Source: Octopus bimaculoides
Taxonomy: Eukaryota
Direction of reading: 5' to 3'
Length of the DNA stretch: 64,000 nucleotides
Assembly (NCBI RefSeq): GCF_001194135.2
Contig: NC_068990.1
Coordinates: 19,031,946-19,095,945 of the forward strand
Of this stretch, positions 1 through 64,000 are shown piece by piece. The notes beneath the pieces are model-generated. The model ran no database searches, had not been told where the DNA came from, and worked only from the letters and a program-made list of their open reading frames with translations. Within the stretch, counting starts at the first letter, position 1, and each line of letters opens with the position of its first letter. The position numbers were made by a program, and so were the translations under genes.

Positions 1-24
1 CTCGACGTCGTAAGCGACAGAATG

Positions 25-120
25 CCAACAACAACATACATACATACAGACACACACACACACTGACACACACACATACACACATACACACACACACACA
101 AACACACACAAACACATATA
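25..120. repeat. Imperfect (CA)n/(CATA)n microsatellite
   Basis: acaacaacatacatacatacagacacacacac... seen directly. Confidence 0.9.
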
Positions 121-744
121 TCTACAAATATGTTACGTACAACGTAGAAGAGTTTTTGCAGCTAATTGTCTTAACAATCTGAGCAAGTATTTTCCCTATA
201 GTTCCCGTTGACCTCCCCACCGCACCCATACGCACACTGTCCTGAAAGTTTTATATGTTGTCCTTTATATGAAACTTAGAAAATATTCAAAATTATTAAA
301 GTAGCCATTGACACTATAGAATCGCATTGTTTACTTCTATTCAAATAATTTGTTGTTTATGCTCTACATATATTCTTTTCTTTCTGAGTTTAACTATAAC
401 CTTTATGTTATTTTGCATCGCTACATCCATTTCCCTTGCTATAACAACTCATATTTAATTCACCAATATAAACACCGTGGTTTCATGATCTGCTTTTACA
501 TTATAATCAAAATGCATCCTATTTCTGAGCTGTCCTAATACTTCAGAATAAAATGTTTTGGAATATATGTTCATTAGTGAACCGTGCCTAGGTATAAAAC
601 GAAATGGCCACATACCGTAATGATCTTGATCTGAAGTCTATTTGATCACGGCTGACTTCATATAAAACAACAAAAAAATTTCAGAATCCTGAAATACTTA
701 TATCTTCTATAGGCCTGACATTTTGGAAAATTACAGCGACCTCA

Positions 745-822
745 TCGGTTACCTAGTACTTAATTTATCGACCCCAAAATGGTAAAAGCAGAGTCTACTT
801 CGACGGTATTTGAAGTCAAGCT
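745..822 (-). mobile_element. Degenerate fragment of tRNA-derived SINE (family 1)
   Basis: agtacttaatttatcgacccc...agagtctacttcgacggtatttgaagtcaag matches the reverse complement of the central part of the copies at 18535 and 22351. Confidence 0.6.
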
Positions 823-3546
823 TCCTTAAATAATGTCGATATATTTTTTGAGTTATCGTACACATCTTTGGTAATTGCCAAAGTAATTATATTAACTTTA
901 ATATGCAGATCATTGTATTGTTACGCATGGGATTAAAAATATAACATTATGTCAGAACTTTTGCATTAATGATATGCAACAATTTTATTTTCTTAAAACG
1001 GCAATGACATGAGCATTCAATAAGTCTAAATTAATGTCTGTCGTTGCATAATATTATTTGATTTGTTTTAAACCTTACCATGATTCATAATGGATTGTAT
1101 AAATTATGTTCACTGAACAATCATCAATCACATTTATTCTCACTCTCTGATCATTTAATTATGTGTTCGGAACATATTTAGATGTAATCTTTTCAGCTGA
1201 TGTTATTTGAAGACCGTATATCACCAGTTTTATAGCACACTTATTCGATATGTATGATGCCCATTACAAATATTTTCATTATTTTTTTCTTGAAAAAATA
1301 ATGTATTTGTACGTCTGATAGAGGAAAAAATGTTGATGGCATTAGCTATTTACTGATAAACCTTTACAATTTAGTTCAAATTGGACAAATCTTATTTAGT
1401 TCTAAACGTTATGTACATAACTCCCAAAGACGGCCATAGCTGCACTGTCATTATTGGGAGGCTTCCTGAAAGAACAACCATAAAACGTTTCTCTTTCAGT
1501 GAAATTAGAAATGTTTCTGTTTTAATCGTATGCTTGTATTTTTTCGGATTGAATTTATATTCTTTAAGATTAAACATAAATATGTAGAAATATGAAAGAT
1601 ATTCAATTAGCAATCGGTATAAGATTCGTTGCCATAAACATAATACTTCATAGCATTTGGTCGGCGGTATCTATCTATCTTTTTAAATTATGAACCTATA
1701 TTATAAGATTCTATTTTTTTAATACTGATCAAGTCTGAAAGAAGTCGATACATAATGCTCGAGTTCTGATTGTACTTCCGTAATAATATCAACGTGGGAA
1801 CCATTTACCATTATCAGTTCGATCTGCTATAAAAAAGACAGCCAAAAACGTCCCCAAATTCTGAAAAAGAAAATGATTCGGTCTCAACTTAGTTAAACAA
1901 CAAACTATGACTACTTAATTTTGAATGAGCTGAAGAGATCGATTTTTCAATGTATTAACTCGGAAAACAACAACAACAAACAATTTTTTAAAATTGATAC
2001 GCACATCGAATATTTTTTCCCGTGTTAGTAATTTTCATTTCTTTTACCCTTGTTGAAAAGGAAGTAGAATTGATAAAAATGGTGCAAAGCTGTGTGAGAA
2101 CAAATCCAAACTTCTGACAACAGATAATCCACGAAATATAAATACTGCTACAAATATAGATTGCCTACTTCTAAACATCCGTATAAATAATTTTCTCACG
2201 GGTGGTGCATGTTTGTATGTTCTTCAGGTGTTTCGTTGTCAGTGATAAGAGTTGCTTAATTTTCAGTATATTTGGTGCGTCGGATAAAATGTCAGAGGAA
2301 TTTAGCTACTGCCTCATACTTTCTGGGTTCATCTTACAGTTCTTTCATTTTAGTCAAATAACAGCAACGATTTGACATCCATGTGACAGCTCTTCACGTA
2401 AATGGGTATATAGACTTAAATAGTTAGATTACATCCGAAAGAGAGGTTCATTCTTATATAGTTCCTATTTTTGTTTCATGAATATCTCGTTTGCCTATCG
2501 TTATAGAATATCTTTTAAGTAAATGCATCTTTGTAAATATTAGATTCTAAATCGTACTTCCATAAGAAAATATTTATTTCTAAAATGTTATGTAATTATA
2601 AGAAGTAGAAACGTGAGCTTATGATAAGTATGGTGTTAATTAGGTTATAGAACCACAATTATTTACAAAATCCCCAGAGTATTGCTGCATTGAAATATAC
2701 AATGATAAATATTTGAGTTTTTTACAGCAGTGTTTTCGTCACGATCGCTAATTGAATTTATTCAAGAAGCCGTTATCTTATAAATGAATACAAATCTGCA
2801 ATTCTTAGAAGTTTTAAGCATATTTATTTTGCATAACAATCATGTGTCAACATACGCAGAGACAAACATACACACGCACACATTTACGCACGCTATTGCA
2901 TGTTCACACATATAACCACGTACTAATACGGTTAAAATCGGAGAAAATAATTGCTCAATACGTAACGTGGTGTATATGTATATAATGAGAATTTAAAATC
3001 TCTTTTATCGTAAGTCTGTGTTCCACGGTTTCTATTGTTCAGGCAATTGATCAAAAACGGCACATGTTCAGGAATGAATTATAGGAAACCAATCAAGATG
3101 TCTTTGTGTGAAAAACATTATAAATAATTTCGCTGAGGCCAAATAATTTGATGGCAATTGGAATGGTCGTGAGGTTATAAGTTTACATCACAGCCACACT
3201 TACATGATTCCATGTTGCATCTTCTGCGTAGCACATTACGCAAGAGGCTTCTATTATAATCCCGGCTTCATTAACGCTGTTTGAATAACATATCTGGGGA
3301 GGAAACTGTAAAATTCTATCAGAAGGATCATTCCTGTTTCTGAGTAATAGACATATCGTTCAAGGACCCTTACTGCCTATTGGTTCTCAGTGCCGTTATC
3401 GGAAACCATTTTCTTTCTATGGTTGGAACCATCTAAGTGGTTGGCCATGTTTTATCATCCTGTTCGTATCATAGGCTGAAACCACGAAGAAGATAATGCG
3501 TGCAATTATCTACATGTTACTAAATGAAGCAGCTTCACTCACGATG

Positions 3547-3807
3547 ACAATTTACAATTATATACGAAATATTTTGAAATATAGAACCATGTTCTATTCT
3601 ATCACATAAAACAGATCTGTGATAGATGATGTAATCCCGGCAACCGATCAATGCTAATTCCTCAGTAAATTATGAATTTTCACAATTTACTAAGGAATTA
3701 CCATTTATCGGTTGCCCGGATTACATCATCTATCACAGATCTGTTTTATGTGATAGAATAGAACATGGTTCTATATTTCAAAATATTTCGTATATAATTG
3801 TAATTGT
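3547..3807. repeat. Near-perfect fold-back palindrome, about 120-bp arms (MITE-like or inverted duplication)
   Basis: 3553-3671 is the reverse complement of 3684-3802 with about 4 mismatches; 12-nt centre atgaattttcac. Confidence 0.92.
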
Positions 3808-4147
3808 GAAAATATTTCGTATATAATTATGAATTGTGAAAATTCATAATTTAGGTAAAAATCATCAAAAACCTGCAATAACAGACTATGAGATTCCGAA
3901 GGGCAGGGAATCAGAGTGGAAATACTAGAGTCGCTAAACTTCTGTAGAGGGGAAACTTGTATTTCGTCTAACTAATAGAAAAAAGTTCTTTACATGTTAA
4001 TTGCCATGAAGCGACTATGCAATGCAAATGAAAACAACCATAAGATTATTGTATTGAAGCTTTTCTGATATCTATAGTTTATAGGAAATCACTCATACTC
4101 ACTCTCCCTCGCGCACACAACACATATACACACATATAAATACATAC

Positions 4148-4182
<35 letters not shown>

Positions 4183-4444
4183 AACATATACATACATTCA
4201 TACANNNNNNNNNNNNNNNNNNNNNNNNNNNNNNNNNNNNNNNNNNNNNNNNNNNNNNNNNNNNNNNNNNNNNNNNNNNNNNNNNNNNNNNNNNNNNNNN
4301 NNNNNNNNNNNNNNNNNNNNNNNNNNNNNNNNNNNNNNNNNNNNNNNNNNNNNNNNNNNNNNNNNNNNNNNNNNNNNNNNNNNNNNNNNNNNNNNNNNNN
4401 NATAATAGGTAAATAAATGGGGTTGAACGCAGATCTTATTCAAA

Positions 4445-4543
4445 TTCTTTTACTTTCAACATGTTTCGAAGACAACATTGGTTTTATTCCAAAGGAATAG
4501 ACGGTGAAAATAATGTAATCTTCTCATCAGGAAAGAAAAAGAA
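4445..4543 (-). ncRNA. Minimal type I hammerhead ribozyme in the inverted pLTR
   Basis: Minus strand: uucuuuuucuuuc CUGAUGA GAAGA[46 nt]UCUUC GAAAC AU GUU gaaaguaaaagaa. Stem I 13 bp with one mismatch, stem II 5 bp. Confidence 0.75.
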
Positions 4544-4865
4544 ACAATCTCAACAACAAGTTATTATAACAATTTTGATGACTGCATAAATGATAAACAG
4601 AACGCTATTAAGTATTTTAAAAATAACCGTTTGTAGATCTGACGTCAAAGGTAGACCATAAGAAGAGAAGGGGTAAAAAAATAATAAGTAGAGAACAAGG
4701 AGGAATAAAGGAGAAATATAGAGTGATATGTTGGTTGAAAAAAGTTCCAAGACTTGGAAGATTTCTCTATTGAAGTAGAGTGCAAGCCCATTTTTTCACT
4801 CTAGAGGTAATTCACTGTTCGTTAGAGATAGTACCACTTACAAGTTCACTGGGGATGGCAAAACT

Positions 4866-5116
4866 AATTGGTTTGTTATTCTGTATGGAAGGCAAATTAA
4901 ATCTAATCTTCCTTTGCAGTTACGTGAAGCGGTTAGTAAGAATTTTCCCAAATTTTTTTACATATTATTCAGTTATTTATTCTCATATAGTTAGAGTTGC
5001 CTTCTCCAACACAAAGAATCTTTCACCAATTATAACTTCTCATAATACCAGTCTGCTAAATAAAAGTTCATTTACTCAGAGTTCCAACATTAATTTAGTT
5101 AATACCAGCCCTTCCC

Positions 5117-5168
<52 letters not shown>

Positions 5169-5611
5169 CAACATAGTTTTGGTCTTTGAGGGCAACCCCA
5201 ACAGAATTAAATTTATGTCTAATAATTCTAAGATTAAGAATTCTATATACCAATGTAAAATTACTTCCCGTACCGATGCCTATTTCTATATTGGCGCTTC
5301 CTCTTCCCAGTTATCTAAGAGAATTTCCAATCATAATTCATTATTCTTCATTTAGGGATAATAGTAAACGCAATTGCACAGGGCTTAGTAAACTGGTTTG
5401 GTTTCTTAAAGACAACAATAAAGATTTTAATTTATATTGGTTCATCCTGCCCATCTCTTTCCCTTATGACACGGGCAAAGGATTCTGTAACATTTGCAAT
5501 TCTGAACTCTTCCATATTCTCTTCTCTAAGAATCACCTTGATAACACGCTTATAGAGCGATCTAACAAATGTAAGCATTGGCAGAAACATACCTTTAGCT
5601 CATATAAGTGA
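4866..5611 (+). pseudogene. Frameshifted PLE RT-EN linker plus GIY-YIG endonuclease, with an in-frame (AAT)n poly-Asn tract
   Basis: SIY at 5242-5250, YIG at 5287-5295, CxxC and CxH near the C-terminus. Frameshifts near 4955 and 5345. Combines track ORFs 4780..5355 and 5186..5611. Confidence 0.85.
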
Positions 5612-5880
5612 TTTATTCCAGTCTGTATAGTTTCAAGATTTAGTTCACCTTGCATTCTACTTCAATAGAGAAATCTACTTCCAAGCCTTTGAACATTTTT
5701 TCAACCAACATATCACTCTATATTTCTCCTTGTTCATTACTTATTATTTCTTTCCCCCTTCTCTTCCTATGGTCTACCTTTGACGTCCGATCTACTAAGG
5801 GTTATTTTAAAAATACTTAATAGCGTTCTCTTTATGCAGTCATCAAAATTGTTATAATGACTTGTTGTTGAGATTGGTTC

Positions 5881-5971
5881 TCTTTCTTTCCTGGTGAGAA
5901 AATTCAATTAAGTTACACCGTTTATTTCTTTGGAATAAAACCAATGTTGTCTTCGAAACATATGTCGAAGG
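5881..5971 (+). ncRNA. Minimal type I hammerhead ribozyme in the 3' pLTR (core mutated to CUGGUGA)
   Basis: cuuuc CUGGUGA GAAAA...UCUUC GAAAC AUAU GUC gaagg; palindromic ACAUAUGU in place of stem III. Confidence 0.7.
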
Positions 5972-6756
5972 TAAACGGATTTGAATAACATCTGCGTTCA
6001 ACTCCATTTATTTACTTAAACTATACAAATTACCGCATATTAACCCGGAGTTATATATATATATATATATATATGACATTGAAACTGTAGACCAGATTCT
6101 ACCATACAACTTCGCTTCCCTTCTTGTTGTGTTCATGAAAATTTGTGCGCTTCTATATGTAATGTATTCTTTCATTTGAACCATATGATTTTAACGTAGT
6201 ATTGTAATAATGAGGAGATCTGTTAAAAGATATCACCTTAGAGATTTTACGGCAAATGTGTTTCCTGGTGTATGGAAGAATGAATAATTATACACATGCA
6301 AGGAATGTTAAAATGAATAAATGAAAGACAGGGGAAAGGAAGGCTGGATAGCAAATATATGTGAATAACTGTTAGCGCTGCTGGAAATAATGTTAAATGC
6401 TTTGTCATGAGTGATCCTCTTGATAATTTCCTCTGTTGCCCTACGAGTGAAAAATCGTTTTATGTACACGTATCCAGGCATTATCTTCAATTTAGATTTG
6501 GTTTCTGTTTCCTATTAAAATAGCCTTCGGCAATCTTGGTTTTAACTGCTGAGATTATCTGATCCGTATAACTCCAATCCCTGTATCCTTCTTACTTCTA
6601 GCGCATTTTGCTTGTATCATAAGTATTGGAAAACCCTGCACTTGGAGCAGTCAATAATCCACATACAGTTGCCGTTTAGTTTATCTGATGCAGCGGTCAT
6701 ACGCACACCTAGCCATGCATACAGACAGGCATATCTACCTATCTATCTACCGATCT

Positions 6757-6791
<35 letters not shown>

Positions 6792-7183
6792 NNNNNNNNN
6801 NNNNNNNNNNNNNNNNNNNNNNNNNNNNNNNNNNNNNNNNNNNNNNNNNNNNNNNNNNNNNNNNNNNNNNNNNNNNNNNNNNNNNNNNNNNNNNNNNNNN
6901 NNNNNNNNNNNNNNNNNNNNNNNNNNNNNNNNNNNNNNNNNNNNNNNNNNNNNNNNNNNNNNNNNNNNNNNNNNNNNNNNNNNNNNNNNNNNNNNNNNNN
7001 NNNNNNNNNNNNNNNNNNNNNNNNNNNNNNNNNNNNNNNNNNNNNNNNNNNNNNNNNNNNNNNNNNNNNNNNNNNNNNNNNNNNNNNNNNNNNNNNNNNN
7101 NNATATATATAATGTGAATTCTATCCGAAACTGCTGAATATTCCAAAATTTGTAACCAATATGTTTGTATGTATGCGCGTATG

Positions 7184-7225
<42 letters not shown>

Positions 7226-8164
7226 TCGAACGATCGAATGAACTCTCAATGAGGGCAGGCATCCTATATATATATATACATATATATTTATATATACATA
7301 CGTACATACATGTTTGTATGTATGTGTATATATATGTATAAGTAAGACTTTTGTATTACGTACATAGAGTATACATTTTATATGTCGTAATTCACAGAAC
7401 TAATACCCATTTGAAAAATGAAGACGATATCTAGGAAATATCAAATATCTGTAATATAACTATGCTATAAAACATTTTACTACCAGAGAGATTTCACACA
7501 GGCAGTCAATACACAATATATTGTGCAAAAACATATAATGCAAACATTCTGTACACCTACAAAGCTGTGTTCATCAAAACAATAAATACGCTAATGCAAT
7601 ATCCATCCTGAATCACTTTCTCAAATTGTAATAATTACAAGATGCTACATGCTTTATTTCGTTTTCTTTTTTACCTACTCACAAATGTTCATATCTGTTA
7701 GGTTATTCGATACGATACATATTTGTGGGTAACATTTATTATCGATTGCTATCACTTTATATATACTTTCAAACAATTACCAGATTTTTCAGTTATTTAT
7801 ATGCATGTGCAATTATATATTAAATCCGGATATAGCTTCAGGAATATACGGTTTCTGCAATGAATACGTCGGAACACGCAGTACGTTATCATTTCATACA
7901 AATATCTCAATCTGTTTTATATCTGGAACCTAAAATTTACTGTATTCCACTTCACTTCTATCCTAGAAGTTTGCAACACGCCAATGATATAAGTCTGTGT
8001 TGCCTAATACAATCATGTACATTATCAAATATTCCTACTGCTAACTTCAAGCATTTCAGGAATAAAGGAATTAGTATAAAACAGACTCCGCCTCTAGCAC
8101 CCATCTTCTTCCTCTATGTTTCTTCCTTCCTCCACTGTGGCTTCTCTTTGAAAATGTACATACA

Positions 8165-8420
<256 letters not shown>

Positions 8421-9645
8421 TGTAAATACTTTCTCTTTGTTTCAGTCAGTAGGCAATGGTTAGGCAATGGCACTATCTTGTAAGCTTTGCTTCAATAAAT
8501 CAACCCCGCTACTGATTTTAATTGTGATGCTTTCTCTCGCCCTACCACGTTGTCGAGCATCTAGTCGATGGAGGCATGAATAAGTAAAAACTTGTTCTAG
8601 CAGACAAACATAGTGTCACATTCATGCAGAACATGTACCAACACTGCATATATTAAGAGACAACAGATGTACTCAATACGCTTACAATTTCAGTAATATG
8701 AGCATTTCATATTTTAACATCCCAAAGTGATTAAACTTTTGACCCTAATGCCAACACAGAAATTTTCGAACAATTTTTTTCTACTACGTAAAGAAAGGAG
8801 TGGCAGCTGTTTTTATTTCTCTCAGACGTACGAGGTGTTCCTCATGCGGTTCTTTAGCTCTCATTCACAATTTGTTTTTATATTTTCGTTTACTTGTGGC
8901 AGATATTTAGCGTGGATTGTTTAGGATAAATCTATGTATGTCGTTGGCTAGGTTAGGTCAACGTGTGGTCTGAAGATAAGTAAATGCGTCCACTTGTGAT
9001 TGTAAAAAGTAATGAATTGTTTGAATGATGTGAGTAGATGTACGTCAGTGAAACAAGCATGAAATTTTGCTAGTAAAATTCTAGATCGTTTTAGCGTAAA
9101 CTTTCTTGTTATTACAGATTGTATTTGGATGTCTCGTCTGGTGAATGAAACTGAAGAATATTTAGGACGGTAAAGAGAATGTCACTTTGAATTAATGGTA
9201 TTTTCTTGTAAGCTATTTTTGTAAATTATATGTGGGTGGGGTGTTTGTAATATAGGGTTAGGTTTCAACCTGACAGGTGTATATACGAATGCATATATCA
9301 ATACATGCTTACACTCAAGATATACACATAGAGCGTTACAAACAAATATGTATATAAGTTGATTGATACAGACTGTCAGTGGCCGCAGCGCGTGCCTTCG
9401 CTTTAGCAGCTATGGGATGCCATGCACGTTTTCTAGCCGGCGCTGGCAAATTAGATCTCCTGACCAGTGAAATTTGTCCTTTCCCCAAAGTGCGGAAAAT
9501 TAAACGCTCTAGTTTGGCCAAACGTGGATTGGGGACAGGGTAAGTTATTTGGGAGACAATGTGAGCAGTCACCACATCTGCTTTATCTTTCAGAGATAAT
9601 GATAACAGCAACAATGATAATAATGCTCCATTATCTGTCTGCTAT

Positions 9646-9760
9646 AGGCACAAGGCCTCATATTTTGGGGGTGAGGTAGCTTGTCTATTACATCGTTCCA
9701 AGTGCAGAACTGCTACTTATTTTATTTACCCCGAAAGGAAAAAAGGCAACATCGACCCCC
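9646..9760 (-). mobile_element. Degenerate 3' half of SINE family 1
   Basis: aggcacaaggcct...tacttattttatttaccccgaaagg...aaggcaacatcgacc resembles the reverse complement of the 18535 copy. Confidence 0.65.
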
Positions 9761-10957
9761 TCTTACTCCCCCTGATCATCGTCGTCATACACAAAAATAG
9801 CCAAAGACATGTAAATTTTAACGGAAGAAGATTATAAATAAATAAAGCAACAATAGCTATGTAATAATAGCAGATATCTATTTTGACTGATAGGATGGCT
9901 GGTTGATTACTCCAGCCACTTTTGTACGAAATATGATATAGAGAAGGATAAAGATAGAGAGTAAAAGAGAGATGCAAACACTGATAACATTGGAGGTGTA
10001 GGATGAGTGAACATACTAGGCTTAGTGGTAGGCACTGAGTAAATGAATGATGCACACATAAACAGTGAGATAGATAGATAGATAGAGAGAAATTCACAAA
10101 GACAGGATAGAATAACTATCTGCGAAATTATACAAGTAATAAATTTGTTTTATTTAATATTTTGAGGCAATAATTATTTTCCTTCTAAAATGTATATACG
10201 TTTCATCATTTTAGTTAAATGGCAAGAAATTTGATTATGGTTAATTTATAACTATTGTATCTACACAATATTTCCTGATATCAAAACATGGTGACACAAT
10301 TTACTTCCAAAATTATTCGTCATATGACTCTAGTAATATAATGAACATAAACGTGCAAAACATAATTAGTATTGTGTATAGTTGATAAAATAGATGGAAA
10401 GAAAGAGTGGAGAGAGAGAAAGATAGTGAGAAAGATGGTGGTGAGTTAAAAAGAGAGAGTGAGATAGCAGGGGAGAGAATATATGAGATGGCGTTAAGAA
10501 AATCGGGTGAGTGTATTTAAAATTTGCTAAATCTGATGTAATTTATGAAAACGAATATAAAATCATCAGTATGAATAAATGATTATAAATTGTTAAATTG
10601 AAATACTAAAAATTTACGATCATTGATATTGATATTAATTTAATATATATATATATTAATATACAAAATTTAAACATCAAACAGAGAGCATAACATTGTA
10701 TATGTACTTTGAAACAAACCGTAATTTCATATTATTATAGTCGCTTCGTATTATAATTATATCAAGTTATTTGCCACACAATACTTAATATATTTATAAC
10801 TANNNNNNNNNNNNNNNNNNNNNNNNNNNNNNNNNNNNNNNNNNNNNNNNNNNNNNNNNNNNNNNNNNNNNNNNNNNNNNNNNNNNNNNNNNNNNNNNNN
10901 NNNNNNNNNNNNNNNNNNNNNNNNNNNNNNNNNNNNNNNNNATATATATATATGTGT

Positions 10958-11007
<50 letters not shown>

Positions 11008-13496
11008 AGGTGTATATCAATACACACCAACACTCACATGATACTGAATCACGTATATACATGAATGTATATATATGTATGTACACACTTGTTCGTTTTC
11101 GTATTAGCTTTGCAAGAGTCTTGATATGAATTGGGGTGTTGAAATAGATTTTGTTGTATCACAGGTGGGTCATTATGCCAATATATTTATATGCGCACTG
11201 GTTTAGTTCCAGATCGTTTATTATAATTACTAGTCAATTTGTTGCACCAATCAATTAGTTTTGTGAAATTGCTCTCCCCCTATCGAGACTTCATCAACGA
11301 GCTGTCCTCTCTACTCCTGGTCAGTTTCATATTTGCTTCTGTTTTAGTTTACACAATCTAGATTTTTTTACATGGATGTCACAGATATGAATCTCCATGT
11401 TTGAGAGAGGGGGAAAGAGAAAGAAAGAAAGATTAAATGTGATTGAGCGTGCATGCACAGATGTGTTCGGGCTAGTGTGTGTTTGCGTTTATGCAGACGA
11501 ACGACAATCAATGTGAAATCTTGTAGATTCTGTAAGTACGCGATAAAACGCGTGTGTGTGTATGTTTGTTTGAGAGTGTGCGGTCCTGCTTGCACATGTG
11601 TATGGAGTTCCTTCGGTGGGAGGTCGTGACTTATATATAAACGAATATATAAACACTTATAGGTTTATATATTCGTCTGTTTATTTCCTGCAAGTGTTTT
11701 TGTTTTCGCGAATAGAATCCGTTTTTATGGATGTATGGTAATATAGGAGCGTGTTTCTATAGATATTCAAGTCCAGTGGCTTACGTTATTCTTTGGATGT
11801 TATGGATCAAACCAAAATTACAAATTAATGACGAGTAAGGTATTTGATTACCAATTAAGAATACTTCACACTCGCATGAAAAGCGTATAAACCCGCATAC
11901 AAACGAAACGCACGAATGATTCAAATGACAATACTTATAACCTATCCAAAGTGGGTGTATTACTAGAACACTGAATACCATAGTAGTTCCCTTGAGAGGT
12001 CCTCTCATATCGATGCACAGATCTAAGAACAAAGACATATATCATTATAAATCGAGAACCATCAGGCATGGGTGCTCGAACTGCCAGATAATATACATCA
12101 CAAGAGAAATACCTAATTAAACTTCTCTGTATAGCTATTTGAACTGTCAGAAAATACATTTCTCTGAAAACTGATTATATTATTTTCCTATTTGAAAAGG
12201 GAAATAATTCCCGAAGTATTTATTATAAGCACCGTCGAACAGCCAATGTAAGATATGTAAGATAATACAATATTTCGCTACTTTGTTTTCTTTTACTGAT
12301 ATGACCTTACATATTTTCCATAAGTTCTCACCTGCATTACTCACAGATTTTTTCTTCAACCATTTCTATAATTTACACACACATTGCAATGCTTCAAGCA
12401 TATTACAAACCATTATAACAATAATAAAAGCTCATATATTTAATACAGATAACCTTATGAATGAAAGTAGGTAGATATATAAATTTACTCACCTATTAAC
12501 GCCGCAATCATGTAAATATATGCAGGTATTTATGCACTGTTTGTGTGTCTGCATGTTTTTTAAAGGGAGAGAGAAAGAGAGAGATTTATATGTATGCATA
12601 TCTTAAAAATATCGATACTAGTCTTTCCATATTTTTTTTCTTACCTCTTCCTTTTTTCTTCATAGCGTTCTTATTTCTGTCTTGCTTTTTCTCTTCCATC
12701 TTTCAAGTCCTATATCAACTTCATTCATGTTCAATTTTCGTCTCTATAATTTTAAAAATAACATCCTCCTTCTCTGGCTATATTCCATTATTGCTGATAT
12801 ATTCTTTTCGTTTTATTATGCATGATTGCTTGCTAAAATAATGAATAAACAGTTCCAATAAATTAGATGAACTCACGGGAGTCGAGTTCACTAGAGTAAT
12901 TAAAACAACGACGTGAAATCGTCTGGCTGATTAATACTGGAGTTGACCATTATTAGCCTAACTATTTTGCAAACAAATTGTATTTGCTCACCGAGAAAAA
13001 AAAAATAAAACACATAGTATTATATATTTTCTCTTCAATCTAAACAGGAATTATATTTTATACCCCAAAATTGTGAAACGAAATATTAACTACGTCCCCC
13101 GTATACACCGACGTTCCATTGCAGCATAAATACAGCATTTCCGAATTCACCGCTCAGCTTTAAGTCAACAAAACATTGCATAGCTTCCACAATAGTATTC
13201 CATATCTTTTCCAACGTAGAGAAACAAACTCTCTCCAGGTTTGTTGTTGATGGATATCTCTTCACGTAGCTGACTTAGGCCCAGAAGTTGTTTTCTTTAC
13301 CACACGCACACAGGTGCACATACAGACACACACACTCACACAAATACACACACACATACGCGCACAAAGACATTCTATAAAATTCAGAATAAAATCGCTT
13401 TAATGATTTTATCAAGTGGCCAGCGTGAAATAAAAACTATGTAGGTAACATTTTATACTAATTTATAATTATTTCATAATTTGTAATTCTAAATTA

Positions 13497-13539
<43 letters not shown>

Positions 13540-13544
13540 TACGT

Positions 13545-14720
13545 AAATATGGAACGATGAAAATGAGTACTCAACATTGATGGATATCATATCTTTATTT
13601 TCAAATTATGGCTACCATTGGTTTCATGTTAAGAGAAATAGATAAAATATGTTAATACTTTAACAATATTTCAAGCCGACTAAATTGAGGAATGGTGTTC
13701 GTTCCCATTTAGGATAAAGCAAAACGTCTCGTTGAATTTGCAGTGGTTCTCGTAAAGAAATCTATAGATTAAGGGCCATTCCTCTTGGATGACATTTTTT
13801 GAGTGGTTATCTCCCTCGGATTTGAGAATCGGGCTAACGAACATGATGGAATTTAAATTTGTTTGCATTACCTTATAACATATTCTGCGTGTATGTGATG
13901 TTCCTATGCTTGTGCGCCGAGTAGTTCATCATGCGGACATAGTTCTTCTGTACGTGGAGTTTGTGTGTTATGTATATTCAAATTTCACGTTGAGAGAAGA
14001 GACTATCCTAAAGGTAGCGGTTTGGAGATTTGCAATTGGATTGTCTTTCGTAGGTATCTCAGCTCTATTTATCTTTAGTGTGTTTCAGTATTATTGACCT
14101 TATATTGGTTAAGCAACTATGGCTAACTTTAATAGTATTTCTGTCGAACATTTGTGGTATTTCTGTAAACGTGGAAAGTGATTGCCTATTAATTTTAAGA
14201 ATTTCCTAGCTGTGTTAGAGGGTACGTTAATGCTGTAAAGTGGGTTAAATCATAGGATTTACTTCTGTCTGGCTCTACATGGTCTATTTGCATTTGGTTG
14301 AAGTAGTCGATGCTTTCTTTAAAGTTGGAACTTTCTAATGTAGCATTATAGTATGGGGCAGCGTTTTAAAACTGTCTTTATCGGCAGACAATTTGGCCAC
14401 ACGCCTGCTAATGTTGTTAACTAGTTGTTTAACGACTGCTGTTCGGTGGTTGGAGTTGATTTCTATGTACGAGACTTCCTTATGGTAGGGTTTAAATTTG
14501 CCTGTGCGAAGATTCATGTCAATAACTCTGGAGTTGACTTATTTAAGGTTGATACAAATTGAGGTTCATAGCCATATTTGGCTAGATATTTTGTATAATT
14601 TCTTCCTTATTCTATCGATATCGTCTCTGATGTTATTGTGTACCAGTTCCAGATCATCGTCCCTATATAACCTTTTTTTTTCAAAGATCTTGGATGTAGA
14701 GGGCTACTAGGTCAGCTATC
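13545..14720 (-). mobile_element. Decayed Naiad-like PLE: RT (YRDD to thumb), linker, GIY-YIG remnant and pLTR ending at (TA)n
   Basis: Minus strand gives LYRDDDL (14650-14670), ..DMNLRTGKFKPYHK..YIEINSNH.., FNPLYSINVPSNTARKFLKLIGNHFP, FDRNTIKVSHSCLTNIRSII and a degenerate EN. Many stops and frameshifts. Confidence 0.85.
13610..13677 (-). ncRNA. Degenerate hammerhead-like motif downstream of the EN remnant
   Basis: Minus strand: GGC UUGAAAU aUUGUUAA...UUAACAU GAAA CC AAU GG UA GCC. Stems I, II and III can form; the core deviates from CUGAUGA. Confidence 0.4.
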
Positions 14721-14785
14721 TCGGCACTATCGTAGCGTATATCTATCTATCTATCTATCTATCTCCCCCTCACTCTCTCTCTCTC

Positions 14786-14840
<55 letters not shown>

Positions 14841-16299
14841 NNNNNNNNNNNNNNNNNNNNNNNNNNNNNNNNNNNNNNNNNNNNNNNNNNNNNNNNNNNN
14901 NNNNNNNNNNNNNNNNNNNNNNNNNNNNNNNNNNNNNNNNNNNNNNNNNNNNNNNNNNNNNNNNNNNNNNNNNNNNNNNNNNNNNNNNNNNNNNNNNNNN
15001 NNNNNNNNNNNNNNNNNNNNNNNNNNNNNNNNNNNNNNNNNNNNNNNNNNNNNNNNNNNNNNNNNNNNNNNNNNNNNNNNNNNNNNNNNNNNNNNNNNNN
15101 NNNNNNNNNNNNNNNNNNNNNNNNNNNNNNNNNNNNNNNNNNNNNNNNNNNNNNNNNNNNNNNNNNNNNNNNNNNNNNNNNNNNNNNNNNNNNNNNNNNN
15201 NNNNNNNNNNNNNNNNNNNNNNNNNNNNNNNNNNNNNNNNNNNNNNNNNNNNNNNNNNNNNNNNNNNNNNNNNNNNNNNNNNNNNNNNNNNNNNNNNNNN
15301 NNNNNNNNNNNNNNNNNNNNNNNNNNNNNNNNNNNNNNNNNNNNNNNNNNNNNNNNNNNNNNNNNNNNNNNNNNNNNNNNNNNNNNNNNNNNNNNNNNNN
15401 NNNNNNNNNNNNNNNNNNNNNNNNNNNNNNNNNNNNNNNNNNNNNNNNNNNNNNNNNNNNNNNNNNNNNNNNNNNNNNNNNNNNNNNNNNNNNNNNNNNN
15501 NNNNNNNNNNNNNNNNNNNNNNNNNNNNNNNNNNNNNNNNNNNNNNNNNNNNNNNNNNNNNNNNNNNNNNNNNNNNNNNNNNNNNNNNNNNNNNNNNNNN
15601 NNNNNNNNNNNNNNNNNNNNNNNNNNNNNNNNNNNNNNNNNNNNNNNNNNNNNNNTATATATATATATTCACACACACACTTATAACACAGAAGTGAAGA
15701 TAAATGTTTGACAATTACACACGCGTACGCACACACTCACACACACATTCACACACACACAGACACAAACACACATTCACCCACATATGTATGTAACTAT
15801 ATATGTCTATACTTCATGTACCAGAAATCAGGTGTATGAGCATGAAGCTGAGTATGCACCCCTCCATCCCTTTACTTTTCGATTTCTTTCACGATTCTTC
15901 TTACTGATGATGTCAAGAGAAATGGGAAAACAAGTTTTGAATACAGAAGTACTTGTATTGAGGATTCATCCTCTCTTGTTCACTCACATTATTCTGAACG
16001 CTTTAGCATGCGGTGCACGTTGTAATGAATGAGATTTCGTAGGGCATGCTGCTACTAATACAGAGATGCGTGTATGTCTGTGTGCGTGTTTGTTAGTGTG
16101 GTACTGGTAGCTCTGATTTCTTGCTCTTGGTCCATTTTCAGTTCATTTGTGCACCAGACGAAAATGTTACAGACCTACAGATTAGCAAAAAACAGATTAT
16201 TGTGAGTGTTAGGTCAGTAAACACACCTTTGTATATCAGAGAGCGTAATTTTGTGTGTTAATAAACATATATCTGCGTATAAATATTGGCGACAAAAGC

Positions 16300-16561
16300 A
16301 GTGGTAGCCACGAATGGCAATAGTTATCTCCCACTCAATGCTTATATACATACATATGTGTTTGTATGTGTGTGTATGTATATCCATGTGTACATATATA
16401 TATACATATGTGTATATGCAATATATATATATATAACTGTATATATATATATGCATATACATATATGTATATATATTATCTCTATAACTATACCTATTTA
16501 TCTACGTAGATATGTATGTATATATGTAGGTATCTATCTATCTATCTATCTATCTATCTAA

Positions 16562-16593
<32 letters not shown>

Positions 16594-16700
16594 ATTTATA
16601 TATACAAGGAGAGAGAGAGAGAGCGGGAGAGAGAGAAAACAAAGAAAGAAAGAGATATCGATAGATTGACAGATAGATATATAGATACAGAGAGAAAAGT
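16300..16700. repeat. Mixed (TA)/(ATCT)n/(GA)n microsatellite field
   Basis: Seen directly. Confidence 0.9.
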
Positions 16701-17254
16701 GGAGATAATGTTCTTGAAGTTGACCTTTCAGTTCTATTTTCTCCACTAGAAGTATTGAATACGCTTTAATTTGTTCGTACATGTACTTGGAAACACATCC
16801 CATTATTATATATGCATGGGAAACTAACAAATTCGGATCGACAAATAACAACATCTCCGAGAATAGCACCATGAATCTCTTTACCTAGTGGCTAAGTGTA
16901 TATCTATTTTCACTATGATGAGTTTACAATTTACTTTCTCTTGGAATTGGTTGCACATGCTTATTTGTTAGACTGATATAGATATCTACCTCAAAAGCAG
17001 ACAGGATTGTCTCACAGAATTTAACTCAGCTAGTTAGTGTAAGAGAAAAAAATAGCTTTGTTCTTTTTTCTTCAATTATTGTCTTAATATTCCCTACGAT
17101 AAACTGCACAGAAATTCATTTCTTTGCATACATTGATTTGGTGTGAATTTACGTGTACATATGGTTATGTATATATGTTTCTATGAGTGTTATGTATGAA
17201 TATACATACATACATACATATCTCTCTGTCTTTCTCTCTGTCTGTCTGTCTCTC

Positions 17255-17291
<37 letters not shown>

Positions 17292-18250
17292 ATATATATA
17301 TATATATATATATAAGCAATGTTAATTCTCTAAATGAAGTATTAACAGTAACTGCACGATAAAGTGTAGTATATTGCCACTTAAGTGTGGCTGACCCCTA
17401 GGGGNNNNNNNNNNNNNNNNNNNNNNNNNNNNNNNNNNNNNNNNNNNNNNNNNNNNNNNNNNNNNNNNNNNNNNNNNNNNNNNNNNNNNNNNNNNNNNNN
17501 NNNNNNNNNNNNNNNNNNNNNNNNNNNNNNNNNNNNNNNNNNNNNNNNNNNNNNNNNNNNNNNNNNNNNNNNNNNNNNNNNNNNNNNNNNNNNNNNNNNN
17601 NNNNNNNNNNNNNNNNNNNNNNNNNNNNNNNNNNNNNNNNNNNNNNNNNNNNNNNNNNNNNNNNNNNNNNNNNNNNNNNNNNNNNNNNNNNNNNNNNNNN
17701 NNNNNNNNNNNNNNNNNNNNNNNNNNNNNNNNNNNNNNNNNNNNNNNNNNNNNNNNNNNNNNNNNNNNNNNNNNNNNNNNNNNNNNNNNNNNNNNNNNNN
17801 NNNNNNNNNNNNNNNNNNNNNNNNNNNNNNNNNNNNNNNNNNNNNNNNNNNNNNNNNNNNNNNNNNNNNNNNNNNNNNNNNNNNNNNNNNNNNNNNNNNN
17901 NNNNNNNNNNNNNNNNNNNNNNNNNNNNNNNNNNNNNNNNNNNNNNNNNNNNNNNNNNNNNNNNNNNNNNNNNNNNNNNNNNNNNNNNNNNNNNNNNNNN
18001 NNNNNNNNNNNNNNNNNNNNNNNNNNNNNNNNNNNNNNNNNNNNNNNNNNNNNNNNNNNNNNNNNNNNNNNNNNNNNNNNNNNNNNNNNNNNNNNNNNNN
18101 NNNNNNNNNNNNNNNNNNNNNNNNNNNNNNNNNNNNNNNNATATATATATATAGTCTGCTATGTGAATCTACATTTTTTTCTGACTGATTCATTCTTTCT
18201 CTCACTCTTCAGGCACATGCACACACACATACAGCCAGACACACACATGC

Positions 18251-18285
<35 letters not shown>

Positions 18286-18534
18286 AATTCACTTGCAGAA
18301 ATGCTTTAACCGGGTAAAATATTGTTTTGAAAACAGCCACTTATGATATTATTATCCATGCAAATATACTGATTGTATGCTTTCATCACCCAAGAACGAA
18401 GCGTAATAATGCCAAAAATTGCAGCAAAAACAAAAATTGGCGCCTTTATCAATGATTAGAAATAATTGGCCGAAATCAGGCCTTATGACCTCATAAAAAA
18501 GAGACATTTTGTAATTAGTATATGATTGGATTAA

Positions 18535-18752
18535 GGCGGCGAGCTGGTAGAAACGTTAGCACGCCGGTCGAAATGCTTAGCGGTATTTCGTCTGTCTTTA
18601 CATTCCGAGTTCAAATTCTACCGAGGTCGACTTCGCCTTTCATCCTTTCGGCGTCAATAAATTAAGTACCAGTTGCGTACTGGGGTCGATCTAATTGTAT
18701 GCCCCCCCCTCCCCGACAATTTCGGGCCTTGTGTGTAGTGTAAAAAAGAATA
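18535..18752 (+). mobile_element. Full-length tRNA-derived SINE family 1 (octopus OK/OR-type; name from memory)
   Basis: ggcggcgagctggtagaaacgttagc head, B-box GTTCAAATTC at 18609-18618, 3' gggccttgtg...aaaagaatat. Multiple homologous copies in this window. Confidence 0.9.
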
Positions 18753-18765
18753 TTTGACTGGATTA

Positions 18766-18990
18766 ATGCTGCGAACTGGCGGAATTGTTAGCATGTCGGG
18801 CAAAATGCTTTGCGGCATTTAATCCGTCTTTGCGTTCTAAGTTCAAAATCCTCCGCGGTCGAGTGTACCTTTCATTTTTTTAGAAGTAGATAAAATAAGT
18901 ACCAATTGGGTACTGGGGTCGATGAAATCGATCTACATTCTCCCCACCCCCGAATTATTGGTCCTGTTTCAAACTTTGAAACCAATATAT
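18766..18990 (+). mobile_element. Older, diverged SINE family 1 copy directly in tandem
   Basis: Colinear with the 18535 copy (gaactggcggaattgttagc, gttcaaaatcc, tactggggtcgat) but with a different tail (tttgaaaccaatat). Confidence 0.85.
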
Positions 18991-19281
18991 ATGGCTGGAT
19001 GCCACTGGCAAGACTGGAGGATCCTAGCTAGAACATTTTTGAACATATGTCTGACTAATCAAAAGATGACTTGCTGCCAACGAAAACCCAAATGAGCAGA
19101 GACGCCTACACTATGTCGATCCACCAGTTAGTAACAGAAGCCAAGTATCCTTCAATAACCTAATTTATCGTTTTGTAGAATGAAGAACATAGTATATAAT
19201 CAGCGTCCAAGATTGACTGGATATGTTTGGAACACAGTTTCCAATATGTTTGCTCGATTATATTCGATACCGTTTGTTATT

Positions 19282-19635
19282 AAATTTGGCACAAAGTCCA
19301 CAATTTTGAGGTGAAAGGCACAAATTGATTACATCGATTCCAGTATTTGAGTGGCACTTATTGAATCCGAAGTGAGGAAATGTCAAGTCAACCACAGCGG
19401 AATTTGAATTGAGAACGTAAAGAACCGCAGCAAATTACTTTAAGCATTTGGTCAGTTCACTGGCTTATGGAGTTAAAAACAAAGGGCTTCTAGTTTTGGC
19501 ACAAGCACAGCAATTTTAGGGGATGAGGATATGTAGATTACATCAAACCAAGTGTTCAACTGCTACATGATATATATTTTATCGTCCCCCAAATGAATAA
19601 TAGGCAAAGTCAACTTCGACGGAATTTGAGTTCAC
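19282..19635 (-). mobile_element. Two highly diverged SINE family 1 copies in tandem (about 19282-19460 and 19493-19635)
   Basis: Each has (t)ttggcacaa..gattacatc..tcaa..cggaatttga, the reverse complement of the tail-to-B-box segment. Confidence 0.65.
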
Positions 19636-22020
19636 AAAATAAAGGTAGTTAAAAAAAGAATACAATTAAGTAATAATCACAGTACAACAAAAACAACCAA
19701 AGTAAACATTACAGCAACGGCGACGACAGTAGCGTAGAATGGCGATATGTTTTGTGAATAACCATCTTATGTGCTACAGTGAATATAGTGAGTTCGAAAA
19801 ATGCATTCCACTTGCTTTTAGCATTACCTCAGTAAACATATTTTACCAATTGCTCAATGTTATCTTACATATGCCTCTGATAATCAGATAATAAGCGATA
19901 TATAATTAGTCTTAGGAGTTAATTTAATATAATGTAATTAGTTTGCTTGCGTGAAGAATGTGATAAAGGATTTAGTTGCAATGCGTTAATATAGGTGTAT
20001 GTATTTAATATTTCAGATCAACGTATAAATTTACTTGCTTTGGAATACGATATGCCGTCAGCTGGCAAAGCAAACACGCCAACCTTAAGACATATGCTTA
20101 CTAATTGTATCCTTTCGTTTTAAACATATTATAAATTATCAGATAACGATTGATACCTTGAAAATACGATATAAATCTCTTGTATTCTGGTGAAAATGTA
20201 CTACTTGTATTCGTTATAAACCTTTTAATTACAAATCGTGTACAATAATGAAATGGGAATAAACCTTTCTAACATAGATTAAAACTGGGTCTTTATTTTT
20301 AATCATTCGCTATTACAACGAATGCGAAGTGGACGCTGTGAGTCAGATTTGACACATTCACTCAAGAAGATTGAAAGGTAATGTGTGGAGTTAATACTTT
20401 GGTAGTTAATCAACTTTTCCGGGAACTTCATTCATCCAAACTTCAATACAGGCAGGGATAATTCTATTAGAAATTATCGATCAAGAGTCGCCAGAGGGAA
20501 AACATCCTACCTAGAAATTTATTATAGATATTGCCTCTATATTCACGATAACACAATTATAATACGTATTTTATATCAGTTCATCTTATCTAAATTGCTG
20601 AAAATTTGGTGATGGTGGAGTAAACAAGGAGCTAGAACTTAACTTGAACTTAACGGCTAACCAAAACCTCGAATCTAGAAAACTTCCAATAAACTGTACA
20701 GTCTTCAAGTACAAGCAGTTAAATTCCCCTCATATCATATCTTGTCATAAAACATGAGAGAACCTCCCTTTCCACTGTAGCTGGAGGCAATTAATCAGTA
20801 AACGTGTGCCATAATATCCAGTGGACCTACTTAGAGCCCAGTGGGCACAGCGTTTGAAACGAGAAACTTTCAATCTGAGCAATAACAAATGTCGATTGAC
20901 TAAGTAGTTTCTCGGTATTATCATCATACAGAAGATTCATATTTTCAGTCTAAATAAAGTTTTAGAGTAAATGAAGCAAATGAAAAGGTGTTATTAACTC
21001 GTTTTAGAATATTATGCAATTATGTCATGATCTTAAGCAAACTAACGTAAATCAGTAGATTGCAGTTTTTTTATTATCGCTGCGTTGTTATAAATTACAC
21101 TCGCATACAAAACAATTACAGATAGAGTAGCATCGACCTATGAAACACTGCATGAAAAACATAATAAGAACAACCTAACACAACATAAAAACATCGTGTA
21201 ACGGAATCTGTGCGGCATGTCGGATAGTATAATTACACTAAAAATTTATTTCATTTTTATCTTAATGAACTTATCACTTGACCTATTCTCACTGATCTGT
21301 GGTTGTTGAAATTTTATAGACACGTTTATGTAAAGAAATAAAAAACTGTGGGTGGCAAAGGGTTATTTATCACATACAGATGATTAGAAGGTGAGTCTGC
21401 AGTTTGGTTTTCTGAACTTATGTCTAGTTTGATGTATGGCGTAGCTTGAATTCGTGAGTGAAGCCAAAGCACTTCACTTAAAAAGTTTAATCGTGCTGGA
21501 AAGGCGTATACAACACATTTGTTCTCGTTTGCATGATGTATTTAGATATCCGTTTCTTGATAAAATCTATGAAAATATCTTCGGGGTAGTTTTTCTGAAT
21601 GCAGAACTTTAAACATACGGAGCAGATATTTAATTCCGTTTAATACATCACTATGCAACTCTGGGTGTGGTCAGTAGTTAGAACTGCTGCAATCATAGAT
21701 GTTCGTGGAAAATACAACTGCGAAGATGACGTGACTCAACAAGGGAGCATTTGCGTGGTCATTCGAATGCTAGAAATAACAGTTAAATATTGAAATCACA
21801 TCATTTTATCCCAAATAACGAAAGGAAAAATTTGAAAGTATAACCCAATTAAATGCAAAAGAAATGATAGACATTCCTTAGCAACAAAGTTTTCGAATAC
21901 GACTTTGTTTGATCACTATTGGTGTAAAAGTTAATATCATTAATAACAAAGATAGCGGGAATATAAATAATACGTTTCTAAATCTCGCAGATAGATTTAT
22001 GCAGTAGCAGCACGATAACT

Positions 22021-22187
22021 TGATGGTATGTCGTCAACTTAATGTGACAGTCCCATGAAAAGGAAGAATGCTACATAAGGACACAGGAAGTGTGTCAGGT
22101 TCAACAGGAAACGGTGTTTGCTAGGGCTAAATAACAGTGGCATTCTTCCCTTTCATGGAACTGTCACATTAAATTAACATACTATCA
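22021..22187. mobile_element. MITE-like element with about 50-bp imperfect terminal inverted repeats
   Basis: tgatggtatg..ttaatgtgacagtcccatgaaaaggaagaatgc (22021-22071) versus gcattcttccctttcatggaactgtcacattaa..catactatca (22140-22187). Confidence 0.75.
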
Positions 22188-22350
22188 CTGAAACGTTAGA
22201 AAAGCAAGAAAACAGAATTTGTAAAAAAACACCATGTATCACGGATGGATGCAATTGTTAAGGATAATATTTGATATCAAAGAAAATTGAACTGAAAAAA
22301 AGCTGAATATATATAACATTTTCTCAACAACTGATATTGTAGAAATCAAA

Positions 22351-22656
22351 GGCGACGATCTGGCAGAGACGTTAGCACGCCGGGCGAACGTTGCATACTG
22401 GATTCGATCTAATCGATTGGCCCCTTCCCAAAAATTTGGAGCCCTGTGCCTAGAGTAGAAAAGAGACGTTAGCACACCGGGCGAGTTGCTTAGCGGTGTT
22501 TCGCCTGTCTTCACGCTCTGAGTTCAAATTCCGCCGTGGTCGACTTTGCCTTCCATCATTTCGGGGTCGATAAATTAGGTACCAGTTGCGTACTGGGGTC
22601 GATCTAATCGGCTGGCGTCCTCCCCAATTTTGGGCCTTGTGCCTAGAGTAGAAAAG
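22351..22656 (+). mobile_element. Composite SINE family 1: internally deleted copy fused to a 5'-clipped copy, inside a single 18-bp TSD
   Basis: TSD gatat(t/a)gtagaaatcaaa at 22333-22350 and 22657-22674. Head plus tail 22351-22464, second unit 22465-22656. Confidence 0.9.
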
Positions 22657-23871
22657 GATATAGTAGAAATCAAACAAATGAGTCCAATATTGCTTATTTT
22701 TTAACCTGAGTGAAATACAATAATAGCGATTTGTTAATAGAAATAATTCAATTAAGAATTAACGTGCTTAGTATTTTGATTCAGTTCACACCGAATGTAA
22801 ATATTCCTGGTATTTTTATGTCTAAGAACGCGTATAACTATGAATACACCAAGTTAAACACAACAGTCTTTAATCTCTCCTAAAATATTTTTGCTCGTGC
22901 AAGGTTGTAACTTTGAAATATTATATGAAAATTTAGTATTATGTACTGAGTATAAGGTTGCAAGCGATTACAAGTGAAATGTCTGAGTTGGATTCCAATC
23001 TCAGAGGAATAAACTTTTATTCGCTTACACCACAAGCGTTCTTAGAGGGACAATAAAGTTGATAGATCTTTATTTTCATTCTCTTCAGAATATAAGATTT
23101 TAGATCCAGAGAAGAGTGCTAGAGTGAAAACAGATGACGCCAATATTGATTTTTATTGCTATTCTGCTGTATTATTCCATTGTATAATTTCAACTAGATT
23201 TACACATCTAACATTAATATTTACTGTATTCTGGACGTAGAACAAAGGGTCATGTATAAAAGAGAGGGGAATAACTTCGTTGTAAGATGTATAAGTTTGA
23301 GAATTATACTTTTTATTACGATGATGCAAAATGACCACAGACTAAAATCGAACCAGACTCAGAAAATGTATTGTTACTTGGTCCTTAAATACAGCATTCG
23401 ATATCTAGCCAAAGAGTTATTGATTCATACAGAAGTTGGAGACAGTCTTTTGTTGAGAAAGATTAACTGCCTGCAACTATATTTCGATAAGAAAATTTAT
23501 CAACAGTCATGATGTGAAATGTAAAATCAGTCTCAATGAATTCTGAAGATTGCTATCTTAGGTACAAATTTTGATGTTGCTAAGATATTCAATTCAAAAT
23601 ATCAGACACAACTTTCAGCTAATAAATCGAATATTTTTGTCTGATATTAAAATGGAAAGATATAATTTTGAGTCAGACATCGACTCATACGTAACTACGT
23701 GTGAGAATGTATATATATATATATAATCATACACACATGTACATATGAATATACACATTTATATACATATATATGTGTGTGTATACATATATATACATAT
23801 TTGTATACATATACATATATACGTAAATATATGTATATACACAGCTATATATTTACACACGCACACACACG

Positions 23872-23907
<36 letters not shown>

Positions 23908-24789
23908 CGCGTCTGTGTTTGTGCAAATATGTTAACTGCAAACATATATACATGCATATATTCATACGTTCATGCATATATATATACATGCATACATACA
24001 TATTTACATAAAATATACATACATACATATATCGTGACTGCTTACACAAAGACACATTAATACATGTGTGCCTTGAAATATCTGGAATGTCAGAGTTGAA
24101 GCGCCTTTGATCATAGATGTGCTGTTAGACTGGATGCTGGGGTCTATACAGCAATAATATTAACGAGCGTAAAGAGTATTGTGTTGCGTAAAGAGTATTT
24201 TGTTGAATTACACAACAGGATATTTGAAAATACGTTTACGATGGGGGAAAGTTTCTGCCAGATACCATTTCAGCCTTTGTTTTGATAATGGATAGAATGA
24301 CGTCATAATATTAGGAGACAACAAAGCAACGCGATCATTTAGGAAACCATTTAGACTGTCAAATGAAAATACGCGATAGTGAGAAGATTAGACAATTTTG
24401 TTTGAAAATGAAATTCTTTGTTCTCTTGTGTTTCATTGATTATTTTTAAGAAAGATAGAAAGAAACCGCTATATGTGGTGCGTAGTTGCTTAATAATTCT
24501 CCTAACATGTCACTCAATGCTTGACAATTACGTTGAAGATCTAACACGACATTGATTGATCATAGTTCATCGTGTTCGCTTCCTCCATAACAATAAATCA
24601 GCGAGGCATAAAACCAACTGATCTTGTGTGAAATATGTAATAAAATCATTGAAAACCTCCTTAATTCACGATTCAACTGTGGACAATTAGACATCTGAGA
24701 ATAAAATCATATAAAAAGTTTACTGCTTTTATTGAAACGATGGCTGATGTTATCCTGCGCAAAACATTTATATTGTCATTGGTGGCCTC

Positions 24790-25030
24790 TAAACATTTAA
24801 TTCTAGCTCAGAGCTGCTTGCTTGGTTGCATTCATTCTTCTTCATTTCTTCTCATGATAATGATAAATGCTGAAATAAAACCTTCTATTACAATCTTCAT
24901 TCACAGTTTCATCCATCTTAGCATTAAACAAGCTCTTAATTTTATTTCCACTTTTCTTTCTTGATATTAGCGATTTTAGTTGTTTATAGAATTCCTTGCG
25001 ATCTTTAGAAAAACCAGTTGACTCATTCAC
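24790..25030 (-). mobile_element. Possible LINE ORF2 fragment (region between endonuclease and RT)
   Basis: KDRKEFYKQLKSLI..NKIKSL..DETVNED..RFYFSIY resembles the FW/FY..I..L..D..FY..LY linker of APE-type LINEs. No catalytic motif is present. Confidence 0.35.
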
Positions 25031-27217
25031 AAGGTCAGTGTTGTGTTCTGACGACCAGAGCCCAGATTTACGCTTAGTTTAGTTATCCTGCACTGCTAGA
25101 TTATAAAACCAGCATAACTGGAAAAAGATCCTATTCCGAATTTCCGAAAATCTTAATGATGTATATCCTTAACATATTTTCTTTTTAACCTGTTTCGTTA
25201 CACATCGTTAAGCACGATATCTCACTATTTTCTTTCCCATACAATGTTTTCGTGTGCGCGCATGCATTATTCAATCTTGCTGTCGCTTTGGACATTTGCA
25301 AATCTTTTTAGTACCAATTCCTAAGAAATTGATACTCAGGTCTTTACAACTTTAAATATAAAAAGCATCAGCTGTAAACAATCTATCTACAGTAGAGCAT
25401 GTATTCCTTTGAAAAAGGTGTGGCACTCGTTTTGGAAATGTGATTAGAAACAATGCAGAATCTATGCATGAATTAAATATAACGAATTACGGATAGAATA
25501 CTTAATGTGAGAATAATTACTGCGCATTGAAAATGCACTTAATTCGTATTAGAACATTCTTGAAATTTAATGGAAATGCATTTCTGAAGTTTGAAACACC
25601 GGTGAAAGATACTCTTTATAATTGATGAAATTATATTTGATGCATTTCTTTGTTTCTGATTCACACTTTTGCATTGTCATGACTGAAAATAACAAAAGGA
25701 TTGTTATTCAATCATTCAAATTTCAAACAAGAAATCGAAGAAACAATGAAACCAAATACAAACAACTTGGAAAATCTCAAGGAAATTGCTCTATCTACTA
25801 CAAACTATATAAGGCACTTTGAGGTGAATTTCCACCTCAAAGCATGCAGTACTAAATGAAAGTAGAACATTGGATAAAAGAAGTGTAGATAATTTATACT
25901 TAAAACCAATGATTAAACAAAGTATGATATACTCTCACACTACACTTGAGGTGCAACAGAGTAAAACCAAATACTACAGTCTTATAAAGTGAAAGTTACA
26001 CTACATAATATAATCGTGGATGAACACATTTGAAAATAAATCATTTGGTCTTCACGTTGAAGCTTTTAATCGTAGGCTCCTTTAACTACAGATGATTTGG
26101 TGCTAACCAACAAGCACATCACATCTTCTAACACAATACATTAGTGGCAAACACATGGTCAAACAACAAAATGTTGGTGCTCTATGTAGGCACTCTTTTA
26201 GCGAGATATGGCATTCAAATCTTTCTGAAGTGGACGACACACAGACTTTAGGACACCGACGGGTTGCATGCAACTGGAAGACATTTGATAATATTTTTGC
26301 TGTGGTGTGGTCTGACCTGACCGAAAAACAATTCACCACAACTACACATTTCTGAATTATACTACACAACCACATACAGAACTACAACACAAGCATCCTT
26401 ACGCTGATACATAATTGCGCAAAAAGTAATGACGAGCAACTGAACTATAAGCTCTTGGTTTATTTTCATAAAATCTTCCTCTGTTAGTTGAATATCAAAC
26501 TTCTCTTCTGCTTCTGACACAAGAAAATATATACGATGCAGATTTGATGGCTCGTAGATACATAAAACTCAATCTCTTGGCGGGATAGGAGTATAGGCAA
26601 GTGTGTCCTTCATGAACACAATAAAATCTAAAAAAATTACGCCTTCATGGAAAGTTTAAATGGTTACTGAAAAATGTATTGAAAATTTCAGAGTATTTCG
26701 TTTTTCAACTGATTTGTTTTTATCAAAATTGCTTTACAGTAGATAATGGAAGAACAATTTTACGTAGCTAATTAAACTAAACGATTAGTATCATAATGCC
26801 TCTCCCTGCATGACCAGCATATTTCAGATGCAACAATAATTTCTCTTAGGAACTTAATACATTCTGTCTACATTATGGGTCTTTGGCTCCTCAACATAAG
26901 AAAAATATATAATCCTGCCAATGCACAATGGTCTCCTTTCAGTATTATTGCTTTTAGATTAGAATCTACAAACGACTTACAGAAACTTGTAGCAGAAGAA
27001 CAATTTACAGAGGATTTTAATTAAACTCTGCCGACGAACGAATCATTTGGATTTGCATTATCACATTAGCAAAACCTTGTGTGTATTTACTACTAAGTAT
27101 GTTGAAAGATAAACCCCCAGGCAGTTGCTACATCCTAACACTATTGAAAGGATGTGATGGCTGGATATATATTTTTCTAATCCATATTTTATTTATTTGC
27201 CCGCGTCGGGTCTATAC

Positions 27218-27248
<31 letters not shown>

Positions 27249-28173
27249 TGCACACGCAATATATATTCACTGTAAAAATAGAAAGTGTGTGGATGTCCTA
27301 AAATGTAGCTAGTTCTCTATACTGCATCATGAAGATAAAGCAAGAACTGGATTGTACATATCCAAAGCGCATATAATCTACTTGAGTTGTATGTTTTTTT
27401 TAAAAATCTATACGCTTTAAATATTTTTCGAAATGGTATTGAAACCGACGTCCTTGGTTATCATCCAAAGAAAATTAAATAAATATATCTCAATTAACAC
27501 TTTACATACACTTTGCGTTAAACACAATGGTCTAAACAGCTAACCAGCAAGACGAATATCTTTCTATTTTTTGTTGTTGTTGAAATTGCTATTCCTGTAT
27601 GTCTGGCAGAGGATGTGTTGCTTGTTAAGTATGCATGGGCGTCAGTTACTTGGCTATTTATAATTATCAGCAGAGAAAGAGAGAGACTTATAGCAAACAC
27701 CGTTATGACTTACTAACAGAATATGAATTGTAGGCATTGTGTGATGTCAGAGATAGAAAAACACAAATTTGTTATAAACCAGCGTTTTGAAAAAGAAAAA
27801 TTTAATTCAATATATTAAAAGCATGCAGTTTAGGGCTGGACGAGAAACTAATATAAACATTACTGGCATTTAAGGAGTAAAACTTTTTAAAAAATTTTGT
27901 GTAAAACCGAAGCATTGGTTTCATAGTTATATAACGCTAACGTTCAGATATAGCAATCTATTTATTTAAACGTCTACNNNNNNNNNNNNNNNNNNNNNNN
28001 NNNNNNNNNNNNNNNNNNNNNNNNNNNNNNNNNNNNNNNNNNNNNNNNNNNNNNNNNNNNNNNNNNNNNNNNNNNNNNNNNNNNNNNNNNNNNNNNNNNN
28101 NNNNNNNNNNNNNNNNNNNNNNNNNNNNNNNNNNNNNNNNNNNNNNNNNNNNNNNNNNNNNNNNNNNNNNNNN

Positions 28174-28221
<48 letters not shown>

Positions 28222-28700
28222 ATACACGAATACTGAATGTAAGCGCTCCACTGGTTTGTTGTAATCAGCAGATATTTTACCCTGACACCAGTAAACTAGC
28301 ATTCCCGAAACACATTCCGTAAAGACGAAGTCTTCAAGTGCTGCCTCTAGATGTTATTACTTCAAGGCTCACACTCACACACAAACCACACACACACCAC
28401 ACACAAACACGTACGCACACGCACACTCATACACACTTGTATAATTTCTCCATATTACGTGATTTTCCACACACCTATCTATCCTACACTGAATGAGCGC
28501 ACCCGCACATACGTTTTAGAAGATAGTAATAGCTCATAACACTTAGAGTTAAAAATCCCATGAGTGGCGACATACATCGTTATACGAATAGACAAACGCA
28601 TACATATTATGTACTTACATACATGTGTATGTATACATATGTACGTGTGTATATGTGTGTTGGTATTACATAAATTCATATACACTTTTTTTTAACTTTC

Positions 28701-28915
28701 TTTTACCTGTTTCAATCATTTGACTGCGGCCATGCTGGAGCATGGCTTTGAGGGCTTTTAGTCGAACAGATCGATTCTAGCACTTATCTTTAAGCCTAGT
28801 ACCTTATTCTATCGCTATCTTATGCTGAACCGCTATGTTACGTGGACGTAAACACACCAGAACCGGTTGTCAAGCGGTGGTGGCGGACGCGCACAGACAC
28901 AAGGGGACACACTCA
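28701..28915 (-). mobile_element. 3' half of a second octopus-type SINE family (with central microsatellite)
   Basis: ttttacctgtttcaatcatttgactgcggccatgctggag..gaaccgctatgttacgtggacgtaaacacacc..gttgtcaagcg, recognised from memory as a common octopus repeat. Its head type occurs at 43160-43195 and 44735-44795. Confidence 0.7.
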
Positions 28916-28959
28916 CACACAGAAACTTAAAAAGGATACCAAATACATAAAAAGCTAAA

Positions 28960-29638
28960 AAAAACGGCACTTTTTTTCTGATAAAACCAAGAACTAATAC
29001 TTTGTAGATAACAGCACATATTCACGACTCCTACACAACAGTATCATCAATAATTACACCAAAGCTAGGCCATAAATTTATAACGAAATTAATAAAGAAG
29101 CTAGCATTATCGCCGCCAGACTTAAATTAGATAAAAAAAAATAGAGGTCCTTCCAAAAAAAGAAGTCTTTTATAACTATCAAGGACCATAAAAAAACCTT
29201 CTTATCTAATCCTAAATGTAGGATTATTAACCCAAATAAATCAGAACCTGGTATTATTAATAAAAATTTTTTAGGAAAAATCAATGCGAAAGTTAGGAAT
29301 GCTACAGAGGGTGTTTTCGATGTGAGCATGGAGTCACATGAAGGAGTAGACATATGTGATCTCATTAGACGCGATACGTTGGGCAAGACTTTTCCTGACG
29401 TATATTTCACCAATTACAATGTTGATGCCCTAGGAAGGACATTATCCAAATGATGAAAACTTTCGGTCCTAGCATAACTGCAGATATCAACCTGACGGTT
29501 GTCAATTTCGTGTGTGTATCCTTAGGATCTAAATAAGAATATTTATAAACCTTATAGGAAGCTCAACGTTAGACTTAGTTATATTAATGTGGGTTAGTGC
29601 CATCCCCCCATATTGTTTACAAATTTATAGGCTTCCAT
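28960..29638 (+). mobile_element. Naiad-like PLE reverse-transcriptase fragment with an internal deletion
   Basis: DKTKN..FITIKDHK..PKCRIINPNKSE.G..INAKVRNATE joins directly to FDVSMESHEGVDICDLI (motif B, cf. FDVxMGSxDGAExCELV), then FGPSIT..NLTVVNF and YKPYRK..YIN..HPP. Confidence 0.85.
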
Positions 29639-29865
29639 TGTTGTTTCTGCAGCTCTCGCCTCCGTTGCTGCTTTTACGGCTGGACTCGCTGCTGGGGTCG
29701 CTATTCTTATTGTTGATACTGTTACCATCACAACTGATGCTGGTGTTAATGCCTCAGAATTACATCAACTCCCCACTGGACACTCACTCTTAAACATTCG
29801 TGAGTATCGAGCTTCTGTGTGGGAATACGCATATGCAACTGTTGGTGTGCGTGTGCGTGAGTGTA

Positions 29866-29896
<31 letters not shown>

Positions 29897-30293
29897 NNNN
29901 NNNNNNNNNNNNNNNNNNNNNNNNNNNNNNNNNNNNNNNNNNNNNNNNNNNNNNNNNNNNNNNNNNNNNNNNNNNNNNNNNNNNNNNNNNNNNNNNNNNN
30001 NNNNNNNNNNNNNNNNNNNNNNNNNNNNNNNNNNNNNNNNNNNNNNNNNNNNNNNNNNNNNNNNNNNNNNNNNNNNNNNNNNNNNNNNNNNNNNNNNNNN
30101 NNNNNNNNNNNNNNNNNNNNNNNNNNNNNNNNNNNNNNNNNNNNNNNNNNNNNNNNNNNNNNNNNNNNNNNNNNNNNNNNNNNNNNNNNNNNNNNNNNNN
30201 NNNNNNNNNNNNNNNNNNNNNNNNNNNNNNNNNNNNNNNNNNNNNNNNNNNNNNNNNNNNNNNNNNNNNNNNNNNNNNNNNNNNNNNNNNNNN

Positions 30294-30420
30294 GGAGAAT
30301 ATACAAAAAATAACAACAGACGAGGACAGGTGGTGTAAATAACAAAAGTATATATTAGTATGACGCTCGGGAATACGGAAAATCTTTGACGTTTCGAGCT
30401 ACGCTCTTCAACAGAAAGAA
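30294..30420 (-). mobile_element. Solo PLE-type pLTR with minimal hammerhead motif, 3' end at a (TA)n-bordered gap
   Basis: Minus strand: UCUUU CUGUUGA A GAGC GUA GCUC GAAAC GUC AAAGA (30383-30419). Homologous to 61634-61760. Confidence 0.7.
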
Positions 30421-31873
30421 TACGGAGACAAGGAGAAAAAAAAATATATGTATATATATGCGTGTGTACACGAATGTGTATTGTATAGATATATAACTGT
30501 ATTTCCTTCTACTAACCTGTTTTTCGAAGTAAGGTGTCAACAGGTCTTAGAAGGTAGAAAGAAAGCTAGCGAACGATGTGTTGAGAGGGGAGATGTTAAC
30601 ATCACCGCTCGATGGTAATTTTCGAAGAAGGCCAAATGTAAATAAGGACGCCGGCATATACAAATGCACGGACATATACAGACACATGCACATATGTATG
30701 TATATATATATATGTGTGTGTGCGTGCGCGCGTGCGCGTGTATGTATTTATGTTTTGTGTGTATGTGTGTCTGTGTGCATGCTTACAAGTAAGTATGTAT
30801 GTATTTAAGTATATAAATAACAGCTTCTGTCAGTCGATAACTGTTACACATAGCGACAGAATTAGCGCAACATTTCAGACATATGGAACCAAGTGAAGAA
30901 AGGAAGAAAAAACAAAAAGAAAAAGCGTAAAAGAAAAACAATATTGTTTCCTCTCCACGTTGTCTACACGTGCTCTCCTCATAACTGATAATTTAGATTT
31001 TCTTTATATTTCTCTTTATATCTCTAAAGTGTACAGCCACCTCTTTCTCTCTATCTGTTATAGTTTCTATCTTAGCATTATATATCACTTGTTAATTTTC
31101 CTTTTTATCAACTCAGCTCATTATAAAAATAAATCGGTAGGAAACTCAACAGCAGCAAGGATTTCCCGTGTTAAAAAAGAATGGCAAATCTGTTTTCGAA
31201 AGAGACAGAACAGCACTTGTTCATGATACAGCAGCAGTACAGCAAGCAGCGAGTAGTGGATTCTAGCTACAAACGATACACCTATATACGGGTATACGAT
31301 GATAGATAGGTTGGGAATATGACTGCGAGCATTATTAAACTGAATATAAGAGGAGCAAAATGGAAATTACAACAACTAAATCCATGACACAAACTACAAT
31401 AATAAGGGTAATAAAATCATAGTTATATTAAAGCCGATCCCTTGTTTATTTCCTATCAGAGCCCATTTATCAAGAATATCAAACAAGATTTAGAGTTTTT
31501 TTCTGTTTTTCTTTTATTTGAAGGCATTACGAAGAATATTGAATTGCCATAGACAAATCGCGCCTTGCATAAGCGCGCAAGCGTACACGAAGGGAGACAT
31601 GTGTGCACGTGTTTTCGTGTGTGTGACTGTATAATATGTATGTATGTATGTATGTATGTATTATTCCGCTTAGGCATAGCGATACTGATAACCTGGTGTT
31701 AGAACTGAATATATATGTGCTTTAGAAAGAAGCATCGGTCGATTACAGAGCAGGAATAAGAAATTAGAATGACAATGAAATAATGAATTATGTCATGAAC
31801 TTCAATAATTTACCGCTGCTTCTGCTATAGATGCAACGCACACGTAGTTGAATGCTTGTGCATTACCATATAG

Positions 31874-31909
31874 CTTCATCGGAGCTTCATGCTTGAAGCT
31901 CCGATGAAG
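31874..31909. repeat. Perfect 16-bp hairpin with 4-nt loop
   Basis: cttcatcggagcttca-tgct-tgaagctccgatgaag. Confidence 0.95.
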
Positions 31910-33299
31910 AATTGACTCAATAGAACTTCTATTTATTACCATTGCATACAGTTAATACACGCTTACTCTAGGTACGTTGACACAATGAGAAGTTGAGATA
32001 ATTGCTACTTGGTTTCCCTGTGTCATTTAGCTTTGTTTTTCGTACTGTAATGAATATTACTTGGTCAACATTTCGTTATAAGTCTGGAGCCTATTCTAAT
32101 GACAACTCTGTCAGAAAAACAAAAATAACTTAACTACTTACGCTTTCGATTGGCATCTATTAGTTACATTCGAGTGATTATCCTTTATTGGTTATTGGTT
32201 TTCTTGACTTGCTCAGTACAATCTGTTGGGCTATGAGGTCCAGTGACAAGTCGACATTTCCTTTTATGCAACCCTTGGGGAGTATGAAAAATGGCTAATA
32301 TTTCTTTCAATCTTTACTTTTGTTTTATGCATTCAAACCCGACATAATCTCCCTCAACACATAGCTATGATGCTCCGCCACTACTACTGCTCATGATGAC
32401 ATATTGTCAGTCACTCAGGGACATGTTCAAGTGGTTGAGGTCAAGCAACTGTCAAGAAAATCTGTGCTGTTGAGCAGAAAATTTGCTATATCGATATTTC
32501 TGCTCCATCAACTCAACACTGATTGCCTGAAATGTAATGGGAAATATGTCAGTTTCAAAACATTGATGTCCCGATCACAAAAGCAAAGTTTGTAGGGAAT
32601 AGTAGCCACTTTTGCTAGAAACAAACAGGAAATCACACTTACTGACCAAAGACGAAATAAAAATAATAAAATAATTGATAAACAGTGATTTTGTTAAGTT
32701 TTTCAAATTTACCATAAAGTAGATCAAATAAATGTTCCAATGAAAATCATCGTATAATATCGTATTTGATTCGAAATATTTTTCTTTAAATCGAACCGTC
32801 ACAGGTAAACTGATCTAATGACTGAGTATTTAAGTATGTCCGATACGACATTGATTCTGCCCTGCTTTAAACTTCGATATTTTTAATAACCAACGTTATG
32901 CAGATTTCATGTCAACCAAGGAAATGTTTTAAAATATTTTGATAAACAATTATCGATTGGAAATCAATCGATTATTTTTATGTCAGTAATTTTTTTTATG
33001 TCAGAAATTATAAGAACTCATATACAAGTATTTATTCATCAGTCATAGTGCATATGTGGATATTTTAAATTCTTCGAGCAAAAATCACACAAGGCTTGCA
33101 TAAATTCTTAACAGAACGTGTATTGTCTTGTTCTCTTTTAGACCGAAGCCATTGAACAGTAATATCAGAAAGCTTTCAAGCCGTGAACATTTCGTTTTGT
33201 GAGTAGATATAAGACACACATTGCTCAATCTCACGTGCTTCTTTAAGTGATTGGGTATGATTAGGAGATTCAATTGATATTTCTAACGAATGGAGCAAT

Positions 33300-33616
33300 T
33301 AAGCTCAAGTTCTGTTATAATTTCCCTAACAGTTCTTGGCTTCGCAATGTTATCATTGAAGATGAAGACAGTGTCAATCTCCAGTCTCATTCATATGACG
33401 TAAGTCAATGTGTGTTAAAAATAAACAACAACCAGAATCCTTGTCTGGTACTTGATCGAATCCAAAATTTAATCGCTCCATGCCAGTCCTGAGGCCAAGA
33501 ATCCCTAAAAGTTTCATCCGAATCCATCTAGCGGCTATTGAGATATCTTGTTCACGGACAAACAAATAAACATGACTGAAAACTATACCCCCGCTTTAGC
33601 GAAGGCGGGATTAAAA
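33300..33616 (+). mobile_element. Non-autonomous Helentron/HINE-like rolling-circle element
   Basis: Candidate subterminal inverted repeats gttataatttc (33314) and gaaaactatac (33578), then a GC hairpin cccgcttt-agcg-aaggcggg (33590-33609) and an A/T end. The gagatatcttgttcacggacaaacaaa segment is typical of such elements (from memory). Confidence 0.55.
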
Positions 33617-34482
33617 ATTAAGGAGCCCCTCAAATCTCTGCTAAAGGGAACTTTAGTGATGATCCACTTTAGGAAATAGAATATCACTAAGCAAATATAT
33701 TTGCTTCTCTCTCGTGAATCACTTATGTTATCTCACAGAATCAAATGGGAATGATTAACTGTTGGAAACTATCTGTCTCGGAGCTGTTACATCAACAATG
33801 TAGTTAATATTAACGTCAGGTTTAGCTAATGAAGCCTTAGAACATAATTCAGAAGGCCAGATGTGATCTTACTTGTATTTCCTTCACTTGCACGGTCAGA
33901 TATAGAATACAATTATTCTTTCTGACTCCGCACATCAGACACCACAAAGAGAAATGAAGAACACTGGAAAGTAATTACAATAAATATATAACTAGCATTA
34001 CAGGCGTTGATTGTCGCAAAACACTCAGGATGTATCTTCTCCAGTGAAGAGACATATCGGAAGTTGAATATGCTCCGTTACAATTGTGCAAATAATCACG
34101 TCCTGAAGATAAAAAGAAACACTAAGGTTAACAAATATGAAATACACAAATTATATTTCCATTATATAACCATATTGTTCTTCAATTATTTCATTCTAAC
34201 GATGCCTGTATTATTTAATATCTCGAAACTGAACAAGAAAAGATATCCTTTATAACATTAAAATAGTAGTAAGACATATTCCAACAAGATACATAATACA
34301 GACGACCCACTTTCCGGTACATTTCGGCCAACATAAGCGTCCTACTTGAATGGTCTTTGGGGATCCAAACATGATATAATCAAAACTTATAGGAATTTAT
34401 CGCATGATTTTAAGTTAAAGTATGACATCGGCTATTAGAGGAGAGAATCATAACTAACTGAATGATAGTAAGATTATATATA

Positions 34483-34486
<4 letters not shown>

Positions 34487-34556
<70 letters not shown>

Positions 34557-34588
34557 GTCTATCTATCTATTTATCTATCTATCTATCT
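34487..34588. repeat. (ATCT)n tetranucleotide microsatellite (another at 57507-57560)
   Basis: Seen directly. Confidence 0.95.
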
Positions 34589-35576
34589 CGGTATAAGAGT
34601 GGTGTACATGTGTGCGGGTTAATGTATATAAATAAATAAATAAATAAAATATATNNNNNNNNNNNNNNNNNNNNNNNNNNNNNNNNNNNNNNNNNNNNNN
34701 NNNNNNNNNNNNNNNNNNNNNNNNNNNNTCTTATATATATTTCTTAAAAGCCTTTCCTGAACAGAGAGCTTACTGTACTTCATTCACTGGAAATATAGAC
34801 TCTAGTGCACCGTATTTGCAGTCTTGTATGATATGATAGTATAGCGTATTGATATTTGGTAAATCATTTCCAGTATAATCATAAGGTAGCAAAATAATGT
34901 CATAGAGAATTTTCGTTCCATATCTAAGATTGTTTAACACATGAGATATATAATTTATACTTTCAACATAGCGTCAATGATTTTAATAATAGCAACTCTG
35001 GAGAGGAAACGCGGGATCAATGAATTATTGTCGTGGAGAAATTGGAAGTATTACTTTCTAGGGAATATTTATAGTCTAGCAAAGCCTATATTTTCCAGAG
35101 GTAATCTCGATTAGTACTAGTAATTCATTACTAAATATGGAAAGTTTATGATGCATCAAATACCAAAAACCCTCAACACAAGGGCGATAAATCGAAGGAT
35201 CATTCTGAATTCACTTTCCTGTCAATGTTTAAAGAATATACATCTACCAAAATAACAGTCGAATTTTCAAAGTTAACTATGTAAAAGTATAACTGCTGAA
35301 TTACCCAGCATGCCACAGTTCCTGAAGATGCTTCTTACGATAGATTGTTGTAGAACTCTGATAACTGTTAGCGTTTTTAGTGTCTAACAGAACCCACAAA
35401 CAATGTCACTGTCAAGATTTATTTTTTAAGGGACGATACTTAGTGTCTCCGGTTGTTGATATTTCTTACGGGTGAAAAAAACTCTACGGGTTCATATTTC
35501 ACAAGCTGTTGGTAGTATTGATTAAGAAATTACTGACACAAACTCATAACAAGCGCGCGCGCACACACACACACAA

Positions 35577-35631
<55 letters not shown>

Positions 35632-35998
35632 GGCATTCATTTGCACGGATTCACGCAGCGAAGCATACTTGCATATATATCATGTCTGTATGTATATGTG
35701 CGAGCAAGTATGCCCATATATGTGTGTGTGTGTCTATATATATACATACATATATATATGAATATATACATACATATATATATATATACGTATAATATAT
35801 GCGTATAATATGCTGCACATGTCTTTTAATAATGTACAGATATGTGTATGTATCTACATATATATATATTTGTGTTTGTGTGTGTGTGTGTGTGTTTGTA
35901 TGTGTGTGTGTGTTTGTATATGTATCTACATACATATATATTTGTGTTTCTGTGTGTTTGTGAGTACGCGTGTGTATATGTGCGCGAGCGCCTGTGTA

Positions 35999-36098
35999 TG
36001 ATAAATGGAATTTTACCGATCACACACATATATACATATATATACATACATTCATACATATATAAGTGTGCGTATGATCGGTAGAATTCCGTTTATCA
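35999..36098. repeat. 23-bp inverted repeat enclosing a TA/CA-rich spacer
   Basis: tgataaatggaattttaccgatc (35999-36021) versus gatcggtagaattccgtttatca (36076-36098), 2 mismatches. Confidence 0.85.
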
Positions 36099-36235
36099 CA
36101 CTTTCCAACTAATTCAATATTCACGTTGCCTTTAATGGTAAATTCACGCTGGCGTTACCAACAAACTAATAATTTCCCGCACTCGTACATCAATCAGCGG
36201 TCGAATTAAAAATATAAGAAATAGATAGAGACAGA

Positions 36236-36239
<4 letters not shown>

Positions 36240-36306
<67 letters not shown>
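36240..36306. repeat. (GA)n microsatellite
   Basis: Seen directly. Confidence 0.95.
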
Positions 36307-36310
<4 letters not shown>

Positions 36311-36849
36311 ACAGAGTGAGTGAGAGAGAAATGGAGAGAAAGAGTGAGATATATCGTGCCGCTTATAGAACCATAAACTTGATTTCACACATTTTATTTA
36401 TGCTTGTTCGACGTGCTCAAATTCACGGCCAGAACTCATAAATCTACTCTCTTCTTTTAAAGGCTATGTCGAACATTGTGATTTCGATATACAAACCAAT
36501 TTCCCTGGAAAAAGTGGGACACTTTTGATCAAACCTTTTCACCATAACTACGAATTTCGAAATACTTAATAAAGCAATAAAAAAATAAACGAAACAAAGC
36601 AAAGCGTAAATATTTTACTTGAAAGTAAAGTGGGTACAATCTTCAAGGAATAGTAGCCAACTTCTGACAAGTCATACCCTACTGTCTAAAAATAGTAGGG
36701 ACACGTTGGATATATTAACACTTCTCTCCTTTTAATTCAACCATGACAAAAATTAGAAAATGAGCCAAACGGGGAAGGCATATATCTGTTTGAGTGAACT
36801 ACACGAATTAGGCACTATATCTCTGTGCAATTGAAGCAGATAGCCGTAA

Positions 36850-36910
36850 ACTGGGAAAGGACACATATCAATAATATATATATATATATATATATATGTC
36901 CTTTCCCAGT
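36850..36910. repeat. Perfect 14-bp inverted repeat enclosing (TA)n
   Basis: actgggaaaggaca (36850-36863) ... tgtcctttcccagt (36897-36910). Confidence 0.9.
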
Positions 36911-38425
36911 AAAAGATAATAAATAAACGATAAAATAAATATGTGTTTATATATATATATATATATATNNNNNNNNNNNNNNNNNNNNNNNNNNNNNNNN
37001 NNNNNNNNNNNNNNNNNNNNNNNNNNNNNNNNNNNNNNNNNNNNNNNNNNNNNNNNNNNNNNNNNNNNNNNNNNNNNNNNNNNNNNNNNNNNNNNNNNNN
37101 NNNNNNNNNNNNNNNNNNNNNNNNNNNNNNNNNNNNNNNNNNNNNNNNNNNNNNNNNNNNNNNNNNNNNNNNNNNNNNNNNNNNNNNNNNNNNNNNNNNN
37201 NNNNNNNNNNNNNNNNNNNNNNNNNNNNNNNNNNNNNNNNNNNNNNNNNNNNNNNNNNNNNNNNNNNNNNNNNNNNNNNNNNNNNNNNNNNNNNNNNNNN
37301 NNNNNNNNNNNNNNNNNNNNNNNNNNNNNNNNNNNNNNNNNNNNNNNNNNNNNNNNNNNNNNNNNNNNNNNNNNNNNNNNNNNNNNNNNNNNNNNNNNNN
37401 NNNNNNNNNNNNNNNNNNNNNNNNNNNNNNNNNNNNNNNNNNNNNNNNNNNNNNNNNNNNNNNNNNNNNNNNNNNNNNNNNNNNNNNNNNNNNNNNNNNN
37501 NNNNNNNNNNNNNNNNNNNNNNNNNNNNNNNNNNNNNNNNNNNNNNNNNNNNNNNNNNNNNNNNNNNNNNNNNNNNNNNNNNNNNNNNNNNNNNNNNNNN
37601 NNNNNNNNNNNNNNNNNNNNNNNNNNNNNNNNNNNNNNNNNNNNNNNNNNNNNNNNNNNNNNNNNNNNNNNNNNNNNNNNNNNNNNNNNNNNNNNNNNNN
37701 NNNNNNNNNNNNNNNNNNNNNNNNNNNNNNNNNNNNNNNNNNNNNNNNNNNNNNNNNNNNNNNNNNNNNNNNNNNNNNNNNNNNNNNNNNNNNNNNNNNN
37801 NNNNNNTATATATATATATATATATATATATGCGTGTCTGTGTGTATGAGAGCGTGTTTAACTTATTTCATTGCTCTGAAAATAGATGCACATATTTTAA
37901 AATATGAACGACTTCTATATATTATTATAGTCTGTAACTTTCCAGGATACTGAATCTTTCAATATTATTTCCGATAAACATTAAATACTAATGTCTCGAA
38001 CATCAGCCAAATTCTTACAATAGATTTCTTCAATAAAGTGAATGGATTTTTTTTTTGATTGCAACAAACTACATACGTTACCCTTTACAACTTTTATTAA
38101 CAGTCCTCTGTAGAGGTCGCCCAGTAAAATGTATTTATGTTACATCATAATGGGATTTTCCATCATCGTGTATATACACGTAAACACAGACACTATTCTT
38201 ACATCTATTATAGATATTAATTCTAGTAGACAGCAGAAGCTTTTTGATAAAATAACCAGGGTCAGTAGTGCTAGACAACTGTTTAAATTCATTAGCTCAA
38301 ATATTCTTGAGATATGATAATGCATAAATAGGTATTTGATTCGATGCCAAAGACAGGAATTTTGTCAGAGCCAAAACAAAACACAACTACAGCAACGATA
38401 ACAATATAAATGATGATGATTATAC

Positions 38426-38462
<37 letters not shown>

Positions 38463-38926
38463 CTCAATGAGACTGTATTATGAAAGATCACTTCTAAATC
38501 ATACCTAATATAAATTGTTAAATCTCGTTTCATATTTTGAATTCTTTCCAATAAAAATGAGAAATAGAATAATTAAATGTAAAACGTAAAAAGAAAGAAA
38601 AACAAGAAAAAAGATAACCCGATAATCAAAACAAAATTCTTATCAGAGATTTCTTAACTGTTCAAAATGGCAGGTATGAACACAGAACTTATATGGTGTT
38701 AAAAAAAAAATAATGAACCATTGAAAACTTTATTGTATAATGTTGTTCTATGACATATGCTCGTATTACTAGCCGTCAGTATCGAACATAGTTTCATAAA
38801 AATGGTATTGTCTCCCTCTCTGTGTCTGTGTCAGTCTGTCTGTGTCTGTCTGTGTCTGTCTGTCTATGTATCTGACTCTGTCACTGTCTGTCTGTCTGTC
38901 TGCCTCTCACTCTCTCTCTCTCTCTC

Positions 38927-38967
<41 letters not shown>

Positions 38968-39410
38968 NNNNNNNNNNNNNNNNNNNNNNNNNNNNNNNNN
39001 NNNNNNNNNNNNNNNNNNNNNNNNNNNNNNNNNNNNNNNNNNNNNNNNNNNNNNNNNNNNNNNNNNNNNNNNNNNNNNNNNNNNNNNNNNNNNNNNNNNN
39101 NNNNNNNNNNNNNNNNNNNNNNNNNNNNNNNNNNNNNNNNNNNNNNNNNNNNNNNNNNNNNNNNNNNNNNNNNNNNNNNNNNNNNNNNNNNNNNNNNNNN
39201 NNNNNNNNNNNNNNNNNNNNNNNNNNNNNNNNNNNNNNNNNNNNNNNNNNNNNNNNNNNNNNNNNNNNNNNNNNNNNNNNNNNNNNNNNNNNNNNNNNNN
39301 NNNNNNNNNNNNNNNNNNNNNNNNNNNNNNNNNNNNNNNNNNNNNNNNNNNNNNNNNNNNNNNNNNNNNNNNNNNNNNNNNNNNNNNNNNNNNNNNNNNN
39401 NNNNNNNNNN

Positions 39411-39467
<57 letters not shown>

Positions 39468-39656
39468 CATATGTGTACATAATATATATATATATATATA
39501 TATACATGCGTGTAGGTGTGTTTAAACATATGTAGGTAATATATATACATAATTGTACATATATAGTTATATGTGCGTAACTACCTATATCTTTATATAC
39601 ATATATATGTATATATATAAATACATACATACACACACACACAAACACACACACAC

Positions 39657-39703
<47 letters not shown>

Positions 39704-39717
39704 TGTGTATCTGTGTG

Positions 39718-39776
<59 letters not shown>

Positions 39777-40049
39777 TTCTACGTTTGAGTTCCTGTATGA
39801 ATATATGTAATTCGTATTTATATGCATTTATTAAGAGCGTCACAATTTTGTTATTTGCAAATGTATCTACCAGCTGGAAGTTGAACAAGGTTTAGATTAG
39901 CAATGATATGGGAAATCTGTGATGGTTTTTGTGTATTTAACGAACTCCCTGATTTAACAAAATCCGTGTTTCAACGAAATCTGTGATGCTTTTGCTTATT
40001 TAGCGAAAACTTGCCTCCGTTAAAAAGAAATAAACAAATTAACAAAAAA

Positions 40050-40745
40050 AAATTATGAATGTAATAGCATCATCATCATCATCATCATCATCATTATTGT
40101 CTTGTTATTTTGTTTGTTGTTATTGTAATATACGACTTGACTCTGGTTTGGTCTTATTCTTGGTTGAATTCATGTGTAGCTTTTACTAATCTTATATAGC
40201 CTTGGGTACCTACAAGCTTTCAATAATCTTTGAGGTGCTTTCAATAATCCTGATATTTCCTGTTCCTAAAAGGCAAACATTCTGTAAAAGCTCTACAGGG
40301 CATTCCATTCCAGTCCTCTTCAACTATTTTCCTATATCATTACAATGTTTTTTTTTTAAACCACTCACTCGAATTTTGCAGTTATGATTGCGCTTATATT
40401 TCCTTTGTGCAAGGAAACTGCACTCACTGAAAATTTGATTGATACTCCCGTCTCCTTTCCTACAGATTCTTGATTTGCGGTCTGACTGAGTTTTGTCGAT
40501 CTTTCTCTTTGTATAATTTGTTGTAAGAGTTTGTTCTTGAGAGGCTATAATTAGCGTCCATGTCTCTCGTTTCAAATTCCTGAGCAGCAAAGAAATCCAG
40601 TGATCTTTAATTCCAACATTCCCAGTTTGTTGCACGAATTGACCATGTAGTTCCATTTCTTTCTGTTTCTTTATTGTTTCAGTCTCTCTATTCTCTTTGA
40701 ATTGTTCTACTGTTTCCATCACGGTTTGGGTATTTCTGGATTTAG
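40050..40745 (-). mobile_element. 3' end of an R4/Dong-clade non-LTR retrotransposon, nuclease region deleted, with (AAT)/(GAT)n tail
   Basis: ELHGQF..LKRET..LIIASQEQTLTTNY..IDK..K(S)RIC..SINQIFSECSFLAQRKYKRNHN (degenerate CCHC region), then ELLQNVCLLGT C-terminus and a trinucleotide tail. Confidence 0.85.
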
Positions 40746-41578
40746 AAAGTATTTTTCTTTACACTCAACAACATATCACAATACTAACAGTGCCGTCTGC
40801 GTTTATTAATTTATGCAAGTAAATTTTAAAAAGAAATTAGTTCAGAAATGACAAAAAAAGAACACGGAGTATGTGAGGACCAATGTGATTATAAAATTTA
40901 CATCTGTTATTAAACATACTTGAGTATATATTGCAGTAACTTTGGTGTACACTTTTGCTAGTCTGAGTAATATTATAAGATATGGCTTACATAACAAAAT
41001 TGATACTTGTATCAAATTTCTTGATACAAAATGATGAAATGAATTCTAATTTTCGAACAAACAATATTTATTACTTCAGAATTAGATTAAATTAAATATT
41101 TTTTTCGTTTTTTATATTTGCAATAGATATATGTTATTATTGTTTTTTTTTTGTTTAGTTTTTTTGTCCATTTTTTCAATTTGATTAGCATAGTAGAAAT
41201 CTTGTCCATTGAAAACATCTGCAATATTTCAGTAGAAGTGTATTTTTGGAACGTTATCATTGCCTGCAGCTCAAACTATTATATACAACCATGCTGCACG
41301 ATGTATATTAACTGTCTCTGTAGCTCTTTTGTACTCTCTGTTTTGCCCACTGCCTAATGCATGATTAGAGAAATTAACAAACCAACGATACACAAAATCC
41401 AATGATGGACGAACATTATTTGCTTACGCCATTCATTTTTATAGTTAAATGAATAGGCTTATAGATAAGGTTTTGATTATCTGCGGACGGACACACACAC
41501 AAACACATAAACACACGCATACACACACATGCACACATAAACACACAAACACACACAGGAAAATGTTTGTGAAATATG

Positions 41579-41795
41579 GAGAGGCACATGGATTAGTGGT
41601 GAGAGTGTGGGCTTCATGATCGTAAGATTGTGGTTTCGATTCCTAGACCGGGTGATACGTTGTGTTCTTTAACAAAACACTTCGTTTCACATTACTCCAC
41701 GCTACAAGTGAACATGAGTAATCTTACGACGGCCCAGCGTCCTGTCCAGAGAGGAATATATATATACGTCAGAGAAACCGGGAAACCGGCACGAC
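41579..41795 (+). mobile_element. tRNA-derived SINE family 3 (A/B boxes plus conserved-core-type body)
   Basis: A-box tggattagtgg 41589-41599, B-box gtttcgattcc 41633-41643, then ttgtgttctttaacaaaacactt and gacggcccagcgtcctgtccag segments. Confidence 0.75.
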
Positions 41796-42036
41796 ACTCC
41801 TTACAGAGCATGTAGACTAGCTATATGTAAATATAAAATCCGGTTAGTATCATTTGCTCCGTATGATATTCTGGCTTTTTACATCCTCGGCTACGGGATT
41901 TCATTGTGAAACTGGATGTAGATCTACAAAAAGTCTTCAGGAGAACATTCTTTATATAATACTTATTTGCATTTGTGTATGAGGTGTTTGTGTTCGTTCC
42001 TTCGCGTTTGCGAGGGCGTGCCTCTATGCATATTTA

Positions 42037-42087
<51 letters not shown>

Positions 42088-42199
42088 ATTTTGATGTTAT
42101 GTCCCAAAATAATATTGGTCTATGATTTATGAACGGTAATCCGATAATATTTGCATTAAATGTTGACATTTCAAAATGCTTGGCTGTTGAATTAAAAGA

Positions 42200-42365
42200 A
42201 TCAATAGAGGGACGGGTGAAATACCATGTATTATTTCATTATACCTCTTTGTCTGTTGAGCATAAATCTTGCCAAGGTCGGTTTTACCTTTCATCTTTAC
42301 TGGATGGATGCCGCGAGCATCCAGCGAAAGTATGTTTCAATGTAATTGACCACAACATTCCCTCT
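42200..42365 (+). mobile_element. Very degenerate SINE family 1 copy
   Basis: ttgagcataaatcttgccaaggtcggttttacctttcatctttac aligns to ctgagttcaaattccgccgaggtcgactttgcctttcatcctttc. Confidence 0.5.
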
Positions 42366-44452
42366 AAATGTAAGGCTTCGCAATCCATTTTAGAAATTCC
42401 TATGTAAGTGTCCACCCATGCGTTACTATGAAAATATTTGATTTTTCTTATGTTTACAGTTATGATGTTTTATAATTTCTTGCTGCAACATTATTGAGAT
42501 GCTGATATATTTGGATAATTGATGCTATACGTTACACCTGTTTCATTTTGAAATGTTAACCGATATTTGGTATCCGTACATGATAAAACTCGTTTGTTTA
42601 GGGTTATATTTATTTATTTCATTTTCGATGCTATTAAATGATTATTCCAAATCTAGCAGAACATGAGTATCTGTTACGCAAGATAAAATGTTTCCTCTTT
42701 CAATACATATAATTGCAATAATGACAGCGTTCTTTAGTATGCATGCCTTATCTTGTATTGTTATAAAAGCCTTTCTCCTCACACAAAAACATTCTCGATG
42801 CAGATATGATTCCATTCAGTATTAACATTGATATCATATAAATTCTCATCTCACTTTAAGCATGGTTTGTGAAACTCGCTTCCTGTTCGCATGATTCTAT
42901 ATATTGTATTGTTTCTTTTTTTATATAAAAAAAAGACATATATAGTTATATATGGGTTTTTAAGCCATCAGATATATATCCTGTTGATATGAATGCTGAA
43001 ATCGCTAGCAAATGTCAAATGTGCAATTCATTTTTAAAGATATTTAAAGGGATAAATTTGAATATTGAAGGCACCAAATAGTAATACGTACCACCAATTG
43101 ACTGGTGTTCTTATTACTCTTGAGCCCCAGGATATCTTTTACAGACTAGGAAAATGCCGTTGGGAAGTAAACTTCTTACGACTCAGCCACGGTTCCACCT
43201 ATGCGGCAATATGAATTGTATCACTTTTCACTTTGATATACACATCCATGATAAACCTAATGGTATATACTCACGAAAATCTCCATCACAAATACACGCA
43301 CACATATAAAATTACATATATTTCTCAGTTATCCACTGAGAAAGTTTATATCACTCATTTGTTCTAAGATGTCGTCCTATACTTTGGAGGGACCTTTAAC
43401 AAAATCCAATCTGTTCCAACATCTCTGTAACTCAGGAGCCTCGATGTCACAGAAAACGTTAATAAGATCTCTTCTTTTCGTCAGCAAATGTTTTGATGAC
43501 TCTCTTTTAAGTAAAATACGCTAAAAGTGCTTTTTCGTGAAAAATCCGCAGGCGCAACTGAAGGTAAATATTGCTGTTATTACTAACAGGGAAAAAGTAT
43601 CACAAAGAAGCTTCAGCTTTGATTCTTATCATGAACTGATACATCCAACAGTTCCTTATGTTGCAAAAAAAAAAAAACCCTGCTATTATTAATATCACTT
43701 CTTAGAAATATAAATATATTAAAATTAAATTTTTATTTCAAATAAATGGAAGATAAAAACTGAAACTTATATGGCAGTTTTTTTTTTCAAATCTTTTGGC
43801 TTACTTCTATATATTTCCCAATATAAGAATACATAAAAAAAATTCAATTAGCAATCATTTCAAACTAAATAAGTTATTACTAATTTAATAAACATACTTT
43901 TAAGAGAAAGAACGAAATTTGAAATACTGCAATATTTCTACATAATATACTAAAATTTCTAATTTATTCTTCTTAATTTTTAAGTGAATATACTCACATT
44001 TGAAAATGGAAATTATCAGATATGGTAATTGACTAGGCGTAAAAATATTCTCTACAGAGTTGGTATAGTCGATTGCTTGTCGAGTCGAGACGATATTAAC
44101 TGGTACAGTCATTGATATCTTAATTAGCAAATAAAATTCTGATTATGGCGTTATGGTAGGAATTGATTACAGAAGATAGTAAGACTAATATTAAGGTTGC
44201 ACGTCATATAACTTGGCAAGATTGTAAGAAAATCTGCCGATCTTTATCCAAATCAGGGTTTTGTTTATGATTTCATGTTGCGTGTGTGCGTGTGTGTGTG
44301 TGTGTGTGAGTGTGTGTGTGTGTGTGTGCGCGCGCATACTCATACACATGGGTATGCAACGGCAAGTAATAATACATTAAAATATAAATTCAATCCACAG
44401 ATATATATTCTTATTACTACATACATACAGATACATATACATGCATGCACAG

Positions 44453-44533
<81 letters not shown>

Positions 44534-44734
44534 TATTTTTATATATAAAGTACAGACTTACTTGCTAAAAGGACGTGTGCGTTCAATAATGTAATAATAC
44601 AAAGAATATATATGCATGTATACACACATATATGTACATACTTACATCTACATGTGTATATAGATGCATAACCATGCATATATATCTATACATACATACT
44701 TACACACACACACACATACATACATATATAGTTT

Positions 44735-44795
44735 AAAGTGCTATGCAGTGGCAGTGAACAAGGAACGATGTGGTTGGGAACCACACAGCCACGTT
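44735..44795 (-). mobile_element. SINE family 2 tRNA-like head (deleted); another remnant at 43160-43195
   Basis: Minus strand: gtggctgtgtggttcccaaccacatcgttccttgttcactgccactgcatagcactt. Confidence 0.5.
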
Positions 44796-45214
44796 TGACC
44801 CTTATTCGAGTTGAATTGATTTTTAAAATTTTATGAACACATCCATTATACATTAACATATACATGACTATATATACTTACAAATATCTGCACAGACACA
44901 CGCACACACATGTAAAGCTATTTATATATCTATATCTGTATGTTACATGTTATTACTGAGACATGTGCAGACGTTTAAGCACCTCGGAAACGTATTTAAC
45001 CGTTAATGGAAAGCAGGAAGCTGAATCAGATCCTAGAATTGAATGATGCTGGCGCAATAACGAGCCAGATCTAGCATTCTGCCCTTAGATGTGTTGAGGT
45101 TGGCAACGAAAATCCCCATTCTCTATTTCAGTTCGGTTTTCCTGCTCTGTCTCAGCTACAGTTATGAATATTTGGTGATTAGTGAAAGTATACGATCGCA
45201 GATACGACTGGTCA

Positions 45215-45520
45215 CAACGGTGTTCTTCGTAAGAACCATTTGAGCAACGTTAGCCGACAGGCTTCGTAGTTCAGAGATCAGCGTGTCTCCTCAAGTGGAG
45301 ACGTTGCTTTTCTACATTGTGAGGTACGAATGACATGTGATTAGAATGTCGCTAGACGGATTCTTCCAGCAGAGCAAAACCAGCAGGAAACATAAAGGCA
45401 GGAAAAGATGCTTAGATAATATCTATAGTCTTAGTTTATAATGTTTCAGAATCCAACTGGAAAGTCTTATGACAGGCCCCTATGGAGGAGCTGCTTCAGG
45501 TTTCTACCACACGACCCTTT
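45215..45520 (+). mobile_element. Decayed RTE-clade LINE, C-terminus of ORF
   Basis: VETLL..RY.*HVIRM..KGRKRCLDNI..IQLESL..DRPLWRSC matches the RTE (G)HVxRM..GRxRKRWxD..DRxxWR end. Confidence 0.6.
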
Positions 45521-46454
45521 CAGGAAGAGTGGGTGGAGAAGATGGAAGAATGAATGTATATATTGCATGTTATACTGAATCTTATAAACAATAAGCAAAC
45601 CACACAATTTATTTTGATATCTCTATTGCATAGAATAAAAATCTAGACAGAAAAAAAATAGAGATAATTTGAATGAACACTGAATAAATTGTATAGAAAA
45701 TATCAAATAAAATGTATTGAATAGAATATGTTATTGTTTTGAGTCTAAGTGGACATTTTTCATTCTCTCCAAATTGCATAATTTCATTAAAAAATAATAA
45801 TGCTGAGATGAAATTACAACTAGCCCTTAACCAGATCGCATTGAGAGCAACTGTTTTCTCATAACTTTTTAGAAGCCGTGAAACACTTCATACCGTTTTT
45901 GCATATTAGAAATTATATAAATGTAATTATTTTTGCTAGCTTCAGGTACATTGTAACGGGAACTAGTTTCAATGATTTGATAAATCTTATAAAATCTTAT
46001 CGAAACAAGTCAGTGGATATTCTAGCTTCGATTTTTAAAATTTGTTTGTTACGAAGATGTTTATCTGTCATAATCAATGAGGTGATAGTAGTTGTAACAT
46101 TTCTTAATATGCGAAACAAATATTGATGTAGCAGTCGTATTCTCGATTGTTTTGCTGTGTGTAAATGATGCATGTTACAGGGATGGAGGGAGAGGGAGGG
46201 ATGGAGGGAGAGGGANNNNNNNNNNNNNNNNNNNNNNNNNNACAGAGAGCGAGAAATATATGTTGATAATGTATGGTAAATTATGATTCATTACAAAAGT
46301 ATATTTCTATTAAGCGAGCTCAATTATTTGCAGAGCGGGAGAATTTAAGGTAATTTTGCATAAAAGAACTGACATCTTTGTTTAAAACTTTGGAAGAAGA
46401 GCATGTGATGTAAGATGTTTTAACAGTGACAAAGCTCAATTGAAATCATCTGAG

Positions 46455-46765
46455 CGTGTCCATTGACCTCTCAACAATACTCTACATGTGGAGCATTGTT
46501 GAGAGAAGGGTCAATGAACACGCTCATAACACCAAAGATTCTTTAGTTAGAGTAATGTCCAAAATGAGCCGGAGCACTCGATTCGAAGATGTAGATGATT
46601 TAGATTTCATATTGAAGCAGTTGTTGCAGCTGAAGGTGGCTTTATTGTATAACATTATAGAAAAGGTTTATTTTTATCCTCATAGCATTTTTTGATAAAT
46701 AAAGTTATTATCTGCTATTATATAAACATAAATCTGTATCAAATATCTTACGCACACTCTGTGTG
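46455..46765 (+). mobile_element. Tc1/mariner transposase C-terminal remnant plus right TIR
   Basis: SIDLSTILYMWSIVERRVNEHAHNTKDSL..VRVMSKM..IEAVVAAEGGFIV* (cf. SPDLNPLDYxVWxxxE..EAVxxAEGGFIE), then a TIR-like atcttacgcacactctgt. Confidence 0.75.
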
Positions 46766-46781
46766 TGTGTGNNNNNNNNNN

Positions 46782-46851
<70 letters not shown>

Positions 46852-48260
46852 AGTTTGTATGTTTATTTATGTTTGTGTGTGTGTGTGTGTGTCTATTTGA
46901 GAAGGTGTCATTACATTTTGCATTGTGTTTCTTAATTATAAAAACAAAACAACACCGTTGTCTTCTATGTCCCTTGGAGTGCTTGAGCGTTATTTGTGGT
47001 AGATCGAATAATATCATCGAAATTTCCATCGAGTTTGAATTTTCTTCTATCTAAAGTTCCTTCATGTGAAAGTGCGACAGTAAATTAATGAGTTCCGTTA
47101 TAAATTTCCCTAGATGTGCTCCGTGAGTATTGCAAAGTATTCGAATATAAAGTTTCTTATGCATTTGTGTTGTCGTTAATTTTCTTTTCTCTATGATTCG
47201 ATGATATATGTTGAGATAGAGAGAACAATAAATAAGAAAATTCTAATGAAAAATCTGAATTTATAACCTCTGAGTGGCTGAACTAATGGTGTTGGCTTTC
47301 CAGCGTCTTGATTTAACAATTAGCGAATAGGACATTTTCTCCAGAGACAACACTTCAGCATTCTCTATAAATACCTATTTCACAAACGGTTTTAAATAGA
47401 CAACAAAACTCTTAAACAATACCCGTACGAATCGAAAATACGTTGCAATCACGTCCATAAAATACAACATCCACGTTAATCAAGTCAAATATAGCATAAT
47501 GTTCTATGCTTTACGTATATGGATTAGAAAGGCCTAGTCTAAGTGCTACATGTAGTTTACAAATATGAGTAATAAAGAATATACGATTTGTAAGACGTAA
47601 ATACGGAATCAATGTTTATTTCCAAGATATTTGTCTGTTATTTATTCCCCATGTTTAACCATATAAAAATCATTGTTGCAATTATTGCTGACGTCTGAAA
47701 TTTATACACGTCGACGACTCAAGTAATTTTTAGAAGGACAATACATTTCCGATACGTTCTAACAATCTAAACTTTATTATGAAAAATATTAAACGTATAC
47801 TTCATCATAATAGCGCTAGGTGTTCGGACAGCTGTCAACATTTACTTATATTGTCTGTGCAGTAAAAAGGGAAAGTACACACTAAAATAAGAAAATAAAC
47901 CACACAAAATATTTGAAAAATATCGACATCGACATTCGAGTCCTAACTGTTATAAAAAGGAAATCAGACAATGATCTGTCTTGGTGAAGGTGATGGTGTT
48001 AATTGCAGTGATTTCATACATTGGCACAATGTAATACATTTATAGGGAACGACTACTGTCAATTACATAGAGACTTGTGTATTATTTATAAGCGATTTTA
48101 TAACCCCACAGGGGAGAATGATAAATGAATGAATTTGAACAGAAATAATAGTACGTTATTAGATTGTCACAAGGCCAAAAACTAGATCTATTTTATTGAG
48201 AGCTCAAAACTAGTTATTTTTTTTTACATATTTTCTATCCACTGGCACAAGGCCTATACT

Positions 48261-48458
48261 ACTGGCACAAGGCCTGCATTATAGATTGGGGAGGAGGCAT
48301 CGACCCCAGTATTTCACTGGTACTTATCTTATCGACCCCGGAAGGATGAAAGGTAACATCGACTTCGGCTGAATCTGAACTCAGAACGTAATAACGGATA
48401 AAATATGGATAAGCATTTTGCGCAGCGTGATAACGATTCTGCCAGCTTACCAACTTAA
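48261..48458 (-). mobile_element. SINE family 1 copy with a 20-bp tandem duplication at its tail (48241-48275)
   Basis: ggcacaaggcct..catcgaccccagta..ctgaactcagaacgta..taacgattctgccagct..ttaa. Confidence 0.85.
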
Positions 48459-48768
48459 TTAGGTGCCTTAATTCTGAACGTCCTGACACGTTGATCAGAA
48501 GATCCACCGTACCTCCAGATATAGGATATTCCTAAACGATGAGCCAGCTCACATGACTTGGGAAGATCCATAAGAAAAAACCCACATCTCATAATTGCCT
48601 AATCGTACAAGTGTCGGGTGTCTATATTGCTCTTCGGTGATTATCGCTTACGAAGTCATTTTGCTATCAAATGGTTTTGAAAATAGTTCAGTGATATTTG
48701 AAACGGGACTGTAAATACAAGTAACTAAACATCGCAATGAATGTTCTATATTTTAGAGATGAATTCTG

Positions 48769-48921
48769 TACATTATTTACATTGGACGGATATGTGTCCA
48801 CATCTTGTTGTTACAAAATTCAACCAAGACACCTGATGAAGGGTGGAGAGTAAATCAACCGAAATGTTGTGGTGACAACAAACAAGATGAGGATGCATAT
48901 CCGTCCAATGTAAATAATGTA
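48769..48921 (+). mobile_element. Solo PLE-type pLTR with hammerhead motif and an inverted copy of its own 3' end
   Basis: acac CUGAUGA A GGGUG..CAACC GAAAU GUU gug (48829-48871). Perfect 26-bp inverted repeat 48769-48794 / 48896-48921. Confidence 0.75.
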
Positions 48922-49039
48922 AATCATTAGTCTCTCCACATGTTCGGCCAATATACCTCCTTCGTAGCAAAGCTACTGACATAGTTAAACGCCTTTGTTT
49001 TCTGTGCAACATAATTCGTCAACTGTATTTCGCCGTTGT

Positions 49040-49279
49040 TCAGGAATCTTCTCTGACTTCCCTTTCCCGGGTCTTGCAGGTTTTGAATTTTAACGGATGT
49101 TTATTTTTCTAGGTTGGCGTGTGACCCTACGCAAAACCATTTTCGTTTGGGATAAGATATTTGTCTGGTTTGAATACTTTGACCTGACCAGCATGGAGGG
49201 CCCTACAAGGAAATTGCACTCCGCTGGTATAGCTCCCAGGGTCATTGAAGCACATAATCCGTAGCACTGCGACACGGCC
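49040..49279 (-). mobile_element. RTE-type LINE 5' UTR (structured)
   Basis: Minus strand caatgaccctgggagctataccagcggag..gtagggccctccatgctggtcaggtcaaag..ttgcgtagggtcacacgccaacctagaaaaa resembles RTE/Expander 5' UTRs (from memory) and folds GACC/GGUC, ACCAGC/GCUGGU, GGAG/CUCC. Confidence 0.55.
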
Positions 49280-49856
49280 ATTAACTTCTTGTGCTTAGAA
49301 CAATAGTAGTTATGGTAATTGATCTTAAGTAAATACATAATTACCTTTCTGCAGCCCACGCTATTATACAACTCAGCTTCCAGCATCTCCCCAAACACAC
49401 ACACACGTATCTAAAACATTTTTTTCTGTTTTGGCTTACAGCAAAACAAAAAAAAAAAAAAGAAACACCAAAGCAAAACACATTTAAAATGACGTTTTAT
49501 GTAAATGACTGTCAGTGTTTACTCTAGCAAGTAAATGACAATGATTAAATCTATATAATCCTGAATCGGACATTCCAACTATTTAATGATGTCGGTCGTC
49601 TTTTATTGCTTTCAAAGCTAAAGATGAAAGACATCTATAATTCGAATAAGAGAGGAAGTAAATCCTACTTTGTGTAATTTTACGGCACAATATATTTTCG
49701 TTCAAATGTCAGCCTTAGGATAGTTTTGGAATTAATTACTGGAATATCATGAACACAATTACGAAGGAGTACATACAACAAAGTTGAATGGTAGGAGCCA
49801 CGATTTTATTTCAGAAATATCTACAAAATATGCCATGTGGCGCGTTACTACATCTA

Positions 49857-50040
49857 CTGCTGCTGCTGCTGCTGTTACTACTACTACTACTACTACTGAT
49901 ACTACTACCTCCCACTTCCTCCCTTTTCCTCTCTCTACCACTCCTCGTTGATCACATGTGACCTGTGGACACCTCTTCCTTTCTCCATTCGGCCAGCTTG
50001 AAGGCAAGACGAACTACTGTCTCTCTCCGTTCAGGTTCGT
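49857..50040 (+). promoter_or_regulatory. Possible promoter or short first exon: (CTG)n(CTA)n, pyrimidine-rich tract, CACTTCC, E-box TCACATGTGA, then CAG|GTTCGT at 50035
   Basis: Motifs are seen, but there is no transcript evidence and the motifs are short. Confidence 0.2.
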
Positions 50041-50191
50041 CACATCACCTTGTTCAATATCTCATCGCGTTCGGCTTAACGTCCCTTAATGTTGTTTTCA
50101 CTGTTTAATTTTTCTTGTCTTGGTTTTTGTTTGCTACTTTGGAACCCTCCGCTTAGCAGGTTAATCCACTTCGCGGGAAGAGCTATTATAA

Positions 50192-50355
50192 GAGCGCGTT
50201 CTGCCTCATCTTCGAAACGCCTAGTTTAAAATAGAGGCAGCTGATGAAGGAAAATTCCATAAGTGGCTCGTCTGTTTTCCTATGTGTTCATTCTGTTGTC
50301 CGTAGAAATAGTCCGTTTTTGTGCTTTATGTTCCCGTTCCGTTTTTGACGTCCTG
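50192..50355 (+). mobile_element. PLE-pLTR-like segment with a permuted hammerhead-like core, ending at a TA-rich tract
   Basis: GUU CUGCCUC..GAGGCAG CUGAUGA A GGAA AA UUCC, followed by a T-rich 3' segment like the other pLTRs in this window. Confidence 0.45.
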
Positions 50356-50440
50356 TACCGGGATATGCATCTATATATACATGTAGATGTAGGTATGTAC
50401 ATATATGTATGTATACATGCATATGCTCATATATCATTTG

Positions 50441-50481
<41 letters not shown>

Positions 50482-50579
50482 AAAATTCAAAAAACTAGAG
50501 TAGTGAGAAGAAATATGTACACCGATGCGTATGTAATCGTGAATTAAAATATGTAAAGACATCAAAGTTGGTTATGCGT

Positions 50580-51150
50580 GCATATTTTGACGTGTTCTGT
50601 ATTATGCAATGAAAAAAATTGTTTATTTAAACGTTGTTGTAAATAAATTGTATCTTTGCACTGGTAGAAGGGAAAAACTGCGAAATTTGTTTTGATGTTA
50701 CCTGCACATTTCACTATGTGTTGACTAAAAGGAATTTGTCTGTATTGCGGGTACCGGATCTACTCTTTATTTAGAGTGGTTGTCCTTCTGAATGTCATAC
50801 TAGTCTGTCCTATGCAGTGATTATCCACAACCCGAGCAGGTTATTACCTAAATTAGGTTCCCAGAGGTACAAGTGAAGTTGGTTTTAATTGTGAAATGCT
50901 CTCCTTATTTGAAAAGGAAATCTAAGCCTTCAAATAGGTTGGGGCGTGTTCCACAGTTTGGTCATCCACATTTTTTAACCGTTGATTTCGTTGTTGTTAT
51001 GTAAAAGTTTGCATTTGTTAGAAGTCTAGTGATTTGTGTTGCTTTTTGCATTTGATGAGTTTATGCGCTTTCAGGATGTTGTTCATTTTTAGGTCTCTAG
51101 TTAGTAAAGGGTTCTATATGTGAGAGCGTGTCCATATTTTCGTCCCATAA
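50580..51150 (-). mobile_element. Neptune-like PLE fragment: linker zinc finger plus GIY-YIG endonuclease
   Basis: PLLTRDLKMNNIL..RLLTNANF..VKKCG*PNCGT(R)P..FTIKTNFTCTSGNLI*VITCSGCG..CIGQT..YRQIPFSQHI..FAVFPFYQC..RLNKQFF, with stops and frameshifts. Confidence 0.85.
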
Positions 51151-53194
51151 CCGACTGCAAACCGATGTTGGTTTGTTTACATTCTACTCGTAGGTAGTTC
51201 GACAAACGACTCGGATAGTATATGTATAACACTCGAAAAAGTAAGTGCTGGGGGTGCGGCTTTCTAAGAAACTCTTCAAGGCAGAACACCAGTATAGCTG
51301 CAGTGCAATAAATGAAACTCCTAAAAACAGAGATGCGTAATGTTTTATCTTCAGGTGTGTCCGTTATTGTATAGTTTAGTTACAGTGTATTCACTTGGCA
51401 TTAGCGTGGTGTCAGTATTGGAATGTGCATGTTTAGCTACATTTCAAAATATATTCATAATCAATGTTTATGACTTGGCGGCCTGTTTAATGTAATATCT
51501 CAAAACCAAAGCAAAGTCTAGTAAGTAGGGAATTAGTTTCACATGTTGTCATATAACAGATACGAAAGCTGTAAGAAAAATACTTCAGGGTTTCTAGAAG
51601 CAGAAAAGAAAATACATTACTTTAAGAGTAAAGTAAGAATTCTTTTGTGAACATAAAACAGTCATAATGATGCATGATCAACGACTAGTGACGGGTCTAC
51701 ATGATAAATACGCTATGTTACTAGAAGATTCTAATGGCATTCATGATAAAATGCATTACTGAAAGGATAACAAGGTTTTTCAACGGCAAAACTACCATCT
51801 TGTTCTATACACAACATTAGATATTGCGTGTATTTGGTACATCGGAAATCGAATTGTGGTTCACAAAAGCAGGGATTATATCTTGGATGATAAATGGCTC
51901 AATCAGTCCCATAGGTCTTTATCAGCTGACAAGTATTTCAACAGATAGATAAACGAATATATTCGGCCGGAGCACAACATTTTCCTTCTTTAGAATTAAG
52001 AAATATTTCATGCTTAAGTGATTAGAAAAGTCACTGAGGAAAGAGAATAAAAGCGTAATGGCAGCTGGCTTCAATATATTTTCCTAACTACTTTAGAACG
52101 AAAGTTTTACTCATTTCTTACATACGTACTTGTTATATACCTCGCTCCTTGAGAAATATTATTTATAGAGTCTTTTATATTAACGCCCCTACGTAGATGT
52201 ATACCTCATCGTGCATATAAAAACATACAGAACCGCATATAGTTGACATCTATATATATATATATATATATATATATNNNNNNNNNNNNNNNNNNNNNNN
52301 NNNNNNNNNNNNNNNNNNNNNNNNNNNNNNNNNNNNNNNNNNNNNNNNNNNNNNNNNNNNNNNNNNNNNNNNNNNNNNNNNNNNNNNNNNNNNNNNNNNN
52401 NNNNNNNNNNNNNNNNNNNNNNNNNNNNNNNNNNNNNNNNNNNNNNNNNNNNNNNNNNNNNNNNNNNNNNNNNNNNNNNNNNNNNNNNNNNNNNNNNNNN
52501 NNNNNNNNNNNNNNNNNNNNNNNNNNNNNNNNNNNNNNNNNNNNNNNNNNNNNNNNNNNNNNNNNNNNNNNNNNNNNNNNNNNNNNNNNNNNNNNNNNNN
52601 NNNNNNNNNNNNNNNNNNNNNNNNNNNNNNNNNNNNNNNNNNNNNNNNNNNNNNNNNNNNNNNNNNNNNNNNNNNNNNNNNNNNNNNNNNNNNNNNNNNN
52701 NNNNNNNNNNNNNNNNNNNNNNNNNNNNNNNNNNNNNNNNNNNNNNNNNNNNNNNNNNNNNNNNNNNNNNNNNNNNNNNNNNNNNNNNNNNNNNNNNNNN
52801 NNNNNNNNNNNNNNNNNNNNNNNNNNNNNNNNNNNNNNNNNNNNNNNNNNNNNNNNNNNNNNNNNNNNNNNNNNNNNNNNNNNNNNNNNNNNNNNNNNNN
52901 NNNNNNNNNNNNNNNNNNNNNNNNNNNNNNNNNNNNNNNNNNNNNNNNNNNNNNNNNNNNNNNNNNNNNNNNNNNNNNNNNNNNNNNNNNNNNNNNNNNN
53001 NNNNNNNNNNNNNNNNNNNNNNNNNNNNNNNNNNNNNNNNNNNNNNNNNNNNNNNNNNNNNNNNNNNNNNNNNNNNNNNNNNNNNNNNNNNNNNNNNNNN
53101 NNNNNNNNNNNNNNNNNNNNNNNNNNNNNNNNNNNNNNNNNNNNNNNNNNNNNNNNNNNNNNNNNNNNNNNNNNNNNNNNNNNNNNNNNNNNNN

Positions 53195-53238
<44 letters not shown>

Positions 53239-53348
53239 CATTGTTTAGTTATTGAGTAAACCAACAGGTACATCTTCCGAGGACAGATAAATATATGTTA
53301 TATTTACAAGTTAATCTACACGAGATTTAAGGTGAACTTCAATAAATA

Positions 53349-53470
53349 TTAGCACACCGGAAAAATACTTAGCGGCATTCCTTTGTCTTTTTACTCTTAG
53401 TTCAAATTCCGCCGAGGTCGACTTTACTTTTCATCCTTTCTGCGTCAACAATTATCGTACTCTCTCCCCC
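53349..53470 (+). mobile_element. Partial SINE family 1 copy
   Basis: ttagcacaccgg..cttagcggcatt..gttcaaattccgccgaggtcgactttacttttcatcc. Confidence 0.8.
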
Positions 53471-53663
53471 GAATTTTCCAACAATTTCAAACAAATATAC
53501 CCTGGATTATTATGCAAACTACTATAGAGAGTCATGAAACCTATTGTAATTACATCCTTTGCATTCTATGTAATTACGTTCTATGTTACGTATACGCATA
53601 CATATATATACACATCTAGACATATGTATACATGTATACTTATGTATGAAAGTATACATGCAT

Positions 53664-53717
<54 letters not shown>

Positions 53718-54756
53718 TTGTATCAATGTTCTTATATAGACTTTCAAAATAAATACAAAAGAAAAACAAAAGATATCTATACAGAAAGAATGATAGGGAG
53801 ATAGATAAACAAATAGAAGTGTGTGTATGTGTGTAGATAGGTAGATAGATAGACGTTGTGATTCAGAGAAAAGTAAATCTATCATTACGCTATAGAAATC
53901 CTTAGAAACGAACACGGACCGTTAACTATAAGAAACAGAAATAACAAGAAAAAATCTGATTCTTTAGAAGTTGTTATAAATCTAGTGTTCAAGATGTATC
54001 CCTTCTCCATGTACCACCATTTACTGGACTTTTGTAAAAAAATGTTCAGTGTAGCATCTGTGATTTTCTTAGTAATGATATAATGTGAGAAAGGTAACGG
54101 TGTGAAAGGGTTTACTTGTTGAGGCGACATACTCTTTAGAATGGAATGAGTACGAATAAATATATACTGGGTTTTAACATATTTAGTGCTGTTCTAAATA
54201 TAGCAAAAGATGGTCGCGGAGGTAGAGTTGGAATGAAATTTCCTTTTTGTGGTGTTAGACTATCTTTTAGTACCCAGGGCAGTAGCTATATTATACTGGG
54301 CAAATATAGAGATAGTATTTAATGTGAGGTCGTAGATATGCCAGCGTATCGGTTGTACAATACACGTATCTTGATATATTTTTCTGTCATTATTTCACGT
54401 ATCTATCCATACCCATATCTGCGATATGAAATGCATATTATTGCTCTTAAACTGCTTGTTATTATGGAAGAAAATAAGATAGTAACGGTTTAGCATTGTG
54501 ACGAAATTGATTATTTTCAGTAATCAGGAATAACGTGCTTCCATATGTTCGAAGCAAAAGTTTGAGTAGCTCGGAATTGTTTGACCTCAGATTACATTTG
54601 CTCATGTTAAGGTCCTCTGATCAATTATTTTTGTGAAAATAAAATCTCCATCTAAAATATTGTTCAACATTTTTCGTTTCTGCAGTAGACTTGAAAAGAA
54701 AACTTTTGTACATATATGGGTATATGCATGTAATATGCATATGTACATATACAATA

Positions 54757-54809
<53 letters not shown>

Positions 54810-57504
54810 NNNNNNNNNNNNNNNNNNNNNNNNNNNNNNNNNNNNNNNNNNNNNNNNNNNNNNNNNNNNNNNNNNNNNNNNNNNNNNNNNNNNNNNNNNN
54901 NNNNNNNNNNNNNNNNNNNNNNNNNNNNNNNNNNNNNNNNNNNNNNNNNNNNNNNNNNNNNNNNNNNNNNNNNNTATATATAGGCAAATACTTGTACTGG
55001 CGTACCTCTGCATCTGTCACAATATATGAAATGTGTATTTTGTGATCCACGGTGTATGATATTTTATTTGATTCGATATCAGCTTTATCTATCAGTTTTG
55101 TGTGGGTTTTATAGTATCGCAATGACATGTACAATCCTGTATTTGCTAACATAAATCAATATATTGTTTTATACTCCTATACTCTAGGGTCTGTTAGATT
55201 CCATGTTATTTTCAACAAATATTGATGTACACGTATATACACAAATTCATACACGCACGCACAATCACACAGGTGCATATATCCTTCTCGTTACAAATAT
55301 ATGCATATGTTTCTATTTTATATATAAATCATCGTGTTTCTGTATTTCATACATTATCATACTTCTCCCTTCTCACACAAATATCGACTGTATGCATTCA
55401 TACATATTATATATATAATTTTCTCCTTACACATACATAAGAATATATTCTCTTCATAATACACAGAGAGAGAAAGAGAGAGAGAGAGACAAGGAAGTAC
55501 ATGCACGCATATACACATATACATGCGTAGTTACACACACAAACCAAAATCACTATCTTGAATCTCTCATGCATACGAGCACACATCTATACACACACAT
55601 ACACACACACACATTCACATCTTCGTGATAGTTTAGTTTGTATTTTTAAACGAGGAAGAATATGTAAAACATAAAATAGTTTGTATATATATATTTTATG
55701 TGAAGTTTAAACTTAATAAAGCATAAATCTAAACTTTACGTTACTGACTCTTTAAACCAGCGAAGTAGGTAAATGACACGAAATTACGCATGAACAATAA
55801 TTTGAAAGACGTCAAACTACAATTACATCACTATACATTGTGATTTGATTGGTTGGCGAAAAAGCATTTCAAATCATACCGCATTAATCTGTTCAACTCG
55901 ATATGCAGGATACAGCTATAACTATAATGTTTTCAGTCATTCATACATATAAATACATCTAAGCCCGCGAGCTGGGTATTATTAAGAAGGTTTTATTGTT
56001 TATTTATGTGAAAATTTGATTTCTGTTTATATGACTATTAATAATGCATAGTAACTCAATGCTGTTGGATATAAGTGATTCTCATCACTGCTAGGGCGTT
56101 GCTAGCATCCCCCAACACATAGATGCATGTACAATTTCATTGGTTCATATTTTAAAGCAAAATTTGAAAACAGTGACTATAAAATGTCATCTTAGTCGAG
56201 AGGAATGTATCACATTTGTTAATGGAGGACTATTGTAGGATCACTTGTGAATTACAAAGGCTCGACTTACTTCAGTTTTATAATCAGCATCCTTTAAAAT
56301 CCAGTTGTATTTTGATACCGAAGAGGTAATATGCTTTTCTGAATGTCAAACTATACCTTGTCGCAAGGATTTATTTTCAAAAGGATTTGTCAGTTAATGC
56401 ATATTAGTGTTTTTTTTTTGTTTTTTTTTTAATATTTAATCTATTTTGAAATAGATCGTTTGGATGGAGTGATTATTTTAAAGGAGGAAAAAAATGAACC
56501 AATTACTAATGTTTTCACTTTATAATTCCAACTGAAACAACGAAATCGTTAGAGCCAGAGTGGCTCAAATTGGCTAATTTTATATCTTATTATAAATATG
56601 GCCTATAAGTAAATATTTATGCGTATATTATAAAAATTTCTTGGAATCCCATGTACGGACGTTTATGCTATAAGGAGGTTTATAACATTGAGTTAATATA
56701 TTGTTTAGTTTTACCTTCGTGAATATCACTGCAGTTCTGTATATATTGCTTTCTTGGTTGGAAGTGACTGAATTGTACTGTCTTATTGCCAGGATGAATT
56801 AACTACTTCTTATCAAAGAATCAGCTGGGTATACGCATAGTAATGTTACTAGCGGCTGTTTGAAAGAATATTGGAGGGAAGCGGTCAGGTTTTATGTATT
56901 GCTGTAGGCGCCATAAGAGAAGAGATCTTATTACACAAAACTATGCTTGGAACATATAAATTACATGCTACCAGAAATAAGCTTTCTCACATCAGTATGG
57001 ATATTATTTTATGTGTTATTAATTTCCGATTGATTAATGTTATCTTCTCTCTGTTTTACTTTATAACTAAGATTTTGGTTCTTCTTCGAAAAATAAGCGA
57101 CCCATTTTAATACAAGTAGCCATTCACCTACTAAATGGTTCATTACATTCATTTCGATTATATTCATGTATAGCACAATTGCTTTAATATTAGAAAACTT
57201 CACCATGGCATAATTATGAATCGTTAAATAATAATTTTTGGAAGTTTGACATTTGTTTAAAGATAGCAATAATTAAAACCAAGATGGAATTCTACTCTTT
57301 TCTTCATAGAACGCTAGTGGACTATAAACTGAGAGTAAGAAGAGTAATTTCTTAGTATTCGTATACAAAATATACATAGTTATTCCTGGAAAATCACCTT
57401 TCTAAAAATGTCTTGTGAAACGAATAAATCCAGTTGTTGCTACAAGCAACTAACTAAACAAGCCAACTTTCCGTATATTACGTCAGAAATAAATTAGTCA
57501 CAAA

Positions 57505-57561
<57 letters not shown>

Positions 57562-57626
57562 ATCTCTTTCTTTCTGTCGATTTCTTGTTCTCTCTTCCTC
57601 TCTCCCTCTATATTTATTTATGTATG

Positions 57627-57678
<52 letters not shown>

Positions 57679-57877
57679 ACATTGCTAATTCACCTTCTAA
57701 ATGAGAGGGCGTCCTTAGGATCAAGCCCCCAGCTCAAAAACATGATACTGGGGGGGGGGCATCTCATGGTAATAAAATGCTTCTCCATATTTCCCGCCTG
57801 AGGAATAGGTGGAGATTGACGTTTATTATAAAGTCCTATGCCTATAAGGTTTTGCCTTGGCTGAGGTCTAACTTTTA

Positions 57878-57950
57878 GAATGCGAAACGGGTTCTCACTT
57901 AAATTATATTGAAAGAACACAATCGTATTTTGTACAAAATTGTATAATAC

Positions 57951-58014
<64 letters not shown>

Positions 58015-58109
58015 GATGAGGGTCATAATAATAAAAATATTATATACTTTTGCACAAAATACGATTGTGTTCTTTTAATATAATTAAAGTAAGAACCGGT
58101 TTCACATTC
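57878..58109. repeat. Two convergent about 83-bp pLTR ends flanking an (ATT)n microsatellite
   Basis: 57878-57960 is the reverse complement of 58027-58109 (roughly 85-90% identical). Each has GAAAC(C/G)GGUU on its inward-reading strand. Confidence 0.85.
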
Positions 58110-58830
58110 CACATCAAGCTAAGGGTTGAAAATACACATATTGCTAAGGGGGAAGACATATGACTAGGGCAGATAATTGTTGACTCATTTATTTTACAAT
58201 AAAGTGGAGGTAAATATGTAATTTTTATTTTTGGTCTGTATTTTATTCTGGCTTATAACATACAATAGAAGGAGTAAGTCTTTTATTTTTAATGTTGGTT
58301 CATATTAAATTATGATTTATATTTTTTTAATAAATGAGGCTTCTTTATTCAATCTTACTTGTTTGTGTCGAGGTTCAAAAATCAGGTTGATAAATTGGGA
58401 AAATTACGAATTGTGGTTGTAATCGTTCTGCACGTTCGTCAATGTGTTGACTGAAACATATTTGGCGATATTATAGGGAGGATATTTGTTGTTTGTGGGT
58501 TGTAATCTCTGTCTTATCGACATTCCTGTAGAACCAATTTAGTTGCGATGGGAGCCCAAGCATCTGAAATCGTAAATAAGTTTTTGGGAGGCGGAAGTTA
58601 AGTTAGATTTGATTTTGAATATTTACCGTAAATGGAATTCCGATCCTTGTCACAGATTGTTCCCCCAGTAAAATATTTTCTGGCGATTTTCTTTCTCCGT
58701 CTTTCCTTCTTTGGACTTTTCCTATATTTCTGAGGGAGATCTCCAATCGAAACGTTAAATCCTCTTTCTTTTCTTTCCTTTCCTGAGTATCCAATAACAC
58801 TGTACTTTTTCCACGTACTCGTGTTGTTTT
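58027..58830 (-). mobile_element. Second Neptune-like PLE fragment (thumb/linker remnant, GIY-YIG, pLTR)
   Basis: GIPFTVN..TSASQKLIYDFRCLGS..*IGSTGMSIRQR..VRLNKEASFIKK; same motif order as 50580-51150. Confidence 0.75.
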
Positions 58831-59114
58831 GTCGCGTTTTTAATTTTTTTTCTTGTTTGTTCTTGTTTAAATTGATTATATGTATACACACACACACACA
58901 CATATATACGTCTGCGTATGTGAGTGCGCGAACGTGTATATATATATATATATATATATTGATTTTCGTAAATATTTTATTGAGTTATAAACTTATAAAC
59001 AGACGTGTATTTACGCCTACCCATATGGACACGTACTCATATATCTGTCCTGCCAGATTTTGAAATGTAATAAATGTATACAAAAATGATAATTTTTATA
59101 TTCCCTCTAAAAAG

Positions 59115-59222
59115 ACTTCTTTTGTTATATTTTATTCAATTTTTCTTTTATTTTATTTATTTCAGGTAAGTTTTAAAACCCATAATTTCATTCGTGACAC
59201 AGACATATTTGCTCAGGTAAGT
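59115..59222 (+). promoter_or_regulatory. Candidate recursive splice site (poly-Y, CAG|GTAAGT) with a 51-nt RS-exon (59166-59216) ending in CAG|GTAAGT
   Basis: About 50 nt AG-free, U-rich tract; ttcag 59161-59165; gtaagt 59166-59171; second cag|gtaagt at 59214-59222. Phase-0 frame is open (VSFKTHNFIRDTDIFAQ). Confidence 0.55.
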
Positions 59223-59648
59223 TAGTTTGAAATACCGTTCGATTTATCGACATCAACAATCTATATTAAAATATAAATATTCTACTAAAGTGATTTCTAA
59301 ATGTTTACAACCAGAGAATTGCATTAAGGAATAGGTGTCACAGACGATGACTCAAATTGTGATTGAAGTGTTTTTTTCTTGTCTATAGGCACTTTATTTT
59401 GGTTACTATTGGTTGCAATGAGGAAGAAATATTGTATGATTGTAAAAATTTATTGAAAGCAATATTGAAAACTTTTTAAAAGCATTTCACTTAGAATAAC
59501 ACTTTGGCTTTAGGCAACGATTAATAACATGAATGAATATTATGATGCAATGTTGAAATACATAAGTATCTACAGAAGTCAAAGCAACCTATACAATCGC
59601 AATACCCTGGATTATAAATTTCTCGTAAACGAACATTCATGTCTGTGG

Positions 59649-59685
<37 letters not shown>

Positions 59686-59764
59686 AAATCTCTGTTGCAA
59701 TAAAAACAGCACAAAAGTGATATTTTTGATAACGTCACCATGCATTTTAAAAATTCCATTTTGT

Positions 59765-60019
59765 TTAATCTTACTTCAAAAGAATTTATATATATATATG
59801 TGTGTGAGTGTGTGTGTGTGTGTGTTTGTGTATGTGTGTGTGTATATGTGTGTGTGTGTAGAGGGGTATGTGTGTGTAGAGGGGTATGTGTGTGTATACA
59901 TATGTATATATGTATGTATAAACGTCTATATACATATGTATTGCATATGTATGTGTATGTACATATATATAAATATATATATATATATACACTAATAAAC
60001 AAATATATGTACGTATATA

Positions 60020-60080
<61 letters not shown>
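59765..60080. repeat. (TG)/(TA) microsatellite field preceding a gap
   Basis: Seen directly. Confidence 0.95.
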
Positions 60081-61047
60081 NNNNNNNNNNNNNNNNNNNN
60101 NNNNNNNNNNNNNNNNNNNNNNNNNNNNNNNNNNNNNNNNNNNNNNNNNNNNNNNNNNNNNNNNNNNNNNNNNNNNNNNNNNNNNNNNNNNNNNNNNNNN
60201 NNNNNNNNNNNNNNNNNNNNNNNNNNNNNNNNNNNNNNNNNNNNNNNNNNNNNNNNNNNNNNNNNNNNNNNNNNNNNNNNNNNNNNNNNNNNNNNNNNNN
60301 NNNNNNNNNNNNNNNNNNNNNNNNNNNNNNNNNNNNNNNNNNNNNNNNNNNNNNNNNNNNNNNNNNNNNNNNNNNNNNNNNNNNNNNNNNNNNNNNNNNN
60401 NNNNNNNNNNNNNNNNNNNNNNNNNNNNNNNNNNNNNNNNNNNNNNNNNNNNNNNNNNNNNNNNNNNNNNNNNNNNNNNNNNNNNNNNNNNNNNNNNNNN
60501 NNNNNNNNNNNNNNNNNNNNNNNNNNNNNNNNNNNNNNNNNNNNNNNNNNNNNNNNNNNNNNNNNNNNNNNNNNNNNNNNNNNNNNNNNNNNNNNNNNNN
60601 NNNNNNNNNNNNNNNNNNNNNNNNNNNNNNNNNNNNNNNNNNNNNNNNNNNNNNNNNNNNNNNNNNNNNNNNNNNNNNNNNNNNNNNNNNNNNNNNNNNN
60701 NNNNNNNNNNNNNNNNNNNNNNNNNNNNNNNNNNNNNNNNNNNNNNNNNNNNNNNNNNNNNNNNNNNNNNNNNNNNNNNNNNNNNNNNNNNNNNNNNNNN
60801 NNNNNNNNNNNNNNNNNNNNNNNNNNNNNNNNNNNNNNNNNNNNNNNNNNNNNNNNNNNNNNNNNNNNNNNNNNNNNNNNNNNNNNNNNNNNNNNNNNNN
60901 NNNNNNNNNNNNNNNNNNNNNNNNNNNNNNNNNNNNNNNNNNNNNNNNNNNNNNNNNNNNNNNNNNNNNNNNNNNNNNNNNNNNNNNNNNNNNNNNNNNN
61001 NNNNNNNNTATATATATATATATATATATGATTACATATATAAGGAT

Positions 61048-61105
<58 letters not shown>

Positions 61106-61527
61106 ATTTATGATTATTATTCTTAAACAAGGATCTCAGCCAACTGAGCCATCGACGGACGGTGTGTTAGCCGACCGAAACTTTGATGTCACTGTCAACA
61201 AGATTCATTTAAAACAATGATGAATTTGTACTCTACAGATATAGAGTAACAGATTGGATTAATGTAAATTGCTTTAGAACCGAATATAAAAACAAAAATT
61301 AATATATAAACATATGTTTACGTACGTACCTAGATCATTGATACATACACTACATAATATGACTACAGCTTGTATTAGAACAATCTGCTGAACCTTTCAA
61401 GATATAAGGGAGATATAAATAAAACACAAAGCTTCCATTCAAACCTTGTTACCAAACAGGTGTCCGGTCAATGATTATTTTACATTACATATGCATATGC
61501 ATACATATGCATACATACATATACATA

Positions 61528-61564
<37 letters not shown>

Positions 61565-61633
61565 GTGTCGCCATGATATATCGCTTGTCACTATACCATT
61601 GTCTATTTTCTCTCCCTGATTATTTCTTTGTTC

Positions 61634-61768
61634 CTTTCTTTCGAAGAGCGTAGGTTCGAAACGTAAAAGACTTTCTCATTTCCCGAGCGTTAAACTAATA
61701 CATCTGTTTGTTCTTAACACACCAGGCCTCGTCTTCTGTTTTTTTTTGTAAATTCTCACTATATATAT
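61634..61768 (+). mobile_element. Solo PLE-type pLTR (same family as 30294-30420) with degenerate hammerhead, 3' end at a (TA)n gap
   Basis: CUUU CUUUCGA A GAGC GUAG GUUC GAAAC GUA AAAG (61634-61669). Colinear with the reverse complement of 30294-30420. Confidence 0.7.
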
Positions 61769-62752
61769 NNNNNNNNNNNNNNNNNNNNNNNNNNNNNNNN
61801 NNNNNNNNNNNNNNNNNNNNNNNNNNNNNNNNNNNNNNNNNNNNNNNNNNNNNNNNNNNNNNNNNNNNNNNNNNNNNNNNNNNNNNNNNNNNNNNNNNNN
61901 NNNNNNNNNNNNNNNNNNNNNNNNNNNNNNNNNNNNNNNNNNNNNNNNNNNNNNNNNNNNNNNNNNNNNNNNNNNNNNNNNNNNNNNNNNNNNNNNNNNN
62001 NNNNNNNNNNNNNNNNNNNNNNNNNNNNNNNNNNNNNNNNNNNNNNNNNNNNNNNNNNNNNNNNNNNNNNNNNNNNNNNNNNNNNNNNNNNNNNNNNNNN
62101 NNNNNNNNNNNNNNNNNNNNNNNNNNNNNNNNNNNNNNNNNNNNNNNNNNNNNNNNNNNNNNNNNNNNNNNNNNNNNNNNNNNNNNNNNNNNNNNNNNNN
62201 NNNNNNNNNNNNNNNNNNNNNNNNNNNNNNNNNNNNNNNNNNNNNNNNNNNNNNNNNNNNNNNNNNNNNNNNNNNNNNNNNNNNNNNNNNNNNNNNNNNN
62301 NNNNNNNNNNNNNNNNNNNNNNNNNNNNNNNNNNNNNNNNNNNNNNNNNNNNNNNNNNNNNNNNNNNNNNNNNNNNNNNNNNNNNNNNNNNNNNNNNNNN
62401 NNNNNNNNNNNNNNNNNNNNNNNNNNNNNNNNNNNNNNNNNNNNNNNNNNNNNNNNNNNNNNNNNNNNNNNNNNNNNNNNNNNNNNNNNNNNNNNNNNNN
62501 NNNNNNNNNNNNNNNNNNNNNNNNNNNNNNNNNNNNNNNNNNNNNNNNNNNNNNNNNNNNNNNNNNNNNNNNNNNNNNNNNNNNNNNNNNNNNNNNNNNN
62601 NNNNNNNNNNNNNNNNNNNNNNNNNNNNNNNNNNNNNNNNNNNNNNNNNNNNNNNNNNNNNNNNATATATATATATATAAACATGTATGTATACGAAAAC
62701 GTATATAGGCTCGTGGCCTTCTGCATAATTATTCGTAAGAAATAACATTACA

Positions 62753-62795
<43 letters not shown>

Positions 62796-63967
62796 GTACA
62801 TACATACTCGATGCAAATACACATAAATGCATCTATATACGCATGTGTGTATATATATATTATGTATATGTATAATATATATTATATATATGTTATATAT
62901 ATATGATATATATTATTTATAAATGCACACATACATTTATAGGGACAGACACATACACTCAAACACGCACATGTAGATGCATTCACATGCATAATTATAT
63001 TTTGAGACAGGTATTTCTAGCTTGGAGTTTGAAATATGTTGAAAGGTCAATGTTATTATGTTGCATATAACATCATTGAATAACAAACATATACATATAC
63101 ATACATATACACTATATACATATACATACCTACACTCATACATCAACATACATACACGCACTCATACATCTACATAGATGAATGCATGCATATATATATA
63201 TATATATATTTATATATATGTATATATATATNNNNNNNNNNNNNNNNNNNNNNNNNNNNNNNNNNNNNNNNNNNNNNNNNNNNNNNNNNNNNNNNNNNNN
63301 NNNNNNNNNNNNNNNNNNNNNNNNNNNNNNNGTATAAACATATATATATGCATGTATGTATGTATAAAACTAATCAATGCGCAAATAATATCTGAAACAT
63401 ATGAAAGAGTATTTTTTTATCGTTTCATAAATCCAGTATTTTTATTCTCAGAATATTGTATTTGCCATAGACAGAGCATTTCCAGTAAACAGCAAAGAAC
63501 ACTGTAAAAAGATATACTAGATTCTCTTGTACGATAAAAATCACTTTGGAAAATCTGATATATACATACACATTATCACACATGCAAATAATATTGGTGT
63601 TATTGATGAAATATATAATAAACTGACATTGCTTTATCCAGTCACAAAGACAAAAGAAACAAAACGTATTCTTTTATCGATAAAGTATTGCAAATTGACA
63701 CATATATTACCTTATCATCAATGGTTATTTCATGGAATCTGGACGAATGTAAATATTGTTGACATTTGAATGAGTGAGGTATATACAGAAATGTAAATAA
63801 GTAGACAGATGGATGAACATACAAATTGAGAAAGTGATTATTATTCAATATGAAATAACAGACAGAATAAATGTATCTGAAGTATGTTCGAAATGATATA
63901 TGGAAGCAGATGACGCTCGTATAAGTTTACCTAATGGTAAGATAAATATGTACATGTACACGCACAC

Positions 63968-64000
<33 letters not shown>

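What the first reader, a model, noticed from the sequence alone, without database searches (positions are those of the whole stretch)
59115..59222. Candidate recursive splice site with a 51-nt RS-exon, a possible mollusc ratchet point
Seen: the strongest splice signal in 64 kb. About 50 nt with no AG and almost only U/A runs into TTCAG, which is immediately followed by a perfect donor GTAAGT. A second perfect CAG|GTAAGT lies exactly 51 nt downstream. The enclosed segment is open only in phase 0 (VSFKTHNFIRDTDIFAQ); the other two phases hit TAA at once. Known: acceptor-donor AG|GT ratchet points followed by a short cryptic exon define recursive splicing in long Drosophila and vertebrate introns. 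Inference: this is a recursive site, or a switchable microexon, in a giant + strand intron. I am not aware of recursive splicing having been mapped in cephalopods. Alternative: the two donors share weak downstream similarity (caggtaagtt..aaa.cc...gaca..aca..tatt), so they may come from an old tandem duplication of a donor.
Basis: partly seen in the sequence, partly recalled or inferred. Interest (0 to 1): 0.78.

Follow-up and report, generated by a model that had tools for sequence, protein, structure and literature searches.

The report
Candidate recursive splice site with microexon
A strong splice acceptor fused to a perfect splice donor, with a second perfect donor 51 bases later, really is in the sequence and is very unlikely to be chance, so it looks like a stepwise ("recursive") splicing site of the fly and vertebrate kind; whether it is transcribed or used could not be tested.

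Summary
At 59115-59163 a 49-nt AG-free, T-rich tract (T34 A9 C5 G1) runs into TTTCAG (AG 59164-59165). GTAAGT follows at once (59166-59171). A second CAG|GTAAGT has its GT at 59217, exactly 51 nt downstream. These are the only two (C)AGGTAAGT on either strand of the window. They sit inside an exact 11-mer, TCAGGTAAGTT. A same-strand pair within 150 nt is expected about 1e-4 times per window. The locus is single copy in the window. It is not a tandem duplication (flanks z = -0.05), not a U1 snRNA relic and not structured RNA. Every defining feature of a ratchet point with an RS-exon that sequence alone can test is met. The rest could not be tested: no exon or host gene was found, no protein holds the 17-aa segment, and no orthologous DNA or RNA data were reachable. 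The organism is also unverified. The two donors are equally strong and the segment is 3n and open in phase 0. If used, it is therefore more likely a switchable RS microexon (Ubx m1/m2 type, also 51 nt) than a silent zero-nucleotide ratchet. Verdict: a well-founded but unproven candidate, and a new member of a known kind.

The parts
59115..59163 (+). AG-free, T-rich pyrimidine tract of the candidate 3' splice site. It holds branch-point-like TTTAT motifs with the A at 59134 (31 nt before the AG) and at 59150 (15 nt before).
   Evidence: 49 nt without AG, T34 A9 C5 G1, 86% pyrimidine in -25..-4, top 8 of 2701 YAG sites. The branch points are inferred from the yUnAy consensus only.
59164..59165 (+). 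Acceptor AG (context TTTCAG).
   Evidence: It is the first AG after the AG at 59113-59114.
59166..59171 (+). GTAAGT directly after the acceptor. This is the intronic half of a donor that would be regenerated once an upstream exon is joined here (the ratchet-point donor).
   Evidence: one of only two AGGTAAGT in the window, tied best donor score (12.9 bits).
59166..59216 (+). 51-nt candidate RS-exon or microexon. It is 3n long, open only in phase 0 (VSFKTHNFIRDTDIFAQ), and 33% GC.
   Evidence: No protein match. Among exon-like AG...GT open segments in the window it has the best pair of splice sites.
59214..59222 (+). Second donor CAG|GTAAGT (GT at 59217), the donor of the RS-exon. It is not itself a credible acceptor, because an AG lies 13 nt upstream and the pyrimidine content there is low.
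   Evidence: The exact 11-mer TCAGGTAAGTT is shared with 59162-59172.

Best explanation
A recursive-splicing unit of the RS-exon type on the + strand.

Proposed mechanism (inferred, not shown):
1. U2AF and U2 bind the T-rich tract and the AG at 59165. U1 binds the donor at 59217. Together they define the 51-nt segment as an exon.
2. An upstream exon is joined to 59166. That junction regenerates a donor, NNN|GTAAGT.
3. In a second step one of two donors is used. If the regenerated donor is used, the 51 nt leave with the downstream intron and no trace stays in the mRNA (the ratchet outcome). If the donor at 59217 is used, 17 codons are added.

The intronic halves of the two donors are identical (GTAAGTT), and the segment is 3n and open in phase 0. 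I therefore expect a regulated choice, as with the 51-nt Ubx m1/m2 RS microexons, rather than an always-silent zero-nucleotide ratchet. After an upstream exon that ends in phase 1 or 2, inclusion would meet TAA at once, and the segment would then have to be skipped.

Shown: the sequence architecture, its rarity, and that it is neither a repeat nor a duplication. Inferred: transcription, use of the sites, and the outcome.
For: - Juxtaposed acceptor and donor TTTCAG|GTAAGT behind a 49-nt AG-free T-rich tract.
- A second perfect CAG|GTAAGT 51 nt downstream. These are the only two such 9-mers on either strand.
- A same-strand pair this close is expected about 1e-4 times per window, and roughly 1-7 times in a genome assumed for scale to be 2.7 Gb (the size is my assumption, not a measurement), before the acceptor is required.
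- The combined AG|GT score is the best in the window.
- It has the best-flanked exon-like open segment in the window.
- The asymmetry is right: only the first site has an acceptor tract.
- The region is single copy in the window, with no flank similarity and no period-51 array.
- Published definition: a tandem acceptor-donor pair plus a short cryptic exon of about 50 nt with its own donor. Ubx m1 and m2 are 51 nt (PMC8605326). The RS-exon is defined first and its fate is settled by donor competition (PMC6224609).
Against: - There is no evidence that the + strand is transcribed.
- No coding exon or host gene was detected in 57 kb of non-gap sequence.
- There is no strand bias in base skew, poly(A) signals or U1-type sites.
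- No protein holds the 17-aa segment. This is a weak negative: isoforms are collapsed into clusters, a 17-aa match is near the noise, and no window-derived query matched anything, so I could not show that the collection holds proteins of this organism at all.
- Conservation is unknown.
- In flies and mammals the ratchet-point donor is usually stronger than the RS-exon donor, and cryptic RS-exons are usually out of frame. Neither holds clearly here.
- The 51 nt are no more GC-rich than their surroundings (33% against 28-30%) and their amino-acid composition is not protein-like (log-odds -1.7).
Confidence: 0.45

Rival explanations
1. An inert pseudo-exon. The DNA is intergenic, or antisense to its gene, or a decayed relic of a once-used exon. 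The motifs are there but are never seen by the spliceosome.
For: - No gene, exon or transcription signal was found anywhere in the window.
- The window is repeat-rich, gap-rich, AT-rich DNA with retroelement relics.
- The segment is not protein-like and matches no protein.
- A first-stage scan picks the most striking motif of each window, so there is a selection effect.
Against: - The pair is expected only about 1e-4 times per window, and far less once the acceptor tract (top 0.3% of YAG sites) is also required.
- A decaying relic would not keep two perfect 9-mers inside an exact 11-mer while the sequence between and around them shows no similarity.
Confidence: 0.27
2. An ordinary 51-nt cassette or constitutive microexon of a coding or non-coding + strand transcript. 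The GTAAGT at its 5' end is not used, for example because the exon junction complex represses it. There would then be no recursive step.
For: - The length is 3n, phase 0 is open and both splice sites are strong.
- In deuterostomes most exons that regenerate a donor are simply included, because the EJC represses the regenerated site (PMC6224609).
Against: - An exon that happens to start with a perfect GTAAGT is rare. At the window's base composition the hexamer is expected in about 3e-4 of random positions (my arithmetic).
- A very strong regenerated donor escapes repression in the tested cases.
- No UGC motif lies upstream of the acceptor, as would be expected for Srrm-dependent neuronal microexons (the motif is from established knowledge).
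- No protein holds the peptide.
Confidence: 0.15
3. A U1-recruiting or decoy element inside a long intron. Two perfect U1 sites and an acceptor engage spliceosome components, for telescripting (suppression of premature polyadenylation) or for intron retention, but do not give productive splicing.
For: - There are two maximal-strength U1 sites 51 nt apart.
- ATTAAA and A-rich signals lie just downstream.
- Decoy exons are a described class (PMC7373989, listed).
Against: - This needs + strand transcription just as the main explanation does.
- A strong acceptor directly fused to the first donor is not needed for U1 recruitment, but it is the hallmark of a ratchet point.
Confidence: 0.06
4. A product of local duplication (an old tandem duplication of a donor, the reader's alternative), or of minus-strand U1 snRNA-derived sequence. 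The complement of CAGGTAAGT is the 5' end of U1.
For: An exact 11-mer is repeated at a 51-nt spacing. On the minus strand both copies read ACTTACCTG.
Against: - The flanks of the two copies are no more similar than shuffles (z = -0.05 and -0.18).
- Tandem Repeats Finder reports no period-51 array.
- Rfam finds no U1 or any other snRNA, even at E <= 10 in a 601-nt search or at gathering thresholds over the whole window.
- No other copy exists in the window.
Confidence: 0.03

Closest known systems
Drosophila intronic ratchet points with cryptic RS-exons (Burnette 2005; Duff 2015; Joseph 2018 and 2021, PMC8605326)
   Same: A pyrimidine tract followed by CAG|GTAAGT, a short segment of about 50 nt, and a downstream donor that allows exon definition. 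All of this is read directly here against the definition.
   Different: - In flies the ratchet donor is usually the stronger one and the cryptic exon is out of frame and unconserved. Here the donors are equal and the segment is 3n and open in phase 0.
- The host intron, conservation and use are unknown here.
- The organism is not an insect.
Ubx m1 and m2, expressed RS microexons of Drosophila (Hatton 1998, as summarised in PMC8605326)
   Same: The same length (51 nt, 17 codons), an exon that starts with a functional donor, and an in-frame inclusion-or-skipping outcome decided by which donor is used.
   Different: - Ubx m1 and m2 are ultraconserved across all 51 nt and lie in a known 73-kb intron of a known gene.
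- Here there is no known gene, no conservation data and no similarity to any protein.
- The equal length may be a coincidence. It also fits the lower size limit for exon definition.
Vertebrate RS-exons (Sibley 2015; Blazquez 2018, PMC6224609)
   Same: The RS-exon is defined first, a donor is regenerated at the exon-exon junction, and the regenerated and downstream donors then compete.
   Different: Vertebrate RS sites mostly have weaker, partial donor motifs and are largely annotated exons kept in the mRNA by EJC repression. This one has a perfect fly-like motif and is in no known protein.
Neuronal microexons dependent on Srrm (eMIC)
   Same: A length of 51 nt or less, frame preservation, and strong flanking splice sites.
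   Different: There is no UGC motif in the 49 nt upstream of the acceptor. No conserved host protein was found. Microexons do not normally start with GTAAGT.

Membership tests
Recursive splice site (ratchet point) with RS-exon | Juxtaposed 3' and 5' splice sites: pyrimidine tract, then (N)CAG|GTAAGT. | tested here: met
   TTTCAG|GTAAGT at 59160-59171. A 49-nt AG-free T-rich tract, 86% pyrimidine in -25..-4. Top 8 of 2701 YAG sites and a top-scoring donor.
Recursive splice site (ratchet point) with RS-exon | A short RS-exon (about 50 nt) closed by its own downstream donor. | tested here: met
   A 51-nt segment closed by CAG|GTAAGT at 59214-59222, set against '~50 nt' in PMC8605326.
Recursive splice site (ratchet point) with RS-exon | Lies on the sense strand of a long intron of a transcribed gene. 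| tested here: inconclusive
   No exon or host gene was detectable in the window. Fourteen candidate ORFs had no protein hit. Pfam gave only weak retroelement hits. There is no strand asymmetry. A speculative + strand first exon at 9412-9539 is unverified.
Recursive splice site (ratchet point) with RS-exon | The regenerated (ratchet) donor is stronger than the RS-exon donor, so the exon is skipped. | tested here: inconclusive
   The intronic halves are identical (GTAAGTT). The exonic half of the regenerated donor depends on an unknown upstream exon.
Recursive splice site (ratchet point) with RS-exon | Cryptic type: the RS-exon is out of frame or carries a stop, and so must be excluded. | tested here: inconclusive
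   The segment is 3n long and open in phase 0. TAA comes at once in phases 1 and 2. The phase of the upstream exon is unknown. As it stands it fits the expressed (Ubx m1/m2) type better.
Recursive splice site (ratchet point) with RS-exon | The acceptor|donor motif is conserved between species. | not testable with these tools
   No related eukaryotic genome could be reached. Exact ORF look-ups were not in the collection. DNA pattern scans of metagenome and prokaryote genome contigs were empty.
Recursive splice site (ratchet point) with RS-exon | RNA evidence: junction reads into the site, sawtooth intronic coverage, and lariats from the regenerated donor. | not testable with these tools
Srrm/eMIC-dependent neuronal microexon | UGC motif close upstream of the acceptor, and an in-frame insertion in a conserved protein. 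| tested here: not met
   There is no TGC in 59115-59163. The peptide matches no protein. The motif requirement is from established knowledge and was not re-derived here.
U1 snRNA gene or pseudogene (minus strand) | A match to the U1 covariance model beyond the 5'-end 9-mer. | tested here: not met
   No U1 match at gathering score in the window, nor at E <= 10 in 58900-59500.
Tandem duplication | Similarity of the two units beyond the shared motif, or an array with a period of 51. | tested here: not met
   z = -0.05 for the 40 nt after each 11-mer and -0.18 for the 50 nt before. TRF finds no such array.

The most novel reading that the evidence does not exclude
This is a working recursive-splicing switch in a lophotrochozoan (if the window is indeed cephalopod). 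It would be an expressed RS microexon with two equal donors that either adds 17 in-frame residues or vanishes without trace. That would place fly-type ratchet points outside insects and vertebrates and suggest that recursive splicing of giant introns is ancestral to bilaterians.
Probability: 0.2. Interest if true: 0.6.

Novelty: new member of a known kind. Interest (0 to 1): 0.4.

Why it matters
Recursive splicing has been mapped in Drosophila and in vertebrates. The cross-species comparison I read covered seven species and no lophotrochozoan (PMC6224609). No paper in the searched library connects recursive splicing with cephalopods or molluscs beyond a passing mention or a reference-list entry.

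Animals with very long introns face the same problem of removing them accurately. A validated fly-type ratchet point in such a lineage would show that the solution is shared or has evolved repeatedly. It would also supply a motif (pyrimidine tract, CAG|GTAAGT, about 50 nt, GTAAGT) for a genome-wide search.

As a single candidate known from sequence only, its present value is as a sharply testable prediction, not as a discovery.

Tried and rejected
1. Tandem duplication of a donor. Rejected: the flanks are no more alike than shuffles and there is no period-51 array.
2. Member of an interspersed repeat. Sensitive blastn of 58980-59520 against the window gave only short AT-rich noise. The window's repeat families lie elsewhere.
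3. U1 snRNA relic on the minus strand. I noticed by eye that the complement starts like U1 and shares TCACGAA and GGTTTT at similar spacing. Rfam finds nothing even at E <= 10, so I treat this as chance.
4. Structured RNA. The fold of 59100-59290 has z = +0.40.
5. Coding exon of a known protein.
   - The 53-aa open frame had no candidate in 5.8 billion clusters.
   - A 30-aa query had 0 hits among 1.84 billion representatives.
6. Finding the host gene.
   - I ranked stop-to-stop ORFs and AG...GT segments.
   - A concatenate of 14 candidate ORFs had no hit at E <= 1.
   - A LINE-like ORF had no hit.
   - Pfam gave only sub-threshold zf-RVT and GIY-YIG matches.
7. Reaching the source genome or orthologues.
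   - Eight exact ORF look-ups were not in the collection.
   - Two metagenome scans and one prokaryote-genome scan for exact 26-27-mers were empty.
8. Strand of transcription from skews, poly(A) signals, U1-type sites and repeat orientation. No asymmetry was found.
9. Other ratchet-like sites in the window. None is comparable.
10. Duff 2015 (PMC4529404) is not held. The fly definition is therefore cited from PMC8605326.

Full report
**What is there.** The sequence is exactly as described. The stretch 59115-59163 is 49 nt without any AG, with composition T34 A9 C5 G1. It ends in TTTCAG, with the AG at 59164-59165, and GTAAGT follows directly at 59166-59171. After 51 nt comes a second CAG|GTAAGT with its GT at 59217. 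Both donors sit inside an exact 11-mer, TCAGGTAAGTT, at 59162-59172 and 59213-59223. The enclosed 51 nt read VSFKTHNFIRDTDIFAQ in phase 0. The other two phases meet TAA at once.

**Is it more than chance?**
- These are the only AGGTAAGT or CAGGTAAGT on either strand of the 64 kb.
- CAGGTAAGT is expected 0.39 times per window from dinucleotide shuffles, and 4 of 100 shuffles gave two or more. Markov models of order 0-3 give 0.15-0.36.
- The count alone is therefore only mildly unusual. The proximity is what matters. A same-strand pair within 20-150 nt is expected 2e-5 to 1.5e-4 times per window. For a genome assumed for scale to be 2.7 Gb (my assumption, not a measurement) that is roughly one to seven pairs, before any acceptor is required.
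- The acceptor is itself in the top 8 of 2701 YAG sites for pyrimidine content, and in the top 3 when the AG-free length is also required.
- With a simple weight matrix the two donors tie as the best in the window, and the combined AG|GT score at 59166 is the highest (17.9 against 15.7 bits).

**What it is not.**
- It is not part of an interspersed repeat. A sensitive search of 58980-59520 against the window found only short AT-rich noise, and the window's repeat families lie elsewhere.
- It is not a detectable tandem duplication. The 40 nt after each 11-mer and the 50 nt before it are no more alike than shuffles (z = -0.05 and -0.18). Tandem Repeats Finder reports no period-51 array.
- I also considered that the minus strand might hold relics of U1 snRNA, since the complement of a perfect donor is the U1 5' end. 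Rfam finds no U1 at gathering score in the window, nor at E <= 10 in a 601-nt search.
- The local RNA is not unusually structured (z = +0.40).
- Only the first site has an acceptor tract. The second has an AG 13 nt upstream and an ordinary base composition. That asymmetry is what an RS-exon needs and is not what a duplicated site would show.

**Context.**
- The window is AT-rich (about 30% GC) draft sequence with 17 runs of N and dense microsatellites.
- It holds copies of a roughly 200-bp interspersed repeat and weak relics of a LINE (zf-RVT, E = 0.043) and of a GIY-YIG element (E = 0.0035).
- I found no convincing protein-coding exon on either strand. ORFs and AG...GT-bounded open segments were ranked by splice-site and amino-acid composition scores. 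A concatenate of the 14 best had no hit at E <= 1.
- In that exon screen the 51-nt segment has the best pair of splice sites in the window. Its amino-acid composition is not protein-like (log-odds -1.7) and its GC content (33%) barely exceeds that of its surroundings.
- No strand asymmetry in skew, poly(A) signals or U1-type sites points to a direction of transcription.
- The open frame that contains the segment matches nothing in 5.8 billion protein clusters. A 30-aa query matches nothing among 1.84 billion representatives.
- These negatives are weak. Isoforms that differ by 17 residues collapse into one cluster, a 17-residue match is near the noise, and the collections may hold little from this organism.
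- The organism itself could not be verified.

**How it most likely works.** Published work defines a recursive site as a tandem acceptor-donor pair. In flies it encloses a short cryptic RS-exon of about 50 nt with its own downstream donor. That exon must be recognised first. After it is joined to the upstream exon, the regenerated donor and the RS-exon donor compete (PMC8605326; PMC6224609). The sequence here meets each of those sequence-level features. I therefore propose the following:
1. The 51 nt are defined as an exon through the acceptor at 59165 and the donor at 59217.
2. An upstream exon is joined to 59166.
3. Either the regenerated NNN|GTAAGT is used and the 51 nt disappear with the rest of the intron, or the donor at 59217 is used and the 51 nt stay.

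Two details differ from the typical fly ratchet point. The intronic halves of the two donors are identical, whereas the ratchet donor is usually the stronger. The segment is also 3n and open in one phase, whereas cryptic RS-exons are usually out of frame. Both details point towards a regulated inclusion-or-skipping switch of the Ubx m1/m2 type. Those two microexons are, perhaps by coincidence, also 51 nt long. If the upstream exon ends in phase 1 or 2, inclusion would hit TAA at once and the segment would have to be skipped. All of this is inference. Nothing here shows transcription or splicing.

**Weighing the explanations.** Chance is a poor explanation for the motif pair, and so are duplication and repeats. 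The real uncertainty is whether the + strand is transcribed in a context where the sites are seen.
- Recursive unit: 0.45.
- Inert pseudo-exon (untranscribed, antisense or relic): 0.27.
- Ordinary microexon whose 5' GTAAGT is not used: 0.15.
- U1-recruiting or decoy element: 0.06.
- Duplication or U1-relic origin: 0.03.

**Novelty and interest.** The mechanism would be a known one in a lineage where, as far as the searchable library shows, it has not been reported. No paper links recursive splicing with octopus. The few papers that hold both 'recursive splicing' and a cephalopod or mollusc term do so only in single passing mentions; for the one I opened, both terms occur only in the reference list. 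It would be a new member of a known kind. It is a clean, cheaply testable candidate rather than a finding, so I score interest at 0.4.

Noticed in passing
window 9370-9640 (+), ORF 9412-9539: A unique CpG-rich island (about 49% GC in a 30% GC window). It holds an ATG in good Kozak context (gcagctATGG) and a 42-codon ORF (MGCHARFLAGAGKLDLL...) that ends exactly at a GTAAGT donor at 9540. It could be a + strand first exon, 49.6 kb upstream of the candidate site. It ends in phase 2, so joining it to 59166 would give an immediate TAA. No protein or Pfam hit. An interspersed-repeat copy abuts it at 9638.
   Followed up: partly
window 730-818, 9638-9757, 18519-19000, 19249-19423, 22390-22661, 48253-48459, 53331-53460: A roughly 200-bp interspersed (SINE-like) repeat family with 65-82% identity between copies. 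It occurs in both orientations and includes a head-to-tail pair at 18.5-19.0 kb. ARAGORN and Rfam find no tRNA in it.
   Followed up: partly
window 4406-6018: A 388-bp inverted repeat (4406-4786 against 6018-5649, 86% identity) brackets ORFs with a sub-threshold GIY-YIG match (PF01541, E = 0.0035). This looks like a relic of a Penelope-like or other GIY-YIG element.
   Followed up: partly
window 40327-40758 (-): A 144-codon open frame with a weak zf-RVT match (E = 0.043) and the look of a LINE ORF2 C-terminus. It has no hit in the protein collection, so it is either old or from a poorly sampled lineage.
   Followed up: partly
window 59389 (+): A second good acceptor (gtgtttttttcttgtctatag|GCAC) lies 172 nt after the donor at 59217. 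If used, it would make a mini-intron, and the frame then stops after 10 codons (ALYFGYYWLQ*). It may be nothing, but it would matter for any RT-PCR design.
   Followed up: no
window 58914-58974 (+): An Rfam mir-297 match far below threshold (30 bits against 90). It is caused by a (TG)n/(TA)n microsatellite hairpin and is a false positive typical of such repeats.
   Followed up: yes
whole window: Seventeen runs of N total 7188 bases (11% of the window), the nearest at 54810-54974 and 60081-61008. The candidate therefore sits in a 5.1-kb ungapped block, and distances to any flanking exon are estimates only.
   Followed up: yes
window 49840-49905 (+): Adjacent trinucleotide runs (GCT)5 and (ACT)7 lie inside the most GC-rich part of the window (48-52 kb, 36-38% GC). 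No coding or promoter evidence was found there.
   Followed up: no
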